In this document: positions 1 through 64,000 of the stretch, piece by piece
How positions within the stretch are numbered: the first letter of the stretch is position 1
Layout: each line of letters starts with the position of its first letter
DNA from: Bacteroidota bacterium
GTDB taxonomy: Bacteria; Bacteroidota; Ignavibacteria; UBA10030; SZUA-254
Reading direction: 5' to 3'
NCBI GenBank assembly: GCA_036522515.1
Contig: DATDFQ010000024.1
Span: 43,173-107,172, forward strand
Length of the DNA stretch: 64,000 bases
The notes under the pieces: model-generated
Databases searched by the model: none
Seen by the model: only the letters and a program-made list of their open reading frames with translations
What the model was told of the DNA's origin: nothing
Program-made: the position numbers and the translations under genes

Positions 1-22
1 CATTTGCAATGGCCAACAAACG

Positions 23-1297
23 ATGAATTACATTCCGAAATACTCCTTCACTCCGCCCTCCACCCTAAATTCACTTCTGTATGATAATGGAACAACGGTA
101 GGCTTGGGCCCGGGAACTAACTTCCACTGTCGTTTTCACATTAAGCCTTCTAATTCCGTTTGGGAGTGGGGGGGGTTGTTATTCAACACTGCGATTGAAA
201 CAGGGACTGACTATCAAGTTATCGGTGGAAATGGTGGTGCGGGGCTCCAATTGACAGGGACGAAGAATAATAATGGTTATCCCTCATCTCAAATCTCCCT
301 CGACGCGATGTATGGCAACATAATTTTTGGAATCGGCGTCGGTATTTCTGCACCGACGACTAAAATGACTGTCAATCAGTATGGTTTGACCATCGGGACT
401 TCAACGAACCCCACTGGATTGACAGTATTGGGAAATTCTGAACTCTGGGGCTGGTTGGCTATTCACTCGAGTGACCCCTTGTGGGGCATTCACGAAGCAC
501 ACTCCGGTTCGATGACCGGCACAACCTATGGCCTTTCTGTAGCCGAAATGTCAACATCATCGACTCCCAATATCACCCGGTACGGCGCCGAGATACAAGC
601 AACTGGTCCATGGAACGGCACTGGAGCGACAAATATCGGCTTGCACGTCAACGCGTCAGGGGGCACAATCAACTACGGAGCGATCATCGAAGGTGGAAAT
701 GTCGGGATCGGTACAACCTCTCCGACCGCTTTGCTGCATACGGTCGCTTCAGGATCACAATCCGCAAGTTACACCGGAAATTTACTCACAAATGTCGCCA
801 CATCCTCGGCAACGAATGCTGTAAAATATGGAGTCGAGATTCAATCCACAGGCACATGGAACGGCTCGGGGGCATCAAATATCGGCCTCCATGTCATGGC
901 CACAGGGGGAGCTAACAACTACGCCGCCAGATTTGACCAGGCCGTCGGAATTGGTGCCAACCCCTGTAGCACGGACATGCTAGCCGTCAACGGCCAGGTG
1001 CACGCGTCATCATACATCACCAACTCGACCTTCTGTGATTTTGTGTTTGATCAGGGCTACAAGCTGATGCCGCTGGAGGAAGTCGAACAGCACATCAACG
1101 CCGACAAGCACCTCCCGGGCATCCCTTCAGCAAGAGAGGTTGAGGAAAAGGGATTGAATCTCGGTGATATGGAAGTAAAGATGATGCAAAAGGTCGAGGA
1201 GTTGACCCTTTACGTTATCAACCAGCACAAAGAATTGAAGAGGCTTCAAAAAGAGAACGAGGCACTAAAGCTACGCGTTTCTTCTATCGGGAAATAA
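23..1297 (+). CDS. Gly/Thr/Asn-rich repeat protein (tail-fibre or surface-fibre like) with C-terminal intramolecular-chaperone domain of Peptidase_S74 type; reading frame is open to the window edge so the N-terminus may be truncated
   Basis: 424-aa ORF. Internal degenerate repeats (TGxWNGxGAxNIGLHV...). C-terminal ~80 aa (YKLMPLEEVEQHINADKHLPGIPSAREVEEKGLNLGDMEVKMMQKVEELTLYVINQHKELKRLQKENEALK) matches the endosialidase/tail-fibre chaperone domain pattern recalled from memory. No stop codon between position 2 and 23 in frame. Confidence 0.55.
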   Translation: MNYIPKYSFTPPSTLNSLLYDNGTTVGLGPGTNFHCRFHIKPSNSVWEWGGLLFNTAIETGTDYQVIGGNGGAGLQLTGTKNNNGYPSSQISLDAMYGNIIFGIGVGISAPTTKMTVNQYGLTIGTSTNPTGLTVLGNSELWGWLAIHSSDPLWGIHEAHSGSMTGTTYGLSVAEMSTSSTPNITRYGAEIQATGPWNGTGATNIGLHVNASGGTINYGAIIEGGNVGIGTTSPTALLHTVASGSQSASYTGNLLTNVATSSATNAVKYGVEIQSTGTWNGSGASNIGLHVMATGGANNYAARFDQAVGIGANPCSTDMLAVNGQVHASSYITNSTFCDFVFDQGYKLMPLEEVEQHINADKHLPGIPSAREVEEKGLNLGDMEVKMMQKVEELTLYVINQHKELKRLQKENEALKLRVSSIGK

Positions 1298-1322
1298 CCA
1301 TAATTCGATCAGGAGAAAAACC

Positions 1323-2027
1323 ATGAATAATAAGATGATTCCGTTAGCCATTCTGCTTCTCTCCCTGACGGCACCGGTGTTAGGTCAGAAAGGCGCGACT
1401 CATTCGAACGAAGCCCCGGGAGTTGTAAGCTCTTCTCCGAAGGTCAATGTCATCGATAGCCGCACCTCTCTCAAACTCGAGGACATGGCGTTCAAACCCG
1501 GGGAAGACTACCTGGTGAAGGGCACCCTGAGTGTGGGCGGAGGCCAAGCCCTGGAGTTCGGCAAGACACAGAACTTCACAGTCACCGGCTCTGCGAACGT
1601 TACGCTTCATGCCGCCAAGAGCATCTATTTCGGCCCCGGATTCAGGGTGGAAAAGGGGGCGGTTTTCTCCGCGACTGTAGACCTTGGGCCACAAAAGCCA
1701 GGGTTGGAGAGAAAAGAGGCGAACAAACCGATTCTCAATGCTCCGACGGAACAAAGGATGCCGACAGCCTTCAGCCTCGCTCAAAACTACCCGAATCCAT
1801 TCAATCCGACGACACGTGTTGACTATGCCTTGCCGAGTGACGAACGCGTATCGATCAAGATCTTCAATACGCTCGGTCAGATAGTGGCCACGTTGGCGGA
1901 TGAGAATCAGAGCAGGGGTTACAAGTCGGTGGTGTTCGACGCAAGCGCCCTGCCGAGTGGAATCTACTTCTATCAACTCCAGGCGGGCGAGTTTAGAGAT
2001 ATCAGGAAGATGGTCCTGATGAAGTAA
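1323..2027 (+). CDS. secreted protein with type IX secretion system C-terminal sorting domain (Por_Secre_tail)
   Basis: N-terminal signal peptide (MIPLAILLLSLTAPVLGQ). C-terminus FSLAQNYPNPFNPTTRVDYALP...GIYFYQLQAGEF is a classic T9SS CTD. AGGAGA Shine-Dalgarno 7 nt upstream of the ATG. Confidence 0.8.
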   Translation: MNNKMIPLAILLLSLTAPVLGQKGATHSNEAPGVVSSSPKVNVIDSRTSLKLEDMAFKPGEDYLVKGTLSVGGGQALEFGKTQNFTVTGSANVTLHAAKSIYFGPGFRVEKGAVFSATVDLGPQKPGLERKEANKPILNAPTEQRMPTAFSLAQNYPNPFNPTTRVDYALPSDERVSIKIFNTLGQIVATLADENQSRGYKSVVFDASALPSGIYFYQLQAGEFRDIRKMVLMK

Positions 2028-2047
2028 CTACTGCGGGAGCGTTAAGC

Positions 2048-2093
2048 ACAATGGCGGTGAACCTTCATCGACCGGAAGGATCGCCGCCTTTTT
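2048..2093 (+). terminator. Rho-independent terminator for the T9SS-cargo gene
   Basis: GC-rich imperfect hairpin ggcggtgaaccttc...gaaggatcgccgcc followed by TTTTTTT immediately after the stop at 2027. Confidence 0.45.
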
Positions 2094-2759
2094 TTATCTT
2101 TCGAGCGGCGTGAGGCCCTCCCGGATAGCGAACTTGGTAAGCTCGGCGACCGAGTGAATGTCCAGCTTTTCCATGATTCTCCCCCGGTGCTTGTCGATGG
2201 TTTTTGCGCTTACCTTGAGCCTCTGCGCTATGTCCTTCGTCGGCCTGCCTTCCGCTACAAGCTGCAGGACCTCCCGCTCCTTTGATGTCAGAACATTGGA
2301 GGCAATGAAGTGTGGGATCTCCGATCCGTTGAGAACAACTTTTTCCACGGGGAATCCGAGGTTTGGACTGATGTAAATCTTCCGTTTCATTACCACCCGG
2401 ATCGCATCGGCGAGCTCTTCAAAGGCGCAATCTTTCGGTAAGTACCCGCGTGCTCCGGCATTCATCATCTTTCCGATGATATGCATGTCGAAGTACATGG
2501 AGAGAGCTATGACGTTCGTCTCCGGAACCTCGGAACTGATCTGCCGCGTTGCCTCGATACCGTTCAAATTCGGCATATTGATATCCATCAAGACGATATC
2601 CGGGAGCCGCTTCTTTACTCCGCTCACCGCGCCTATGCCGTCTATTGATTCGCCCACAACCTCAAGATCGGGTTGGCGTTGCAGCAGCGCCTTCAGTCCT
2701 TCACGAACGATATTATGATCGTCGACGATCAGAACACGAATCTTTGCATCACTTTGCAT
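2094..2759 (-). CDS. NarL/FixJ-family response regulator (REC + LuxR-type HTH)
   Basis: IRVLIVDDH...LMDINMP receiver motifs and C-terminal LTSKEREVLQLVAEGRPTKDIAQRLKVSAKTIDKHR HTH. Probable start is MQSDAK (ATG about 2759), 10 nt after the stop of the upstream kinase gene; the longer ORF to 2849 is probably an over-extension. Confidence 0.85.
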   Translation of the reverse strand: MQSDAKIRVLIVDDHNIVREGLKALLQRQPDLEVVGESIDGIGAVSGVKKRLPDIVLMDINMPNLNGIEATRQISSEVPETNVIALSMYFDMHIIGKMMNAGARGYLPKDCAFEELADAIRVVMKRKIYISPNLGFPVEKVVLNGSEIPHFIASNVLTSKEREVLQLVAEGRPTKDIAQRLKVSAKTIDKHRGRIMEKLDIHSVAELTKFAIREGLTPLER

Positions 2760-5697
2760 GGGGGAGGCCGGCCGGTAACGTGATAGGAACTGAAATTGAT
2801 ATGCGTGTTCCCGACTTGGGCTTGGATGAGATTTGTATTTTTCCCCCATAAAACCGTATGCGTTCGCGGATGTTCAGCAATCCAAACCCTCCTCCGTCAT
2901 GGATCCGTCCCACAGCGCCGGGGTCAAATCCGATCCCGTCGTCGGAAACTTCGATTTGGATGGAATCCTGGATCCGTCTTAACGAGATCTCGACACTCTT
3001 CGCAGAGGAGTGTTTGACGATGTTTGTGACGAGTTCGCGAACCGCATGGAACAGAAAGAGGCGCAGTTCGTTCGGGAGTGGTTTCTGTTGACCGTCATTC
3101 TCCACGTAAATGAGGAGATCGTGTTTCCGCTGCATTTCGTCCCCTAGCCAGGAAATCGCATCCTCAAGGCGCATATCGGCGAGCATGGGCGGACTCAGTT
3201 GCCGCGTGATGGATTGCGTATCTCTGATCGCCGAACTCAGATGCTCGTTAAGTTCGTCAACTGCCTTGGGGTCGAAGGTTTCCCGAAGGGCGCCGAGCTT
3301 GTTCTTGCAAAACGCGAGCGATTGTCCGATTGTCTCGTGCAGGTAGATTGCAAGTTGTTGGCGCTCCCTCTCCTCGGTGGTCGACAGGCTTGCGGTCAGC
3401 GCGCGGAGCGACTGCGTGTACTTTCTTTTGTTCACGTACTGGTTCAACGCCAGCACAACGATCACAAGGAATCCCGCTCCCGCCGGCAGGAGGAATGCCG
3501 CGCGCTCATAAAACGGCGGCTCGATTACGAAAGAAAGACTCTGTTCCCCTTCCGAGATGCCCCCGAAGAAATCCAAGCCCCGGATGTGGACCAGATGTGT
3601 TCCCGGGCTCAGACTATCGAGTGTCATATTGTCCCGGAGCGCCCAGTCGGTCCAGGGCTGATCATCCAAGCGGTAGGATGTCTTGATATCCTGCGTTCGC
3701 TGCTCTTCCCAGAAGGCAAACGCGTTCCAGCGAAGCAATGCGGACCGGCCGTCCACAATCGGGGGATAGGGATAGATCCGTACCTTGTGGCTTGCCCTGT
3801 CTGAAATATCCAACGCGTCGACGCCGCTCCCCTGCGTGCCCACGTAGACAAGGTTGTTCATGATGGTGACCGGCCATAACTGGATTTGAGCCAGTCCCGA
3901 TCGATCGTCGAACGACAGGAATGTCCCTTCCCTATAGCTTCCCAGCCCCTCTCCTGTGGCGATCCAGAGAGTCCCATCCGGACCTACAGCAAGATCCCAG
4001 ATTACATTCGACACCAGACCACTTTCAACCGTAAAATAGCGCAGACGCAGCGTGCTATCGACCCGGCAAAGCCCGTTATGACGGTCCCCGAACCAAACCG
4101 TGTTGGCGCTGTCGATGGCAAGGGTGAATACCTCGGGAAACTTCAACTCATCTTCCCTCGTCCAGTGTTTCCATGCGCCGTGATGCCACCGGCTGAGCCC
4201 TCCACCGGTGCCGAACCACAGGCTGCCGTCCGATCCCTCGGCAAACGAGTAGACCCGGCCGTTCAGCAATCCCTCCCGGACTCCCCAGGGTTCAAAACGC
4301 CCATCCTTGAGGACGTACGCACCCGGTGGTGTCGGATCGACGCCCGGCGCCCCCCTCGTCAATCCCAGAAACCACAAATTGCCTTCGCGGTCCTTGCTGA
4401 TTCTATGTATTCGAATCCCGCTCGAATCGGGAGTGATGTTCGCATGGTCCCATTTGTTCCCGTCCCAGCGGAAGGCGCCGCCCAGCGCGCTTCCGCTTGA
4501 AATCCAGATGTTTCCATCCCTGTCCTGAGCAAGTCCCGTAATCGCGTGAAGCCGTGTCGACCCGATCCGGTCGTAGAATTTCTCGCCCCCTCCGGCCTTA
4601 TACACCTTTACACCGTCGGAGGTCCCGAGCCAAAGGTCTCCGTTCTTCGCATTGAGTATTTCGCATATGACATTGCTCGCGGCGCGCGAGGAATCCTTCC
4701 AGCTTCTCCACCGCGTGGAAGATTTTTTGAAAAGATAAAGCCCTTCGGTGCTACAGATCCAGAGGTCCCCGTTCCCGGACGGCTGGAGGCTCAGTACGTT
4801 TCTCACCTGAAAGCTCAGATACTTCAGAGGGCTCCATTCTCCCTCCCTTCGCAGGAAGATTTCGCCTGAGATCGTCAATCCATATCTTTCACCATCGCTG
4901 CCGAAGACAAATTGCCTGAAGACATGCTCGTTGGAGGTTGATCCGGGCTGCGGGGTAGATTTTCCGCTCCATGTCCACAACTCTCCGAATCGATCGCTGT
5001 AATCGATGGAAGCCATGCCCGACCCGCCCGAGTCTTCATCGATGCCGCTGACCCAAAACCTTCCGGTGCGAGCGGGGATCGCCACCCTGAGGTTGTTCGA
5101 CTCCCAGCGGTATAACCCCGAGACTAGATTTACCCAAATCGTACCGTGCAGGGTACGGAATATGTTGACTGTCTTTCCCCGGGTAAGTTCTTGGTGTGGG
5201 AATTCCTGCAATACTCCGTCACGCAGGATAAATAGCGAGGAAAGCTCCTGGATCAGCAACGATCGCTCATCAATTTGAAGCACTGTCGTTACATGAGTCG
5301 GGCCTGCGATCATCCTGAAGCGGTGGTTGTTTCCGGAATACAGGGTTCCCCCGGTTGTAACGAGGACATCGCCGTCCTGGAGGGCGACCAAACCCGTGGC
5401 CGGAGATTGCGGGAGCCCCAGACTTTCGGGAACGGCCGTCCACCTGAACCCGTCATACCACGAGACGCCCTTCGGACCAGCCGCCCAGATCGTTCCGCCT
5501 CTCCCCTCCGCCACCGCGCTGACTTGATCGGCGGGAAGCCCGTTGAGGTGGGAAAATCGTACCAGCCTCCAGCTTTCGCTAAAATCCCCGTCCTGGGAGA
5601 TGGCGATGAGCGGAAGGCAGAATGGGGTGAGTGAAAGCTGGAATCGCAGAATCCAAAGAAAAGTTTTCAAGGGGCTTCTTCCAAAAAATCGGCGCAC
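2749..5697 (-). CDS. sensor histidine kinase with large periplasmic double beta-propeller/Y_Y_Y sensor, one TM segment, HisKA_3 and HATPase_c
   Basis: 982 aa. Repeated two-component-regulator propeller motifs (G.IW.GT..GL..YDG). TM helix FLLPAGAGFLVIVVLALNQYV. C-terminal ERERQQLAIYLHETIGQSL (HisKA_3) and ...IEVSDDGIGFD...GGFGLLNIRER (ATPase). Coupled to the NarL-type regulator downstream. Confidence 0.85.
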   Translation of the reverse strand: MRRFFGRSPLKTFLWILRFQLSLTPFCLPLIAISQDGDFSESWRLVRFSHLNGLPADQVSAVAEGRGGTIWAAGPKGVSWYDGFRWTAVPESLGLPQSPATGLVALQDGDVLVTTGGTLYSGNNHRFRMIAGPTHVTTVLQIDERSLLIQELSSLFILRDGVLQEFPHQELTRGKTVNIFRTLHGTIWVNLVSGLYRWESNNLRVAIPARTGRFWVSGIDEDSGGSGMASIDYSDRFGELWTWSGKSTPQPGSTSNEHVFRQFVFGSDGERYGLTISGEIFLRREGEWSPLKYLSFQVRNVLSLQPSGNGDLWICSTEGLYLFKKSSTRWRSWKDSSRAASNVICEILNAKNGDLWLGTSDGVKVYKAGGGEKFYDRIGSTRLHAITGLAQDRDGNIWISSGSALGGAFRWDGNKWDHANITPDSSGIRIHRISKDREGNLWFLGLTRGAPGVDPTPPGAYVLKDGRFEPWGVREGLLNGRVYSFAEGSDGSLWFGTGGGLSRWHHGAWKHWTREDELKFPEVFTLAIDSANTVWFGDRHNGLCRVDSTLRLRYFTVESGLVSNVIWDLAVGPDGTLWIATGEGLGSYREGTFLSFDDRSGLAQIQLWPVTIMNNLVYVGTQGSGVDALDISDRASHKVRIYPYPPIVDGRSALLRWNAFAFWEEQRTQDIKTSYRLDDQPWTDWALRDNMTLDSLSPGTHLVHIRGLDFFGGISEGEQSLSFVIEPPFYERAAFLLPAGAGFLVIVVLALNQYVNKRKYTQSLRALTASLSTTEERERQQLAIYLHETIGQSLAFCKNKLGALRETFDPKAVDELNEHLSSAIRDTQSITRQLSPPMLADMRLEDAISWLGDEMQRKHDLLIYVENDGQQKPLPNELRLFLFHAVRELVTNIVKHSSAKSVEISLRRIQDSIQIEVSDDGIGFDPGAVGRIHDGGGFGLLNIRERIRFYGGKIQISSKPKSGTRISISVPITLPAGLPHAK

Positions 5698-5874
5698 GAG
5701 TGATCCCCCCAGCTGGATGGCGACGGAGAAAGTTTCTTCCCGAAACGATAGCCAATTTAGGGATTAGAGTCAAGAATGAGGGCGTGCCACTCGGGTTGCA
5801 TCATATGATTATACTCTCTATTTTGTGAATGTGAGAGAGACATGGACGGAACCCACCGCGAAAGAGTCTCAGAA

Positions 5875-6423
5875 ATGAAGGTCGTGTCAACGAACATCGG
5901 CGAGCCAAGGCCGGTCATGTGGCAAGGTGAGGAGGTCTTGACCGGAATCTACAAAGATCCGGTCAAGAGCATCACAATCCGCAAGTTCTCCGTCGAGCAA
6001 GATACTGTCTCGGACCTGCAAGTCCACGGGGGGGAGCGCAAGGCTGTGTATGGATACCCCTCCGAGCATTACGAATTCTGGCAGAACGAGTTTCCTTCGA
6101 TGAAAATGCCCTGGGGGATGTTCGGAGAGAATATCACCACGGAGGGGCTGTTCGAGAAAGAGCTCATCGTCGGGTCGGTGTACCGGATCGGCACGGCGTT
6201 GCTCAAAGTTACCCAACCGAGAATACCCTGCTTCAAGCTGGCAATCAAGTTCGGAAGGATCGACATCATCGAACGCTTCCTGAAAAGCCGGCGATCCGGT
6301 TTCTACTTTACTGTCGTGAAGGAAGGCAAAGTGAAGCCGGGTGACAGGATCAAGCTGGAAGAAACCGGCGAGGGGAAAAACACCATCCTGGATTTGGCGA
6401 ATAGGAGGTCGCGTCCGGAGTGA
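5875..6423 (+). CDS. MOSC domain protein (YiiM-like)
   Basis: MKVVSTNIGEPRPV...VHGGERKAVYGYP...FGENITTEGL...VTQPRIPCFKL matches MOSC family. Start chosen at MKVV (ATG 5875) inside the longer ORF from 5842. Confidence 0.8.
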   Translation: MKVVSTNIGEPRPVMWQGEEVLTGIYKDPVKSITIRKFSVEQDTVSDLQVHGGERKAVYGYPSEHYEFWQNEFPSMKMPWGMFGENITTEGLFEKELIVGSVYRIGTALLKVTQPRIPCFKLAIKFGRIDIIERFLKSRRSGFYFTVVKEGKVKPGDRIKLEETGEGKNTILDLANRRSRPE

Positions 6424-6515
6424 AAAGGTCCCGTAATGTTCGGGAATCGGAGGATCGAACCCTTTGTTCTGGAGAATGCGGGGAAGAGAGGGAATCGAAA
6501 CAATCGAGTGCAAAG

Positions 6516-6552
6516 AGTAGAAAGATCCCGACCTAAAACATGTCGGGATGAC
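6516..6552. repeat. family-C hairpin repeat (CCCGAC-loop-GTCGGG + ATGACGAG tail)
   Basis: aagatcccgacctaaaacatgtcgggatgacgag. The same unit recurs at 9016, 13060, 34473 (inverted), 55566 (inverted) and 58972, and with compensatory stem variants at 34546, 48371 and 55613. Confidence 0.8.
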
Positions 6553-6563
6553 GAGCAGCTAGA

Positions 6564-7004
6564 ATGTATGTCACAATGAACGATAGTGCGGGAAAATACT
6601 TGGCGGGAGCGATCTTCCTGGTTTACGCCAGTTGGAGCTTCTGGAGTTGCAAAGATGACATCACAGGGACGGTGGATATCGTCTTTCCGAAAACCCACGT
6701 CAGCTACGGCACGTACGTTCAGCCGCTGTTCGACCGGGGTTGCGCGTTCAGCGGTTGTCACGGGCCGGATACATTTGAGGCGAGAGGATACTCGCTCGAC
6801 TCCTACCAGCATGCCACGGCGAGGGTTGGGATTATCATTTATTGCTTTCCCAACGAGGCATGCAATCCGGAGAATGCTATTTTAATCAGGAGGATCGAGG
6901 GATTGGACGGGCTACCGCAGATGCCGTTGTTCCGGCCGGCTTTGACTCAGAATCAGATCGATGGAATGAAGCAGTGGATACGGGAGGGGGCGCAGAACAA
7001 TTAA
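6564..7004 (+). CDS. small secreted/lipoprotein-like protein with a Planctomycete-cytochrome-C-like (PSCyt1-like) CX4CH-containing segment
   Basis: 146 aa. Hydrophobic N-terminus ending ...SFWSC. GCAFSGCHGPDTFEARGYSLDSYQ...GLDGLPQMP resembles the PSCyt1 pattern but with a CX4CH rather than CXXCH spacing. Start codon uncertain. Confidence 0.4.
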   Translation: MYVTMNDSAGKYLAGAIFLVYASWSFWSCKDDITGTVDIVFPKTHVSYGTYVQPLFDRGCAFSGCHGPDTFEARGYSLDSYQHATARVGIIIYCFPNEACNPENAILIRRIEGLDGLPQMPLFRPALTQNQIDGMKQWIREGAQNN

Positions 7005-7007
7005 AGC

Positions 7008-7200
7008 GGAGATCCTTCGGTCGCTCCGCTCCCTCAGGATGACAGAAAAGAACGCAAGCTGAAGCTTGCGGCTACCGATTCGTCGAGGGCACGTCGAAAA
7101 ACGCAAGCTGAAGCTTGCGGCTACCGAGTCCTTGAGGGCAGAACCAAGAACGCAAGCTAAAGCTTGCGGCTACCGAGCCGGCGAGGGCAGAGCGAGGGAC
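7008..7200. repeat. composite repeat block: one D-family element (…ctcaggatgaca) followed by three tandem ~57-bp units each carrying an A-family hairpin GCAAGCTnAAGCTTGC + GGCTACCGA
   Basis: gcaagctgaagcttgcggctaccga at 7054, 7102 and 7152. The inter-hairpin segments are themselves similar (…gagggca…aac), so this is a tandem duplication rather than a spacer array. Confidence 0.8.
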
Positions 7201-7210
7201 GAAAACTGGG

Positions 7211-8509
7211 TTAGACTGTAACGAGGTGGGGGGGCGGAACGTGCTGGGGTGCGGGGGGTGATTTCAAGGCGCGCTTCTCGAATTCACCGCGGAATTTTTT
7301 GATAAAGCTCTGGACGGGCCAGGCGGCCGCGTCGCCGAGGGCGCAGATCGTATTCCCCTCGATGTTGTTCGCGACGTCCAGGAGAAGATCGACGTCTCCC
7401 ATCGTCCCCTCCCCGTTAAGGAATCGCTTCAGAATCTTCTCCATCCAACCGCACCCCTCGCGACAGGGTGTACACTGCCCGCACGATTCGTGATGGTAGA
7501 AGTGTGTGATCCGAGTCAGCACCTTGAGGATATCGGTATCCTCATCCATTACGATCACGCCGCCGGTCCCGATCGAGGTGCCTGCCGCCTTCAAAGAGTC
7601 CGCGTCCATTCTCACGCCATCAATCTCGCTCCCCTTCAACCACATCGTCGACGAGCCGCCGGGGATCACCGCCTGGATTTTCTTATCTCCCGGGACGCCG
7701 CCTGCATGATTATATATCAGATCGCTCAACAGGACCCCGGAAGGGAGCTCGTACACGCCGGGTTTGTTCACATGCCCGCTCACTCCGAACAACAGGGTCC
7801 CGGGATGTTTCGGCGATCCGATCTTTGAAAACCACTCCCAACCCCGGTTGATGATATTGGGGACGTTCGCCAGAGTTTCAATGTTGTTGATCGTCGTCGG
7901 GCATCCCCATAAACCGTATTGCGCCGGGAACGGCGGCTTGATGCGGGGGTAGCCGCGGTCCCCTTCGATCGAGGTCATGAGCGCCGATTCTTCGCCGCAA
8001 ATGTAGGCGCCGGCGCCCTTGAAAATCATCAGATCGCAGTTGAAGGCTGTGCCGAGGATCGAGTCCCCGAGGTAATTCTTCGCGTAGGCATCGTCGACCG
8101 CCTTCTGCAGCATGCGGATTTCGGTCGCATATTCCCCGCGCACGTAGACATAAATCTTCGTGATGCCCATGCCGTACGCCGCGATGATCGCGCCTTCGAT
8201 GAAGAGGTGCGGGTTTAGTTCAAAAATGAACCGGTCCTTGAACGTGCCCGGCTCGCTTTCGTCTCCGTTCGCGCAGAGGTATTTCGTCTTGGTCGTGGTC
8301 TTCGGCATGAATGTCCACTTCAGGCCCGTCGGAAAACAGGCCCCCCCCCGCCCGCGCAGGTTTGACTTCTTGACTTCGTCGACTACCGCTTCGGGCTTCA
8401 TCGCCACTGCTTTCCGGAGCGCCTGGTAGCCGCCGTTGGCCTCGTAGACGTCGAGCCGGTGGAGATCTTTGATATCGGGGAGAATCACTCTTTCGAACGA
8501 ATCGGGCAT
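7211..8509 (-). CDS. nuoF: NADH-quinone oxidoreductase subunit F (51 kDa)
   Basis: MPDSFERVILPDIKDLHRLDVY...GRGGACFPTGLKW...ESCGQCTPCREG. True ATG at 8507-8509; the ORF-track N-terminal extension to 8899 overlaps nuoE in another frame and is spurious. Confidence 0.9.
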   Translation of the reverse strand: MPDSFERVILPDIKDLHRLDVYEANGGYQALRKAVAMKPEAVVDEVKKSNLRGRGGACFPTGLKWTFMPKTTTKTKYLCANGDESEPGTFKDRFIFELNPHLFIEGAIIAAYGMGITKIYVYVRGEYATEIRMLQKAVDDAYAKNYLGDSILGTAFNCDLMIFKGAGAYICGEESALMTSIEGDRGYPRIKPPFPAQYGLWGCPTTINNIETLANVPNIINRGWEWFSKIGSPKHPGTLLFGVSGHVNKPGVYELPSGVLLSDLIYNHAGGVPGDKKIQAVIPGGSSTMWLKGSEIDGVRMDADSLKAAGTSIGTGGVIVMDEDTDILKVLTRITHFYHHESCGQCTPCREGCGWMEKILKRFLNGEGTMGDVDLLLDVANNIEGNTICALGDAAAWPVQSFIKKFRGEFEKRALKSPPAPQHVPPPHLVTV

Positions 8510-8517
8510 CGGGCTTC

Positions 8518-8985
8518 CTATTTGAGACTCTCGATCATCTGTTCGACCTTCTCTACCGTGAGGTTCGTGGCGTACTCTTCGTTCACCTGAACGACCGGCG
8601 CCGTCCCGCACGAGCCCAGGCATTCGACTTCCGTGAGCGTGAACATGCCGTCGGGTGTGGTTTCCCCCGGGCGGATCTTGAGCCGCTCGGAGAGATGGTC
8701 GCAGATCTTTTCGCCGCCGACGAGGCCGCAGGAAATATTCGTGCACACCTGGAGGTGATACTTGCCGACCGGGCGGGTGTTGAACATCGTGTAGAAGGTC
8801 ACGACGCCGTAGATATGGCTCACAGGCAATTGCAGCAGATCGGCGACGTACTTCATCGTCTGGGGTGAGATCCAGCCGAACTGGTTCTGGGCGAGCCAAA
8901 GAACTGGTATCGTGAGAGCTTTGGAGGTTGGATAGAGCCTCCGAAGCTTTTCGAGTTTTTCGAGGTTCTCGGCGTTGAAGGTCAT
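8518..8985 (-). CDS. nuoE: NADH-quinone oxidoreductase subunit E (24 kDa)
   Basis: Thioredoxin-like 2Fe-2S subunit motifs CTNISCGLVGGEKI...ECLGSCGTAPV. Stop at 8518 abuts the nuoF start. Start at MTFNAENL (8985) or MAATTS (9003). Confidence 0.85.
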   Translation of the reverse strand: MTFNAENLEKLEKLRRLYPTSKALTIPVLWLAQNQFGWISPQTMKYVADLLQLPVSHIYGVVTFYTMFNTRPVGKYHLQVCTNISCGLVGGEKICDHLSERLKIRPGETTPDGMFTLTEVECLGSCGTAPVVQVNEEYATNLTVEKVEQMIESLK

Positions 8986-9009
8986 TGAAGTCGTAGCAGC
9001 CATTCAGAA

Positions 9010-9125
9010 AGAATTAAGATCCCGACCAAAAACATGTCGGGATGACGAGCGGCAAAAAGGTCTCGACCAGAAGCATGTCGGGATGATGAGGATGGAGATC
9101 CTTCGCTGCGCTCAGGATGACAATC
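9010..9125. repeat. two C-family hairpins plus one D-family hairpin in the nuoD-nuoE intergenic spacer
   Basis: agatcccgaccaaaaacatgtcgggatgacgag; ggtctcgaccagaagcatgtcgggatgatgag; gatccttcgctgcgctcaggatgacaa. The ORFs at 8975..9271 and 8982..9296 lie on these repeats and are not real genes. Confidence 0.75.
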
Positions 9126-9160
9126 CTGACCATTTCGGGACGACGATCTGGGATGGGCGA

Positions 9161-10432
9161 TCACTTGTCCGCCTCCCCCATCACCGGGTCGATGCTGCCG
9201 ATCACGGCGACGACATCCGAGATCATCCCGCCCTTGAGCATGGGGGGAAGGGACTGAAGGTTGGCGAATGAAGGGGAACGGATCTTCAGCCTCCACGGAT
9301 ACCCTTCGCCGTGGCTCACGATGTAAAAGCCGAGCTCCCCCTTCGACCCCTCGATCGCGTGATAAATCTCTCCGATCGGGGGGTTGATCCCGAAGTTTAC
9401 GATCATGAAATCATGGATCAGCTCTTCCATCTTGCCGTACGTCCGCTCTTTTTTCGGGAGGACGCGCTTGGGATCGGCCGCATTGACGGGGCCCGCCGGC
9501 ATTTTCTCGAGCGCCTGCCGGAGAATTCTTGCGCTTTCCTTCATCTCCTCGATCCGGACGTAGAAACGGGAGAGCACATCGCCGTCGTTATAAACCGGGA
9601 CATCGAACTCCAAATCCTTGTAGACCAGGTACGGCTCGTCGCGGCGCAGGTCATGCCCCACCCCGCAAGCCCGGAGCATGGGACCCGTAAGTCCCAGATT
9701 GATTGCGGCTTCCTTCGAAATGTATCCCACGTTTTCGCACCGGTCGATGAAGATCCGGTTTCTGACCAGGAGCCGGGTGGATTCGGAGAGAGCCGCGGGG
9801 AAACTGTCGAGGAACGTCCTGATCATTGTGATCGCTTCGCCCGAAATGTCGTTCGCCATTCCTCCGACGCGCGTGAAGCTTGTCGTGAACCTGACTCCCG
9901 TGAGAACATCCCAGATGTCCTGGAGCTTCTCGCGCTCGCGGAAGCCCCATAGCAGGACGGTGACCGCACCCACGTCCATCGCCATCGTCCCCAGCCAGAC
10001 CAGATGGGAAGCAATGCGGGCAAGCTCGGCGCAGACGACCCGGAGGTACTGCGCCCTCGGCGGCGCTTCGATTCCCGCCAGCTTCTCGACAGCGAGAACG
10101 TATGCGACGTTGTTGGCGAGCGGGGAAAGGTAATCGAGCCGGTCGGTGTGCGGAATGAACTCATGATACGACATGTTCTCGGCGAGTTTTTCATACCCGC
10201 GGTGGAGGTATCCGAGGTCGGGAACCGCCGCAACGATCGTCTCGCCGTCGAGGCGCAGCAGGATGCGCAGGACTCCATGAGTCGCGGGGTGCTGCGGGCC
10301 CATGTTCAGCACCATATCATGCTCGAGCGGATCGTCGAACATGACGCTCGTATCCTGATCCTCCAGGGCCCGGAGGATCCTCTGGCTTGCGTGGTCCGCG
10401 GATTTCTGCCCGCGCTCAGGCGTCCGGGTCAT
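9161..10432 (-). CDS. nuoD: NADH-quinone oxidoreductase subunit D (49 kDa)
   Basis: MTRTPERG...GPQHPATHGVLRI...RVGGMANDIS... full-length NuoD similarity. Start at the ATG of MTRT overlaps the nuoC stop by 4 nt; the ORF extension to 10603 is spurious. Confidence 0.9.
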   Translation of the reverse strand: MTRTPERGQKSADHASQRILRALEDQDTSVMFDDPLEHDMVLNMGPQHPATHGVLRILLRLDGETIVAAVPDLGYLHRGYEKLAENMSYHEFIPHTDRLDYLSPLANNVAYVLAVEKLAGIEAPPRAQYLRVVCAELARIASHLVWLGTMAMDVGAVTVLLWGFREREKLQDIWDVLTGVRFTTSFTRVGGMANDISGEAITMIRTFLDSFPAALSESTRLLVRNRIFIDRCENVGYISKEAAINLGLTGPMLRACGVGHDLRRDEPYLVYKDLEFDVPVYNDGDVLSRFYVRIEEMKESARILRQALEKMPAGPVNAADPKRVLPKKERTYGKMEELIHDFMIVNFGINPPIGEIYHAIEGSKGELGFYIVSHGEGYPWRLKIRSPSFANLQSLPPMLKGGMISDVVAVIGSIDPVMGEADK

Positions 10433-10908
10433 TTCCTCGGCAGCGGAAGTGAACCCGGGATGCCCATGAGGGGAAAGTCTTTGCGGAGAGGGTGATACTC
10501 GAATTCCTCGGGCATGTAAATGCGCCGGTGGTCCGGATGCCCGTCGAAGAGGATGCCGTACATGTCGTAGGTTTCCCGCTCGGGCCAGTTCGCCGCCGTC
10601 CAAACGCCGGTGACCGAGGGAACGTGCATGTCGGATTCGTCGACTCGAACTTTGAGCCGGAGACGGAAGAGATTCTTCAGGGAATAGAGGTTGTAGACGA
10701 CCTCAAACCGGTCGGTGGGCCGCGAGTAATCCGCGCCGCAGACATCCCGGAGCGAATCGAAACTGAGTTCCTCATCGTCATGAAGGGATTTGCAAAGCCG
10801 CCCGATGTCGCTCTTCTTCACGACGAGCGTCAGCTCGCCGCGGTACTCGTTGACAGACTCGATCGAATCCTTAAATCCGGCGTTAATTCGTTCGAGGATC
10901 TTGTCTTT
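10429..10908 (-). CDS. nuoC: NADH-quinone oxidoreductase subunit C (30 kDa)
   Basis: [13 protein letters not shown]...[17 protein letters not shown]...[13 protein letters not shown]. Start MKDK chosen; this overlaps the nuoB 3' end by about 26 nt, so the true start may be a little downstream. Confidence 0.85.
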
Positions 10909-11419
10909 CATGAAGGTCGGCAGTTTCTGGGATATAGATTTTTTCCCGCTGGCCGGGCTTCTCACCCCGCTTGATTTTCGCCTGGACCTCCATCAGACCC
11001 TTCAGGAGATTGTCGGGACGGGGCGGACAGCCGGCGACGTAGACATCGACGGGGACGAAGAGATCGATCCCCTGCACCACGGAATAGGACCGGTACATTC
11101 CGCCGGTGGAAGTGCACGCTCCCATGGCGATGACCCATTTCGGATCCGGCATCTGATCGTAGATCTTCCGGACGACGTGGGACATTTTGTAGGTGACCGT
11201 GCCCGCGACGATCATCAGATCGCTCTGGCGGGGCGAAAATCGAAAGGCCTCCGACCCGAACCGGGCGACGTCATACCGGGGGCCGGCGAACGACATCATC
11301 TCGATGGCGCAGCAGGAAATTCCCATCGGCATCGGCCAGAGGGAATTCTTCCTCGCCCAACCGATCAGATCGTCCAACCGGGTCGTGACAAAGCCTTCTT
11401 CGGCGCTTCCTAATCCCAT
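10883..11419 (-). CDS. nuoB: NADH-quinone oxidoreductase subunit B (20 kDa)
   Basis: ...[17 protein letters not shown]...[10 protein letters not shown]...[10 protein letters not shown] conserved Cys ligands of the N2 cluster. Confidence 0.9.
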
Positions 11420-11766
11420 TCGAGGGCTCCTTTTTTCCAGAGGAAGAGGTATCCGAGCATCAGGATGAGGATGAAGACCAGCATCTCCACGAATCCGGCA
11501 ATTCCGAGCTTCCGGAATTCAACCGCCCAGGGGTAGAGAAAGACCACTTCGATGTCGAAGAGGATGAAGAGCATCGCGACCATGTAATACTTGACCGAAA
11601 CGCGCTCGTGCGCGCTCCGGACCGGTTCCATGCCGCTCTCGTAGGTGGAGAGCTTTACCTCGCTGGGGTTCCTCGGGCCGAACCACACGCTTGCTTTCGA
11701 CATCACAACGCCGAATGCCACGGCACAGATGAAGATGATTCCGATGGGGATGTAGTTTGCCAGCAC
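11410..11766 (-). CDS. nuoA: NADH-quinone oxidoreductase subunit A
   Basis: 118 aa, three TM helices, ...STYESGMEP...FLYPWAV motif. The start codon is GTG (revcomp of cac at 11764-11766). Confidence 0.85.
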
Positions 11767-11829
11767 GAGGGTCGAATCGCTAAATTTGAGTGTCTTCCTG
11801 AGAAAAGTTAGGCAAAAAAGGGGGGAAAT

Positions 11830-12005
11830 GCAAGCGGCGCGCAGCGCCGCAAGCAGGTTGGGACGCGGAGCGTCCCGGTATGCGTTCCCACGCAGAGCGT
11901 GGGAACGAGGAGATTGGTTGGAATGATTGCCGCACCGGGCCGGCAGCCGCAGCCTTCAGGCTGCGGTCTTTTCGCAACGCGACCTGAAGGTCGCGCCTAC
12001 CGACT
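11830..12005. repeat. cluster of hairpin repeats: two GC hairpins, one B-family (TTCCCACGC-AGAGC-GTGGGAA + CGAG) and two A-family hairpins (gcagccttcaggctgc, gcgacctgaaggtcgc + GCCTACCGA)
   Basis: Direct reading of 11834-11850, 11860-11876, 11881-11909, 11946-11966 and 11977-12005. The 3' end of the adjacent methyltransferase ORF runs into this block. Confidence 0.75.
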
Positions 12006-12833
12006 CAACGGTCGTTCTGCTTTGCCAATGGTGTTGGGAATCCGCAGGCTCCCGAGAATCACGCCGCAGGCGATGGCGACGTTCAGCGATTCCGCCTTGC
12101 CGAATTTTGGGATCGACACGCGCCCATCCGCTTCCCGCATGATCCCCGGACTCACCCCGTGGGCTTCGTTGCCGAAGATGAACATGCTCTTTTCAGGGAA
12201 CGGGGTCGACGGAAACCCGGCTTCCCCCGAGGAAGTCGTGATGAAAACCTGGTACCCGAGGTTTTTTGCAAACCGGAGCGACTGAAGCAGGTCAATTTCG
12301 GTAAGAACCGGGAGATGAAAAATCGATCCCATGGCCGACCGCGTCACCTTGGGGCTGTAGAGCTCGACGCCGTTCCGGTCGATCAGGACTCCGTTGACGC
12401 CGAACCAGTCGCATGTCCGGAGCATGGTGCCCGCGTTTCCGGGATCTGAAATCCCGTCGAATCCGACGATGACCGATTGCCTGGGAAGACTGCTCCAGAA
12501 GGCTTCCGGCTCTTGTTCTTTCATCGAAACGACCGCGAGGACTCCCTGGGAGGTCACGGTCTCCGAAAGTTTCCGAAGTTCCTCTTCCGAGATCTCATAG
12601 ACGGGGATGTTTTTCTGTTGCGCCGACTTGAGCGCGTTGACTCCCTCCATCCCTTCGAGCGCCGGTTTTGCGATCATCAGCATTTCGATGGCCCAATCGG
12701 ACTTTAACGCCTCCTCCACGAGCCGGGACCCTTCGATGAGGAACTTGCGTTCTGCCTTTCGGAACTTCTTCTGGGTCAGTTTGAGAACCGACTTGAAGGT
12801 CGAACGGGACATGCGGGCGACTTGCTTCATCAT
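11997..12833 (-). CDS. TrmH/SpoU-family RNA 2'-O-methyltransferase
   Basis: ...VIVGFDGISDPGNAGTMLRTCDWFG...FIFGNEAHGVS...SLNVAIACGVIL SPOUT motifs. The last ~15 codons are encoded by the repeat block and may not be native. Confidence 0.75.
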   Translation of the reverse strand: MMKQVARMSRSTFKSVLKLTQKKFRKAERKFLIEGSRLVEEALKSDWAIEMLMIAKPALEGMEGVNALKSAQQKNIPVYEISEEELRKLSETVTSQGVLAVVSMKEQEPEAFWSSLPRQSVIVGFDGISDPGNAGTMLRTCDWFGVNGVLIDRNGVELYSPKVTRSAMGSIFHLPVLTEIDLLQSLRFAKNLGYQVFITTSSGEAGFPSTPFPEKSMFIFGNEAHGVSPGIMREADGRVSIPKFGKAESLNVAIACGVILGSLRIPNTIGKAERPLSR

Positions 12834-12889
12834 GCGGTGAATATAAACAAGTGAAAACCAAGAACCAAGGTCTCTACCTCGGCGGTGGT

Positions 12890-13100
12890 GGCCGGCACCT
12901 GCCGGACTGAAAGAACGCAGGCTAAAGCCTGCGCCTACCGAGTCCGAGAGATCGGTAGGTGCGACCTTCAGGTCGCGTGCAGCTTGACGCAGGCTAAAGC
13001 CTGCGGCTACCGAGTCCGAGACATTATTCGTTCCCGCGCAGAGCGGCGGAACGAGAATAAAGATCCCGACCTAAAACATGTCGGGATGACGAGACGAGAT
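12890..13100. repeat. composite hairpin-repeat junkyard (A, A-inverted, A, B and C families in series)
   Basis: gcaggctaaagcctgcgcctaccga; tcggtaggtgcgaccttcaggtcgcg; gcaggctaaagcctgcggctaccga; ttcccgcgcagagcggcggaacgag; agatcccgacctaaaacatgtcgggatgacgag. The ORF at 12885..13127 is an artefact of these repeats. Confidence 0.8.
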
Positions 13101-13131
13101 GAATTGGCGGTGCTCCGGCGGGGCTAATTAC

Positions 13132-13160
13132 TTGATTATCAAGGCGGTTCTGCCTATATT
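13132..13160 (+). promoter_or_regulatory. putative sigma70-type promoter (TTGATT-17-TATATT) for the hldA-hldC-tamB-rnr-dedA operon
   Basis: TTGATT at 13132-13137, 17-nt spacer, TATATT at 13155-13160, about 30 nt before the ATG at 13190. The same TTGnnn-17-TATATT architecture is seen at rpsT, brnT and the thi operon. Confidence 0.35.
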
Positions 13161-13189
13161 TTGAAGGAAATTATTTTTTAAAATTGACG

Positions 13190-14233
13190 ATGATAGCAGA
13201 AAAACGCCTGACAGAACTCCTGTCGAAGATGAACGGGAAACGGGTCGCGGTCGTGGGCGATCTGATGCTCGACCGGTACTTCTGGGGGTCGGTTTCGAGG
13301 ATCTCTCCGGAAGCGCCGGTGCCGGTCATCGACCTCGAAACGGAGCAGGACCGTCTCGGCGGGGCTGCGAACGTCGCCCAGAACATCAAATCCCTCGGCG
13401 GCGAACCGCTCCTCGTGGGGGTCGTCGGCGCCGACAACAGCGGGAACCAGCTCTTCAACCTCATCAAGGAGAGCGGATTCTCCCGCGACGGAATCGTGAT
13501 CGACGGATCGCGCCCCTCCACCGTCAAGACCCGCGTGATCGCCCACAACCAGCACGTCGTCCGGATAGACCGGGAATCGAGGAACGACGTCTCGCACATC
13601 ATCCAGGACAAGATTCTGAGCGTGCTCCGCCGGAACATCGACTCCCTCGACGGCATCATCCTGGAGGACTACAACAAGGGCGTGATCGTGAAGACCCTCA
13701 TCAAGCAGATTATCACGCTCGGGAACGAGTGCGGCAAGACGATCACGGTCGATCCGAAATTCAAGAATTTTTTCGACTACGGGAATGTGACGCTCTTCAA
13801 GCCGAACCGGAAAGAGGCCGAAGAAGCGATGGGCGTCAAGCTCGATAGCCCGGAGGATATCGCATCCACGGGGCGCGCATTGCTGGACCGCCTCTGCGCG
13901 AAGGGAGTCCTCCTCACGCTTGGAGCCCAGGGGATGTCGCTCTTCGAATCGGACGGTTCGGTCAGCAACCTTCCGACGATGGCGCGCACCGTTGCGGACG
14001 TGTCGGGGGCGGGCGACACCGTGATCTCGACGCTCACCATGGCGCTCGCCGCCGGGGCGACGCTCAAGGAAGCGGCGACACTTGCGAATTTTGCGGGGGG
14101 CATTGTCTGCGGATATGTCGGGATCGTTCCGATCGACAAAAAGGAATTGACGGAGCATGTGCTGCGGGAGATCCTGAGGGTGCAGTTGATGCGGGACACG
14201 AAGAACCAGCCTCTCGCAGGCGGCGCCGCTTGA
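13190..14233 (+). CDS. hldA: D-glycero-beta-D-manno-heptose-7-phosphate kinase (RfaE domain I, PfkB family)
   Basis: MIAEKRL...VAVVGDLMLDRYFWG...GGAANVA...DVSGAGDTVI. ATG at 13190; the ORF track begins at an in-frame TTG at 13184. Stop overlaps the next start (ATGA). Confidence 0.8.
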   Translation: MIAEKRLTELLSKMNGKRVAVVGDLMLDRYFWGSVSRISPEAPVPVIDLETEQDRLGGAANVAQNIKSLGGEPLLVGVVGADNSGNQLFNLIKESGFSRDGIVIDGSRPSTVKTRVIAHNQHVVRIDRESRNDVSHIIQDKILSVLRRNIDSLDGIILEDYNKGVIVKTLIKQIITLGNECGKTITVDPKFKNFFDYGNVTLFKPNRKEAEEAMGVKLDSPEDIASTGRALLDRLCAKGVLLTLGAQGMSLFESDGSVSNLPTMARTVADVSGAGDTVISTLTMALAAGATLKEAATLANFAGGIVCGYVGIVPIDKKELTEHVLREILRVQLMRDTKNQPLAGGAA

Positions 14234-14721
14234 TGGGGAGAGTCGCCGGCATCGGAGAATTGAAATCGATCAGAGCCGGGCTCCGGGAGGACGGAAAGAA
14301 GGTGGTGTTTACGAACGGAGTGTTCGACCTCATTCACCGCGGACACATCGAGTATCTCAGCAAGGCGAAGGCGCTCGGAGATGTCCTGATCGTCGGAGTG
14401 AACGACGACGCCTCCGTGCGCAGGATCAAAGGGAGCAACCGGCCGGTCGTGAATGAATCGGACCGCGCCTACATCGTGGCAAACCTCTCACCCGTCGACT
14501 ACGCATGCGTCTTCTCCGAAGACACCCCCCTCGAGATCATCAGCGCTCTTGTTCCGGATGTGCTTGTCAAGGGCGCAGACTGGAAAATTGACGATATCGT
14601 GGGGAAGGACGTCGTCGAGAGGGCCGGCGGAAAGGTTTCGGCCATCGAGGTCGTGCCCGACCGCTCTTCCTCGGGCCTCATCGCGCGCATTCTCGAGAGG
14701 TTCTCGCGATCGGGGGTTTGA
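14230..14721 (+). CDS. hldC: D-beta-D-heptose-1-phosphate adenylyltransferase (RfaE domain II, cytidylyltransferase fold)
   Basis: VVFTNGVFDLIHRGHIEYLSKAKALGDVLIVGVNDDASV... HxGH nucleotidyltransferase motif. 4-nt overlaps with both neighbours. Confidence 0.8.
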   Translation: MMGRVAGIGELKSIRAGLREDGKKVVFTNGVFDLIHRGHIEYLSKAKALGDVLIVGVNDDASVRRIKGSNRPVVNESDRAYIVANLSPVDYACVFSEDTPLEIISALVPDVLVKGADWKIDDIVGKDVVERAGGKVSAIEVVPDRSSSGLIARILERFSRSGV

Positions 14722-17700
14722 GCATGAAGATGATCCTCAAACGCGCGCTCAGAATCGTCGCCTACGCCGCCGCGCTGACGACCGTCATGCTTCTGTTCGT
14801 CGCGGGAATGTCGCAGACGGATTTCTTCAGGGAGCGATTCAGGATCCTTCTCGTCTCCGCCCTCTCCAGCAAGCTGAACGGCTCGGTGCGCCTCGGAACT
14901 CTCGGCGGGAATTTCATCACCAGCTTTACGCTCGATTCGGTCGAGGTCTACTACCGGGACAAGTTGTTCGTCAAGACCGCGAAGGTCACCGTCCAGTACG
15001 ATCCGCTGACGCTCCTGCAGAAGAAGCTGACCTTCAAATACTTCATCGTCGAGCAGCCGCGGATTCACTTCATCCGATCGGCGAAGGGCGACTGGAATTA
15101 CGAGAAGCTGGTAAAGCCGAGCACCGACACCTCCAAGGGCACGTTCGGCTGGAACATCTACCTGACCGATCTCGAATTGAAGAACGGCATCCTCACGCTC
15201 TTCGATTCGACCTCGGCGACCGCGATGAGAGGCGAGCTTCCGGACACGCTGAAGCACTTTGATTACGGCCGTTTCTCTCTCAAAGACATCAATGTCCAAC
15301 TTAAGGCTTCGATCCTGAAAGAGGATATCCAGACTCACCTGGTCCATTCGAGCTTCTACTCCGACCGGCCAGCATTCGAGCTGACGCATATCACCGGGGA
15401 TTTCGCTCTCTCCCACGCTGGAGTCTTTGCGAACAACGTCATCGCGCAAACGAGCCGCTCCTACATCGAGCTGGACGGCGGGGTCCACCTGCTCAACCTG
15501 TTCGAGCCCCAAAAGACCGACGACCTCCGCCGCGACTCGACAAAAGTGACGTTGAAGGCCCGGAACATCGATCTTTCCGAGTTGAGAACCCTCGTTCCCC
15601 CACTCGATTTCCTTGCGGGCTCAGCCTACGTCGATCTCGCTGTCGACGGAGTATTCGGGGACCTGACGATCCGGCGTCTGAACGTGAAGGCGTACGACAA
15701 CGCCATCAACGTCTCCGGGACGGTGCGAAACCTGCAAAAGGCGGAGCATCTCGATCTGGACGTCTTCGTCGGGGCTCCCTCGATCAACCCCTCCGACGCG
15801 TCCCGGTTGCTGCCCGGATTGAACCTGCCCCGTTACAGCAAAGTCGGCCGCTCCTCGCTCTTCGTTCAGTTCGTCGGAAAACCGCTTAATTTCCGGACCC
15901 GAACCATCCTCAGAGGGGGATTCGGCAATTGCGAGGTGGCGGGAACAATCAATCTTGAAAAAAAGGAGCCCTCCTACGGCCTGAAGTTCACCACAAGCCG
16001 GCTCGACATTGCCGCGCTCACAACGAACCCGGACCTGAAGGCGGTCCTCTCCTCGTCGGGGGGACTGAAGGGCGAAGGCATTTCGCTCAACGGGCTTAAT
16101 TCGACGCTCACCATTCGGATCGATTCCTCCAGAGTCAGGAACATCACTCTCGATTCCGCCCGGATGACCGTCTCTGCCCGCTCCCGCAAGCTGGAGGGCG
16201 CGGTCATGCTCGCCGCCCAGAAGATGAAGGCAACGATATCGGCTCATGCCGACCTCTCCGCGCCGGCGCACCCCGAGTTCGGCGGCGACGTGGCACTCCG
16301 GGGAATCAACCTCGCGCGGCTTCTCGACAATCCCCGGTATGAGAGCGATATCACGATGGAGGGAACCGTCTCCGGATCGGGCCGCACGATCGACGACCTC
16401 AACAGCGACACGAAATTGACCCTCTACCCTTCGATATTCCAGGGACACAATGTTTCGGAGCAGGAGATCCGGGTGTTTCTCGATCAGCACAATATCGAGA
16501 GCAAACGGCTGTCGCTCCAATCTTCGATCCTCGACCTTGACCTGAACGGAAAGTTCGATCTCGATCTGACCGAGGCGGTCCTCGTCCACCAGACGGCCAA
16601 CCTTCTCGAAACAATTCAGGAACACGCCCTCCCCGCGGAATCGATCAGGGTGAAACAGCCGGGGCTTGCCATTCCTCCGCACACCCCCGCGCAGCGGAGG
16701 ATGGATTTCGATTACACGCTCCGGGTCAAAGACCTCGAGCCCGTCGCCACGCTCATCGAGGGAAAGCGGTTCGACGGGCGGGGAACCCTGACCGGCTCCC
16801 TCCACGGCACCGACGAACAACTGTCGTTTTCCTGCAACGGCTCAGTCGACGAGTTCTTCCTCGGTTCCTACGAGCAGGGCTTCCTCCTCAACCGGACCAC
16901 CGTCGCGCTCAAGCTCGATTCCCTGGCCGACACCCGGACGTTCGATCAGCTCTCCGCGGGGTTGAAACTGGGCGTCGGAAACGCCCTGGTGAACGGGATG
17001 ACCATCGACAGCTTCTCCCTCCGCCTTGAGTACCACAATTACAAGGGGACTATCGCGATCAACGGGTTCGTCGACTCCCTCTACTCCATCGTGATGGCGG
17101 GGCAAACGGCGGTTCAACCCCACACGTACGCGTTCGACTTCGACAGCCTGACGTTCAAGTCGGGCGAGTACCGCTGGAAGAACGACCAGGACGTCCAGTT
17201 CCGCCTGAATTCCGACGGGACCCGGGTCATGCACGCCCTGATGGTGAGGAACGGGGAGCAGTTTTCCCTGACGGGCGTCCTTCATCACAACGGGGAGTTC
17301 GATTTCGACGCGCTCCTGAACAACTATGACGTCGCTTCGCTCGGCTTCCTGACGCGCAACCCCGTCCTCCTGCGCCCGGACCAGGCGTTCCACGGCCACA
17401 CGAGCGCGAAGCTCCACCTCGAGGGATCGACTTCGCACCCGGTCATCACCTTCACCGCCACGAGCGACAGCATTTTCTACAGGCAGACCCGGATCGGATC
17501 GATCGATGCCGGCGTCCGGTACCGCGACTCGATCGCGACGATCGACTTCGTGGTCAAGAAATCGCAGAAGGATTCGGTGCCGAGCCTCAGCGTGAAGGGA
17601 ACCCTCCCCATCAACCTCGCGTTCGGAGGGGTGAAAGAGCGGTTCCCGGACGAGCCGCAGAACATTCAGGTCGTCTCCCAGGGGTTCGATTTGAGCGTGC

Positions 17701-19235
17701 TCGATCCGCTCCACAGCGAGTTTCAGAACGTCCATGGGACGTTGCACGCCGACATCTCGGTCGCGGGCACCCCCCGGGATCCCGAGTACTCGGGATCGAT
17801 CACGCTCAAGGACGTCGATTTTACGTTCGCGCCGAACAATGTCCCGTACGCGCTCGCCGCCGATCTGGAAGCGACACGGAACAAGATCGTGGTGAAGAAC
17901 CTTGCGGTACGGAGTCTCCAGCGGGCCGTCGCTCCCGAGGACATGCAGGTGACCGGATCGCTGAGCATCAAGAACTACCAGATCGACTCGCTCGACCTGA
18001 CCGCAAACGGGCAGATCCTGCTGATGAGCGACGCCACGAAAAAGACCCGCGCGGCAATTTACGGCACGCTCCCGACCGCGACCGGTCCGGAAGGCCTCCA
18101 TCTCGTCGGGACCATCAGCCATCCTTATCTGAGCGGTAATCTCTACCTCCAGGGCGCAAATCTGACCTCACCGCCGACCTACGAAGCGGAAGGATCGAGC
18201 TCCCAGCTCTCCCTCAACTACGTCGTCGTCGACGACACCTCCAAGCCGGTCGCGCAGACCACCCGGCCCTCGAAGTTCTATGCCGGGAATGAGATCAAGC
18301 CGATCGCCCGGCCGGTCGACGACCATGTCGTGAAGACGACGTTCCTGGACCGCCTCCGGTACGATCTCAGCATCGAGACGCGCGGGAACAACTCGATCAA
18401 GATGATCTTTACCCCGAGCACGAACGAAGAACTCTACGCCGAGCTCGAGGGGAGGGTCAGCCTTGTCAATAACCGGGGATACATGAGCCTCACCGGCGAG
18501 ATCACCGTCTCTCCCAATTCCTACTACAATTTCTTCAAGCGGTTCGACGCGTCGGGAAAACTGAAGTTTGTGGGACAGTGGGACAATCCGGAACTTGAGA
18601 TCGAGGCCAACTATGTGGGATACCGGGCCGATCCGGCCCACGATTCGCTGCTGCAGAAGGTCATCGTCCAGCTCAACATCACCGGCACCCGGAACGAGCC
18701 GAAGCTCGCCATGTCGATGAAAGTTCAGCTCCAGCCCGGCGAGGAGCCGGTCGACTGGTCCTCGGAGGCGCGCGGAGGCGACGTGCAGTCCGATGCGATC
18801 TCCTTCATCCTGACCGGAAGGTTCCGCGACGACCTCTCCTCGAGGGAACGGGGCGACATTGCGACGAGCGTGGGAGCCACCGCTGGATCGGGGTTCACCA
18901 CGGGCTTGCTTTCCGGAGCCCTCTCGGATTTCCTTCGCGAGGAATTCCCGTTCATCAGGAGCGCGGAGGTGAACTACCAGGGCGGGAACGTCGGCCAGGG
19001 CGCGAACGTCCGTCTCAGCGGCGAGGCGTTCAAGGGGTACTGGCAGGTCGGCGGCAAGATTCTTAACGACATCGGGAACGCGAACGTCAGCTACTCGATG
19101 AGCCTCGGAGACGTGTTGAAAGCGTCTTCAATCCACAATCTCTTCCTGGAAATACAGCGGCGGGTCGAGGGAGACCTCTCGGAGGAGCGAAAACTAACGA
19201 ACGAAGCCCGCCTGTTCTATCGATTCTCTTTCTAA
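14718..19235 (+). CDS. tamB: translocation and assembly module protein TamB (AsmA-like, DUF490 C-terminus)
   Basis: 1505 aa. N-terminal signal-anchor, long beta-rich body, C-terminal ...LTNEARLFYRFSF typical of TamB. The antisense ORFs 15621..16820, 16842..18122 and 18168..18641 are high-GC artefacts. Confidence 0.8.
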   Translation: MSMKMILKRALRIVAYAAALTTVMLLFVAGMSQTDFFRERFRILLVSALSSKLNGSVRLGTLGGNFITSFTLDSVEVYYRDKLFVKTAKVTVQYDPLTLLQKKLTFKYFIVEQPRIHFIRSAKGDWNYEKLVKPSTDTSKGTFGWNIYLTDLELKNGILTLFDSTSATAMRGELPDTLKHFDYGRFSLKDINVQLKASILKEDIQTHLVHSSFYSDRPAFELTHITGDFALSHAGVFANNVIAQTSRSYIELDGGVHLLNLFEPQKTDDLRRDSTKVTLKARNIDLSELRTLVPPLDFLAGSAYVDLAVDGVFGDLTIRRLNVKAYDNAINVSGTVRNLQKAEHLDLDVFVGAPSINPSDASRLLPGLNLPRYSKVGRSSLFVQFVGKPLNFRTRTILRGGFGNCEVAGTINLEKKEPSYGLKFTTSRLDIAALTTNPDLKAVLSSSGGLKGEGISLNGLNSTLTIRIDSSRVRNITLDSARMTVSARSRKLEGAVMLAAQKMKATISAHADLSAPAHPEFGGDVALRGINLARLLDNPRYESDITMEGTVSGSGRTIDDLNSDTKLTLYPSIFQGHNVSEQEIRVFLDQHNIESKRLSLQSSILDLDLNGKFDLDLTEAVLVHQTANLLETIQEHALPAESIRVKQPGLAIPPHTPAQRRMDFDYTLRVKDLEPVATLIEGKRFDGRGTLTGSLHGTDEQLSFSCNGSVDEFFLGSYEQGFLLNRTTVALKLDSLADTRTFDQLSAGLKLGVGNALVNGMTIDSFSLRLEYHNYKGTIAINGFVDSLYSIVMAGQTAVQPHTYAFDFDSLTFKSGEYRWKNDQDVQFRLNSDGTRVMHALMVRNGEQFSLTGVLHHNGEFDFDALLNNYDVASLGFLTRNPVLLRPDQAFHGHTSAKLHLEGSTSHPVITFTATSDSIFYRQTRIGSIDAGVRYRDSIATIDFVVKKSQKDSVPSLSVKGTLPINLAFGGVKERFPDEPQNIQVVSQGFDLSVLDPLHSEFQNVHGTLHADISVAGTPRDPEYSGSITLKDVDFTFAPNNVPYALAADLEATRNKIVVKNLAVRSLQRAVAPEDMQVTGSLSIKNYQIDSLDLTANGQILLMSDATKKTRAAIYGTLPTATGPEGLHLVGTISHPYLSGNLYLQGANLTSPPTYEAEGSSSQLSLNYVVVDDTSKPVAQTTRPSKFYAGNEIKPIARPVDDHVVKTTFLDRLRYDLSIETRGNNSIKMIFTPSTNEELYAELEGRVSLVNNRGYMSLTGEITVSPNSYYNFFKRFDASGKLKFVGQWDNPELEIEANYVGYRADPAHDSLLQKVIVQLNITGTRNEPKLAMSMKVQLQPGEEPVDWSSEARGGDVQSDAISFILTGRFRDDLSSRERGDIATSVGATAGSGFTTGLLSGALSDFLREEFPFIRSAEVNYQGGNVGQGANVRLSGEAFKGYWQVGGKILNDIGNANVSYSMSLGDVLKASSIHNLFLEIQRRVEGDLSEERKLTNEARLFYRFSF

Positions 19236-19246
19236 ACCGGAAACCA

Positions 19247-21433
19247 ATGCCATCATACGATCTCGCATCAATCAAGGAATCCGTCGTCCGGTTCCTTGCG
19301 AAGCACCCGAACGAACTGTTCAAGTCGAGAGTCCTTGCCCGCCGGCTCTCGATGACCGGAGAGGCGGAGTACCGCCTTCTCCAGAAGGCCCTGAACGAAC
19401 TGCATATGTCGAAGACGATCCAGCGCGGCGCCCACCGGCAGTACGGCCACGGCGTGGCCCCCACGGGAGAAACCGCCCGGGGCCGCCGGATGGTCGGAAC
19501 GCTCTCGATGAATAAAAAGGGGGCGGGGTTCGTGAAACTGCTTCCGCCTCTCACGGGGGAACTCTCCATCCCCTCGAATTTCATCGGCACCGGGCTTGAC
19601 GGCGACACCGTCGCGGTCGTTCCCCTCGCGCTCGAGTCCGAGCGCCTGAAGGAGGCGGGGGCGAACGCGATCCCGGAGGGAGAAATCGTCGAAGTGATCG
19701 AACGGAGCCGCCAGCCGGTCGTGGGCGTTTTCCAGAAGAGCAGAAACTTTTTCGTGGTCGTGCCCGACAACAGGAAGGTGCCGCGGGACGTCTATATCGC
19801 CCAGGGCAAGACGAAAGGAGCCCGGCCAGGCTCGAAGGTCGTCGCCGTGATCGACGAGTGGGAATCTCCGAACGTCAACCCCGAGGGGCATGTCGTCGAG
19901 ATCCTGGGAAAATCGGGCGAGGTGGGCGCCGAGATGACCGCCGTTGCGCGCGAGTTTCAGCTTCCGCTTCACTTCCCACGCGAAGTCGACAGCGAGGCGG
20001 CTGCCATCCCGCACATCATCCCGAAAGAGGAGTATAAGAAGCGCCTCGACCTGCGAGCGTCCGATTGCATCACGATCGATCCGGAGGACGCGAAGGATTT
20101 CGACGATTCGGTTTCCATCGAGAGCCTCCCCGGAGGGAATTTCCGCGTGGGGGTGCACATCGCCGACGTGAGCCACTACGTGCGGGAGGGGTCGGTGCTG
20201 GATGCGGAGGCGCTCAAAAGGGGGACGAGCGTCTACCTGGCGGATGAGGTGATCCCGATGCTTCCCGAGCGGCTTTCAAACGACATTTGCAGCCTCCGGC
20301 CGGGCGAGGACCGCCTGACCTACTCCACGATCATGGACATCACGCCCAAAGGAACCGTCGAGAGCTACCGGATCGAGAAAAGCGTCATCCACAGCAAGCG
20401 CCGGTTCTCATACGAGGAGGTACAGAAGATTATCGAAACGCGCAGGGGCGATTTCGCCGCTCAGATCGGGCTTTTGCACGGCCTCAGCCAGACGCTTCTG
20501 AAGAAGCGTCTGAAGGAAGGAAGCATCGACTTCGAAACGGTCGAAACGAAGTTCCGGTTCGACGAGACGGGAAAGCCGGCGGAGATTCTCAAGAAAGTCC
20601 GGCTCGACGCCCATCGGCTGATCGAAGAGTTCATGCTCCTCGCCAACCAGGTGGTCGCGAAGCATATCGGGCTCGCGAAGAAGGAAGGGGATATCAACCC
20701 CTTCGTCTACCGCATCCACGATCAGCCGCCTCCCGAAAAGCTGAAGGACCTGGGATCGTTCGTCGATCATCTCGGATACAGCTTCAACCTCCATGGCGGG
20801 GTGACGAGCAAGGCGCTCCAGAAGCTGTTGAACGACGTGAAGGGGAAGGAGGAGGAAAACGTCATCAACGAAGTGGCGATCCGTTCGATGGCGAAGGCGA
20901 TCTATTCCGAAACGAACATCGGCCACTTCGGGCTCGGTTTCCGCTACTATACGCATTTCACCTCGCCCATCCGCCGTTACCCCGACCTGATCGTGCACCG
21001 TCTTCTCAGCGAATACGCGGCGAAGATGCCGCACCGGAGAAGGCTCGAGGTTGCGGAGCAGCTTCCCCAGATCTGCAAGCAGGCCTCGGACAGGGAACGC
21101 GTCGCGACGGACGCCGAGCGCGCATCGGTGAAAGTCATGCAGGTGGAGTACATGAAGCGGCACATCGGGGATGTGTTCCATGCGATCATCTCCGGGGTCA
21201 CCAATTTCGGAATGTTCGTCCAGATCGCCGACCTGCTCGTGGAGGGGCTCATCCGCATGCGCGACCTGGAGGACGATTACTACGTCTACGACGAGAAGCG
21301 TTACTCCCTCATCGGACGCCGGACGAAGAAGAGATACCGGCTGGGCGACAAGGTCACCGTGAAGGTGATCCGGGTCGATCCGGAAGAACGCCAGATGGAC
21401 TTCGCTCTGGTGGACGAGAAGCCGGGCCGCTAG
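19247..21433 (+). CDS. rnr: ribonuclease R (RNB family, C-terminal S1 domain)
   Basis: 728 aa. ...CITIDPEDAKDFDDSVSIE... RNB catalytic motifs, HTH/CSD N-terminus, C-terminal S1 (GDVFHAIISGVTNFGMFVQ...). Confidence 0.9.
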   Translation: MPSYDLASIKESVVRFLAKHPNELFKSRVLARRLSMTGEAEYRLLQKALNELHMSKTIQRGAHRQYGHGVAPTGETARGRRMVGTLSMNKKGAGFVKLLPPLTGELSIPSNFIGTGLDGDTVAVVPLALESERLKEAGANAIPEGEIVEVIERSRQPVVGVFQKSRNFFVVVPDNRKVPRDVYIAQGKTKGARPGSKVVAVIDEWESPNVNPEGHVVEILGKSGEVGAEMTAVAREFQLPLHFPREVDSEAAAIPHIIPKEEYKKRLDLRASDCITIDPEDAKDFDDSVSIESLPGGNFRVGVHIADVSHYVREGSVLDAEALKRGTSVYLADEVIPMLPERLSNDICSLRPGEDRLTYSTIMDITPKGTVESYRIEKSVIHSKRRFSYEEVQKIIETRRGDFAAQIGLLHGLSQTLLKKRLKEGSIDFETVETKFRFDETGKPAEILKKVRLDAHRLIEEFMLLANQVVAKHIGLAKKEGDINPFVYRIHDQPPPEKLKDLGSFVDHLGYSFNLHGGVTSKALQKLLNDVKGKEEENVINEVAIRSMAKAIYSETNIGHFGLGFRYYTHFTSPIRRYPDLIVHRLLSEYAAKMPHRRRLEVAEQLPQICKQASDRERVATDAERASVKVMQVEYMKRHIGDVFHAIISGVTNFGMFVQIADLLVEGLIRMRDLEDDYYVYDEKRYSLIGRRTKKRYRLGDKVTVKVIRVDPEERQMDFALVDEKPGR

Positions 21434-21437
21434 CCGC

Positions 21438-22082
21438 GTGGAATTCCTACATACAGTCGTCGATTTTCTCCTCCACCTCGACGTCCATCTCAACGAGCTG
21501 ATCGCCGCCTACGGGCTCTGGACGTACGGGATTTTGTTCGCGATCATCTTCAGCGAAACCGGGCTGGTGGTGGCGCCTTTTCTCCCGGGAGACTCGCTTC
21601 TCTTTGCGGCGGGGGCGATCTCGGCCACCGGGGGCCTCGATCCGTTCTGGCTGTTCATGGCGCTTTCGGCCGCCGCGATCGCGGGAAATACGACGAACTA
21701 CTGGATCGGTTACCTGGTCGGGCCCACCCTCCAGCAGAAACGAACAATCCGCTGGATCAACATGGCCTACCTGGAGAAGGCCCGCCGGTTCTTCGAACAA
21801 TACGGCGCCAAGACCATCGTCTTCGCGAGGTTCCTGCCGATCATCCGGACGTTCGCACCGTTCGTCGCCGGGATCGCCTCGATGAAATACGGCCGCTTCA
21901 TGACGTACAACATTGCGGCGGGGATAGCGTGGGTGGGTTTGTTTGTGTGGGGCGGGTACCTGTTCGGGAACATACCCGTCATCAAGAATAATTTTTCCCT
22001 GGTGATCGCCGCCATCATCGTGGTCTCGACGATCCCGGCGGTGGTGGAGTACCTGAAGCACCGGAGGGAGAGGAAGAAGTAG
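21438..22082 (+). CDS. DedA-family inner-membrane protein
   Basis: YGLWTYGILFAIIFSETGLVVAPFLPGDSLLFAAG... DedA/SNARE-associated signature; 214 aa with multiple TM helices. Confidence 0.8.
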   Translation: MEFLHTVVDFLLHLDVHLNELIAAYGLWTYGILFAIIFSETGLVVAPFLPGDSLLFAAGAISATGGLDPFWLFMALSAAAIAGNTTNYWIGYLVGPTLQQKRTIRWINMAYLEKARRFFEQYGAKTIVFARFLPIIRTFAPFVAGIASMKYGRFMTYNIAAGIAWVGLFVWGGYLFGNIPVIKNNFSLVIAAIIVVSTIPAVVEYLKHRRERKK

Positions 22083-22084
22083 TT

Positions 22085-22170
22085 GTCATCCTGAGGGAGC
22101 GTAGCGACCGAAGGATCCCGTTCGTTCGGCCGGGAAGATCCTTCGCTTCGCTCAGGATGACAAGGGAGGC
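22085..22170. repeat. D-family inverted pair (GTCATCCTGAG...GAAGGATC / GATCCTTCGCTTCGCTCAGGATGAC); the 'VILSEAKDL'-type element
   Basis: gtcatcctgagggagcgtagcgaccgaaggatc ... gatccttcgcttcgctcaggatgacaa. The ORF at 22015..22209 (…VILSEAKDL…) is its translation artefact. Confidence 0.8.
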
Positions 22171-22171
22171 A

Positions 22172-22549
22172 TCAGGATGACATTGTCGACTTCCACACCC
22201 CGTACGCAATCCAGATCCAGCCTCCGAGAAAGCAGAGACCTCCGAACGGGGTGATGATTCCCAGCGACCTGCTTCCCGTCACGCTCATCGCGTAGAGGCT
22301 CCCCGAGAAAAGAATAATCCCCGCCACGAAGAGCCATCCCGCCGCGTCCATATTCGATCCCGGGAACTGCGAACCCACCCATGCGACGACGAAGAGGGCG
22401 AGCGAGTGATAGAGGTGGTAGCGGACTCCCACTTCGAAGACGGCGAGCATATCGGCGGGAAGCTTCTCCTTGAGCGCGTGCGCGGCAAACGCCCCGAGCG
22501 CCACCGCGAGGAAGGCGGACAACGACCCGAGGATGAGGAAGGTTTTCAT
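22172..22549 (-). CDS. DUF423 (YgdD-like) small membrane protein
   Basis: MKTFLILGSLSAFLAVALGAFAAH...HLYHSLALFVVAWV... four TM helices. ATG at 22549 with GGAGG upstream. 4-nt overlap with the queF stop. Confidence 0.7.
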   Translation of the reverse strand: MKTFLILGSLSAFLAVALGAFAAHALKEKLPADMLAVFEVGVRYHLYHSLALFVVAWVGSQFPGSNMDAAGWLFVAGIILFSGSLYAMSVTGSRSLGIITPFGGLCFLGGWIWIAYGVWKSTMSS

Positions 22550-22995
22550 CCTCCCTTCCTCCCCGTTTCCGCGGTCGCGATCGAATGGACCCCTCCGCGG
22601 ATCCTGTAATCGGCGACGACCTCCATCCACTTCGGTTTGCAGCAAGCCGCAAGATCGTTCAGGATCCTGTTGACAACGTGCTCCTGGAAGATGCCGACAT
22701 TGCGGTACGAGAGGAGGTAATATTTCACCGAACGCAGCTCCAGCAGGCGCGTGCCCGGGATGTAATTGATCCGGACTGTCGCGAAGTCGGGCAGGCCGGA
22801 ATAAGGGCAGACCGCCGTAAATTCGTCGGTGTCGATGTTGACGACGATCCTTCTCCCGGGGTATTCGTAGGGAAACGTCTCGAGAACCGCGACATCGATC
22901 GCGGCGACATCCTGGACGTCGTACCGCCGGTCGAGTCCGCGAAACGGACCGCGATTTGCGGGCGGGGTTTTCCGGGGGCGGCTATTTTTCGGCAT
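22546..22995 (-). CDS. queF: NADPH-dependent 7-cyano-7-deazaguanine reductase (QueF, type I)
   Basis: ...TAVCPYSGLPDFATVRINYIPG..LLELRSVKYYLLSYRN.GIFQEHVVNRI matches the QueF tunnel-fold motifs (catalytic Cys, E/S-K-S-L-K-like segment). Confidence 0.8.
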   Translation of the reverse strand: MPKNSRPRKTPPANRGPFRGLDRRYDVQDVAAIDVAVLETFPYEYPGRRIVVNIDTDEFTAVCPYSGLPDFATVRINYIPGTRLLELRSVKYYLLSYRNVGIFQEHVVNRILNDLAACCKPKWMEVVADYRIRGGVHSIATAETGRKGG

Positions 22996-23049
22996 CCTTT
23001 TTTATCACTCTGTTCGGTTATGAATGCGACCAATATAACAGAATTCCGG

Positions 23050-24423
23050 TCAAAATCCGACGATGTCGCTCAATCCGGTGCGAAGCGCGTACCACGCGAA
23101 GGCGAGAAACGCCTCGTCTTTTTTCCTCTCGTACTTTACCCTGCCGATCTTCATAGAGCCCGATTCATCCGGCAGATTGGTCGTCCGCAGCTTTATGTTA
23201 TTCCCGATGAATGAGACGATCTTATTTCCTACGCCTCCTTCGTCCCCCGTGCGGTCCGAGATTGCGGCGATTTTCAGGTCCTTATAGATTGCGGTGACCG
23301 TGCCTCTCGCCCTTCCCGCCTCCGAATCGATATCGAACGTCGAGCCATGGAGGATTCCGGTCTTGAGCCTCTTCTGTTCGGAGATTTCGATGAACGGATT
23401 GAAATCGCTCAGCTCCATTTTGCCGAGGCGGCCCGAGTAATGGAACGAGAACCCCGGGGATGCGATGGGCATCGAAATACTCACATCGAGCCGGCCTGCG
23501 TTCATCAGCCGTCCGTCGGCCTGAAGGGTCGCGGTGTCCTGGCCTCCCTTTCCTTCGATCCATGCCAGTGTAAGTTGAGTGTCCTCGAGGGTCAAGATGG
23601 CGGGCTTCGAACCGGGTTGATACCGCTCCCCGTACTTCAAATGCCCGTTCGCGAGGTGGAGACTGTCGACTTGAAACGTCTTCCGTATCGAAGAGAGAAT
23701 CTCATTTGGCGGGCTTGCGATTTCAGTCTCGGCGGGCCTGTCCCTGTTGATGAGGACGTCGAGGGAGCCCGATTCGATGTACGCCGTCCGCGTGCACCGG
23801 ACTTCTCCTTCCAGAAGCCGGAGGCAGGCCGAGCCCATGACGTTGCACCTCGGGAGGAGAAGGCGGTAACGGGTTCTCCTCGTCTTGCTCGATGCGAAGA
23901 ACTCCTCGTCGCTTCCGAGCGGACGATACTCGAGCTTTTCGAGGACCACCACCGAGTCCGGGACCGACACGCGAATGCGGTCGCAACTCAGCTTGTATCC
24001 CGACATCGGAAAGATCATCAGAATTCGTTCCACCCCCGCCGTGGAGCTCACGAGGTTGTCCGGAGCGACCCCCCCGCCCCAGAGGAGCTGTCTCCTGGTG
24101 ATCCCGGCCACAAAAAACCTGCCGACGCTGCAGGAAATGGTGGAATCACGCTTCCCGATCAGGACGGAATCGCATTCGAGGCGATTGTTCAGAAGGGAGT
24201 AATGCAGCTTGCCGATCGCCAGCGTGTAATCCGGATAGGCCTCGTCAAAAGCACGGATGATCCGGCGGGCGACAAAACCGTCGAGATAGGCGTCCGGCAC
24301 GAAAAGAAAAATCGACATGCAGACGAGTGCGACCCCCGCGACGGCGATACCCGCGTACCAAGCGACCTTCCGGGCAAACGGTGTTTTCGGGAATGATTTC
24401 AGCGGCATACTGATCCCGTGCAC
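23050..24423 (-). CDS. hypothetical membrane-anchored protein (single N-terminal TM, large periplasmic beta-rich domain; possibly AsmA-like or DUF748-like)
   Basis: 457 aa. TM VAWYAGIAVAGVALVCMSIFLFV. No motif I can assign with confidence. GTG or downstream ATG (MPLKSF) start. Confidence 0.5.
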   Translation of the reverse strand: MHGISMPLKSFPKTPFARKVAWYAGIAVAGVALVCMSIFLFVPDAYLDGFVARRIIRAFDEAYPDYTLAIGKLHYSLLNNRLECDSVLIGKRDSTISCSVGRFFVAGITRRQLLWGGGVAPDNLVSSTAGVERILMIFPMSGYKLSCDRIRVSVPDSVVVLEKLEYRPLGSDEEFFASSKTRRTRYRLLLPRCNVMGSACLRLLEGEVRCTRTAYIESGSLDVLINRDRPAETEIASPPNEILSSIRKTFQVDSLHLANGHLKYGERYQPGSKPAILTLEDTQLTLAWIEGKGGQDTATLQADGRLMNAGRLDVSISMPIASPGFSFHYSGRLGKMELSDFNPFIEISEQKRLKTGILHGSTFDIDSEAGRARGTVTAIYKDLKIAAISDRTGDEGGVGNKIVSFIGNNIKLRTTNLPDESGSMKIGRVKYERKKDEAFLAFAWYALRTGLSDIVGF

Positions 24424-24456
24424 GGGGGAACCGCCGCGCTCGTCATGGCCCGGCCT

Positions 24457-24879
24457 CTATGGGGTCTTTTTCTCCCCCTCGTTCTTGTCGTCATCGTCCT
24501 TCAAGCCCTCGCCGACTCTATGGGCCACCTTTTTTGTTTTTTTCCAACCCTTCTTGGCAGCTTTCTCCGTCCACTTCGCGCCTTTCTTGACGCCTTTTTT
24601 CCCTTCATGGTACGCCGACTTCGCCCCCTCCTTCGTTTTCTCCCAGCCCTTCTCAGTTCCCTCCACGCCCTTGTTGGTTACTTCCTTTGTCTTCTCCCAA
24701 CCCTCCTTTGTTCCCTCCTTCGTTTTCTGCCACCCTTCCTTTGTCCCCTCCTTTCCCTTCTCCAATGCTCTGGCGGCTTTTGCCACGGCCGTGTCCTGCT
24801 TCGATTGGCTCATGCCGAATGCCGGAGTCAGATAGAGGAAGACTGCCAGCCCGATGAGATAGCTTGATTGCTTGATCAT
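24457..24879 (-). CDS. small secreted Lys/Glu-rich protein made of ~7 tandem 11-residue KTKEG-type repeats (alpha-synuclein / LEA / apolipoprotein-like amphipathic 11-mers)
   Basis: Signal peptide MIKQSSYLIGLAVFLYLTPAFG with AGGAGA SD 7 nt upstream. Then TKEGWQKTKEG|TKEGWEKTKEV|TNKGVEGTEKG|WEKTKEGAKSA|YHEGKKGVKKG|AKWTEKAAKKG|WKKTKK. The plus-strand ORFs 24317..24835 and 24418..24867 are artefacts of the repeat. Confidence 0.55.
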   Translation of the reverse strand: MIKQSSYLIGLAVFLYLTPAFGMSQSKQDTAVAKAARALEKGKEGTKEGWQKTKEGTKEGWEKTKEVTNKGVEGTEKGWEKTKEGAKSAYHEGKKGVKKGAKWTEKAAKKGWKKTKKVAHRVGEGLKDDDDKNEGEKKTP

Positions 24880-24941
24880 GTGCGCTTCTCCTTTCTGTCG
24901 GTAATGGTGATTGAGTTGAAACAGAGATTGCATTGCGTACC

Positions 24942-25757
24942 TCAATTGATAATTATTCTCAGCGTGAGCGGATACGGGGAAGACAACCCGATGCGGCTCT
25001 CCTGCTGTTCATGAAGGTCGACCACCCATGTCGCGACGAAAAATCCGACCGCCGCGCCGAGGAGATTGTCGGACACCCAGTGCTGGTCCTGATAGATCCT
25101 GGAGACCGGAGTGAGGACGGCGGGCAGATAGACCAGAATCTTCAGCCAGAGCGGATGAACGTTCCTTGAAATGACGGTCGAGAGCGTGAATGCGACTGTG
25201 GCGTGCCCGCTTGAAAGCGAATGATAGTCGTCGTCAGAAATCGAGAAGGGATGATAGCTCCCGGCGCCCTCGCCGGTGTACGGTCTCGCCCTTCCGAACG
25301 CAAACTTCATCGTGTAGGTGATTGCCGCGGCATAGAGGGAGGCCTGGCCGATCTCATAGCCGATTTTTCGCGTCCCGATGTCGTCTTCGACCAGAGAATG
25401 GATTGCAAAACCCGTGAAGAGCGCGATCGGCATGTAGACCTCGCCCCAGACTCTGCCGGCCTCGATCGGAGCGCTGTTGTAATATCTCTGATCTCTCAGA
25501 ACCCCGTCGCGGATGGGTTGGTCCGCCGCCATTGCGAGAATCGTCGCGGCGCCCGTCAATCCGAATTTGAGCCAGTCCGTTCCCTTCCAGCGAAGAGGCT
25601 GCGTGAAGAAGATCTGCGATTCGGCGCCGAACTGGGGAAAGTCGTACTTGTTCTGAGCATGGAGGGCCGATTGACAGGCAACCACGATGGAGACCGTCAA
25701 CCAGAACTTGCGCCGGAAGGATCGGGAGCGGGGCTTCGAGGACGAGGCGACAATCAT
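24942..25757 (-). CDS. PAP2-family (type 2 phosphatidic acid phosphatase-like) membrane phosphatase
   Basis: KFAFGRARPY / LSSGHAT / VSRIYQDQHWVSD correspond to the three PAP2 signature motifs (KxxxxxxRP, SGH, SRxxxxxHxxxD). Start overlaps the upstream stop (ATGA). Confidence 0.8.
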   Translation of the reverse strand: MIVASSSKPRSRSFRRKFWLTVSIVVACQSALHAQNKYDFPQFGAESQIFFTQPLRWKGTDWLKFGLTGAATILAMAADQPIRDGVLRDQRYYNSAPIEAGRVWGEVYMPIALFTGFAIHSLVEDDIGTRKIGYEIGQASLYAAAITYTMKFAFGRARPYTGEGAGSYHPFSISDDDYHSLSSGHATVAFTLSTVISRNVHPLWLKILVYLPAVLTPVSRIYQDQHWVSDNLLGAAVGFFVATWVVDLHEQQESRIGLSSPYPLTLRIIIN

Positions 25758-27265
25758 TCCGTGATTCCGAAGTTCTCCAGGTTGAGCATCACGTACACCT
25801 TCTCCTCGGAGTGGACCGAAAAGAATCCGGGAAACTCGTCGAAGTCGGCTGTTCGATGGTACAGGAGGTATTCAAATCCCGCGCTGATATTTCTGTGAAG
25901 CAGGACCGTGAGTCTCGGCTTGAAGATGCCGATCAGATTATTTCCGGACGCTCCGACGTAGGTATGGATCCAATATAAGAAATAGTCCGTTGTGAGGCTT
26001 CCCCACCCCAGGTCGAGAATATTCTCGACCTTCGCCTGCATGCCGCCTCCGTACACATACCGTCTGTCGCCGACATTGACATAGGGGGAGCTGACCGCTC
26101 CCAACGGTATGACCGCAAGATGGAGGGCCGATTCCAGCCGGGAGTTCATCATGAACGGCAACTGCGACATGATTCCTCCCCCGAAACCGAACGAGCTCAC
26201 CTGGTAGGTGGTATTATTCCAGTAGTCAAAATGCTGGAACCCCCCGGCGATGATATTGAGATGCCCCGCCCGTGTGTTCGATCCGAACAGGAGTCCATAT
26301 CCGATGATATTGTCGATCAGCGTCGGACCCGGCCCGAAGTCCATGTCGAATCGAAGCTTGAAGAAATCAAACGGCTTCCTCGACCTGAGTTCAAACGGAT
26401 TTCCGTACACGAATTGGGCGGTCGTGGTCAGGTTCGTGATTCCCGTTCCGAAGATGGACCCCACATCGATGTTATGCGCCCCGAGGGAAAAGGTGACGTT
26501 CAGGGGCTCTTTCTGGTAGACCTCTTTCGAGCTCAACCGGAACAATCTTCCCTCGGTCAGCCTGCTGAATCCCCTTCTCGGGTTGATCACCGTCCCGAGC
26601 AACTCGCGAAAGAACCTCGCCGCCCCCGTCGCCCGGTCGTCCAGAATATTCGAACTCAACCGGTAGAGCACTTCTCCCCCGAACGCGCCGCTCACCGTCG
26701 TGTTGATCAGGTCATTATACGACGGCTGCGTATTCTCTCCGACCATCTCCCACATCAGACTGCTCCCGAATGCGAAAGGGACAGATTCGTAGAAACCATA
26801 CCCGTTCGCCCGGCCGCCGGTAAACGCCATCGCCCCGCCGTACGGATGGAAAAAGTGGTTCATCTCGAATCCGTCCGAATCCCATTCGAACCCCTCCTGG
26901 AAGTTCTTTCTCCAGGATTGAAACCCGACCCTCGAGTAATCGGCATTTGAGATATACCTGTCCACCGCCCATGTGAAGACGTTGCCTCCGACCACCCCGA
27001 GAACAGGAATCCACACCGGGGATCGCGGGTTGGCCGCCGGATCGTCGTCGAGGAGGTCTCCATAGATATTTGAGACCGCGGGGTCCCTGTACGATACGTT
27101 CGGAGGCTTCGTGCTGACTCCCTCCGTATGCTGGGGAAGAGTGTCCGGCCGCGCGGCCGAAGGCGCGGTCACGCCGGAGCCCGCGCCACGGTTCTGCGCT
27201 CTCCCCGGGTGAACGGCGAGGAACACGACGAGAGAGACGATCGGATAAGTGGAATGCCTCGTAAT
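25754..27265 (-). CDS. DUF3943-like outer-membrane protein; start codon not resolved
   Basis: About 500 aa, beta-rich with an aromatic C-terminus, signal-like IVSLVVFLAVHPGRAQ. There is no in-frame ATG between the signal peptide and the upstream small gene; the ORF-track start at 27388 would overlap the convergent-frame gene 27268..27423. A non-canonical start or sequencing/frameshift issue is possible. Confidence 0.5.
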   Translation of the reverse strand: MTRHSTYPIVSLVVFLAVHPGRAQNRGAGSGVTAPSAARPDTLPQHTEGVSTKPPNVSYRDPAVSNIYGDLLDDDPAANPRSPVWIPVLGVVGGNVFTWAVDRYISNADYSRVGFQSWRKNFQEGFEWDSDGFEMNHFFHPYGGAMAFTGGRANGYGFYESVPFAFGSSLMWEMVGENTQPSYNDLINTTVSGAFGGEVLYRLSSNILDDRATGAARFFRELLGTVINPRRGFSRLTEGRLFRLSSKEVYQKEPLNVTFSLGAHNIDVGSIFGTGITNLTTTAQFVYGNPFELRSRKPFDFFKLRFDMDFGPGPTLIDNIIGYGLLFGSNTRAGHLNIIAGGFQHFDYWNNTTYQVSSFGFGGGIMSQLPFMMNSRLESALHLAVIPLGAVSSPYVNVGDRRYVYGGGMQAKVENILDLGWGSLTTDYFLYWIHTYVGASGNNLIGIFKPRLTVLLHRNISAGFEYLLYHRTADFDEFPGFFSVHSEEKVYVMLNLENFGITE

Positions 27266-27267
27266 TT

Positions 27268-27423
27268 TTATTTCCCGATCGGGTTGCGTCCCTGAATCAC
27301 TCTGACCAGGACGATCACGATGGCAATGACAAGAAGGATGTGGATGAAACCGCCCATCGTGTAGGAGCTGATGAACCCGAGGAGCCACAATACGATCAAA
27401 ACGAAGGCGATTGTGTATAACAT
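27268..27423 (-). CDS. lmo0937/DUF1328-family small membrane protein (about 52 aa)
   Basis: MLYTIAFVLIVLWLLGFISSYTMGGFIHILLVIAIVIVLVRVIQGRNP. Two TM helices with a GG..H..LLVIAI motif typical of this family. Start chosen at MLYT. Confidence 0.55.
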   Translation of the reverse strand: MLYTIAFVLIVLWLLGFISSYTMGGFIHILLVIAIVIVLVRVIQGRNPIGK

Positions 27424-27864
27424 AGGGGCACTCCTTTCTGCCGGAAGGCGTAAAGATCGGATTACGGATTTCACCAAACGCCGGGCATCTGCCGAACCCC
27501 CTACCATAATATACGACTTTGCCCCTCCGAGAATCAATCCCTTTTGAATGCAGGATCGCCTGCGCGGGTCGGGAAATCCCCGAAATTATGCTACAATTCT
27601 ATTAAATGAAATTAATGCCTCGCTATTCATCCGGGTATGATCCTTATTGGTATGTCAGCTCACGGTGACCGGGATTCGCGCCATCCCAAGGGCGATGTTC
27701 ACCGAGGATGTTTGGTCAATCAACGTTCGCTGCACTCCTACCCGGTTCGATTTCGTTCCTTCGCCTTTTCGCTGTTCCTCAGTTTGGTAAGCCGTCATAT
27801 TGATTGGTTCGATAGCAGGTAACGTAGAGCGGCCGTCAGAACACATCATGAAAAGGAGATCATT

Positions 27865-28137
27865 ATGTCAGTACTCTTAATCACATACGATTACGCAAGC
27901 CAGGGCGCAAAGACTGAATCCGTCCTTAACATCGTTAATCAATACAAGCATATTCAGCTTGCCGAAGGTTCCTATGCCATCGAAACGGATGAAAAGACAC
28001 GGACGATTTTCAATAAGATCCTCCCGTTCCTGAGCAAGAACGTTCACCTCCTCGTCGTAACACTCATCAAACCTTTCGCCGGACCTGTCCTTGCTCCTGT
28101 GAGCGAGTGGCTCACGAAGCATCTTCCAGAAGATTGA
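27865..28137 (+). CDS. hypothetical 90-aa protein, no recognisable family
   Basis: Strong SD (AAAGGAGAT) 5 nt upstream of the ATG, inside a 440-bp AT-richer non-coding leader. Moderate-GC coding sequence. No homolog recalled. Confidence 0.45.
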   Translation: MSVLLITYDYASQGAKTESVLNIVNQYKHIQLAEGSYAIETDEKTRTIFNKILPFLSKNVHLLVVTLIKPFAGPVLAPVSEWLTKHLPED

Positions 28138-28304
28138 GTGGGTGGGAGCCGCCACGGCTCCCACTATTATTCTCGATTTGCCGCGCCGGTGGCCGATTTA
28201 CCCGTTTTTGAGGCATGACGCCCGATACCGCCTTATTGACATTAGGAGGTCATTTCTCTATATTTTGCCTGTTTCTTATTAGTCCACGACGAGAGGGTGA
28301 TTTG

Positions 28305-30731
28305 GTGCCGGACCAGGGGGAAACGCAATTCAGGGAAGAGCTTCAGCGCAAAGCTGAAGAGACGAAGCGTCGCACCTTCGAGGAGGAATCGCGCAAAATC
28401 GCAAGGGAGGCGGACGAGCGCGCCCGCGAACACACCAAGAACCGTCTGGCAGAAGACTCCCAGGCCTACGCCAAGAAGCTTCGCGAGGCGCAGGAAGAGC
28501 GCCAGCGGCTGGAGGCATCGCTCAAGACTCAAGAAGAGGCAATTCTCGGCAGGATCCGGAAAGAGGCTTCGAAGAAGATCGAGGCCCGCCAGCGGCAGGA
28601 ACAGGAACTCCGCCGCAAGGAGCAGGAAGAGAAGAGGGCGGTAGAAGAGGCCGAACGTAAACGGAGGGAAGAAGAGCTCCGTGCCGCCGCGGAGAAGGAC
28701 CGGGCGCGCCGCGAGGAAGAGCGGGCGAAAATCCTCGAAGCCGAGAAAAAGCGGAGCGAGGAAGAACGCGCGCGCAAAGAAAACGAGATTAAGCGCAAAG
28801 AGGAGGCGCGCCGTCAGAAGGAAGAAGAAGCCCGGGCCCAGGGCCGCGAGCGCGAGGAACGGATCCAGTCGCTGATCGCCCGCGCCGAGGTATTCTTCGC
28901 AGACGGAGACCTCGAGCACGCTTCCGTTGAGGTGGCGAAGGCCCTCGTCAACGACCCCGCGAACGCAAAGGCCCTCGAGATCGAGCGCCAGATCAAAGAG
29001 GCGCAGGGAAAGAAAACCGGAGGAAAAGAGGGAGCCGAAAAACCAGCAAAGAAAGAACGCCCCCTCCACCTCGCAGGCTCCCCCATCACGGCGAAGAAAA
29101 AGGCTTACGCGTCCGCCATGATGGTCGTGGCCGTCATTGCCATCCTCGTCGTGAGCATACTGGTCATCCTCGAGCTCCGGAGAAGCAGTCCGACCAAGAC
29201 AATTTCGATCGCCGTGCTGCCCTTGACCAGCCCGTCGGATGTCCCCGAAGACAGGGCGCTCGGATCTTCGCTCGGCGAGGTGACGGCTGCAGGGCTCCGG
29301 GGCTACAAATCGTTCATCGTCATGGATTTCGCCTCCGCCTATCAGCTTGCGCGGAAGTCCCCGGAACCGGATCAGGCCGCCTTCCGTCTCGGTTTCCGCT
29401 ACGCGCTCCGGGGGTCGATCTTCCGGACTGCCACCGGATACGCCATCAACGTCAAGATGATCGATTCTCTCCGCAACCCTGTCTGGGAACAACATTTTGA
29501 GACACCCGCGGAAAGCCTGGCAGTCGTCGGAGAACAGATTCCGATGCAACTCGCCTCCGCGATGGGCTCGGAGCTCGCCGAGAGGCCCTCGGGGTTCGCC
29601 TCACGAAGAGGCCGGCCGAACAATGTGGCGTATGAGTTGTACATGCGGGGGTTGGAACTGACCCGCCGCGTCACCCCGGAAAGCACGCAGAATGCCCTCG
29701 TCCTGTTCCAGGAAGCGGCCCGGCAGGATGAAAACTTTCCTGAAGCGCTCGCCTCCGCCGGCGCCGTCCTTGCGACCCGCGTCGAACGGAACTGGGAGGG
29801 GACCGAGCCCGCGCTCTCCCAGGCCATGGACTTTGCGACGCGCGCCGTCTCGCTCGACCCGTCGATCAGCGAGGGGTACCGCGTTCTGGGCTCCATCCGT
29901 TCGCAGCGGAATGATAATAACGCCGCCCTCGCGGTGATTGATACCGCGCTCCGGTACTCGCCGAGCTCCGGAACGAACCTCTTAACCCGCGCCAAGGTCC
30001 TTTTGAAAGTGGGCAAGTACAAGGACGCCCTCGCGGTGCTCGGGAAAGCCTACGCGCTCGATCCGTTCGACCCCGACCTCCTGCATGTCTATGCGGTCGC
30101 GCACCGCCTCGCAGGCACCACGCGCGAGGGGAGGAGTTATTCGGTGAGCGCAGCCCAATGGTCCGGGGATTCAGCCAGCTATCTCGTGGGGCCTTTTGCG
30201 GACGCGGTGGTGCTCGACCCCGACCTTTCCCTCACGCAGAGCGACCGCGTGGCGGCCGCATGCCGGGAGAAGTTGCGGGCGGAACCGGGTGATTACTCGA
30301 CGATGTACCGTTTGGCCCGGCTGCTCCAGGTGACTGGCAAGCCGGTCGATGCCGGCGCCCTCCTGGCAAAAGGCGAAACGATTCTCCGTTCCGCGGTCCA
30401 GAAGGACCCCAAGGACGTGCGGGCCATGACGTACCTCGCCCTGACGCTCACCCGCCAGGGGAAATTTACCGAGGCGGCCGATCTCGCGCTCAAGGCGGAT
30501 AAGGCGGGAAAGGACAATCCCGAGGTGAAGTACCGGATCGCGCAGATGTACTCGCTTCAGATGTACTCGCAGAAAGAGAAAAAGATCGATGAGAAAGCGA
30601 AGGAGAACGCACTCCGCGCCCTGAGCGACGCCGTCAGGCTGAGTTACCGCCTCGACGAGCTTGCGAGCGCGGATTTTTACAACCTTTCGGACCAGCCGGA
30701 ATTTCGGACAGCCATCGAACAGGCGATGTAG
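28305..30731 (+). CDS. membrane protein: N-terminal cytoplasmic E/R/K-rich single-alpha-helix (about 250 aa), one TM, periplasmic TolB-N-like domain, C-terminal TPR repeats
   Basis: EEERARKENEIKRKEEARRQKEEEARAQGREREER... charged helix. TM MMVVAVIAILVVSILVILEL. ISIAVLPLTSPSDVPEDRALGSSLGEVTAAGL...FRLGFRYALRGSIF... (TolB_N-like). TPR-like C-terminus. Likely GTG start at 28305 (GAGAGGG SD 7 nt upstream); the ORF track starts at ATG 28215. Confidence 0.6.
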   Translation: MPDQGETQFREELQRKAEETKRRTFEEESRKIAREADERAREHTKNRLAEDSQAYAKKLREAQEERQRLEASLKTQEEAILGRIRKEASKKIEARQRQEQELRRKEQEEKRAVEEAERKRREEELRAAAEKDRARREEERAKILEAEKKRSEEERARKENEIKRKEEARRQKEEEARAQGREREERIQSLIARAEVFFADGDLEHASVEVAKALVNDPANAKALEIERQIKEAQGKKTGGKEGAEKPAKKERPLHLAGSPITAKKKAYASAMMVVAVIAILVVSILVILELRRSSPTKTISIAVLPLTSPSDVPEDRALGSSLGEVTAAGLRGYKSFIVMDFASAYQLARKSPEPDQAAFRLGFRYALRGSIFRTATGYAINVKMIDSLRNPVWEQHFETPAESLAVVGEQIPMQLASAMGSELAERPSGFASRRGRPNNVAYELYMRGLELTRRVTPESTQNALVLFQEAARQDENFPEALASAGAVLATRVERNWEGTEPALSQAMDFATRAVSLDPSISEGYRVLGSIRSQRNDNNAALAVIDTALRYSPSSGTNLLTRAKVLLKVGKYKDALAVLGKAYALDPFDPDLLHVYAVAHRLAGTTREGRSYSVSAAQWSGDSASYLVGPFADAVVLDPDLSLTQSDRVAAACREKLRAEPGDYSTMYRLARLLQVTGKPVDAGALLAKGETILRSAVQKDPKDVRAMTYLALTLTRQGKFTEAADLALKADKAGKDNPEVKYRIAQMYSLQMYSQKEKKIDEKAKENALRALSDAVRLSYRLDELASADFYNLSDQPEFRTAIEQAM

Positions 30732-30776
30732 CATGAAAACAACGACCATGTTTCAGAAGCAATCTCCCCTGCCGTT

Positions 30777-32363
30777 ATGCTAACGAAGAAAAAAGTCCTC
30801 AGCCCGGAAGACAACGCCAGAAAGAAACAGGCGAGCGAGCTTCTGAAGAGCGCAGACAAATTCATGAAGGCGGGAGACATCGACAGCGCGATCGTCGAGA
30901 TCGACAAGACGATCGAGCTCGACCCGCAGAATTTTTACGCCAGGGCCTACAAGGAGCGCCTCCGGAACATGAAGAAAGGGGGCAGGGCCGGAGGACCGGA
31001 CTCCCCCCAGACCGCCGGACCCCAGGCTGCCCTCCCGCAAGCCGCCGCTCCGCCGGCGGCGCAACAGCAACCGGCCGAGATCAAGGCCGAGAGAAGCGAT
31101 GTCTCTGACGCGATCAGGAGGCGCGCGGAGGAAGCGAGGCTAAGGCAGGCCGAACAGCAAACCGCCCCGGAAACGGCGGCAACGCAGCCGGCGGACCCGG
31201 CGACGGCTGTTCCCGAACAGATGCAGAAAGCGGCCGAGGCCCCCAAACGGACCGACGAAGATCAGAAGAGAAAGGCGCTCGAGCTCGAGATCGTTCAACG
31301 GCGGGAACAAGATCAGCGGATGAAGGCCGAGCAGGACCGCGCCCTCGCCGCCGAGGCGCAGAAAAAACTCGTCGAGGATCTCCGGCGCCAGGAAACGGAA
31401 TCGACCAAAAAGCTCGATGAGGAACGTCTGCGGACGGAGCTTGAGAAAAAGCGCATCGAGGAGGAAACCCGGCGGAAGGAAGAGCAGGCGAAGATCGTAG
31501 AGGAAACCCGCCGCAAGATTGAGGAACAAAAGCGGCGCCTGGAGGAAGAAACCCGGGCCAGGACGGAGCGCGAAGCCAAACTCAAGGCGGAAGAAGAGAA
31601 AAGGCGGCTGGAAGAGGAAGCCCGCCGGAAAATCGCCGCCGAGGAACGCGCGAAGCGCGAAGAGGAACAGCGAAGAGAGCTCGCCGCGGCGGAAGAACGA
31701 AGGCGCGTCGACGCCGAAAACCGCCGCCGCCTCGAGGAAGTGGCCCGCCAGAAGGTGGAGCTGGAGCTCCGGCGGCAGCTCGAGGAGGAGAAGACGCGCA
31801 AGCACGAAGAGGATGTCGCCCTGCAGGCCGCCCGCGAAGAGGGAAAGCGGGATGCTCGCGACGCGAAGATCCAGGAGTTCCTCAACCTCGCAAGGCAGCA
31901 TCATGTCCAGCAGGCCTACGACAAGGCCCTGCTTGAGATCGCGAAAGTCCAGGCGATCGACCCCCGGCACGCGGAAGCGGGAGACCTCGAAGCGAGCATC
32001 AGAAGAACTCAGAGCGCGCTCCTCTCCGCGCACGTGGAAGCGTCGCGAAAGGTTCCCCCCGAGGTCTTATCGGGCATCTACACCCGGGCCCTCCGGGAAG
32101 CCTGGGCGGGGGGAGAGGCAACCACGGAGGTAAACCTCATCCTCCTCGAATGGCGCGGAGTTCTCGGGATCAGCGAGGAGGAACATCAGAAGCTCGAGGA
32201 GAAGGCAAGGGTTGAGATTTACACGCAGGCGCTGAAGCAGGCGTGGCAAGGAGGGTCGGTTTCGAGCGGCGCGGCGGATCAGCTCCAACAGCTCCGGACC
32301 GGGTTGAAGATCTCAACGGAGCAGCATCTCCAGCTCGAGCAGGCGGCCCGCAAAGGCGGCTAA
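30777..32363 (+). CDS. soluble protein: N-terminal TPR-like hairpin, about 250-aa E/R/K/A-rich single-alpha-helix, two C-terminal ~60-aa repeats (IYTxALxxAWxGG...LGISxEEHxxLE)
   Basis: KFMKAGDIDSAIVEIDKTIELDPQNFYARAY motif, paralogous to FFADGDLEHASVEVAKALVNDPANAKAL in the upstream protein. ...RRKEEQAKIVEETRRKIEEQKRRLEEETRARTEREAKLKAEEEKRRLEEEARRK... The antisense ORFs 31140..32033 and 31313..31885 are low-complexity artefacts. Confidence 0.6.
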   Translation: MLTKKKVLSPEDNARKKQASELLKSADKFMKAGDIDSAIVEIDKTIELDPQNFYARAYKERLRNMKKGGRAGGPDSPQTAGPQAALPQAAAPPAAQQQPAEIKAERSDVSDAIRRRAEEARLRQAEQQTAPETAATQPADPATAVPEQMQKAAEAPKRTDEDQKRKALELEIVQRREQDQRMKAEQDRALAAEAQKKLVEDLRRQETESTKKLDEERLRTELEKKRIEEETRRKEEQAKIVEETRRKIEEQKRRLEEETRARTEREAKLKAEEEKRRLEEEARRKIAAEERAKREEEQRRELAAAEERRRVDAENRRRLEEVARQKVELELRRQLEEEKTRKHEEDVALQAAREEGKRDARDAKIQEFLNLARQHHVQQAYDKALLEIAKVQAIDPRHAEAGDLEASIRRTQSALLSAHVEASRKVPPEVLSGIYTRALREAWAGGEATTEVNLILLEWRGVLGISEEEHQKLEEKARVEIYTQALKQAWQGGSVSSGAADQLQQLRTGLKISTEQHLQLEQAARKGG

Positions 32364-32380
32364 CCTGATGTGCCGGATTC

Positions 32381-32409
32381 GTCGGTAGCCGCAGCCTTCA
32401 GGCTGCGCT
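32381..32409. repeat. A-family hairpin (inverted orientation: TCGGTAGCC + gcagccttcaggctgc)
   Basis: tcgtcggtagccgcagccttcaggctgcg, overlapping the stop of the DUF309 gene. Confidence 0.7.
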
Positions 32410-33262
32410 ACGATCCCTGAGGCAAAGCAATCATCGGAGGAGGCGCGTCTTTTACCTTCGTCTCTCCGTTCCCCGCAGATCTCCTGATCGCAAGCAACCC
32501 CACCTGCATCGAATCGATCAACGGCTTCAAAGCGATTCCGCCATCGAGGTGCTCGAACTCGACGAACTTCTGTAGCGCCTTCTCGAAGAGATAGACCGCG
32601 CTGCCGGCCTTGTGGAGCTTGATGAAACTGTACGCGGCGGCCATCTGCACGAAACCCTGCACGTACGTCTTGGCGTCCGATTCCTGGTCGCGCCAGACGT
32701 CTTCGAACGCCTCGTGGGCTTCCCAATGGTACCCTTCGTTGAAGAGCCGCACGCCGTCCCTGAACCGTTCCGAGCGCACCACCTCGGTGATTTCGACCCT
32801 AAGATCGGGGTTTACCGGCTTGTGAAACTGCAGCTTCGGTATCAGATTATGATTGAACTCCTGAACGCCGGCGGGGCCGAGGCGTTCGGCCTCCTTCTTC
32901 CCTTCCTCGATGAACTTCAACAGCGGCTTGACCAGAACTCCCAGGTACTCGGGCTCGAAGACGGCAAGTTTTTCGTACGACTTGTCGAAGTTATTCAATA
33001 ATCCGCGGTGGCTCGCCTTCGTCAGGAGTTGATGATACGCCGCGGCGAGTTGGATCAGCGCCTGGAAAAACAAACGCTCGTCTTCCTTGTGCCTCAGCCA
33101 GACCTGTTCCCACGCCTCGTGGGCGTTCCAGAACTTGCAGGCGTTGAATAATCTCACGCCATGTTCGAACTCCGCCCAATCTTCCGCGCTCATCGCGAGC
33201 TCCTTCAACGGAGCGCGATTGATCTCGGATGGTTTCTTCTTCTGAGGGCGCGTGCTTGCCAT
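32408..33262 (-). CDS. tandem DUF309-domain protein
   Basis: Two copies of the F(N/E)xxxxWEAHExWExVW core (GVRLFNACKFWNAHEAWEQVWL... and GVRLFNEGYHWEAHEAFEDVWR...). Start at MASTRPQKKKP (ATG about 33262). Confidence 0.7.
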   Translation of the reverse strand: MASTRPQKKKPSEINRAPLKELAMSAEDWAEFEHGVRLFNACKFWNAHEAWEQVWLRHKEDERLFFQALIQLAAAYHQLLTKASHRGLLNNFDKSYEKLAVFEPEYLGVLVKPLLKFIEEGKKEAERLGPAGVQEFNHNLIPKLQFHKPVNPDLRVEITEVVRSERFRDGVRLFNEGYHWEAHEAFEDVWRDQESDAKTYVQGFVQMAAAYSFIKLHKAGSAVYLFEKALQKFVEFEHLDGGIALKPLIDSMQVGLLAIRRSAGNGETKVKDAPPPMIALPQGS

Positions 33263-33291
33263 AGGGGATGATACGAAAAGGGGATGAAAAT

Positions 33292-34377
33292 TCAAACAGT
33301 TTGATTCCCCGCGGGGACGTTCCAGAATCCGGGAATCGACGCGCTGCAATGCGGACACCGGCCGTCAGCGAGCGCGTTCCCGAGAACGGTGAATCCCCTC
33401 CGTTCGATGAGGAGACGCTTGCAGGAAGGACAGTAGGTGTTTTCATGACGGCCCAACTGGCCGGGGAGGTTTCCCGCGTACACGTAGTGGAGACCGCTTT
33501 CCTGCCCGATTTCCGCGGCCCGGACGAGCGTTCGGGCCGGTGTGTTGCCCGTGTCCATCATCTTGTAATCGGAGTGGAAGGCCGTCACGTGCCAGGGGAT
33601 CTGCGGAGAAACGGAGGCGATGAACCGCGCGATGTCCCTGATCTCCCCCTCGGAGTCGTTGTATCCCGGGATCAGGAGAGTCACGATTTCGAGCCAGATC
33701 TTCATCTCGTGAAGCCGCCTGATCGTATCGAGCACGTGATCCAGCACGCCGCCGAGCTTCCGGTATCGCTTGTCGTCGAACCCCTTCAGATCGACCTTGT
33801 AGAGGTCCACCCACGGCCTGATATACTCAAGCACCTCGGGCGTCCCGTTCCCGTTCGAGACGTACGAAGTGACGAGTCCGTACCGCCTCGCCATCTTGAA
33901 AATCTCCACCGCCCACTCGCTGGTGATCAACGGTTCGTTGTAGGTGCTCGTGACGATCCTGGCGCCGCGCTCGATTGCAAGGGTTACGAAGTCTTCCGGG
34001 GTGAGGAATTCGGGGGGAGAAACCGCGGAGGGATCGCGGATCGCCTGGGAGGTGACCCAGTTCTGGCAATATCCGCAGTGGTAGTCGCACCCCAGCATGC
34101 CGAAGCTCATCGCCCGGCTTCCGGGGAGGGCATGGAAGAACGGTTTCTTCTCGACGGGATCGAGCTGGAGGGCGCCGACATACCCCCAGGGGACATAGAG
34201 CTTTCCGTCGCGATTGAAGCGGACCCGGCAGATCCCGTCCTTCCCCGGGCCGATGACGCAGCGGTGACCGCAGGCGAAGCACTCGAGTTTGCCGTCCCCC
34301 AGTTCCCGGCACAGCTCGCCCGACCGGGTATGCCTGGCGAGAAGTTCCTTGAGGGTCAGTTCATCAGTTTCCGGCAT
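33292..34377 (-). CDS. AmmeMemoRadiSam-system-type radical SAM enzyme (PflA-like activase fold)
   Basis: N-terminal Cys cluster CFACGHRCVI...GICRVR. Radical-SAM CDYHCGYCQNW. C-terminal YCPSCKRLL...GRCPHC. The AMMECR1 and MEMO1 partner genes are not present in this window. Confidence 0.75.
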   Translation of the reverse strand: MPETDELTLKELLARHTRSGELCRELGDGKLECFACGHRCVIGPGKDGICRVRFNRDGKLYVPWGYVGALQLDPVEKKPFFHALPGSRAMSFGMLGCDYHCGYCQNWVTSQAIRDPSAVSPPEFLTPEDFVTLAIERGARIVTSTYNEPLITSEWAVEIFKMARRYGLVTSYVSNGNGTPEVLEYIRPWVDLYKVDLKGFDDKRYRKLGGVLDHVLDTIRRLHEMKIWLEIVTLLIPGYNDSEGEIRDIARFIASVSPQIPWHVTAFHSDYKMMDTGNTPARTLVRAAEIGQESGLHYVYAGNLPGQLGRHENTYCPSCKRLLIERRGFTVLGNALADGRCPHCSASIPGFWNVPAGNQTV

Positions 34378-34472
34378 CGCATTTTTCCGCCGCCTCCCTC
34401 CTGCAATATAAATCTAAATCGGAGGATGTCAAATCAGGATCAACTCCACAACTCCCGGACTTTTATCTCCGC

Positions 34473-34575
34473 CCGTCATCCCGACATGTTTCAGGTCGGG
34501 ATCTTTCTATCTTGTTCCCACACAGAGCACCGAAACGAGGGATAAGATGCTGACCTGAAGCATGTCAGCATGACG
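34473..34575. repeat. C-family hairpin (inverted), degenerate B-family copy, and C-family stem variant (GCTGAC/GTCAGC)
   Basis: tcatcccgacatgtttcaggtcgggatctttc; ttcccacacagagcaccgaaacgagg; gctgacctgaagcatgtcagcatgacgag. The compensatory CCCGAC to GCTGAC / GTCGGG to GTCAGC change keeps the hairpin. Confidence 0.75.
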
Positions 34576-34589
34576 AGCTGGATAGCGCA

Positions 34590-35480
34590 CTACTTCGCGA
34601 GCTTCCTGAGGAGTGCGAGGTTCATCCTGTCCTCCTTGAGGTCCTCCCCCTTCGGCGTCTCGAGGATCTTCGGGATTTGTGCCAATCGTTCGTCCTTCAT
34701 CAGGCACCGGAATCCCTCCTTCCCGATCTCTCCTTTTCCGATATGTTCGTGCCGGTCGACTTTCGAGCCGAGCGGCTTTTTCGAATCGTTGATGTGAATC
34801 GCCACCAGGCGGCGCAATCCGACGATCTGGTCGAACTCGGTGATAGTCTTTTGGTAGGCCTCATTCGACCTGATGTCGTAGCCGGCTGCAAAAATATGGC
34901 AGGTATCGATGCACACGCCCATCCTGGCGGGATCGTCTACTTCGTCGATGATCGCCCTGAGCTGCTCGAACCGGTGGCCGATCGCGGATCCCTGTCCAGC
35001 TGTAGTTTCGAGGACGCTCATGACTTTAAAACCCTGAGTCGCTTCGTGCGCCTGGTTCAGGGACTCGACGATTTTCTTGATCCCCTCCTCCTCCCCCGCG
35101 CCCATATGGGCTCCGGGATGGAAATTGAGGTAGGGAATCCCGAGCGCGTCGCAGCGCTGCAACTCATCGATGAACGCCTCGCGGGATTTTTCCAGGATGG
35201 AGAGGTCGGTCGCGCAGAGGTTGATCAGGTATGAATCGTGAGCGACGACAGGCCTGATTGTTGATTTCGAAGCGGCGGTTTTGTAGTTTGCGATGGCCTC
35301 TTCGCTGAGGGGCTTCGCGCGCCACTGATTGCTGTTCTTCGTGAAGACCTGGAGCGTCCTGCAGCCGGCGCGGTCGCCTCGCTCGAAGGCCGTTTCGATT
35401 CCGCCGGCGATCGATTCGTGCGCGCCGATGAGAGGACCGTCGAGAGGAGTGGCGATATTCTTTTTGCTTTTACCGGGCAT
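34590..35480 (-). CDS. nfo: endonuclease IV (AP endonuclease, TIM-barrel)
   Basis: ...LIGAHESIAGG...HDSYLINL...LNFHPGAHMG...ETTAGQGSAIG...CIDTCHIFAAGYD...AIHINDSK metal-ligand motifs. Confidence 0.9.
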   Translation of the reverse strand: MPGKSKKNIATPLDGPLIGAHESIAGGIETAFERGDRAGCRTLQVFTKNSNQWRAKPLSEEAIANYKTAASKSTIRPVVAHDSYLINLCATDLSILEKSREAFIDELQRCDALGIPYLNFHPGAHMGAGEEEGIKKIVESLNQAHEATQGFKVMSVLETTAGQGSAIGHRFEQLRAIIDEVDDPARMGVCIDTCHIFAAGYDIRSNEAYQKTITEFDQIVGLRRLVAIHINDSKKPLGSKVDRHEHIGKGEIGKEGFRCLMKDERLAQIPKILETPKGEDLKEDRMNLALLRKLAK

Positions 35481-35536
35481 CGATGCCTAATATAAGAACC
35501 TCCCGCTAAAGTTCAAGAATCAAGATTACCAGAAGA

Positions 35537-36700
35537 GTGTCCGCCAAAAAGAAGAAATTGGTCGTCGGGTTGATGTCGGGGACGTCGGCGGATGGAATTG
35601 ACGCAGTCCTTGTCGAAGTGACGGGCTCCGGCGCCGGAACGCGCGTCCGGGAACTGGAATTTCAGACCTATCCGTACCACCCCGCGTTGAAGAAATTCAT
35701 TCTCAAAAACTCGGATCCGGACACGGCGCGCCTCGACGATGTGACGAGGCTTAACGTCCTTCTGGCGGAGTTGTTCGCCGACGCGGTAAAGAAGATCGTC
35801 AGGCGCTCGGGGAGGAAGTTGGAAAAGATTGACCTGATCGGGTCGCATGGGCAGACGATTCAACATCAGCCCCTTCTGAAAACGATGTTCGGACAAAGGA
35901 TCCGTGGCACGCTCCAGATCGGAAGCCCGTCGGTGATCGCGAAGCTCACCGGCGTCGCCACTGTGGGCGACTTTCGCCTCGCCGACGTGGCGGTGGGGGG
36001 ATCCGGGGCTCCCCTCGTTCCGTATGTCGATTACATTCTGCTCCGCTCGCGGAAACGGACCCGGGCGGCGCTTAACATCGGCGGAATCGCAAACCTCACG
36101 CTGCTTCCCAGGGGATGCTCGCTCAAGGACGTGATCGCGTTCGATACCGGACCAGGCAACATGGTGATCGATTCTCTCGCGCAGAAGTTTTTTGGAAAAT
36201 CCTATGACCGGGGAGGAGCGATCGCGTCCCGGGGGCGGCTCCTCGCTTCGCTCTTGAGCTGGATGGTTCGGCATCCCTATCTGAAACGAAGGCCGCCGAA
36301 ATCGACGGGTCGGGAGATGTTTGGCCGGCCGTTCATCCGGGAGATTCTGCGCCGATCAAAGGGGGAAGCAAAGGAAGATATCATTGCCACGGCGTCCGAG
36401 TTCACGGCCCTCAGCATTTATTTGGGGTACCGGCAGTTTCTCCGGCGAAGGGCAACGGTCGACGAACTTCTCGTAAGCGGGGGTGGATCTCGGAACGATT
36501 ATGTGATGAATGCCTTGAGAAGGTACTTTTCCGGTGCGAAGGTTTCCACGACTGACAACACCCCTCTTCCCTCTCGGGCCAAGGAAGCGATCTGCTTCGC
36601 GGTGCTCGCGAATGAAACGATGAGCGGGAACCCTTCAAACGTGATGGGCGCGACGGGGGCAACGAGGGAGACGATCCTCGGGACGATTTGTTTACCTTGA
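35537..36700 (+). CDS. anmK: anhydro-N-acetylmuramic acid kinase
   Basis: LVVGLMSGTSADGIDAVLVEV...GSHGQTIQHQP...DFRLADVAVGGSGAPLVPY...FDTGPGNMVID full-length AnmK pattern. Confidence 0.85.
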   Translation: MSAKKKKLVVGLMSGTSADGIDAVLVEVTGSGAGTRVRELEFQTYPYHPALKKFILKNSDPDTARLDDVTRLNVLLAELFADAVKKIVRRSGRKLEKIDLIGSHGQTIQHQPLLKTMFGQRIRGTLQIGSPSVIAKLTGVATVGDFRLADVAVGGSGAPLVPYVDYILLRSRKRTRAALNIGGIANLTLLPRGCSLKDVIAFDTGPGNMVIDSLAQKFFGKSYDRGGAIASRGRLLASLLSWMVRHPYLKRRPPKSTGREMFGRPFIREILRRSKGEAKEDIIATASEFTALSIYLGYRQFLRRRATVDELLVSGGGSRNDYVMNALRRYFSGAKVSTTDNTPLPSRAKEAICFAVLANETMSGNPSNVMGATGATRETILGTICLP

Positions 36701-37080
36701 AGAGGAAGAGCCCGCAGCCTAAAGGCTGCGGCTACCAAAAGAATGCAGCAGAGGCACCGGTAGCCGCAAGCTTTAGCTTGCGGGCTTTCTTGTCGGCGCA
36801 GAGCGCCGACGTATGCGTTCCCACGCAGAGCGTGGGAACGAGGAAAGAGAAAGGTCCAGAGGTATCGGTAGCCGCAAGCTTTAGCTTGCGTGAAACGTAA
36901 CGCAGCCTAAAGGCTGCGGCTACCAAGAGAAAGGTCCAGAGGTATCGGTAGCCGCAAGCTTTAGCTTGCGGGCTTTCTTGTCGGCGCAGAGCGCCGACAT
37001 ACGCGTTCCCACGCAGAGCGTGGGAACGAGGAAACGGTAGGGGCATCGGTAGGCGCAAGCTTCAGCTTGCGCTCTTCAAG
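36700..37080. repeat. largest hairpin-repeat junkyard: about 8 A-family hairpins (both orientations), 2 B-family units and 2 GTCGGCGC-AGAG-CGCCGAC hairpins, including an internal ~160-bp duplication
   Basis: cccgcagcctaaaggctgcggctacc...ggtagccgcaagctttagcttgcg...gtcggcgcagagcgccgac(g/a)tatgcgttcccacgcagagcgtgggaacgagg... repeated twice. The ORFs 36688..36900 and 36732..37058 are artefacts. Confidence 0.85.
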
Positions 37081-37108
37081 ACTCGAACGCCGCTCGAGGT
37101 GGCCCCTC

Positions 37109-38251
37109 CTAAAAATCCCTCGTAAAGAAGAGATACAGGAACACTCCGCTCACTCCCAACTGAATCAACCGGTACACCGGCAGGTGATTTCTTCTCAAGA
37201 AATTCCAAACTGCTGCGCACGCGAAGAGAAAGGCCGTGAGAGCGAGCAGGACGCCCAGCGACGCCCCTATCCCCAGATCCTGGCCCAGTATTTCCTGGAG
37301 ATCAAGCTGGGGATTCACCGCCGATCCGTAAAGCAGAAAGAGGTGAATCACATAGACGAAGAGCGATTCCCTTCCGAGAAGCGTCAGGTACCCCTCCTTC
37401 TGCCGGAAACGCCCCGCAATACTCCAAAACCCGCACGTTATTAATAGCAACGCACCGGTCCGGATCAGGAAGTACTCGGGGCTCGTGAACCAGAAATTGT
37501 AGCTCGGATAAATCTGGACCGGCATCACGTCGAGGACCACGCCGGCCAGGATGAAACCCGTCCCGACCATGGAAAGGCGCTGGGCGAATTGGACTTCGCT
37601 CCCCTTCTCCGCGGCGGCGAGGAATTCCCACGAAACGATCGCCCCTGCGAACAGGAATCCGACAAAGGGGAAGAGCGGAAATGCCGATCCGTGGAGCCCG
37701 TTCAGGAGCTGCGCCGCCGGAAGAGGAAGGAAGTTCAGGAAGTCGACCTCCCACAACAGCGGAGTCAGAACGCATATCAGTCCCGTTATAACGGAGACAG
37801 CCACATAGAATCGCGTCTCCGATTTGAACAAGAAAACCAGCCCCTGCAGGAAAATCAGTCCGAACCCGATGCATGCCAGGACATCCGACTGGAAGAGCTG
37901 CAGGAGGTCCGCCGTTGTCCCTTCTACCATGATCTTCCGGAGCGAAAAGAACGGCAGGTGCACGACCAGCCCGAGGGCGAGGATGAGAAGATACCTCCTG
38001 AGTCTCCTCGCAACCGGCTCCCCCCAATGATGGTATTCGGCCCACCTCCGGCGGGTGGAGATCACAAATGTCAGCCCGGCCCCGAACAGGAAGGCCGGCG
38101 CCGTCAACCCGTGAAAGAACTCGTGCAACTGGAAGAGGTCCGACTGCTGCAAATCCCTGCTGAGGAGGCTGCGGAAGACGTGACCCTCCAACATCAGGAG
38201 GATGACGGCGGTCCTGTAAAGGTCGATGAAGAGAAGTCGCGGTTTGTCCAA
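37109..38251 (-). CDS. DUF1624 / HGSNAT-like acyltransferase-family polytopic membrane protein
   Basis: MDKPRLLFIDLYRTAVILLMLEGHVFRSLL... N-terminal R..LD..R motif and about 10 TM helices. Confidence 0.6.
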   Translation of the reverse strand: MDKPRLLFIDLYRTAVILLMLEGHVFRSLLSRDLQQSDLFQLHEFFHGLTAPAFLFGAGLTFVISTRRRWAEYHHWGEPVARRLRRYLLILALGLVVHLPFFSLRKIMVEGTTADLLQLFQSDVLACIGFGLIFLQGLVFLFKSETRFYVAVSVITGLICVLTPLLWEVDFLNFLPLPAAQLLNGLHGSAFPLFPFVGFLFAGAIVSWEFLAAAEKGSEVQFAQRLSMVGTGFILAGVVLDVMPVQIYPSYNFWFTSPEYFLIRTGALLLITCGFWSIAGRFRQKEGYLTLLGRESLFVYVIHLFLLYGSAVNPQLDLQEILGQDLGIGASLGVLLALTAFLFACAAVWNFLRRNHLPVYRLIQLGVSGVFLYLFFTRDF

Positions 38252-38294
38252 AATCGGGGGGTCTTAGCGGAGAGGTCCGCCGGGTGAGCTGCTC

Positions 38295-39278
38295 CTACGG
38301 AGCCAGTACACAGTTGATTGCGACGGTGTTGACGATGTCCTGTACGCTGCATCCGCGGGAAAGGTCGAAGGCCGGCTTCCGGAGGCCCTGAATGATCGGG
38401 CCGATCGCCTGCGCGCCGCCGAGACGTTCGGCGAGCTTGTAACCGATGTTTCCGGCATTGAGATCGGGGAAGATTAAGACGTTCGCATTTCCTTCGACGG
38501 GACTTTCGGGCGCCTTTGAGCGAGCCACGGACGGGACGATCGCGGCGTCAAGCTGTAATTCCCCGTCGACAAGGAGACCGGGCGCCTTTCGCCGCACAAT
38601 CGCAGTGGCTTGCTGCACCTTTTCGATGAACGGGTGCGCAGCGCTTCCTTTCGTAGAGAACGAAAGCATCGCCACTCTCGGTTCCTCGCCGCTCAATTTC
38701 CGGTGATTCTCCGCCGTCGCCAGAGCGATGTCTGCGAGCTGTTCCACCGTCGGATCCGGCACGACTGCGCAATCGGCAAACGTAAATACCCTGTGGGGGA
38801 AGACCATCAGGAAGAAGCTCGACACGACGCCGATACCATCCTGCAATCCGATGACCTGAATCGCCGCGCGAAGCACGTCGCCGGTGGTGGACAGGGAACC
38901 GGCCACGCTCCCATGGGCCATTCCCTCCCTTACCATCATTGCTCCGAAAAAAAGAGGGTTCAGCATCGCCTTGCGTGCCGCGTCAAGATCGATCCCCTTC
39001 TGTTTCCGAAGGTTGAAGAAGAGGTTCGTGAAATCGCTGAGCTTATCCGATTTGGAGGGATCGACAATCCGGGTGTTCTTCAAATCGATCGAGAGCGAGC
39101 CGGCGTTCGAACGGATCGCCGTCTCATCGCCGACCAGGATGGGCTTCGCGAGTGCTTCTTCCGAGAGAATCGCAGCCGCTTCCAGCATCCTCTTGTCGAG
39201 GGCGTCGGGAAGGACCACGGCCTTCTTTAACTTTTTGGCCTGCTCCCGGAGGCTCTTAAGGAGATCAGATGGTAGCAT
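38295..39278 (-). CDS. pta: phosphate acetyl/butyryl-transferase (Pta/Ptb family)
   Basis: ...[15 protein letters not shown]...[16 protein letters not shown]...[17 protein letters not shown]...SRGCSV. Start at MLPSDLL (ATG about 39278). Confidence 0.8.
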
Positions 39279-39463
39279 GGGAGGGCAAAATACGAAAAAG
39301 GCCGCTCGTAATCCACATCGGCAGAAAAAAGCAGGCACCCCAGGTTGCTGCTAAACTTCTCTTTCCGGTGACAAAGGTATTTCGAGCGGAGCTTACACCA
39401 TCTGATTTTAGCCGGATCCTTTGTTTGCCCCGTTTTGTGCCGGAGCCGCGGTTGTTCCATAGA

Positions 39464-39492
39464 TTGACATTGTATATATAATGTCATATATT
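39464..39492 (+). promoter_or_regulatory. brnTA promoter with embedded palindromic operator: TTGACA-17-TATATT; palindrome TGACAT-N10-ATGTCA fills the spacer
   Basis: ttgacattgtatatataatgtcatatatt. -35 at 39464-39469, -10 at 39487-39492. The GTG start of brnT at 39498 falls at the predicted +1, which gives a leaderless or near-leaderless transcript. Confidence 0.5.
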
Positions 39493-39497
39493 CAATC

Positions 39498-39767
39498 GTG
39501 GACTTTCTGTGGGACGAAGATAAGAACAAGAAGCTCAAAAAAGAGCGAGGTATTTCGTTTGAAGAAGTCGCCGATCTCATCATTCGGAAGCAATACGTTA
39601 AGATCGTCAAACACAACAAGCGTCCGCGACAGTGGATTTTTCTGATCCCTATTCGCGGATACATTCATGCCGTTCCGTTTGTACTAGACGATGAAAACAA
39701 TATCGTACTCAAGACAATATTTCCAAGCCGAGATTTCCATCGACAATACGGAGAGCAAGCCCCATGA
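39498..39767 (+). CDS. brnT: BrnT-family (DUF497) type II toxin
   Basis: MDFLWDEDKNKKLKKERGISFEEVADLI... matches the BrnT signature (FEWDENKN..N..KHGVSFEEA). 4-nt overlap with the downstream antitoxin. Local AT-richer composition. Confidence 0.75.
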   Translation: MDFLWDEDKNKKLKKERGISFEEVADLIIRKQYVKIVKHNKRPRQWIFLIPIRGYIHAVPFVLDDENNIVLKTIFPSRDFHRQYGEQAP

Positions 39768-40078
39768 AGCTAAAACTTGACAAGGGAGAGAGGAAAATCG
39801 AGTCTTCCGCCAAAGACTATCGCCCCATTTCGAGAAAGGAACTCGCGAAGCTGGAAGGTGTTTTGGAAAGGATCCGAAAAACGCGGAATGTAAACATCCG
39901 AATCTCGGAGATGGTTCTTGAAGAACTGAAGAAACGCTCCCGTGAGGAAGGTATTCCGTATCAAACCCTGATTTCCAGCATTCTACATAAGTTCGTGACA
40001 AATCGGCTCGTTGATGAGAAGGCCCTCCGGAGATCGATCCAACTTCTCACAGAACGGCGAAAGAAAGCTGTCGTTTGA
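39764..40078 (+). CDS. brnA: BrnA-family antitoxin (ribbon-helix-helix)
   Basis: ...NIRISEMVLEELKKRSREEGIPYQTLISSILHKFV... matches the BrnA C-terminal pattern (LP..LLE.LK..A...GIPYQ.LI...L...V). Confidence 0.7.
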   Translation: MKLKLDKGERKIESSAKDYRPISRKELAKLEGVLERIRKTRNVNIRISEMVLEELKKRSREEGIPYQTLISSILHKFVTNRLVDEKALRRSIQLLTERRKKAVV

Positions 40079-40204
40079 GGCCGAAAGGCGATGGCATCTT
40101 ACAGGGCAAAACATAAAAAAGACCGGGCGTATTCCACATCCGGCAATAACAAACGCCCCCAGGGATAGATCCGACGCCCAATAGAACAACCCGTGCGGGG
40201 TATC

Positions 40205-41626
40205 CTATTTTAGAAGAATCATTTTCCTGATACCGCTATAGAGAAGCCTGCTTCCATCGAGGTTCTCCGCCCGGATCCGGTAAAAATAGACTCCGGACGA
40301 AACCCTCGAACCGTCGAACTCCACCTCGTTCGCGCCCTGATCGAAATGTTCTTTTGAAGCGAGGGTGGCAACCTTCACGCCCAGGATGTCATAAATGTCG
40401 ATTGTTACCAGCGCTTCGTCCGCGAGTTCAAATTCGATCGTCGTCAGAGGATTGAATGGGTTTGGGAAATTCTGTCCGAGCGCGAAGCGATCGGGTTCAT
40501 CGACGCCAAGTTCAGATCCCGCCCGATGCAGAACGGGGGGCGATGCGGAAGCATTGGGGTGTAGAAATAAGGGAAGCGGACTTCTACCCGCGATTCGAAG
40601 GGGTTGAAATGAAGTCGCAGTATAGGGTCCGTTGAAGGCGTTATTGATGCGGCTGATGACAGAGTCGACATGACCATAGAAGGACGGGTCGAAGTTCGAA
40701 CAATAGGTCAGCGCCGAATCCGCCAGATGGGCAATCTGGCGAACGGTCAGATTGTTAAACGCTTCACCCGGATTACCGGGGTCGGAGTAGATCAGGTCAC
40801 CCAGCCGCGTGGCAGGGGTGTCGGGTTCAGTCATCCCGTAATCGTTCGCGATGACCGCAAGCTTAAGGGCATGCAGGTCTCCAAGGAGGAGATTGTTGTG
40901 TTTCGGTACATGTGGATTCCTCAACTGGCCGACGAACGGCTTCACTCCCCCCAAACCGGTGACGATTTCATCGAGACAACGGGGAGTTGCGCTGTGTGGA
41001 AAGAACCTCCTGTCCGCATTTACATATCTGATCCATCCCCGCACCCGGGCGCTGTCGTGATCTCTTTGCTCGAGGCCAAGGATGAGGCCATCCGGCCTTG
41101 TGATGATCCTTTTATAGAGATAGTCGCGCACGTTTCCGGCATTGGGCCGAATATAGGTGTCAAGTATTCCATCAGCATGCATTCCGGCGTTGACGGGGCC
41201 GATCCGGCTTAACGGTGCGTTCTGCCAGTCGCTGTCCGGAATTCCTCCAAGCCACCACCACCATTCAACGGTCGTGTATTTCATAATGCTGTTGTGAATG
41301 AGCAGATAAAACGCGACAGAACTATCCGGGAGAATCGGGTCGGAGAGCGTTATCAGATCGAGACTGTCATTCCAGGGAATGCGTAAATGCATGTCGTGGG
41401 CGACGTCGAACGCCAGTGGCACCCTGGAGAAGTGAACATGAAGGCCCCAGACCGTGTCGGTCCGGGTATTGTGGAAGATAAAGCGGAGATATCTATTCCC
41501 AACTCTGCCCGCCTTCGTCTCCTTGGGGAGACTGAGCTCCGCCTGGTCGAAGGTGCGATAGTTCGGTTGCGCCTGGAGTAGAACGGAAAAGAGAATGGTG
41601 GACAACAGAGTGGATGTACGTTTCAC
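40205..41626 (-). CDS. secreted protein with T9SS C-terminal sorting domain; N-terminal region of unknown function
   Basis: Signal peptide MKRTSTLLSTILFSVLLQAQ. C-terminus LGQNFPNPFNPLTTIEFELADEALVTIDIYDILGVKVATL...GVYFYRIRAENLDGS (Por_Secre_tail). Confidence 0.75.
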   Translation of the reverse strand: MKRTSTLLSTILFSVLLQAQPNYRTFDQAELSLPKETKAGRVGNRYLRFIFHNTRTDTVWGLHVHFSRVPLAFDVAHDMHLRIPWNDSLDLITLSDPILPDSSVAFYLLIHNSIMKYTTVEWWWWLGGIPDSDWQNAPLSRIGPVNAGMHADGILDTYIRPNAGNVRDYLYKRIITRPDGLILGLEQRDHDSARVRGWIRYVNADRRFFPHSATPRCLDEIVTGLGGVKPFVGQLRNPHVPKHNNLLLGDLHALKLAVIANDYGMTEPDTPATRLGDLIYSDPGNPGEAFNNLTVRQIAHLADSALTYCSNFDPSFYGHVDSVISRINNAFNGPYTATSFQPLRIAGRSPLPLFLHPNASASPPVLHRAGSELGVDEPDRFALGQNFPNPFNPLTTIEFELADEALVTIDIYDILGVKVATLASKEHFDQGANEVEFDGSRVSSGVYFYRIRAENLDGSRLLYSGIRKMILLK

Positions 41627-42040
41627 ATTATGCTTCCTTTCCTCCTGGAACTTCCCCCCAGATCAGTGGCGCCTCCCCATCGGCCGGTACAAGCAGGCAC
41701 CCTATTAGTAGGAATAATTCTCGCTAAAGTCAACGGGATTATGAAGCTACGGACTGGCTGGCGACATCGAATGCCGATTGAGCCCTCCCCGCAATATGCA
41801 CCCAATCAGGGATCCCCAACCGCCAGGCAGATTGATATGGGATCCAACCTCTGACTTCTTGTCAAACCGAAAAAGCGTCCAAGTTCTTCTAAATTGTGCC
41901 AATAGTATTAAATTCCTTTAACGGAAAGAAGATGCTTTGACTTTCTGTCAGTTTCTTGGTATCTTTCTCCCCAGACTGGGTTGACAAGTGGTTTTTACCC
42001 CCGAATCGGACCGTTGCTCCGAGCCTAATTCCAAAGCCCG

Positions 42041-43444
42041 ATGGCTGAAAAAAAGAAGCGAATCTACATCGAAACATACGGTTGCCAGATGAACGTCTCT
42101 GACTCGGAGGTCGTTCTGGGCATTCTTTCCGAAGCGGGACACGAAGTGACTACCTCGCTTGAGGATGCGGATGTCGTTCTGGTCAATACCTGCAGCGTGC
42201 GCGAAAACGCGGAGCAGAGGGTCTATGGGAGGCTCGGGGAATTCAAGCGGCTCAAGGCGAGGAAACCGGAAGTCGTAGTCGGATTGTTGGGTTGTATGGC
42301 GGAGCGGCTCCGCGGCAAGCTGAGCGGCGTGAAGGCCCAGGGGGTGGGCCAGATCGTCGATGTGATCATCGGACCCGACGAATACCGCAAAGTGAACACG
42401 CTCATCGAGAACGCCTGGCACGGCCAGAAGGGAGTGGCCGTCCAGCTCTCGAGGGTTGAAACCTACGACGATATCACCCCGTTGCGGACGGACGGAGTGA
42501 GCGCATGGATTACCGTTATGAGGGGATGCGACAAATTCTGCTCCTTCTGCGTCGTCCCGTTCACTCGCGGCCGGGAACGAAGCAGGCAGCTCTCAACGAT
42601 CGTCAACGAGGTCGAGGCGCTTTCCTCGCGGGGGTTCAAGGAAGTCACCTTGCTGGGGCAAAACGTGAACTCCTACCGTGACGGCAATGACGATTTCGCA
42701 GATCTCCTCGCAGCCGTCGCCGGCGTCGATGCATCCGTCCGCGTCCGATTCACGACTTCCCATCCGCAGGACATGTCCGATAAGCTCATCGGTACCATCG
42801 CAGGCAGGAAGAATATCTGCAATTATGTCCATCTGCCGGTCCAGTCCGGGTCAGACAGAATTCTCGGGCTGATGAACCGGACCTACAATCGCGCTCACTA
42901 TGAGCGGCTGGTTCGGAATATCCGAGAGGCGATTCCCCGGGTCACGCTCACGACCGACACCATCACGGGATTTCCCACCGAGACCGAGGAGGATCACCGC
43001 CGGACGCTCGAATTAATGGAGCAGGTACGGTACGACGGCGCCTACACGTTCAAGTATTCCCCCAGAGAGGCCACTCCCTCGTTCAACATGGGAGACGACG
43101 TTTCCGACGAGGTGAAGTCGAGGCGGATCGGCGAAGTCCTCGAGCTGCAGAAATCAATTTCGGAAGAGATCAACCGGGGGCTCGTCGGGCAATCCTTCGA
43201 AGTCCTTGTCGAGGGCGAGAGCAAGAAATCGCCCGATGAATGGCAGGGACGCACGGACGGCAACAAAACCGTCATATTTCCGAAGAACGGTTATTTGGCC
43301 GGGCAATATGTCAACGTCACCATTCAGCGGGCGGGTGCCGCCACGCTCTTCGGCGTCGCCGATCCCGGGGGAGATCACCTTGCGCCTCGAAGAGACTTGT
43401 CACGTCACCCCCAACCTACCCGCCCATCCGAGATCGCAGCATGA
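42041..43444 (+). CDS. miaB: tRNA-i6A37 methylthiotransferase MiaB (radical SAM, UPF0004 N-domain, TRAM C-domain)
   Basis: IYIETYGCQMNVSDSEV... and radical-SAM CDKFCSFCVVP, plus a C-terminal TRAM. Stop overlaps the next start (ATGA). Confidence 0.9.
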   Translation: MAEKKKRIYIETYGCQMNVSDSEVVLGILSEAGHEVTTSLEDADVVLVNTCSVRENAEQRVYGRLGEFKRLKARKPEVVVGLLGCMAERLRGKLSGVKAQGVGQIVDVIIGPDEYRKVNTLIENAWHGQKGVAVQLSRVETYDDITPLRTDGVSAWITVMRGCDKFCSFCVVPFTRGRERSRQLSTIVNEVEALSSRGFKEVTLLGQNVNSYRDGNDDFADLLAAVAGVDASVRVRFTTSHPQDMSDKLIGTIAGRKNICNYVHLPVQSGSDRILGLMNRTYNRAHYERLVRNIREAIPRVTLTTDTITGFPTETEEDHRRTLELMEQVRYDGAYTFKYSPREATPSFNMGDDVSDEVKSRRIGEVLELQKSISEEINRGLVGQSFEVLVEGESKKSPDEWQGRTDGNKTVIFPKNGYLAGQYVNVTIQRAGAATLFGVADPGGDHLAPRRDLSRHPQPTRPSEIAA

Positions 43445-44262
43445 AGCCAGTGCGGATCAATACCTTGGGGTTCATCAGACCCACGATCGTTTTGGGCATA
43501 TTCCTCCTGCAGGTAACGGCATCGCTCCGCCTCACGGCGCAATCAAATTCCGATGAGGTGAAAAATTACATCCGGATGCTCGATCAATCCCGGACAGACG
43601 ATGTGCGCCGCGCACTGCCGGATCTTGTGACCAAGTACCAGAACACGCCGGAACTCCTCTACCTCGAAGGCCGGCTCGCTGCCGACGGGATTGAGGCCGT
43701 CAAGTTCTACCAGAGCGTCGTCGATAATTTCCCGAAGTCGGAGTACGCGCCCGATGCCCTGCACCGGATTTACCAGTACTATTATGCGATCGGCCTCTAC
43801 CGGACAGCCGAGAAGAAACTCGCCCAGCTCAAGAGCAGCTATCCGAATTCGAACCTCGTGAGCGGAACTGTCGCCGCGAAGCTCCCGAAGGACGAAGAAC
43901 CAGCCATTAAACTGCCCCAGAAGGACACCGCGTCGAGCGATACTCCCGCGGCCCCCAGCGAAATCCCGGTCGCTCCAAGCAAAACCCCCGTGACTGCCAC
44001 GGAGAAGCCGGCGCCGGTCGCCTCGAAAAAACCGTACACGCTTCAGGTCGGGGCCTTTTCGACCGTCTCAAACGCCGAAAAACAAAAGGGATATTTTGAA
44101 GAACTCGGGATGACGGCCGAGATTACGAACAAGATCCGGGGCGGCCGCAGCCTTCATCTTGTCTGGGTCGGAAGCTACACGAACGCCGATGAGGCAAAGC
44201 AGGCCGGCAGGGAGATTAAATCCAAGTACAAAATCGATTCGATTGTCGTCGAAAAGTATTGA
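43441..44262 (+). CDS. TPR-like N-domain plus C-terminal SPOR (peptidoglycan-binding) domain protein
   Basis: Signal/anchor MKPVRINTLGFIRPTIVLGIFLLQVTA. Pro/Thr-rich linker. YTLQVGAFSTVSNAEKQKGYFEELGMTAEI...LHLVWVGSYTNADEAKQAGREIK matches the SPOR fold pattern. Confidence 0.75.
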   Translation: MKPVRINTLGFIRPTIVLGIFLLQVTASLRLTAQSNSDEVKNYIRMLDQSRTDDVRRALPDLVTKYQNTPELLYLEGRLAADGIEAVKFYQSVVDNFPKSEYAPDALHRIYQYYYAIGLYRTAEKKLAQLKSSYPNSNLVSGTVAAKLPKDEEPAIKLPQKDTASSDTPAAPSEIPVAPSKTPVTATEKPAPVASKKPYTLQVGAFSTVSNAEKQKGYFEELGMTAEITNKIRGGRSLHLVWVGSYTNADEAKQAGREIKSKYKIDSIVVEKY

Positions 44263-44263
44263 A

Positions 44264-45400
44264 ATGACGGACCGCAGCCAATTCCAGCAAGAGCACGGTA
44301 TCATCGGAGATTCGATCGAGATCAGGGAGATCATCGACGTGATCCTCCAGGTGGCACCCACCGACATTACTGTGCTTATTACCGGGGAGAGCGGCGCGGG
44401 AAAAGAAGTCATCGCCAAGGCGATCCACCAGGCGAGCAAGCGCGCCGATAAGCCGATGATTTCCGTCAATGCCGGTGCGATTCCGGAAGGAATTATCGAA
44501 AGCGAGCTCTTCGGCCACGAGAAGGGGGCCTTCACGGGAGCCGGCGAAACTCGCAAGGGGTATTTCGAGCTGGCGGACGGCGGAACCATATTTCTGGACG
44601 AGATCGGCGAGCTCCCGATCGGAACCCAGGTGAAGTTTTTGCGGGTCCTCGAGAACGGCGAGTATATGCGTGTCGGGTCCGCGACTCCGAGAAAGGTGAA
44701 CGTCCGCGTCATCGCCGCGACCAACAAGGATCTTGAGGCGGAAGTCCGACAGGGCGATTTCAGGAGCGACCTCTTCTTCCGGCTCCGGTCGATCAACATC
44801 CGGGTTCCCGCGCTCCGGGAGCGGCGCAACGACATTCCCGTGTTCGTCGATACGTTCGCGCGGCAGATCGCGGAAAAGAACAGGCTCACCTTCGCCGGAT
44901 TTACGCGCGAGGCGGTCGAGCTCTTAAAGAATTACGACTGGCCGGGAAACGTGAGAGAGCTCCGGAACGTCATCGAAAGCATGCTCGTCATCGAGCGCGG
45001 CAAGCAGATCGATGCGGAAGACGTCCGGAAGTACCTGAGGAACCTCCACGAGGACGGCCGGAACCTTCCGGTCTATGCCCCGAAGAGCTCCGAGCAGGCG
45101 GAGCGGGAGCTCATCTACCGGGCCCTCCTCGAAATGAAGGGCGATATCATGGATATCAAGCATTACCTCCAGCGGGGAAACGGGCATTCCGTCTCCTCCG
45201 GCTCGAGCGTGATCGAGGCCAGCGTCGATACGGAGAGCTCGCCGGCGCAGGACAAGTTCCTCCCCCTCGACGAGGTGGCCAAGCGGATGATCATCCAGGC
45301 CCTCGAGCGGTACACGGGGAACCGCCGCCTCGCCGCGAAGGCGCTCAACATCAGCGAGCGAACGCTCTACCGGAAAATCAAGGAGTACGGGCTTGATTGA
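44264..45400 (+). CDS. sigma-54-dependent transcriptional activator (AAA+ plus Fis-type HTH) without an N-terminal receiver or sensor domain
   Basis: GESGAGKEVIAKAIH (Walker A), ESELFGHEKGAFTGA (GAFTGA loop), DEIGEL, RVIAATN, C-terminal LAAKALNISERTLYRKIKEY HTH. The protein begins directly with the AAA+ module. Confidence 0.85.
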   Translation: MTDRSQFQQEHGIIGDSIEIREIIDVILQVAPTDITVLITGESGAGKEVIAKAIHQASKRADKPMISVNAGAIPEGIIESELFGHEKGAFTGAGETRKGYFELADGGTIFLDEIGELPIGTQVKFLRVLENGEYMRVGSATPRKVNVRVIAATNKDLEAEVRQGDFRSDLFFRLRSINIRVPALRERRNDIPVFVDTFARQIAEKNRLTFAGFTREAVELLKNYDWPGNVRELRNVIESMLVIERGKQIDAEDVRKYLRNLHEDGRNLPVYAPKSSEQAERELIYRALLEMKGDIMDIKHYLQRGNGHSVSSGSSVIEASVDTESSPAQDKFLPLDEVAKRMIIQALERYTGNRRLAAKALNISERTLYRKIKEYGLD

Positions 45401-45409
45401 GGAGTACTC

Positions 45410-45910
45410 TTGCGGCGCGTTCTGATCTTCATCGCCGCCGCGGCTCTCGTCGGAAACTCAGGATGCGTCTATTCCTTCAAGGGATCGTCAGTTCCGGCGC
45501 ACCTGAAAACGATCGCGATCCCGCTGTTCGACGACCAGAGCGGATCGGGCGAACCCGGACTGAGGGAACAGCTCACAAACAAGCTGATCGAGCGCTTCAA
45601 GCAGGACAACAGCCTCGAAGTGAGCGACAAGTCGCACTCCGACTCGATGATCGAGGGGACGATCTCCTCGATGACCGACCAGCCTCTCGTCGTGGTGGCG
45701 GGTGAGGCGGTCACCAAACGGCACATCACCGTCAATACGAATGTGTCATATCAGGATCTGAAGTTGCACAAGAAAATATTCGAAAAGCAGTTTTCCGACT
45801 GGGGCGATTACGACGTCAGCGGCGGTCCGGCGCAGAGGGCAAGCGCCGTCACCGCGGCGCTTGACAAGCTGGCCGAAGACATCCTGAACGAGACCGTTTC
45901 AGGCTGGTAA
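45410..45910 (+). CDS. lptE: LptE-like LPS-assembly lipoprotein
   Basis: Lipobox LVGNSGC. KTIAIPLFDDQSG...GLREQLTNKLIERF... resembles the LptE family. Size 166 aa. Confidence 0.55.
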   Translation: MRRVLIFIAAAALVGNSGCVYSFKGSSVPAHLKTIAIPLFDDQSGSGEPGLREQLTNKLIERFKQDNSLEVSDKSHSDSMIEGTISSMTDQPLVVVAGEAVTKRHITVNTNVSYQDLKLHKKIFEKQFSDWGDYDVSGGPAQRASAVTAALDKLAEDILNETVSGW

Positions 45911-45946
45911 TTCACTGATTCTTCACAAGTAGACAACGCAGCGTCT

Positions 45947-47494
45947 ATGCAAGATTTCATTATCGGCACCTACTTCATCTCCCTCACGATCCTCTTCCTG
46001 TTCGGATCGAGCGGCTTCGTGATGATCTATTACTACCTGAAACACCGGCATAAGAAGGCCGAACAGCCGGGAGCCCTTCGGGAGTACCCGCGCGTCACCA
46101 TCCAGCTGCCGCTCTTCAACGAGTATTACGTCGCCGTCCGGCTGATCGATGCGGCCTGCGAGATCGACTATCCGGTGGACCGGCTCGAAATCCAGGTCCT
46201 CGATGATTCGACCGACGAGACGGTGGAGATCGTCGGAGAGCGGATCGAACATTTCCGGAACCTGGGCTTCGACATCAAGCACGTCCGGCGGAGCTCGCGG
46301 GCGGGGTACAAGGCGGGAGCTCTCAAAGAGGGATTAGTGACGGCGAGCGGAGAGTTCATCGCAATGTTCGACGCGGATTTCCTACCGCAAAGGGATTTCC
46401 TCCTGCAGACGGTCCCCTACTTCTTCCTCGACCCGAAGATCGGGCTCGTCCAGACGCGGTGGGAGCATCTGAACCGGGATTACTCGTTCCTCACCCGTGT
46501 GCAGGCGATGGCGCTCGACGGGCACTTTGTGATCGAGCAGAACGTCCGGAACAAGGCCGGATTCTTCATCAACTTCAACGGGACCGGCGGAATCTGGAGG
46601 AAGGAATGCATCCTCGACGCCGGGAACTGGGAAGCCGATACGCTCACAGAAGATCTCGACCTGAGCTACCGCGCGCAGCTGCGGGGATGGCGGTTCAAGT
46701 TTCTCAACGACGTCACCTCTCCGGCGGAACTCCCCTCGGAGATCAACGCGCTGAAATCCCAGCAATTCCGCTGGACGAAGGGCGCCATCGAAACCGCCCG
46801 CAAGATCCTTCCCCATGTCTGGAAATCGAAGCTGCCTCTCGAGAAGAAGATCCATGCGACGTTTCATCTCACGAATAACATCGTATTTCCCTTCATCCTC
46901 GTCGCGGGGATTCTCAACGTCCCGCTCGTCTTCATCAAGCACCAGGGCGGGTATGAGATGTATTTCATGATCATGACCGTGTTTGTCTTCGCGTTTCTCG
47001 GTTCCTTCTTCTTCTACCTCTACTCGCAGAAGGATGTGTACCAGGACTGGCAGAAGCGGATGCTCCTCTTTCCGCTCTTCATGGCGGGAAGCATGGGATT
47101 CGCGGTCAACAACACGAAGGCGGTCCTCGAAGGGTTGATCAGGAGAAAGTCGGAATTCATCCGGACGCCGAAATACTCCGTGATGGATAAACGGGACAAG
47201 TGGCTCGACAAGAAGTATGCTTTGACCAAGGTGGACTACACGGTCGTCATCGAGATCCTTCTGGCTCTCTATTGTTTCTTTGGGGTGTGCGCCTCGGTCT
47301 ACTACCTGGAGCTGGCGGCGGTTCCGTTTCAGCTTCTCTTCTCGTTCGGATTCGGGCTTGTGGCCTGGATGTCGCTGCGCCACGCCTGGCTCGCGCGATC
47401 GCTTGCGCTCCGGAGGCCGGCGATCCCCTTCGACCAGAGCGGTCCGCCGGCGGAAACATCCGTTCCTGAGGAACAGGTTGCGCTTCTCACCTGA
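45947..47494 (+). CDS. processive family-2 glycosyltransferase (cellulose-synthase-like; D,D,D,QxxRW)
   Basis: ...QVLDDSTDET..., FDADF, TEDLDLSYRAQLRGWRF, QQFRWTKG. N- and C-terminal TM helices. Confidence 0.8.
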   Translation: MQDFIIGTYFISLTILFLFGSSGFVMIYYYLKHRHKKAEQPGALREYPRVTIQLPLFNEYYVAVRLIDAACEIDYPVDRLEIQVLDDSTDETVEIVGERIEHFRNLGFDIKHVRRSSRAGYKAGALKEGLVTASGEFIAMFDADFLPQRDFLLQTVPYFFLDPKIGLVQTRWEHLNRDYSFLTRVQAMALDGHFVIEQNVRNKAGFFINFNGTGGIWRKECILDAGNWEADTLTEDLDLSYRAQLRGWRFKFLNDVTSPAELPSEINALKSQQFRWTKGAIETARKILPHVWKSKLPLEKKIHATFHLTNNIVFPFILVAGILNVPLVFIKHQGGYEMYFMIMTVFVFAFLGSFFFYLYSQKDVYQDWQKRMLLFPLFMAGSMGFAVNNTKAVLEGLIRRKSEFIRTPKYSVMDKRDKWLDKKYALTKVDYTVVIEILLALYCFFGVCASVYYLELAAVPFQLLFSFGFGLVAWMSLRHAWLARSLALRRPAIPFDQSGPPAETSVPEEQVALLT

Positions 47495-47506
47495 GGCCCT
47501 CCCTCG

Positions 47507-48352
47507 ATGAACTATTCCCAGATTGCCTCCCGTCTCGAGCGGTATCCTGCCTCACCGCTCTTTGCCCGGTTGGCAAGCGAGTACCTCGACTCCGGCCGTG
47601 TCTCCGACGCGCGAGCGCTTTGCACCGCCGGGCTCCTCGAATATCCTGAGTACTCGACGGGGCATCTGATCCTCGCCGAGTGCCATGCTGCGGAGAACCG
47701 GTACCGCGATGCGGTTGAATCGCTGAGGCGGGCGCTTGACTTGAATCCGGATTCCCTCCTCTTTTCCGGTTTGCTGGAAGAGTGGGAGGAACTCCTGGAA
47801 GTCGCGGGGGAATACGCAGAACCGCCCGAAGCGGAAAGTGAAATCACGTCAGGAGAGACTGAATCTGAGAGTACAATTCTACTGGAGGCCGCCCCTTCCG
47901 AAGCTATCCCAACCCAACCCGAACCGATCCAACCTGCCGATGACTGGGTTCAAGTAGCATTAGAATCCGCTGCGACGCCTCCCGGAGAGAAATCTCCGGA
48001 AATCGCGGACGCTCCTCCGGCGATTTCAGCGCCGCCGGTACGGGCCGAGGCCCCGCCTCCGGAACCGGTAACGATTCCACCACTGCAGTCCGCGGCGGTC
48101 CCTACGTTGATAGCGCAGGATCAGGAGGATGATGCAGCAACGGTGACGATCACACCTTCTCTGGGGGCTGGAGAAGAGTTCAGCGATGCGGGGAGGATCG
48201 TAAGCAAGACGCTCGCAGAGATCTACGTGACACAGGGAGCCTTCGATGAGGCGATTCTCACTTACCGGTTACTGAAGCGCACGCGGCCTGAATTGGTTCC
48301 GCAAATCGAGATGCGTATCGTTGAGTTGGAGGGACTCTCGAGGGGGAGGTAA
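47507..48352 (+). CDS. TPR-repeat protein with acidic/Pro-rich central region
   Basis: N-terminal TPR-like helices (ARLASEYLDSGRVSDARALCTAGLLEYPEYSTGHLILAECHAAENRYRDAVESLRRALDLNP) and C-terminal TPR-like segment AEIYVTQGAFDEAILTYRLL. Confidence 0.55.
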   Translation: MNYSQIASRLERYPASPLFARLASEYLDSGRVSDARALCTAGLLEYPEYSTGHLILAECHAAENRYRDAVESLRRALDLNPDSLLFSGLLEEWEELLEVAGEYAEPPEAESEITSGETESESTILLEAAPSEAIPTQPEPIQPADDWVQVALESAATPPGEKSPEIADAPPAISAPPVRAEAPPPEPVTIPPLQSAAVPTLIAQDQEDDAATVTITPSLGAGEEFSDAGRIVSKTLAEIYVTQGAFDEAILTYRLLKRTRPELVPQIEMRIVELEGLSRGR

Positions 48353-48370
48353 AACCCATGAGGGAGATCC

Positions 48371-48400
48371 CGGCCAAAAGCGCGCCGGGATGACGTTGAA
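48371..48400. repeat. C-family hairpin with compensatory stem variant (CCCGGC / GCCGGG) just downstream of rpsT
   Basis: atcccggccaaaagcgcgccgggatgacg; same loop position and ATGACG tail as the other C-family copies. Confidence 0.6.
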
Positions 48401-48404
48401 ACCG

Positions 48405-48659
48405 TTACTTCAGGGTGGAGACGAACTTGGTGAGCCGGGACTTCTTGTTGGAGGCGTTGTTGCGGTGGATGAGACCCTTCGCCGCGAGCTGATCGAGGAG
48501 CTTCACAACCTGCTTTAAAGCTGCCGCTGCCTTGTCCTTTTCCTTCGATTGACGCACCCGTTTGATCGCTGTCTTCATTTTGGACGCGTATGCCCTGTTC
48601 CGGTCGCGGTGCTTCAATGCCTTGCGTGCCTGCCTGATTGCGGATAAATGTTTGGCCAT
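48405..48659 (-). CDS. rpsT: 30S ribosomal protein S20
   Basis: MAKHLSAIRQARKALKHRDRNRAYASKMKTAIKRV... full-length S20 similarity. AGGAGAGA SD. Confidence 0.9.
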   Translation of the reverse strand: MAKHLSAIRQARKALKHRDRNRAYASKMKTAIKRVRQSKEKDKAAAALKQVVKLLDQLAAKGLIHRNNASNKKSRLTKFVSTLK

Positions 48660-48702
48660 TCTCTCCTGATCCTTCGAAATATGGTTAAAAAACGCCCTTC
48701 AA

Positions 48703-48730
48703 TATAGCTAAAATTTCGGAGAGGAGCAAT
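48703..48730 (-). promoter_or_regulatory. putative sigma70-type promoter for rpsT (TTGCTC-16/17-TATATT)
   Basis: Minus-strand reading gives gaTTGCTCctctccgaaattttagcTATATTgaagg, about 40 nt upstream of the rpsT ATG. Confidence 0.3.
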
Positions 48731-48736
48731 CAGAAA

Positions 48737-48856
48737 CGTAGGGTCTCACTTACAAGAGACATGTCATCCTGAGCGGAACAAAGTGGAGCGAAGGATCTCC
48801 ACACGACAATCTGTGAGATCCTTCGCTTCGCTCAGGATGACAAAGTGAGACCCTAC
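48737..48856. mobile_element. 120-bp MITE-like perfect palindromic element (D-family core) with 14-bp terminal inverted repeats GTAGGGTCTCACTT / AAGTGAGACCCTAC
   Basis: gtagggtctcacttacaagagacatgtcatcctgagcg...gagcgaaggatctc [loop cacacgacaatctgt] gagatccttcgcttcgctcaggatgacaaagtgagaccctac. Nearly every base of the left arm pairs with the right arm. Confidence 0.7.
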
Positions 48857-48858
48857 TT

Positions 48859-49719
48859 TCAAAAGAGCGTATAACTCAGCCCAATCGCAATAGCCTCTTT
48901 GACCTGAGTCCGGGGGCTCACTCGCTGCTCATTGATCAACTGGAGGCCGAAGATGGCGGTCACGTACTTGTTCACCTTCCCCGTGATTCCTGTCGTGCTC
49001 CGTACCACGACCACATCGAGGTGCTTGAACGGATCGAAGAGCTCCAGTTGGGTCGTAAAGAGTATGTTCTCCGCGAGCTGGAATTCTATGTTCGTGACTG
49101 ACTCCAATCCGCCGTCCACGGTGTTCTTCTCGATCTCGGTCGTCGCCGGATCATCCGTGTATTGATTGAAGTTACTCGTAATCACTTCGCGCAGGCCAAC
49201 CCCGAGCCGCGTCCGGAATTGCTTGGAGGGCTCGTACCCCACGCCCGCGCTCTGAAGCAGATAGGCGGGATCGAAGAAATTAGAGACCTCGGTGCTCGTC
49301 CCGTCCGACTTGTAAGCATACCCCTTTGCGAACTGCGACTTGAAGCTCGCAGCAGCATACGGATTGAGATACTTATCGATCTTGTAGGTAAACACGGTGG
49401 AAAGATCGATGATGTCGTCGGTTTTCCTCAAACCCTGGTCGCCAAGCCGCGTCTGTCCGAACGCAAACTTGTAAAGCGTCGTCCAGTTGGTGCCCAGCTC
49501 GTCGTCTTCCGCCTTCCCATCGGCCGAGAGGGAGTAGGAGAGGGCGTTTTCACCCCCCTGCGCCCAATCCGTAAATGCGATTTGCGTAAGAGTCAGGCCG
49601 GCCACGAGGCTGTTCTTCATTCCGTAGACCGGAGGAGGCGGGGCTGGCGTCGAGTCGGGTGCCTGCGCGCAAAGCGTGCCCGCCCAGAGGATCAATACCC
49701 CAAGCGCTAGTCTCTTCAT
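48859..49719 (-). CDS. DUF3078-family outer-membrane beta-barrel protein
   Basis: Signal peptide. LTQIAFTDWAQGGENALSYSL motif characteristic of DUF3078. C-terminal ...IGLSYTLF. Confidence 0.75.
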   Translation of the reverse strand: MKRLALGVLILWAGTLCAQAPDSTPAPPPPVYGMKNSLVAGLTLTQIAFTDWAQGGENALSYSLSADGKAEDDELGTNWTTLYKFAFGQTRLGDQGLRKTDDIIDLSTVFTYKIDKYLNPYAAASFKSQFAKGYAYKSDGTSTEVSNFFDPAYLLQSAGVGYEPSKQFRTRLGVGLREVITSNFNQYTDDPATTEIEKNTVDGGLESVTNIEFQLAENILFTTQLELFDPFKHLDVVVVRSTTGITGKVNKYVTAIFGLQLINEQRVSPRTQVKEAIAIGLSYTLF

Positions 49720-49732
49720 CGTAATTCCTTAT

Positions 49733-50032
49733 TTACCGTTTTGCGACTTTTTCTTCCTTCAGGATTTTTTTCGCGAAATAGAAGACGATCAGCGCGACAA
49801 TCAGAAAATCAAGGAGAGCCCCGAAGAAAGGCCCGAGCAGGAAGTGGAACGGGCCGACGTCGAGGGTCGCCTTTCTCCATTCCCCTCCCGGTATGAAGAA
49901 GGTGAGGATGGGCATGAGGATGCCGTCCACCGACGTACTCACGAGGGCATTGAGTTTTCCCCCGATGATGACGGCGATGGCCAGACCGATCACCCCATAC
50001 TCTTTCAGGAATTCTACGAATTCTTTCAGCAT
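49733..50032 (-). CDS. mscL: large-conductance mechanosensitive channel
   Basis: MLKEFVEFLKEYGVIGLAIAVIIGGKLNALVSTSVDGILMP...FLIVALIVFYFAKK matches the MscL TM1/TM2 pattern. Confidence 0.85.
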   Translation of the reverse strand: MLKEFVEFLKEYGVIGLAIAVIIGGKLNALVSTSVDGILMPILTFFIPGGEWRKATLDVGPFHFLLGPFFGALLDFLIVALIVFYFAKKILKEEKVAKR

Positions 50033-50116
50033 GACGGTTCCCTCCTATGGTTGATGCGACACATGGATCAGGCAGGGGTCAATATACCCTCCGGATCGGT
50101 GAAAGTCAAAAGGAAT

Positions 50117-50145
50117 TTGCATTCCACTGGCCCGCCTTGTATATT
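50117..50145 (+). promoter_or_regulatory. putative promoter of the thiamine-uptake operon (TTGCAT-17-TATATT)
   Basis: TTGCAT at 50117-50122 and TATATT at 50140-50145, placing +1 about 50152, immediately before riboswitch stem P1. Confidence 0.3.
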
Positions 50146-50153
50146 CCCATTGT

Positions 50154-50240
50154 CGTCCGTTAGGGGTGTCCCGCAAAAAAGGGACTGAGAACATACCCTG
50201 GAAACCTGATCTGGATCATGCCAGCGTAGGGAAACGGAAG
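50154..50240 (+). promoter_or_regulatory. TPP (thiamine pyrophosphate, THI-box) riboswitch
   Basis: gtccgttaGGGGTGtCCcgcaaaaaagggaCTGAGAacatACCCtgGAAACCTGATCTGGATCATGCCAGCGtAGGGAaacggaa contains all conserved THI-element blocks (GGGGUGCC, CUGAGA, ACCC, AACCUGAUCUGGAUAAUGCCAGCG, AGGGA) with P1 tccgtt/aacgga. Confidence 0.85.
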
Positions 50241-50252
50241 GGAAATTGCTCA

Positions 50253-50301
50253 GCGCCGTTTTTCCCTCCATTTTCCGGAGGGGAAAACGGCGTTGTCATT
50301 T
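50253..50301 (+). terminator. riboswitch expression-platform terminator (attenuator)
   Basis: gcgccgtttttccctcc-attttcc-ggaggggaaaacggcg is a perfect 16-bp stem followed by ttgtcattt, 20 nt before the TonB-receptor ATG. Confidence 0.55.
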
Positions 50302-50320
50302 AATCGGAAAGAACCCATCG

Positions 50321-52597
50321 ATGAAGTACCTCACACTTGTTTTGTCATTAGGAGCCCTTGCCCCGCCTCTCCCGGCGCAGGACACGCTTCTTGTGACCCG
50401 AGATTCCGTCTACTCATATCTCCCCGCAGTCATTGTGACCGCGACGCAGGCCCGGGAACGGGAGACTCCTGTGACATTCTCAACCTTGACGCAGGCTCAA
50501 CTGTCAGAACGCTATTCCGTGCAAGATATCCCCGTTCTCCTTTCAGATCTCCCTTCCATGACGTTCTATTCCGAAAACGGGAACGGGATCGGCTATAACT
50601 ACGTGAACCTCCGGGGATTCGACCAGCGCCGCCTCTCCGTGATGATCAACGGGGTGCCGCAGAACGACCCTGAGGATCATAATGTATATTGGATTGATTT
50701 CCCGGATCTCCTTGGAAGCACCGGTAGCGTGCAGGTGCAGCGCGGGGCCGGAAGCGCCTTCTACGGACCGCCGGCCATCGGCGGATCGATCAACCTGGTC
50801 ACGGATCCCTTCAACAGAAAGCCGGGGATCACGGTCGAGTCGGAACTCGGCTTCCAGGAGTTCTCGGACAGCACGACGTCTCTTCCGATCGCGACGCGCA
50901 AATACGCCGTGTCCGTGAATTCAGGACTCGTCGGGAAACAATACATGGTGTATGGACGGCTTGGAAGAATCCAAAGCGACGGGTACCGCACCAACTCGTG
51001 GGTGAACCTCGATTCCTATTTTCTCGGAGCCATCAGGATCGACAGGGAGATGACGACCCGCCTTGAGTTTTATGGCGGGCCACTGACCGACGGCCTCGCG
51101 TACACCGGCCTCCCGAAGTTCGTCAACGACAACCCCCGGCTTCGACGGCAGAATCTCGCCGATTGGGGGCTCGACTCGACCGGTTCGGGATACTCCTATG
51201 CGACGCAGAGAAGGCCGCAGGAAAGCGAGAGTTTTTCACAGCCCCACTATGAATTGATCCACGACTGGCGTCTCTCTCCCGGGACAACGCTCCATAACAC
51301 GCTCTTTTACTATACCGGGGACGGTTACTTCGACTACGACGCGTCGTGGGCCGACACATCGTTGCTTCGGATCGGATCATTGTACGGGTTTCCGACGGCC
51401 CAGAACCCGGCGAACGCCCTTGTCCGCGCGTTCGTGGGAAATAAGCAGTGGGGATGGCTTCCGAATATCGGGATCGATCATACTTCCGGGACATTGACCC
51501 TTGGGGCCGAGGTCCGCATTCATCGCTCCACACACTGGGGCAAGATCCAGTACGCGGAGGGCCTTCCGCCGAATTTCGACCCCGACTATCACTTTTATGA
51601 ATATAACGGAGAGAAGGACATCCTCTCGGTTTTCGGGCACGAGCTCTATCGGCCGCAGGAGAATCTCACGCTGATGTTCGATCTTCAGCTGGTCCGCAAC
51701 CGGTATGGAATCAGCAACGAAAAGTATCTGGGCGAAAACTTCAGCCTCCCCTACTTCTTCGCGAACCCGCGCGTCGGAGCAAATTACAATCTCAACCCTG
51801 AATGGAACGGATATCTGTCGCTCGCCTATACCTCGCGTGAACCGGTCTTGCGAAACCTCTACGCGGTAGAGGATTCCTATTTCGGGGCCACGCCCCAGTT
51901 CGAGGCCGACACGTCAGGCGGCACGGTGAGATATGATTTCACGAAGCCGCTCGCAAAGCCCGAGCGGTTGCTCGACATCGAAGCGGGAGCAGTGTACAGA
52001 GGGGCGAACGCGGAGTTCTCGGCCGATGTGTTCTGGATGGAGTTCAGCGATGAGCTTGTCAAAAGCGGCCAGGTGGACATCTTCGGCCAGCCCGTCACCG
52101 GCAATGCAGATCGGACGCGTCATATTGGGGTGGAGCTCGACGGAAGACTCTCAGCAGGCCCCATGTTCTCAATCAGCGGAAATCTTACGCTCTCTCACAA
52201 TCGGCTCATCCGGTACAGCGTGATCGACGACGCAGGAATCATCCAGCAGGGCGCGCGGGTCGATCTCGACGGCAATTCCATCGCGGGATTTCCCGACGTA
52301 CTCGGGAATCTCCGGGCCACCTTTAGGAGTGACGACGGGGAAGTCTCCTTTTCGGCAAAATACGTGGGGCCATTCTATACTGATAACTTCAAGATTGAGG
52401 ATCACAGAAATGACGCGTATACCCTCATCGACGCCGAAGCGCTCGATCGGATCGCCACCATAGGCGGGGTGGAGCTCTCTCTCCGATTCGAGATACACAA
52501 CGTGTTCAACAGATTCTTTTCCCTGAGCGGGGAAGGGAACGCCTTCTTCCCGGCAGCGGAACGAAGCTATCTCTGGGGGATGAAGGTCGATCTGTGA
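50321..52597 (+). CDS. TonB-dependent outer-membrane receptor (thiamine-regulated)
   Basis: Signal peptide MKYLTLVLSLGALAPPLPAQ. TonB-box-like DTLLVT. Plug domain (NYVNLRGFDQRRLSVMINGVPQNDPE...). C-terminal beta-barrel ending in an aromatic residue. Start at MKY (ATG 50321). Confidence 0.85.
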   Translation: MKYLTLVLSLGALAPPLPAQDTLLVTRDSVYSYLPAVIVTATQARERETPVTFSTLTQAQLSERYSVQDIPVLLSDLPSMTFYSENGNGIGYNYVNLRGFDQRRLSVMINGVPQNDPEDHNVYWIDFPDLLGSTGSVQVQRGAGSAFYGPPAIGGSINLVTDPFNRKPGITVESELGFQEFSDSTTSLPIATRKYAVSVNSGLVGKQYMVYGRLGRIQSDGYRTNSWVNLDSYFLGAIRIDREMTTRLEFYGGPLTDGLAYTGLPKFVNDNPRLRRQNLADWGLDSTGSGYSYATQRRPQESESFSQPHYELIHDWRLSPGTTLHNTLFYYTGDGYFDYDASWADTSLLRIGSLYGFPTAQNPANALVRAFVGNKQWGWLPNIGIDHTSGTLTLGAEVRIHRSTHWGKIQYAEGLPPNFDPDYHFYEYNGEKDILSVFGHELYRPQENLTLMFDLQLVRNRYGISNEKYLGENFSLPYFFANPRVGANYNLNPEWNGYLSLAYTSREPVLRNLYAVEDSYFGATPQFEADTSGGTVRYDFTKPLAKPERLLDIEAGAVYRGANAEFSADVFWMEFSDELVKSGQVDIFGQPVTGNADRTRHIGVELDGRLSAGPMFSISGNLTLSHNRLIRYSVIDDAGIIQQGARVDLDGNSIAGFPDVLGNLRATFRSDDGEVSFSAKYVGPFYTDNFKIEDHRNDAYTLIDAEALDRIATIGGVELSLRFEIHNVFNRFFSLSGEGNAFFPAAERSYLWGMKVDL

Positions 52598-53274
52598 CCC
52601 TCAGAAATCGTCCCACGAGAAAGCGCTACGCCCCGTCGGCTTTGCTCCACGCTCTGATTATCGCCAACGGCACCCTCCCTCCTGCCCCGATGGTCCGGCG
52701 GCTGCGCCAACGTGCAGACCTTGTCGTTTGCGCCGATGGCGGAGCAAACCGGGCGCGGAGCGCGGGGATAACGCCCGACATCATACTCGGCGATATGGAC
52801 TCACTTACCGCCGCGACGAAGCGCTTCTATCGAGGTGTTCCACTTTTTAGGATCCCCGATCAGGAGAGCACCGACCTGGAGAAGGCGATCCTCTTCTGTA
52901 TCACGCTGGGGACGGCTTCAGTCGATGTTCTGGGTGCGCTTGGAGATCGGATCGATCACATCACCGGAAGCCTGGGCTGCTTCAAAAGGTTTGGAGAAAG
53001 GATAGAGCTTCGCCTCATAGATGAGATCGGCGAGCTAACCCGCATCCGAAAGAGAGTGAGCTTGAAAACAAGAAAGGGGGAGAAAATTTCCCTCATTCCC
53101 GTGGACCGGTGTGCCGGCGTTACGACGAAGAATCTTAAATACCCGTTGAAGAACGCATTCCTGGAAACCGGCGTTCGCGAAGGAATCAGCAACGAGGCGA
53201 CCGGCCGATCGGCATCGGTTTCGGTTGCGAAAGGGACTCTGCTTCTGTTCAGGTTTTGGGATGAGAGCCGGTAG
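52594..53274 (+). CDS. thiN: thiamine pyrophosphokinase
   Basis: ALIIANGTLPP...ADLVVCADGGANRARSAGITPDIILGDMDS matches the TPK catalytic N-domain. 4-nt overlap with the receptor gene. Confidence 0.8.
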   Translation: MTLRNRPTRKRYAPSALLHALIIANGTLPPAPMVRRLRQRADLVVCADGGANRARSAGITPDIILGDMDSLTAATKRFYRGVPLFRIPDQESTDLEKAILFCITLGTASVDVLGALGDRIDHITGSLGCFKRFGERIELRLIDEIGELTRIRKRVSLKTRKGEKISLIPVDRCAGVTTKNLKYPLKNAFLETGVREGISNEATGRSASVSVAKGTLLLFRFWDESR

Positions 53275-53295
53275 TTTCGGGAAGGCTCGACCGGG

Positions 53296-54744
53296 ATGAT
53301 TCATCTCGCCCTTTCAGACGTCATCGTCATCCTCCTTTACTTCGGAGGCGTCCTGTTCGTCGGTTTTCGGTCCGCCCGGAGAACGGCGGATTCCGAGGAA
53401 GATTTCCTGCTGGCAGGCCGTTCACTCACCCTCCCCATCTTCGTGATGACGCTCGTTTCCACCTGGTACGGCGGCATTCTTGGCGTCGGAGAATTCTCCT
53501 ACCGGTACGGAGTGTCAAATTGGGTGGTTCAGGGGGTCCCCTACTACATCTTCGCAGCGATCTTTGCGTTTATCCTCGCGAAGAAAATCCGGGCGACAAA
53601 CCTCTTCTCGATCCCGGATAAACTTGCCGCCTCGTACGACCGGAAGACCGCCGTTCTCGGTTCGGTGCTGACTTTCGTTCTCATGACGCCGGCCCCCTAT
53701 ATCCTGATGCTCGCCGTATTCATCCAGATGCTGTTCGGGTGGAGCCTGGTGGTGAGCCTCCTTGTCACCGCTATTGTCGCGGTTTCGTACCTTTTCGCCG
53801 GGGGATTCCGGGCGGATGTTGAAACCGACGTCCTCGAATTCTTCCTGATGTTCATCGGCTTCGCGGTCATCCTTCCATATTGCGGCATCCGGTTCGGCGG
53901 CTGGGAGTACCTCCAGTCGCACCTCCCGCCGTTACACCTGACGTGGCACGGAGGAAACTCGATCCAGTACATCCTGGTCTGGTTTTTCATCGCGCTCTGG
54001 ACGCTTGTCGACCCGGCGTTCCACCAGCGGTGCTATGCCGCAAAAAGCGGGGATGTCGCCCAAAGAGGCATTCTCATATCAATCGCGTTCTGGTTTCTGT
54101 TCGATTTCATGACAGCAACGGCGGGACTCTACGCCAGGGCCTCACTCCCCGCTCTGCAGGAACCGATGATGGCGTATCCGATGCTCGCCGAAGAGGTCCT
54201 CCCCCCGATCGCAAAAGGACTCTTCTACGTGGGGATGCTCGCGACGATCATGTCGACGCTGAATACGCTCGCGTTCGTGTCCGCGCAGACGCTGGGGAGA
54301 GATATCCTGTTACGAATGGGATTCGGCGGGGGGATGAGAAACGGTGCCGAACCCGTGGGCCTCGAAGGGTCGAGTCTCTCGAAGCGATACACGCAGATGG
54401 GCCTCATCCTGGCATTCGTCGTTTCGGTGGCCATCGCACTCGCGATACCGAGCGTGATCAAGATCTGGTATACGATCGGCACGGTTATCATCCCGGGTCT
54501 CCTGGTGCCCCTGATCGCGAGCTATTTCGAATCGTTGAAGATATCCGCCCGGTATGCGTTTCTTGCGATGGCGGCAGGATGGCTCACGTCGCTCGTGTGG
54601 CTGATTGCCGGGTTGGGTGAGAGTTCGGGAAAATATCCTCTCGGAATCGAGCCGATGTATCCCGGGTTGGCATTGAGCGTTGGGATATGGGGGGTGGGAA
54701 GGGCGAGCATGGTAAGGACGGCCGGGCGAAAGAACGCGGCCTGA
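53296..54744 (+). CDS. sodium:solute symporter (SSS) family transporter; candidate thiamine/precursor permease (ThiV-like) by context
   Basis: 482 aa with about 13 TM helices. ...FLLAGRSLTLPIFVMTLVSTWYGGILGVGEFSY... SSS signature. Last codons run into the repeat block. Confidence 0.75.
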   Translation: MIHLALSDVIVILLYFGGVLFVGFRSARRTADSEEDFLLAGRSLTLPIFVMTLVSTWYGGILGVGEFSYRYGVSNWVVQGVPYYIFAAIFAFILAKKIRATNLFSIPDKLAASYDRKTAVLGSVLTFVLMTPAPYILMLAVFIQMLFGWSLVVSLLVTAIVAVSYLFAGGFRADVETDVLEFFLMFIGFAVILPYCGIRFGGWEYLQSHLPPLHLTWHGGNSIQYILVWFFIALWTLVDPAFHQRCYAAKSGDVAQRGILISIAFWFLFDFMTATAGLYARASLPALQEPMMAYPMLAEEVLPPIAKGLFYVGMLATIMSTLNTLAFVSAQTLGRDILLRMGFGGGMRNGAEPVGLEGSSLSKRYTQMGLILAFVVSVAIALAIPSVIKIWYTIGTVIIPGLLVPLIASYFESLKISARYAFLAMAAGWLTSLVWLIAGLGESSGKYPLGIEPMYPGLALSVGIWGVGRASMVRTAGRKNAA

Positions 54745-54860
54745 AGGCCGCGCCTACCGACTATCAAGGTTTCGGCGCGGAGCGCCGATGTATGCGTTCC
54801 CACGCAGAGCGTGGGAACGAGAAGGCCTGAAGGCCGCGGCTACCTGCCGCGGCCCCAGCC
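54735..54860. repeat. A - GC-hairpin - B - A composite repeat
   Basis: gcggcctgaaggccgcgcctaccga; ggcgcggagcgccg; tgcgttcccacgcagagcgtgggaacgag; ggcctgaaggccgcggctacc. Confidence 0.8.
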
Positions 54861-54875
54861 AGTCTTGCGTAGTGG

Positions 54876-55478
54876 TTACTTTTTCGTATCCTTCTTCGCG
54901 TCCTTCTCTGCAGCCTGCTCTGCCGCGGTCCAGGGAGGGACCACTTTGTTCATCCTGGCATACGCAATCGATTGACCCAGGTGTTCATGCAGGTGAAGCG
55001 CGGCTTCGAAGATCACCCCCCGGTAGGTCGCGTCATCGCCGAACATCTTCGTCGCCTTGTCAAGATCCGAATCGGGCGTCTGGAGCACGGCGGTGCGAAG
55101 ATGGTTAAAGGACACCTTGAGAGCCTGTATCACCTTCGCCTTTTCCGTCACATTCTTCTCCAGGTTCTTTTCCAGTCCTTCCGGCTTCTTGACACCGATG
55201 AACGTCGGAAAGAGATAATTGGCACCGGCGATATGCATATAGACTTCGCTGACCGACCGGACACCCTCCATCGGCCTCCAGGAGTAGGAATTCTCGGGCA
55301 TGGCCCCGGCCAGTTCTTCGATCTTCTTCTCCACATCGTTTAACTGGCCAATGAACTCTCCCCGGAATCCTGTGGGGGCGGGAGGTTTTTCGATCGGATC
55401 TTTCTGCTGCGCCCGGACCGGCTGCATGAGCAGGAAGGCGACCGTGAGGACGGCAATCAGAGCGTGGATTGTTTTCAT
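54876..55478 (-). CDS. secreted DinB-superfamily (DinB_2-like) four-helix-bundle protein
   Basis: Signal peptide MKTIHALIAVLTVAFLLMQPVRAQ. H..xxxxxxxH..H pattern (YMHIAGANYLF...ALHLHEHLGQSIAY) typical of DinB/YfiT metal-binding helices. Confidence 0.6.
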   Translation of the reverse strand: MKTIHALIAVLTVAFLLMQPVRAQQKDPIEKPPAPTGFRGEFIGQLNDVEKKIEELAGAMPENSYSWRPMEGVRSVSEVYMHIAGANYLFPTFIGVKKPEGLEKNLEKNVTEKAKVIQALKVSFNHLRTAVLQTPDSDLDKATKMFGDDATYRGVIFEAALHLHEHLGQSIAYARMNKVVPPWTAAEQAAEKDAKKDTKK

Positions 55479-55565
55479 GTTGATTCTCCTTTGGTTGATG
55501 TAATGTAGTGAACTAACAATTAGCATGACGGGATAATGAATAGCCTCGGCCTATTACCTCTGCTC

Positions 55566-55645
55566 GTCATCCCGACATGTTTTAGGTCGGGATCTTTCTA
55601 AAAGATTTTCAAGATGCTGACCTGAAGCATGTCAGGATGACGAGA
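55566..55645. repeat. C-family hairpin (inverted) plus C-family stem variant GCTGAC/GTCAGG
   Basis: ctcgtcatcccgacatgttttaggtcgggatctttc ... gatgctgacctgaagcatgtcaggatgacgag. Confidence 0.75.
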
Positions 55646-55689
55646 TGGAAAGAAAGATGGCAAACTGAGACACGACCGACGAAACAGAC

Positions 55690-58600
55690 TTATTTTTTGG
55701 GCAACAAGACATCGTACACATTCGGATCGTCCGGTTTCGGTTTGCCGCCCCCCACCCACTCGCCGGCGACGGCCTCGACACTCCTGAAGTCCCCGATCCC
55801 GGCGCCGCCGTGATCGTCCTGCGCGCCGATCAAGACCGCGTAACGCCACTTCGCCTGCGGGGAGCCCAGGATTCTCTGGGGGATGCCAAATTGAATCGTC
55901 TTCGTTCCGGCATTACCGAGCGGATCCCTTTCGTCACCGGGGGCGGGCATATACTCCGCGAGGACCTTCCCCTTCGAATCCTCGATCCGGATTCCTCCCC
56001 CCACATAGATGATCTCCTCGAAACCAAAATCCTTTGAGAATGTATATTTCGAGTTCATTCCGACTTTCGTTTGGCCCGAGCCGGGCTTCCCGTCCTTGTC
56101 GATGGCGATCGCCGCGTAGGTCAGCTGGAATCCGTACTCGGGGTGCCATCCCGGATCGGAGAGCTCTCTGAACTGCAATCGAAAATAGAGGTTGCTTTTG
56201 TCGGCAGAAACCGAGAAATGAACGATATCCAGGCTTCCCGGTTTCAAGCTGGGAGTCTTTGGATAGGTATACGTGCCCGGCCCGGTATCGTCACCCTCCG
56301 GATCTGCGGCGTCATACAGGTTCACCGCCGACGGGTCTTTCGGCTTGATGTCAGCGAGGGTGAGGAGCGGGTAGGGCGGCGGACGAAGCGCCTTGAGCCA
56401 CGGCCTCACAAGCGGAGAGGCGAGCTTGAGCCCCGCGAACCGGCGGGGATCGGGCACGGAAATCGAATCTTTCTCCGGGAGGCGCGACGTGCCGCTCCCA
56501 TCCGCCTGCGTGACGCCGTTCTTATCGATCTTCAGCTGAATCGACCCTCCCGGCGGAAGCTGGGTCCGGATCCCCCGCAGCAGCAGGTCGCTCATGCCGG
56601 TTGAGCCGGCGGGGAGATCGTTCCGGACTGTCGCAAATTCAACGGGGGGATACACGACGACATTCAGATTCGCCGCCTTTGGCTGCGAGGAAAGGGTGAT
56701 GCTGAACGAGCCGGGCTCCGCTTCGTATCCGACCGCGACCGTGCTTGATCCGATCACCGCATCGAAATCGGCGTGCGGGATCGCCGACGGGAGCCGGGGT
56801 TTCAGGGTGAGGGTCGAGCCGGGCGCGTCAGCCTCCACGCCAAGGTACGCCTGGTAAAAACTGCGGACGAACTCGGCGAGACTCCATGCCTGGGAATATG
56901 CCCCCGAGAGGCTCGGTTCGGTCTGACCGGGGCGCGGAGCGGCGTCCAGCAACTCGGAGAGGGTGCCCACGGCACCGCGATCGAGCAGCTGATGCGACAT
57001 ATTCCCGGTCACCTCGAACGCGGTGTTCGACAACCCATACGATGCGGCAAGATCGATCCACCGGCCCGCGAGCCAGGGCCACACGATTCCGTTATGGTAT
57101 GCTTCATCCGGCACATAGAACGGCGGATAGTGGTGGTACGGATGAAAATCTTCGTCCTCCTGCGACAGAGTCGCGACGCCGTGGGAATAGACGAGTTCTC
57201 GCGTCACGTTCTCAAATACGGTCCTCCGGACGGTCTCGTCGCGGACGAGGCCGATTGCGAAGAGCTGGTTCGGGCGCATCCGGAGGTCCGGCGCTCCGCC
57301 CGGGCGAAGGTGGTCGTAGACCTCGCCTCCCCCTGCCCTGAGAAACTGCCTGTTGAAATTCGCGGCGAGCGTGTCGCTGATCCGGGACCACCGGTCCGCC
57401 GACTCGCGTTCCGGTCCGCCAGCGCCTGCCATCCTCGCAAGCTCCGCCCCTACCCGAAGCTCGTCATACCAGAGCGCCTGGACGTCGTCGGCGCGATTTC
57501 CCCGGGGGGACCATCCTCCGCGCGGGCCGACCGCATCCATCCAGGTTTCCGCATCCCCGTGCGTCAAAAAGTAGTTTCGGTCGGCGTGGTATTTCAGAGT
57601 CCCTTCGATCGACCGGCTCACAACGCGGTACATCTCCTTGGCGAACGTTGTGTCACCCGAATAGCGGATATACTCGCCGAGAGCCCGGACGAATCGGGGC
57701 GTGCCGTCGGCGCTGTTGTAGGAAATCGAGTTAGTGGTGACGGTATTGGGAATCCGTCCGTATGTCGGGCTGGTCGGAAGTGTATCCTGCCATTCCGCGA
57801 ACGACCGAAGGATCGATTTCGCATCGGCAAAATTACCTGTGACAAGCGTGGCCCCGGGGAGAGAGATGAACGAGTCTCTCCCCCAGTAATCATCGAACCA
57901 GGGGAGCCCGGCGAAGATGCCTTTCTTCGTTTGATTCATGATCAGAGCGTCGAGAGAGACTCTCGCCCACGCCAACGCTTTGTCGAGAGGTCCGTTGCCG
58001 GTCCGAAGATAGGACCGGTTCAGGAGTTGCTCGATCCTTTTCTTGCGCCCGGAAACCGGCTCTTTCGTCTTGTAATTCCCGACGATGGAGGAGGCGAGGT
58101 CCGCGGCCGCCTCGGCGGAATCTCCGGCGGCGATCACGGCGGCAAATCCGGTGCTCCTGAGGCCGGAGCGAAGCGCCGCGGGCGAAAAATTGCGCCCGTA
58201 TTCCTTCCCCTCGTAAATCGAGAGCGCGAATTCGGAAGCGGGAAGAATCGAGACCGCAATCCATCCGGGATAGCGCTCCGCCGGAGTCGGAGCGAGATGG
58301 CCGTTCCGGCCTATCATGAGACCGCCGTTCAGGGTCTTGAGGGTGAAATCATCCGCGCTGTGAAGATCGCTGAAGATCGGCCTGACCGCGATGTGATCGC
58401 CCCTGACGCTGTCGATCTCGATCCAGATCGCGTTGACGAAATCGAGAAGCGTGACCGTTTCGCGCACCCCGTTGGCGTATTCCCGGACAATCTGATGGGG
58501 ATAGACGACCGCCCGAACGATGTCCGAGCGGCGAAGCTCCACGCCGTCGATCTCGACGGAATAGTCCTCCATGATTTCCCTCGACATGACGCGCCAGCCC

Positions 58601-58791
58601 TGCCATGCGGAACGGTGGGAGGCGTTCGTTTCGGTATAAAACACACCTGCTTCCTTATTCGTATATGCCACCTCCCGTGAAGCCCCTTTCACCTCGATGC
58701 CGAGTTCTTGCAGGGTCATTGGGGTTCGTTTGGGGGGTTGCTGTCCGTACGCAAGGAGCGGGAGACAGAGACACAAAACCAGGAATTTCAT
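55690..58791 (-). CDS. secreted amylo-alpha-1,6-glucosidase-like protein (GDE_N + GDE_C six-hairpin, GH133-like) with an additional about 330-aa C-terminal domain
   Basis: Signal peptide MKFLVLCLCLPLLAYGQ. ...GLPWFDDYWGRDSFISLPG...HGDAETWMDA...DDVQALWYDEL...NGIVWPWLAGRWI are hallmark GDE_C segments. The antisense ORF 56773..58680 is an artefact. Confidence 0.7.
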   Translation of the reverse strand: MKFLVLCLCLPLLAYGQQPPKRTPMTLQELGIEVKGASREVAYTNKEAGVFYTETNASHRSAWQGWRVMSREIMEDYSVEIDGVELRRSDIVRAVVYPHQIVREYANGVRETVTLLDFVNAIWIEIDSVRGDHIAVRPIFSDLHSADDFTLKTLNGGLMIGRNGHLAPTPAERYPGWIAVSILPASEFALSIYEGKEYGRNFSPAALRSGLRSTGFAAVIAAGDSAEAAADLASSIVGNYKTKEPVSGRKKRIEQLLNRSYLRTGNGPLDKALAWARVSLDALIMNQTKKGIFAGLPWFDDYWGRDSFISLPGATLVTGNFADAKSILRSFAEWQDTLPTSPTYGRIPNTVTTNSISYNSADGTPRFVRALGEYIRYSGDTTFAKEMYRVVSRSIEGTLKYHADRNYFLTHGDAETWMDAVGPRGGWSPRGNRADDVQALWYDELRVGAELARMAGAGGPERESADRWSRISDTLAANFNRQFLRAGGGEVYDHLRPGGAPDLRMRPNQLFAIGLVRDETVRRTVFENVTRELVYSHGVATLSQEDEDFHPYHHYPPFYVPDEAYHNGIVWPWLAGRWIDLAASYGLSNTAFEVTGNMSHQLLDRGAVGTLSELLDAAPRPGQTEPSLSGAYSQAWSLAEFVRSFYQAYLGVEADAPGSTLTLKPRLPSAIPHADFDAVIGSSTVAVGYEAEPGSFSITLSSQPKAANLNVVVYPPVEFATVRNDLPAGSTGMSDLLLRGIRTQLPPGGSIQLKIDKNGVTQADGSGTSRLPEKDSISVPDPRRFAGLKLASPLVRPWLKALRPPPYPLLTLADIKPKDPSAVNLYDAADPEGDDTGPGTYTYPKTPSLKPGSLDIVHFSVSADKSNLYFRLQFRELSDPGWHPEYGFQLTYAAIAIDKDGKPGSGQTKVGMNSKYTFSKDFGFEEIIYVGGGIRIEDSKGKVLAEYMPAPGDERDPLGNAGTKTIQFGIPQRILGSPQAKWRYAVLIGAQDDHGGAGIGDFRSVEAVAGEWVGGGKPKPDDPNVYDVLLPKK

Positions 58792-58839
58792 CGACTAAAA
58801 GTACGGATTTTTACGATCAAAAGTGTGTCATTCTGAGGA

Positions 58840-59060
58840 GCGGAGCGACGAAGAATCTGTTTTTTTTCATATCTCAGGCGATGAGATCCTTCGCTTCACT
58901 CAGGATGACAATGAGGTGCTCAGGATGACAATTCGGCGTTAGGTCTCGTTCCCACGCTCTGCGTGGGAACGAGGAAGATCCCGACCAGAAACATGTCGGG
59001 ATGACGAGCAAAAAATATCGGGATGACGAGCAAAAAGAAATGCCGGGATGACGGGGAGAG
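58840..59060. repeat. D, D-tail, B, C and two C-tail fragments in series
   Basis: gatccttcgcttcactcaggatgacaa; gctcaggatgacaattcgg; ctcgttcccacgctctgcgtgggaacgagg; agatcccgaccagaaacatgtcgggatgacgagc; atatcgggatgacgagc; aatgccgggatgacgggg. The ORF at 58874..59077 (…VILSEAKDL…) is an artefact. Confidence 0.8.
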
Positions 59061-59073
59061 GCGTGCCGGAACG

Positions 59074-61974
59074 TCACTGGCGGGGATAGAGCACGACGTC
59101 GACGTAGTTTTTCATGTCGAGGTAGCGGCGCGCCGCTTCCTGAAGTGCACCCGGAGTCAATCCGGCCACGAGCGCATCGTAGCGGTTGATGTTCGCCGGG
59201 TCCTCCTCGTTCTGATAATAGTAGCCCAGGTAGGAGAGCCAGAAGCCGTTGGTCTTCTTATCGGTTTCGCGCTCGCGCCGCTGCGTTTCCTTCACCTTGG
59301 CCACGTAGCTCTCCTCGACCCCCGATTCCTTGAACCGCTTGATCTCCGCGAACATCGACTTCGAAAGCTCCTCCACCCTCTCGGGCGCGCAGGAAAATCC
59401 GATCCTGAACGAATACCCGGGAACGGGGTAGTGCTCCGTCGACCCGGAGACCGATACGCCGTAGGTGCCCCCCTTCTCCTCCCTCAGAATCTCGCGGAGC
59501 CGGATTTCCAGCGTGCTGGAGAGGGAGTTGAGGATGTACCGGTTCCCCTGCGACCACTCGAAGGGGCCCGTAAAAATAATCTCCACCTGGCTCTTCGGCT
59601 CGATCCCCTTATGAACCGATTTCTCTATGACGCCTTTCGGAGGCCGCACTCCGATGTCCCTCCAGCGCTCATTCCGCCGGAGGGCGGGGAGGGAACCGAG
59701 GTACTGCAGAACGTACGGACGAATCTGATCGGGCGTGATATTCCCCACGAAGAGGAAGGTGAAATCGCTCGCGTCCGCGAACCGGTCGCGGTAAATGTCG
59801 AGCGACGATTGCAAATCCATCTGACCGAAGAGCTTCTCGGTCCAGGGCTGCCTCCGGGGATGGTATTGCGAAAGCGTCACCCCGACAGTGTCCTCGAACG
59901 CGGATTCCGGGCGGGAGCTCCGGTTCTGGAGATACGCTTTGATCCTCGACCTGTAGGCGAGATACGCGGAGCTATCCGCCCGCGGAGCCGTGAAATAAAG
60001 GTAGATGAGCTGGAACATCGTTTCGAGATCCCGCGGGGCGCTGTTGCCCGACAATCCTTCGTCCAGTTCGCCGATATTCGGGGAGACGCTCACCACCTTC
60101 CCGGCGAGCATTTTTTGGAGCATGATGGCGTCGAAGCCGGCGACTCCGCCCTCTTCGACGATCGAGGTGGCCGTCACCGCGGGAATATATTCGCTGTCGG
60201 GCACAACGGACGATCCGCCCGGGCTGAAGGCCGAAAAGATGACCTCGTCATTTTTGAAATCGGTGGGCCTCAGGATAACGCGGATGCCGTTTGAGAGACG
60301 CCATTCCGTCACGCCGACTGCGACGACTTCCTTCTGATCCGCAAGCGTCCCCGGAGCAGGCGGAGCCGCGAGAAGCGGCGCTCCCGAAACGGTATCCGCA
60401 TACGCCTCGACGCTCGACGCGTTCGCCGAGTCGAAGACAGCGGCAAGTTGCCGGGCCTCCGGCGTTTCCAGCCCCCGCTTCTCCGGCGCGTTCACCAGGA
60501 CGACCCTGTTTCTGTCGGTCATCCACCTCGCGGCGAACTGATCGATCTCGGAGAGGGAGATCTCCGGCAGGTATTTCTTGTACAACTCGAATTCAAAGGC
60601 GATCCCCGGGACCGGTTCCTTCTCCAGATAGTGCCGTATCAACTCGGAGGCAAGGCCCTCCGATTCCGTCTTGTCGCGCTCGCGGTACGCCTCCTCCATG
60701 AACCTGAGGAAGTCCTTCTTTTGCCGGTCCAATTCCGCCTGCGTGAATCCGTAGAGCTTGACTTTCCGGGCTTCCTTGAGAATCGTTTCCATTCCCCGCG
60801 GAATGCCCCCGTCCCTGACCCCCGCTTCGAGCGAGTAGGCGCTCTTCGTCCGGACGAGATTGCCGTAGGAGGAGGAAGCAAAGAGGAAGGGGGGATCCGG
60901 CTTCTTCGTCAGTTCGCCGAGCCGCTGGTTGAGCATGCTGTTGTAGAGCGCGCCGATCAGCGTCCGGCGATAATCGGCTTCCGTGCTCTCGGCCTCCACC
61001 TCGTGAAGATAATCGATGGAGACGCTCGAAAGCGTGGCTTCGGAGTCCGTGGCGATGGCGTAGAGGGTCTGATCGTGATCCGGGACAGGAAACGAAGGGG
61101 GGGATTGCGGCTGTTTGGCCGGTTCGATACCGGAGAACTGCTCCCGGATAAGCTGCTCGATCGACGATCGGTCGAAATCGCCGACCGCGATCACCGCCAT
61201 CTGCTCGGGGCGGTACCACGTCCTGTAGAAGCGCCGGAGGGTTTCCGGGCGGCATTTCTCGATAATCGGTTTCAAGCCGATCGGGAGGCGTTCCGCGTAC
61301 TTCGAATCCTTGAACAGAAAAGGGAATTGCTTGTCCCGCATCCGCGCCCCGGCCCCGCGTCCCAGCCGCCATTCTTCGATGATGACTCCGCGTTCCTTCT
61401 CCACCTCGTCGTCGTCGAAGCTGATCGTGTGCGCCCAGTCCTCGAGGATGACGAACGACTTCTTCACGATCTCGGCGGAATCCGTCGGAATCTGAAGCAT
61501 ATAGACGGTCTCTTCGAACCCTGTGTAGGCGTTGACGTCGGGTCCGAAGCGCATCCCCGCCGATTCAAGGTAACTGACGAGCTCCTGCTTCCTGAAATGA
61601 GCCGTTCCGTTGAACGCCATGTGCTCGACAAAATGCGCGAGCCCCCGTTGGTCTTCGTCTTCGAGAACCGAACCCGCGTTGACGACGAGCCGGAGCTCCG
61701 CCCGCTTTTCCGGCTTCCTGTTGGTCCTGATGAAATACGTCAGGCCGTTTTTCAACCTCCCGCTCGTCACCCCGGTGTCGAGCGGAAGCGGCCGGCTGAG
61801 ATCGGCGGCCGGAGACGCCTCCCCCGTTTTCACACCCTGGCGTGGTTCCCCTGGAGCGGGAGCCGGGTGGAAAAAAAAGAGGGCGGCAGCTGCGAGGAGG
61901 GTGGATGCGGGGATGACGGGGCGGCCGCGGCGGAGGTCTTTCGACGGCCGTTCAACGGGCGTACTCCGCCACAC
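59074..61974 (-). CDS. two-domain M16-family (pitrilysin/insulinase-like) zinc peptidase, secreted
   Basis: Inverted zinc motif HFVEHMAFNGT. Duplicated M16 and M16_C halves (about 960 aa). Probable GTG start near 61974 before the signal-like RPVIPASTLLAAAALFFFHPAPAPG; the ORF-track start at 62208 would overlap the upstream regulator gene. Confidence 0.75.
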   Translation of the reverse strand: MWRSTPVERPSKDLRRGRPVIPASTLLAAAALFFFHPAPAPGEPRQGVKTGEASPAADLSRPLPLDTGVTSGRLKNGLTYFIRTNRKPEKRAELRLVVNAGSVLEDEDQRGLAHFVEHMAFNGTAHFRKQELVSYLESAGMRFGPDVNAYTGFEETVYMLQIPTDSAEIVKKSFVILEDWAHTISFDDDEVEKERGVIIEEWRLGRGAGARMRDKQFPFLFKDSKYAERLPIGLKPIIEKCRPETLRRFYRTWYRPEQMAVIAVGDFDRSSIEQLIREQFSGIEPAKQPQSPPSFPVPDHDQTLYAIATDSEATLSSVSIDYLHEVEAESTEADYRRTLIGALYNSMLNQRLGELTKKPDPPFLFASSSYGNLVRTKSAYSLEAGVRDGGIPRGMETILKEARKVKLYGFTQAELDRQKKDFLRFMEEAYRERDKTESEGLASELIRHYLEKEPVPGIAFEFELYKKYLPEISLSEIDQFAARWMTDRNRVVLVNAPEKRGLETPEARQLAAVFDSANASSVEAYADTVSGAPLLAAPPAPGTLADQKEVVAVGVTEWRLSNGIRVILRPTDFKNDEVIFSAFSPGGSSVVPDSEYIPAVTATSIVEEGGVAGFDAIMLQKMLAGKVVSVSPNIGELDEGLSGNSAPRDLETMFQLIYLYFTAPRADSSAYLAYRSRIKAYLQNRSSRPESAFEDTVGVTLSQYHPRRQPWTEKLFGQMDLQSSLDIYRDRFADASDFTFLFVGNITPDQIRPYVLQYLGSLPALRRNERWRDIGVRPPKGVIEKSVHKGIEPKSQVEIIFTGPFEWSQGNRYILNSLSSTLEIRLREILREEKGGTYGVSVSGSTEHYPVPGYSFRIGFSCAPERVEELSKSMFAEIKRFKESGVEESYVAKVKETQRRERETDKKTNGFWLSYLGYYYQNEEDPANINRYDALVAGLTPGALQEAARRYLDMKNYVDVVLYPRQ

Positions 61975-62030
61975 GAGCGATTTCCGGATGAATGATGAGA
62001 TCGAAGCTGCTTTCAGACGAATAAGACGGG

Positions 62031-63080
62031 TCAAACTGCCGATGAGCTGCTTTCCGGGCTGGACCTGCTTCTTTTTTCGAAATGCTGTTTCTTGTACCGT
62101 TCGGTGCACTCGGGGCAAATCCCATGGCTGAAATCGACTTCGGAGTTCTCGTGCAGGTAGGCCTCGACCTCGAGCCAGTACCCGTGGTCGTCGCGTATCC
62201 GCTTGCACCAGGAACAGATGGGGAGAAGGCCCTTGAGGGATTTCACCTGCGCGAGCGCCTGTTGGAGCTCCTGGATGAGCTTTTCCCTCGCCGCCTGTGC
62301 CTGTCTCCGTTCGGTGATATCCCGTGCGATCGAAAGGACGACTTCCTCCCCCTTCATGTTGAAGATGCGCGTGTTCGTTTCAAAGGGAATCACTCCCCCG
62401 AACTTGGACTTCAATGCGGTTTCGAACGTGAAGCTCGCATGTTTTTGCTTGTTATGGAGGAGCTTCTTGAGATACTCAATTCCTTCCTTCGACTCGATAT
62501 CCGAGCGGCTCATCTCGAGAAGTTCATACCGCTCGTAGCCGAGGATCCGGCACGCGACATCGTTCACTTCCAGGATGCGGCCGGGGTTGTGGTCTTTCGT
62601 CAATTCGTTCAACAGGACCGCGTCGTTCAGATTGTTGAAGAGTTCGCGGAATTTTTTTTCGTTTTCCCGGAGGGCCTCCTCCATGAGACGGCGTTTCACC
62701 CGCTCCTCCGATTCGCGGAGAGCGCGGTGGACGACGGGGATCAGCCTCGACAGGCGCTGCTTGAGGACGTAGTCGGTCGCGCCCTGCTTGAGCGTCTCGA
62801 TGGCGAACTCTTCCCCGATCACTCCCGAAACGACGATGACGGGCGTGTCCGGACACTTTTTCCTGCAAATGTCCAGGGCGGCCATGCCGCCAAATGAGGG
62901 GAGCGAGTAGTCGGCGAGGATCAGATCGGGATCGAACTGATCGAGTTCACGAAGAAACGCCTCCTTGGTATCGACCCGGCGGGTCTCGAGAGAGACGCCA
63001 GCGCGCTTCAGCGCGTTTTCGGTAAGTTCCGCGTCGTTCGGATCATCTTCCAGTATCAGAACATGCAGTTTAGCGTCCAC
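62031..63080 (-). CDS. response regulator: REC + PAS + C-terminal Cys4 (putative zinc-binding) output module
   Basis: HVLILEDDPNDAEL...LILADYSLP (receiver). PAS with DAVLLNEL...ILEVNDVACRILGY. C-terminal GLLPICSWCKRIRDDHGYWLEVEAYLHENSEVDFSHGICPEC (CxxC...CPxC). Confidence 0.8.
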   Translation of the reverse strand: MDAKLHVLILEDDPNDAELTENALKRAGVSLETRRVDTKEAFLRELDQFDPDLILADYSLPSFGGMAALDICRKKCPDTPVIVVSGVIGEEFAIETLKQGATDYVLKQRLSRLIPVVHRALRESEERVKRRLMEEALRENEKKFRELFNNLNDAVLLNELTKDHNPGRILEVNDVACRILGYERYELLEMSRSDIESKEGIEYLKKLLHNKQKHASFTFETALKSKFGGVIPFETNTRIFNMKGEEVVLSIARDITERRQAQAAREKLIQELQQALAQVKSLKGLLPICSWCKRIRDDHGYWLEVEAYLHENSEVDFSHGICPECTERYKKQHFEKRSRSSPESSSSAV

Positions 63081-63213
63081 GAATCCCCCGATTCGGTGTT
63101 CTTGAATGCCGCAGGTTGTTCCTGCGGATCATCAATCCCGACGTCGGACGCTCCCGCCTTATAACGAGACTACGACGTAGCGATCGCAGATTAATTCAAT
63201 ACAAGTTCAGAAA

Positions 63214-63672
63214 TCATCTTCCGCCGAAGTACTTCTTCAGCGGCATCCAGTAATAATCAGTCCATCCCTTCCTGTAATTGCCGGCCTGTACGGTTGGAAC
63301 GTCCTTTTGAACCATCGTGACGACGGTACCCTCGCCCTTCGGCCTGAAGGTAAACTCGATCAGGGATGGCCTGCATCCCGACGGCCACTCTGTCGTCTTC
63401 CACTCCTGCACGATCCTTCTGCCGTTCTCGAGCTTGAGGTTCCTTCCGGAAATGTAGCCGTCCCAGGCCGTAAATTTGCCTCCGACCCTGCGGTCGCACG
63501 TCGCCCTGGCGCCCGTAAACGCGGTATGCCTCTGCTCATTGAGAAACGCGTCGTAGATCTCCACGGGTTTTGCGGGAATGAATTCCTTCTGCCTGATGGT
63601 TGTGGTCTTGAGGGGGGTCGCTTTCTCCTCGGGTGCTCTCTTCCCTGCCGATTTCATCTCCATAGCCTTCAT
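63214..63672 (-). CDS. SRPBCC / Aha1-like (activator of Hsp90 ATPase homolog) domain protein
   Basis: ...FIPAKPVEIYDAFLNEQRHTAFTGA...GGKFTAWDGYISGRNLKLENGRRIVQEW... typical AHSA1-domain pattern. The first about 30 residues may be over-extended. Confidence 0.65.
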   Translation of the reverse strand: MKAMEMKSAGKRAPEEKATPLKTTTIRQKEFIPAKPVEIYDAFLNEQRHTAFTGARATCDRRVGGKFTAWDGYISGRNLKLENGRRIVQEWKTTEWPSGCRPSLIEFTFRPKGEGTVVTMVQKDVPTVQAGNYRKGWTDYYWMPLKKYFGGR

Positions 63673-64000
63673 AGTAGATGCTCCTTCTCAGGTTGATTCC
63701 CGGACCTCAAATCGACTTCGAACGTCGCGAGGTCGATTTATCTAATTCCAATATAAACAGTTCCATGTCAATATCAAACGTTTACTGCCCTACTGTCATG
63801 GTCTGCCAATTAGCCCCGATATTGGTCAAAATTCATCATTTATTGACAAATAAGCGAGAATCTGCGAATACAGGCGCCATGTATAGAAGAAACAGACCTG
63901 AGCTCGAAAAGACTCCCGACCCCCTATCATGGGCGGGGAATGCCGGGGAAGGGGGGGACTAAGGTGGGGCTGGCTATGGCAGCGCGTTGAGCAGGTCGCC

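Follow-up and report, generated by a model that had tools for sequence, protein, structure and literature searches.

A TPP riboswitch-associated operon pairs a TonB-dependent receptor and thiamine pyrophosphokinase with a predicted SSS-family thiamine importer in Ignavibacteria

Introduction

Many waters and sediments offer little thiamine, and most microbes living there rely on its uptake; surveys of vitamin B1 uptake draw on a small set of known transporters. In most gut Bacteroidetes, OMthi, pnuT and tnr3 form one operon in which the TPP riboswitch is usually retained, and the thiamine uptake genes of Bacteroides thetaiotaomicron are BT2390 and BT2396-BT2397 (PMC5613172). PnuT itself is described as operating by facilitated diffusion and as joined with thiamine pyrophosphokinase (TPK) by metabolic trapping (PMC5749112).

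A 64-kb stretch of Ignavibacteria DNA, referred to here over its whole length as the window, carries a riboswitch, a TonB-dependent receptor and a TPK together with a permease of the sodium:solute symporter (SSS) family. The question raised by this locus is how thiamine would cross the inner membrane where PnuT is missing from the operon, and what the SSS permease is likely to carry.

Organization of the operon

The unit consists of exactly three genes, encoding in order along the plus strand a TonB-dependent receptor, a TPK and the SSS permease (Table 1), since the flanking genes are divergent on one side (MscL) and convergent on the other (DinB-like). Gene calls and domain matches agreed with the three-gene riboswitch-controlled operon described in a first-pass annotation of this DNA, and the 4-nt overlap that it reported between the receptor and TPK genes was verified as a GTGA sequence, in which the GTG start codon of the TPK overlaps the stop codon of the receptor.

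Table 1. Positions of the features of the operon and of its neighbours in the window
Feature	Position	Strand	Details
MscL gene	49733-50032	minus	divergent neighbour
Sigma-70-type promoter	50117..50145	+	-35 TTGCAT (50117-50122), 17-nt spacer, -10 TATATT (50140-50145)
TPP (THI-box) riboswitch aptamer	50152..50249	+	RF00059 match
Expression platform	50251..50307	+	terminator-type hairpin 50251-50295, then U-rich tail
TonB-dependent outer-membrane receptor	50321..52597	+	PF07715 Plug, PF00593 barrel
Thiamine pyrophosphokinase (TPK; ThiN/Tnr3 type)	52594..53274	+	TIGR01378, PF04263, PF04265
SSS-family (SLC5-type) permease	53296..54744	+	PF00474
DinB-like gene	54876-55526	minus	convergent neighbour

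The receptor is encoded by the first gene after the riboswitch and scored 64 bits for the Plug domain and 93.5 bits for the barrel, both above the Pfam cut-offs; no specific NCBIfam model attained its cut-off for this protein. Judged by its architecture and riboswitch context, it appears to be the functional counterpart of Omr1/OMthi, and its substrate would then be thiamine. TPK (EC 2.7.6.2) is an enzyme that uses intact thiamine, and the product of the second gene reached 154.2 bits with the equivalog model for this activity (cut-off 76.4) and contained both expected domains, PF04263 with 93 bits and PF04265 with 44 bits. PnuT (Pnu family) is not part of the operon, the three genes matching only the Plug, barrel, TPK and SSF domains in Pfam, and no thiM, thiE or thiL gene was found within the 64-kb window.

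The parallel with the Bacteroidetes receptor-PnuT-TPK operon that had been drawn in the annotation holds (PMC5613172). Shared with the OMthi (Omr1)-PnuT-Tnr3/TPK system are the TPP riboswitch, the TonB-dependent receptor, the TPK, the broad Bacteroidota lineage and the logic of capture, import and trap. The two differ at the inner membrane, where a 482-aa SSS/SLC5-type permease is encoded here and a small PnuT facilitator in Bacteroides, and in gene order, which is receptor-TPK-permease here and receptor-PnuT-TPK in Bacteroides. The permease holds the position of the Bacteroides PnuT, and the operon is a variant of the known Bacteroidetes OMthi-PnuT-TPK system that is new in its permease. Ion coupling could let a carrier accumulate thiamine against a gradient, in contrast to PnuT, which depends on trapping alone.

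Promoter and TPP riboswitch aptamer

The TTGCAT-17-TATATT promoter proposed upstream of the aptamer is present and ends 8 nt ahead of the start (50154) of the match to R1, a covariance model trained on Ignavibacteria aptamers. A scan of the single sequence was not significant, with four promoter-like sites found and 2.2 expected by chance. The promoter was accepted because of its conservation, the lone-sequence scan being insufficient: of the 65 homologous leaders, 48 have a strict -35/-10 pair at the same distance, a count for which shuffles predict 0.4.

The complete THI-box annotated at 50154-50240 proved to be a significant RF00059 match (74.0 bits, the gathering threshold being 54.3; E 1e-12; for its bounds see Table 1), which spans the full model (positions 1-105 of 105) and is the sole Rfam match at gathering threshold across the 64-kb window. 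Its helices were kept among 66 homologous aptamers, with 97.2% of cells paired in an alignment that was fitted to the model and so leans towards this result, and compensatory changes on both sides were seen at 7 of 16 pairs. No shuffle out of 500 came up to these values, and a shift of the partners by 1-3 columns in the same 66 aptamers lowered the pairing to 31.5-60.1%. These features identify the element as a TPP riboswitch, which is predicted to bind TPP and to affect expression.

Conservation of the operon and gene context of the permease

Conservation of the operon was followed in 80 reference-genome loci from Ignavibacteria and relatives, at 56-79% identity. The receptor-TPK-SSS order holds almost everywhere in this set, and a plus-strand TPP riboswitch lies ahead of the operon in 65 of the 80 loci; in 12 of the 15 riboswitch-less loci the contig ends too near the gene to show one. 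Two loci (L046 and L079) have only 1.2-2.0 kb of sequence upstream, with no receptor therein, and a third (L075) has neither receptor nor riboswitch within 8 kb. The receptor is located between riboswitch and TPK in at least 64 related loci, and Calditrichaceae (L087) and a Kapabacteria-type locus (L090) also have the same operon, each with an RF00059 match. The arrangement is not known to have been described for this clade, and a literature search found no paper on it; it is standard in Ignavibacteria and several neighbouring phyla, and is no peculiarity of a single genome.

The permease belongs to a large, uncharacterised subfamily that carries only generic database names and comprises 296 clusters at 50% identity (E<=1e-30), with a relative encoded in at least 586 reference species genomes. 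A thiamine-linked context was observed in 133 of 167 subfamily loci, and each of the three main branches of the subfamily tree contains such loci. The TPK gene is adjacent to the permease gene in 104 of these 167 loci, with either gene first and often with overlapping coordinates, and a same-strand upstream riboswitch is present in 91. The R1 model missed four plus-strand riboswitches that Rfam found, and the context counts for distant loci were amended with Rfam scans.

The association takes several independent forms. Besides riboswitch-receptor-TPK-SSS, the order riboswitch-TPK-SSS was seen in three loci (L088, L094 and L095), and in at least 19 loci of unrelated lineages the riboswitch directly precedes the SSS gene alone, with no TPK nearby. 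The latter count stood at 15 at first; the 13 loci that were rescanned were all confirmed by Rfam, which added four more, and one locus of this kind belongs to a Chlamydiales single-cell genome. The SSS gene is followed by TPK in 14 counted gut or rumen loci, often with overlapping coordinates, and the relatives of a human-gut example are Elusimicrobiaceae; Elusimicrobium is absent from the human-gut genome set of Rodionov 2019. Finally, the SSS gene is divergent from a riboswitch-controlled receptor gene in eight loci, three of which also have a riboswitch of their own on the SSS strand.

No thiamine context was found in 18 of the 167 subfamily loci, and for six of these (L081, L083, L093, L126, L129 and L134) a scan with Rfam was negative. 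Two loci, likewise of branches without thiamine context, have a CDP-alcohol phosphatidyltransferase gene as the next one downstream, a pairing that marks one small clade. Specificity is not uniform across the subfamily, because some of its branches are without thiamine context.

Relationship to ThiV and the choice between thiamine and its precursors

The reading that we consider likely is that of a TPP-repressed thiamine capture operon in which receptor, Na+-coupled SSS permease and TPK act in series, the permease being the predicted inner-membrane thiamine importer. An SSS importer related to thiamine had been proposed in the annotation, and this is upheld as a prediction by the co-conservation of the permease with TPK and riboswitches in relatives and by its position apart from PanF and PutP.

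The description of the permease as 'ThiV-like' is valid by analogy only and does not stand as a statement of family. The ThiV of Rodionov 2002 is equated with the SSSP clade, which includes SAR11_0811, in PMC4260697, where it is cited; the named members of the ThiV/SSSP clade are Methylobacillus flagellatus ThiV, SAR11_0811 and algal SSSP/SSSQ (PMC4260697; PMC11452348). The window permease lies outside this clade in both neighbour-joining (NJ) trees, and scored 42 bits to SAR11_0811 and 20-25 bits to SSSP/SSSQ, where members of the clade reach 111-152 bits with one another. Kinship with algal SSSF was likewise dismissed (E 1.6). Common to the two groups are PF00474, a frequent upstream TPP riboswitch and a predicted cargo of thiamine or a thiamine moiety. 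The riboswitch association that they have in common is a functional likeness and is not evidence of membership.

The ThiV/SSSP signature involves three positions: SiaT-78 is a Tyr, SiaT-139 is acidic, and SiaT-254 is a Phe with His or a polar residue next to it on the C-terminal side (PMC11452348). One of these three, the TM2 Tyr (Y84), is found in the subfamily. The SiaT-139 position is a Tyr (Y135) in the window permease and not acidic, and at SiaT-254 the subfamily has Val or Ile followed by Asp or Asn and not Phe-His, a comparison that depends on the alignment; a few residues past the SiaT-254 position there is an F-[HY] pair.

Genomic neighbours also differ between the two groups, and bear on whether the permease might import a precursor or breakdown product (HMP, the thiazole HET or formylaminopyrimidine) from which thiamine would be rebuilt inside the cell. 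ThiV/SSSP, the other riboswitch-tied SSS clade, is reported beside biosynthesis and salvage genes (thiG, thiE, thiM, thiD and tenA) and is thought to be an HMP carrier (PMC11452348), HMP having been proposed also for the ThiV of SAR11. The neighbour of the present subfamily is TPK, whose pairing with the permease in 104 of 167 loci speaks for intact thiamine, the form that this enzyme needs, and the single shared signature residue likewise argues against a precursor. Genes for rebuilding thiamine are rare, with thiE or thiL in only 2 of 170 loci and thiM in only one. These two loci, with thiM-thiE-thiL (L020) and thiL-thiE (L073) inside the riboswitch-controlled operon, and the loci with a riboswitch before SSS and no TPK nearby, make a precursor substrate possible for some members. 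For the permease, import of a precursor is considered unlikely, and import of thiamine itself remains the preferred reading.

Expression platform

The minimum-free-energy fold of the region following the aptamer is a 19-pair hairpin (-34.3 kcal/mol) with the arms CAGCGCCGUUUUUCCCUCC...GGAGGGGAAAACGGCGUUG, followed by the tail UCAUUUAAU. A perfect 16-bp terminator hairpin had been annotated at 50253-50301; its core is present, but with one G-U pair, so that 'perfect' was slightly generous. The 3' arm repeats the 3' strand of aptamer helix P1 (GGGAAACGG), and the 5' arm is therefore able to pair with either. Among the 65 homologous leaders, 63 have a hairpin of -14 kcal/mol or lower directly after the aptamer, 54 of these also with at least five T in the next 9 nt, and CCGUU...AAYGG arms occur in 46 of the 65. 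The antiterminator fold taken alone is weak (-14 kcal/mol, z -0.66) and no more stable than shuffled sequence, and so the antiterminator rests on the conserved arm design. These features indicate a putative terminator-type expression platform, with transcription termination as the probable mode of control.

Given the same operon and the same substrate, translation or mRNA stability could instead be the main level at which the riboswitch acts. The tail in the window, with five U in 9 nt, is a weak U-tract, and the hairpin was not called in a generic terminator scan of the window. Note, however, that the counterparts of this hairpin in relatives precede a stretch of 6-9 U, and that a 3' arm copying the P1 3' strand is the usual terminator/antiterminator design. 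The mode of TPP riboswitches in Bacteroidetes is uncertain (PMC5613172), and those of Bacteroides regulate transcription or translation according to the title of the preprint 10.1101/867226; here, the hairpin ends 25 nt upstream of the start codon and leaves the GGAAAG box and the ATG uncovered, which argues against translational control. Only a slim share of the main explanation is assigned to this alternative, and termination before the first gene is retained as the favoured mode.

Fold and nearest characterised relatives of the permease

The permease matched PF00474 with 98.1 bits (gathering score 22.8). The annotation had named firm clustering with proline or pantothenate permeases as counter-evidence, and membership of PanF or PutP was ruled out by scores far under the equivalog cut-offs, namely 86.3 bits for the PanF model TIGR02119 (cut-off 328) and 40.2 bits for the PutP model TIGR02121 (cut-off 515.5). 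In an NJ tree, all 105 of 105 full-length representatives of the subfamily fell into one clade without PanF, PutP or OpuE. Among characterised proteins, the Na+/pantothenate symporter PanF is closest in sequence (29% identity over 333 aa); it is an SSS-fold vitamin carrier, as is predicted for the window permease, and has the same Ser-Thr pair of the Na2 site. It differs in its separate clade, in its TM1 motif, ATYIS as compared with TWYGG in the window permease, and in its pantothenate context as compared with the thiamine context observed here.

An AlphaFold model of the permease (pLDDT 86, pTM 0.86) gave top PDB matches that were all SLC5/SSS members (TM 0.6-0.76), and its SLC5 fold aligned with CHT1, SGLT2 and vSGLT at TM ~0.7. 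The Na2-site hydroxyl pair of PutP in core TM8 (S340/T341) is kept as S320/T321 in the window permease, and Ser-Thr or Ser-Ser is found at this site in 25 of 26 aligned subfamily members, which suggests that the permease is probably Na+-coupled.

Among solved structures, the high-affinity choline transporter CHT1 (SLC5A7) is the best match in sequence (9rws, E 3e-13) as well as in fold (9bfk, 9bfi and 9bfj; TM about 0.68-0.70), at 16-18% identity to the window permease and with SGLT2, NIS and vSGLT scoring almost equally. Choline, like thiamine, is a quaternary cation that bears a hydroxyethyl group. Because CHT1 leads SGLT2, NIS and vSGLT by a negligible margin, the likeness to a choline transporter as a sign of cation recognition is kept as an idea only.

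Pantothenate, proline, choline or another solute unrelated to thiamine might be the cargo of a permease that merely stands at the end of a thiamine operon, as its kinship with PanF, the choline transporters among the nearest solved structures, the context-less branches and the small phosphatidyltransferase-linked clade might suggest. This is highly improbable in view of the low PanF and PutP scores, the separate clade, the riboswitches placed directly before the SSS gene in unrelated lineages and a TPK linkage that outlasts changes of gene order and phylum.

Proposed working of the operon and wider meaning

In the thiamine capture operon proposed here, the conserved sigma-70-type promoter would set the start of transcription a few bases ahead of the aptamer. 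At high TPP the aptamer would be bound and the P1 3' strand locked, so that the hairpin would form and transcription would stop before the first gene; at low TPP the aptamer 3' strand would instead pair with the 5' arm of the hairpin and allow read-through. Thiamine would pass the outer membrane through the receptor, the SSS permease would move it across the inner membrane, probably together with Na+, and TPK would turn it into TPP in one step, which would serve both as a trap and as a supply of cofactor.

For the subfamily as a whole, we lean slightly towards a second origin of SSS-type B1 carriers, apart from ThiV/SSSP and specialised for intact thiamine in company with TPK. Such carriers could provide the chief route for thiamine across the inner membrane in Ignavibacteria, Kapabacteria, Calditrichota, Zixibacteria, gut Elusimicrobia, some Chlamydiae and many marine lineages, and possibly in some Archaea. 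The genomic context points to thiamine in many unrelated lineages, the gut Elusimicrobia included. If this is true, environmental surveys of B1 auxotrophy and uptake that use only ThiBPQ, ThiT, PnuT, ThiV and the like would miss such organisms, and catalogues of vitamin B1 genes would gain a new named carrier. It would also explain how the inner membrane is crossed without PnuT in Ignavibacteria and their relatives, and the subfamily would represent a second, independent adaptation of the SLC5 fold to a thiamine-type ligand, useful for comparing the recognition of cationic vitamins.

A riboswitch-controlled receptor, TPK and permease unit

The first-pass annotation of the window proposed a TPP riboswitch controlling a TonB-dependent receptor, a thiamine pyrophosphokinase (TPK) and an SSS-family permease, and the Rfam scan and gene domain matches bore this out to within a few bases (see table). 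Across all 64 kb of the window the riboswitch was the sole Rfam match at the gathering threshold. The GTG start of TPK overlaps the TGA stop of the receptor, and the unit is flanked by a divergent MscL gene and a convergent DinB-like gene, and therefore consists of three genes.

Features of the thiamine unit in the window
Feature	Position	Strand or location	Basis
Promoter boxes	TTGCAT 50117-50122, 17-nt spacer, TATATT 50140-50145	upstream of riboswitch	sequence
TPP riboswitch RF00059	50152-50249	+	Rfam scan, 74.0 bits vs threshold 54.3, E 1e-12, full length
Hairpin, 19 pairs	50251-50295	downstream of aptamer	minimum-free-energy fold of 50145-50335; -34.3 kcal/mol
TonB-dependent receptor	50321-52597	+	Plug and barrel domains
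TPK	52594-53274	+	TIGR01378 154 bits vs cut-off 76
SSS-family permease	53296-54744	+	PF00474 match

The same minimum-free-energy fold also contained the aptamer. The hairpin, described initially as a perfect 16-bp terminator, was recovered, but its 16-bp core includes one G-U pair; it is followed by UCAUUUAAU, a weak U-tract that was not called by a generic terminator scan. The proposed promoter did not reach significance when one sequence alone was scanned (4 sites vs 2.2 expected), while a strict TTG[AC][ACT][AT]-16..18-TA[TA][AC][AT]T pair was kept in 48 of 65 leaders of the window and its relatives, against 0.4 expected. A minus-strand TTGACT-17-TATATT pair at 50109-50081 faces the MscL gene.

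GC-rich palindromes, none with a U-tract, were observed just past the SSS stop codon (54735-54850). One of these, GCGGCCTGAAGGCCGC, overlaps the stop codon, with a second copy at about 54824-54842; a hairpin with a 9-bp stem, GTTCCCACG...CGTGGGAAC, lies at 54797-54819. These may be REP-like elements or a terminator common to the convergent genes. The minus strand at 55690-58791 encodes a 1033-aa protein with a glycogen-debranching GDE_C domain and a C-terminal glucodextranase SLH-like binding module.

Conservation in close relatives

The window permease has thousands of homologues, and the best 120 were all at least 65% identical, came from Ignavibacteria or Bacteroidota MAGs and carried generic names only. 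With one genome scanned per GTDB species, relatives were encoded in at least 586 genomes, and the best 80 loci (L001-L080) were taken as the close-relative set. By tblastn, the order receptor-TPK-SSS was kept almost throughout. A covariance model trained on 38 aptamers from this set detected a TPP riboswitch on the plus strand, preceding the receptor, in 65 of the 80 loci; in 12 of the remaining 15 the contig ends too near the gene. Upstream sequence is limited to 1.2-2.0 kb in L046 and L079, with no receptor within that stretch, and L075 has TPK-SSS with neither receptor nor riboswitch found within 8 kb. Four loci (L021, L033, L041 and L042) combine the riboswitch with a different receptor (34% identity) and the SSS gene, TPK being absent.

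The aptamer helices showed compensatory changes, with 97.2% of cells paired and seven pairs changed on both sides, values reached by 0 of 500 shuffles. Immediately 3' of the aptamer, 63 of 65 leaders (window counted in) carry a hairpin of at least -14 kcal/mol strength, 54 of them also with at least five T in the following 9 nt, and the arms read CCGUU...AAYGG in 46 of the 65. A clean run of 6-9 U is common among the relatives, and the tail in the window lies at the weak end of this range. The 3' arm is a copy of the 3' strand of aptamer helix P1 (GGGAAACGG), which leaves the 5' arm able to pair with either of them, as is usual for a terminator/antiterminator switch. Folded alone, the antiterminator pairing gave -14 kcal/mol (z -0.66), no stabler than shuffled sequence, and the case for the mechanism is accordingly one of design and conservation rather than of energetics.

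The spacing between promoter and aptamer fell into two classes, 5-10 nt, which includes the window, and 28-39 nt. A conserved (A)GTTCTTT element, located 30-45 nt before the aptamer and downstream of the -10 box, was seen in 29 of the 65 leaders (L051, L069, L071, L028, L052 and others), all of the longer-spacing class. The Ignavibacteria-type leaders of the window and L001-L080 have classical TTGACA/TATAAT-like -35/-10 boxes at 16-18 nt spacing rather than the -33/-7 promoter type of Bacteroidia.

Family placement and structure of the permease

Membership of PanF or PutP was ruled out, the window permease scoring far below both model cut-offs (86 bits vs 328 and 40 bits vs 515, respectively). 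Pairwise comparison used the SSS reference sequences in File S2 of PMC11452348. The permease shared 29% identity over 333 aa with E. coli PanF (86 bits) and scored 54 bits with OpuE, 42 with SAR11 ThiV (SAR11_0811), 31 with PutP and 20-25 with algal and fungal SSSP/SSSQ, and showed no similarity to algal SSSF (E 1.6). SAR11 ThiV itself scored 111-152 bits against SSSP/SSSQ. When 1.84 billion cluster representatives were searched exhaustively without a profile, 296 clusters were returned at E<=1e-30, and a single neighbour-joining clade took in every one of the 105 full-length representatives from the top 150 while leaving out PanF, PutP, OpuE and SAR11 ThiV.

The thiV gene of Rodionov was described as a panF homologue (Kazanov 2007), and the original ThiV is the SSSP clade, for which three signature residues have been given (PMC11452348). 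The SSS subfamily of the window permease shares only the TM2 Tyr; where ThiV/SSSP has an acidic residue it has Tyr, and in place of Phe-His it has Val/Ile-Asp. The initial label 'ThiV-like' thus failed as a family assignment, membership of ThiV/SSSP being ruled out by the low score to SAR11_0811, the separate clade and the single signature residue of three. The permease is predicted to resemble ThiV in role only.

The AlphaFold model, for which 55 sequences were aligned, was confident (pLDDT 86.2, pTM 0.86) and displayed an SLC5 fold, with human CHT1, SGLT2, NIS, vSGLT and SiaT as best PDB matches (TM 0.6-0.76). CHT-type proteins gave the best sequence match among solved structures (9rws, E 3e-13). 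The aromatic TM1 motif TWYGG is particular to the subfamily, the PutP equivalent being SDMSG. Residues S320/T321 align with S340/T341 of PutP, a Ser-Thr pair that contributes to the Na2 site, as is established for PutP, vSGLT and SiaT. As this pair is kept across the subfamily, Na+ coupling is plausible.

Thiamine linkage and predicted substrate

Deeper branches were sampled by contig look-ups and a metagenome scan that took the basal clade as seed, giving 167 annotated loci; weak riboswitch matches were checked with Rfam, which also served to rescan loci blank under our own covariance model. A thiamine link was present at 133 of the 167, with TPK adjacent in 104 and a same-strand riboswitch upstream in 91, and such contexts occurred in all three main branches of the subfamily tree. 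No thiamine link was seen at 18 of the 167, and two sampled distant members (L081 and L083) lie in unrelated contexts.

Layouts of thiamine-linked loci
Layout	Loci	Remarks
Riboswitch-receptor-TPK-SSS	64	same order in Calditrichaceae L087 and Kapabacteria-type L090
TPK then SSS	20
Riboswitch directly before SSS, no other gene	15, plus 4 from Rfam	includes L082, a Chlamydiales single-cell genome (34% identity to window permease)
SSS then TPK, coordinates often overlapping	14	gut and rumen samples; relatives of a human-gut example are Elusimicrobiaceae
SSS divergent from riboswitch-controlled receptor	8	3 with second riboswitch facing SSS
Riboswitch-receptor-SSS	5
Riboswitch-TPK-SSS	3
Receptor-TPK-SSS, contig cut upstream	3

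Intact thiamine is favoured as the probable substrate, mainly because the pairing of the permease with TPK, which turns thiamine directly into TPP, persists in either gene order across phyla. It is possible that some members carry a thiamine precursor instead, as thiM-thiE-thiL (L020) and thiL-thiE (L073) share an operon with the SSS gene; however, these are only 2 of 170 loci, and no thiM, thiE or thiL was found in the 64 kb of the window.

The predicted uptake of intact thiamine has a close parallel in Bacteroides. Most gut Bacteroidetes have OMthi, pnuT and tnr3 in one operon, usually retaining the TPP riboswitch, and B. thetaiotaomicron OMthi and pnuT mutants have a raised thiamine need (PMC5613172); in the window unit the SSS permease takes the place of PnuT. 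PnuT is a facilitator reliant on metabolic trapping (PMC5749112). Unlike PnuT, an ion-coupled SSS carrier would also be able to concentrate thiamine, a capacity that could be of use where thiamine is as scarce as it typically is in such waters and sediments.

Riboswitch-controlled thiamine capture operons and SSS carriers tied to thiamine are already known. Full-text searches of the open-access literature turned up neither a receptor-TPK-SSS operon nor an SSS-TPK pairing, and it appears that this carrier subfamily, the range it covers and its pairing with TPK have not been described. A new carrier is no surprise in principle, since non-homologous replacement of vitamin transporters is frequent. 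Thiamine transport by the subfamily is even so a prediction with good support, easy to test and applying to a large family.

Other gene contexts

In a sister clade (36-44% identity to the window permease; one of its clusters has 88 members), a CDP-alcohol phosphatidyltransferase gene (PF01066) follows SSS with overlapping coordinates (L084 7001-8918, L085 7001-8919) and no thiamine genes lie nearby, which suggests import of a lipid head-group alcohol, e.g. choline or inositol.

Three marine metagenome loci carry back-to-back, outward-facing TPP riboswitches, one for a TonB-dependent receptor and the other for SSS: L096 (3396-3497(-) and 4767-4869(+)), L098 (4550-4651(-) and 4767-4869(+)) and L100 (590-691(-) and 805-907(+)). 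In L088 (5402-8410) a prepilin-type N_methyl domain protein (PF07963) comes after the riboswitch, in the position of the TonB-dependent receptor of other lineages, and before TPK and SSS. The riboswitch-controlled operon of L073, an Ignavibacterium album MAG, contains a SAM-dependent methyltransferase gene (4773-5522) between the receptor and thiL-thiE-TPK-SSS. TPK-SSS in L089 (6263-8968) is followed by a gene of the CYTH domain family (PF01928), which includes thiamine triphosphatase; no riboswitch at Rfam threshold was found within this locus. An AdoCbl (B12) riboswitch in L094 (875-1001, minus strand; 52.9 bits vs threshold 50) lies 3 kb from a TPP riboswitch-TPK-SSS unit on the same contig. 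Finally, an Archaea_SRP RNA match in L101 (770-1044; 113 bits vs threshold 96.5), which precedes a TPK-SSS pair by about 700 nt, indicates that the subfamily may extend into Archaea.
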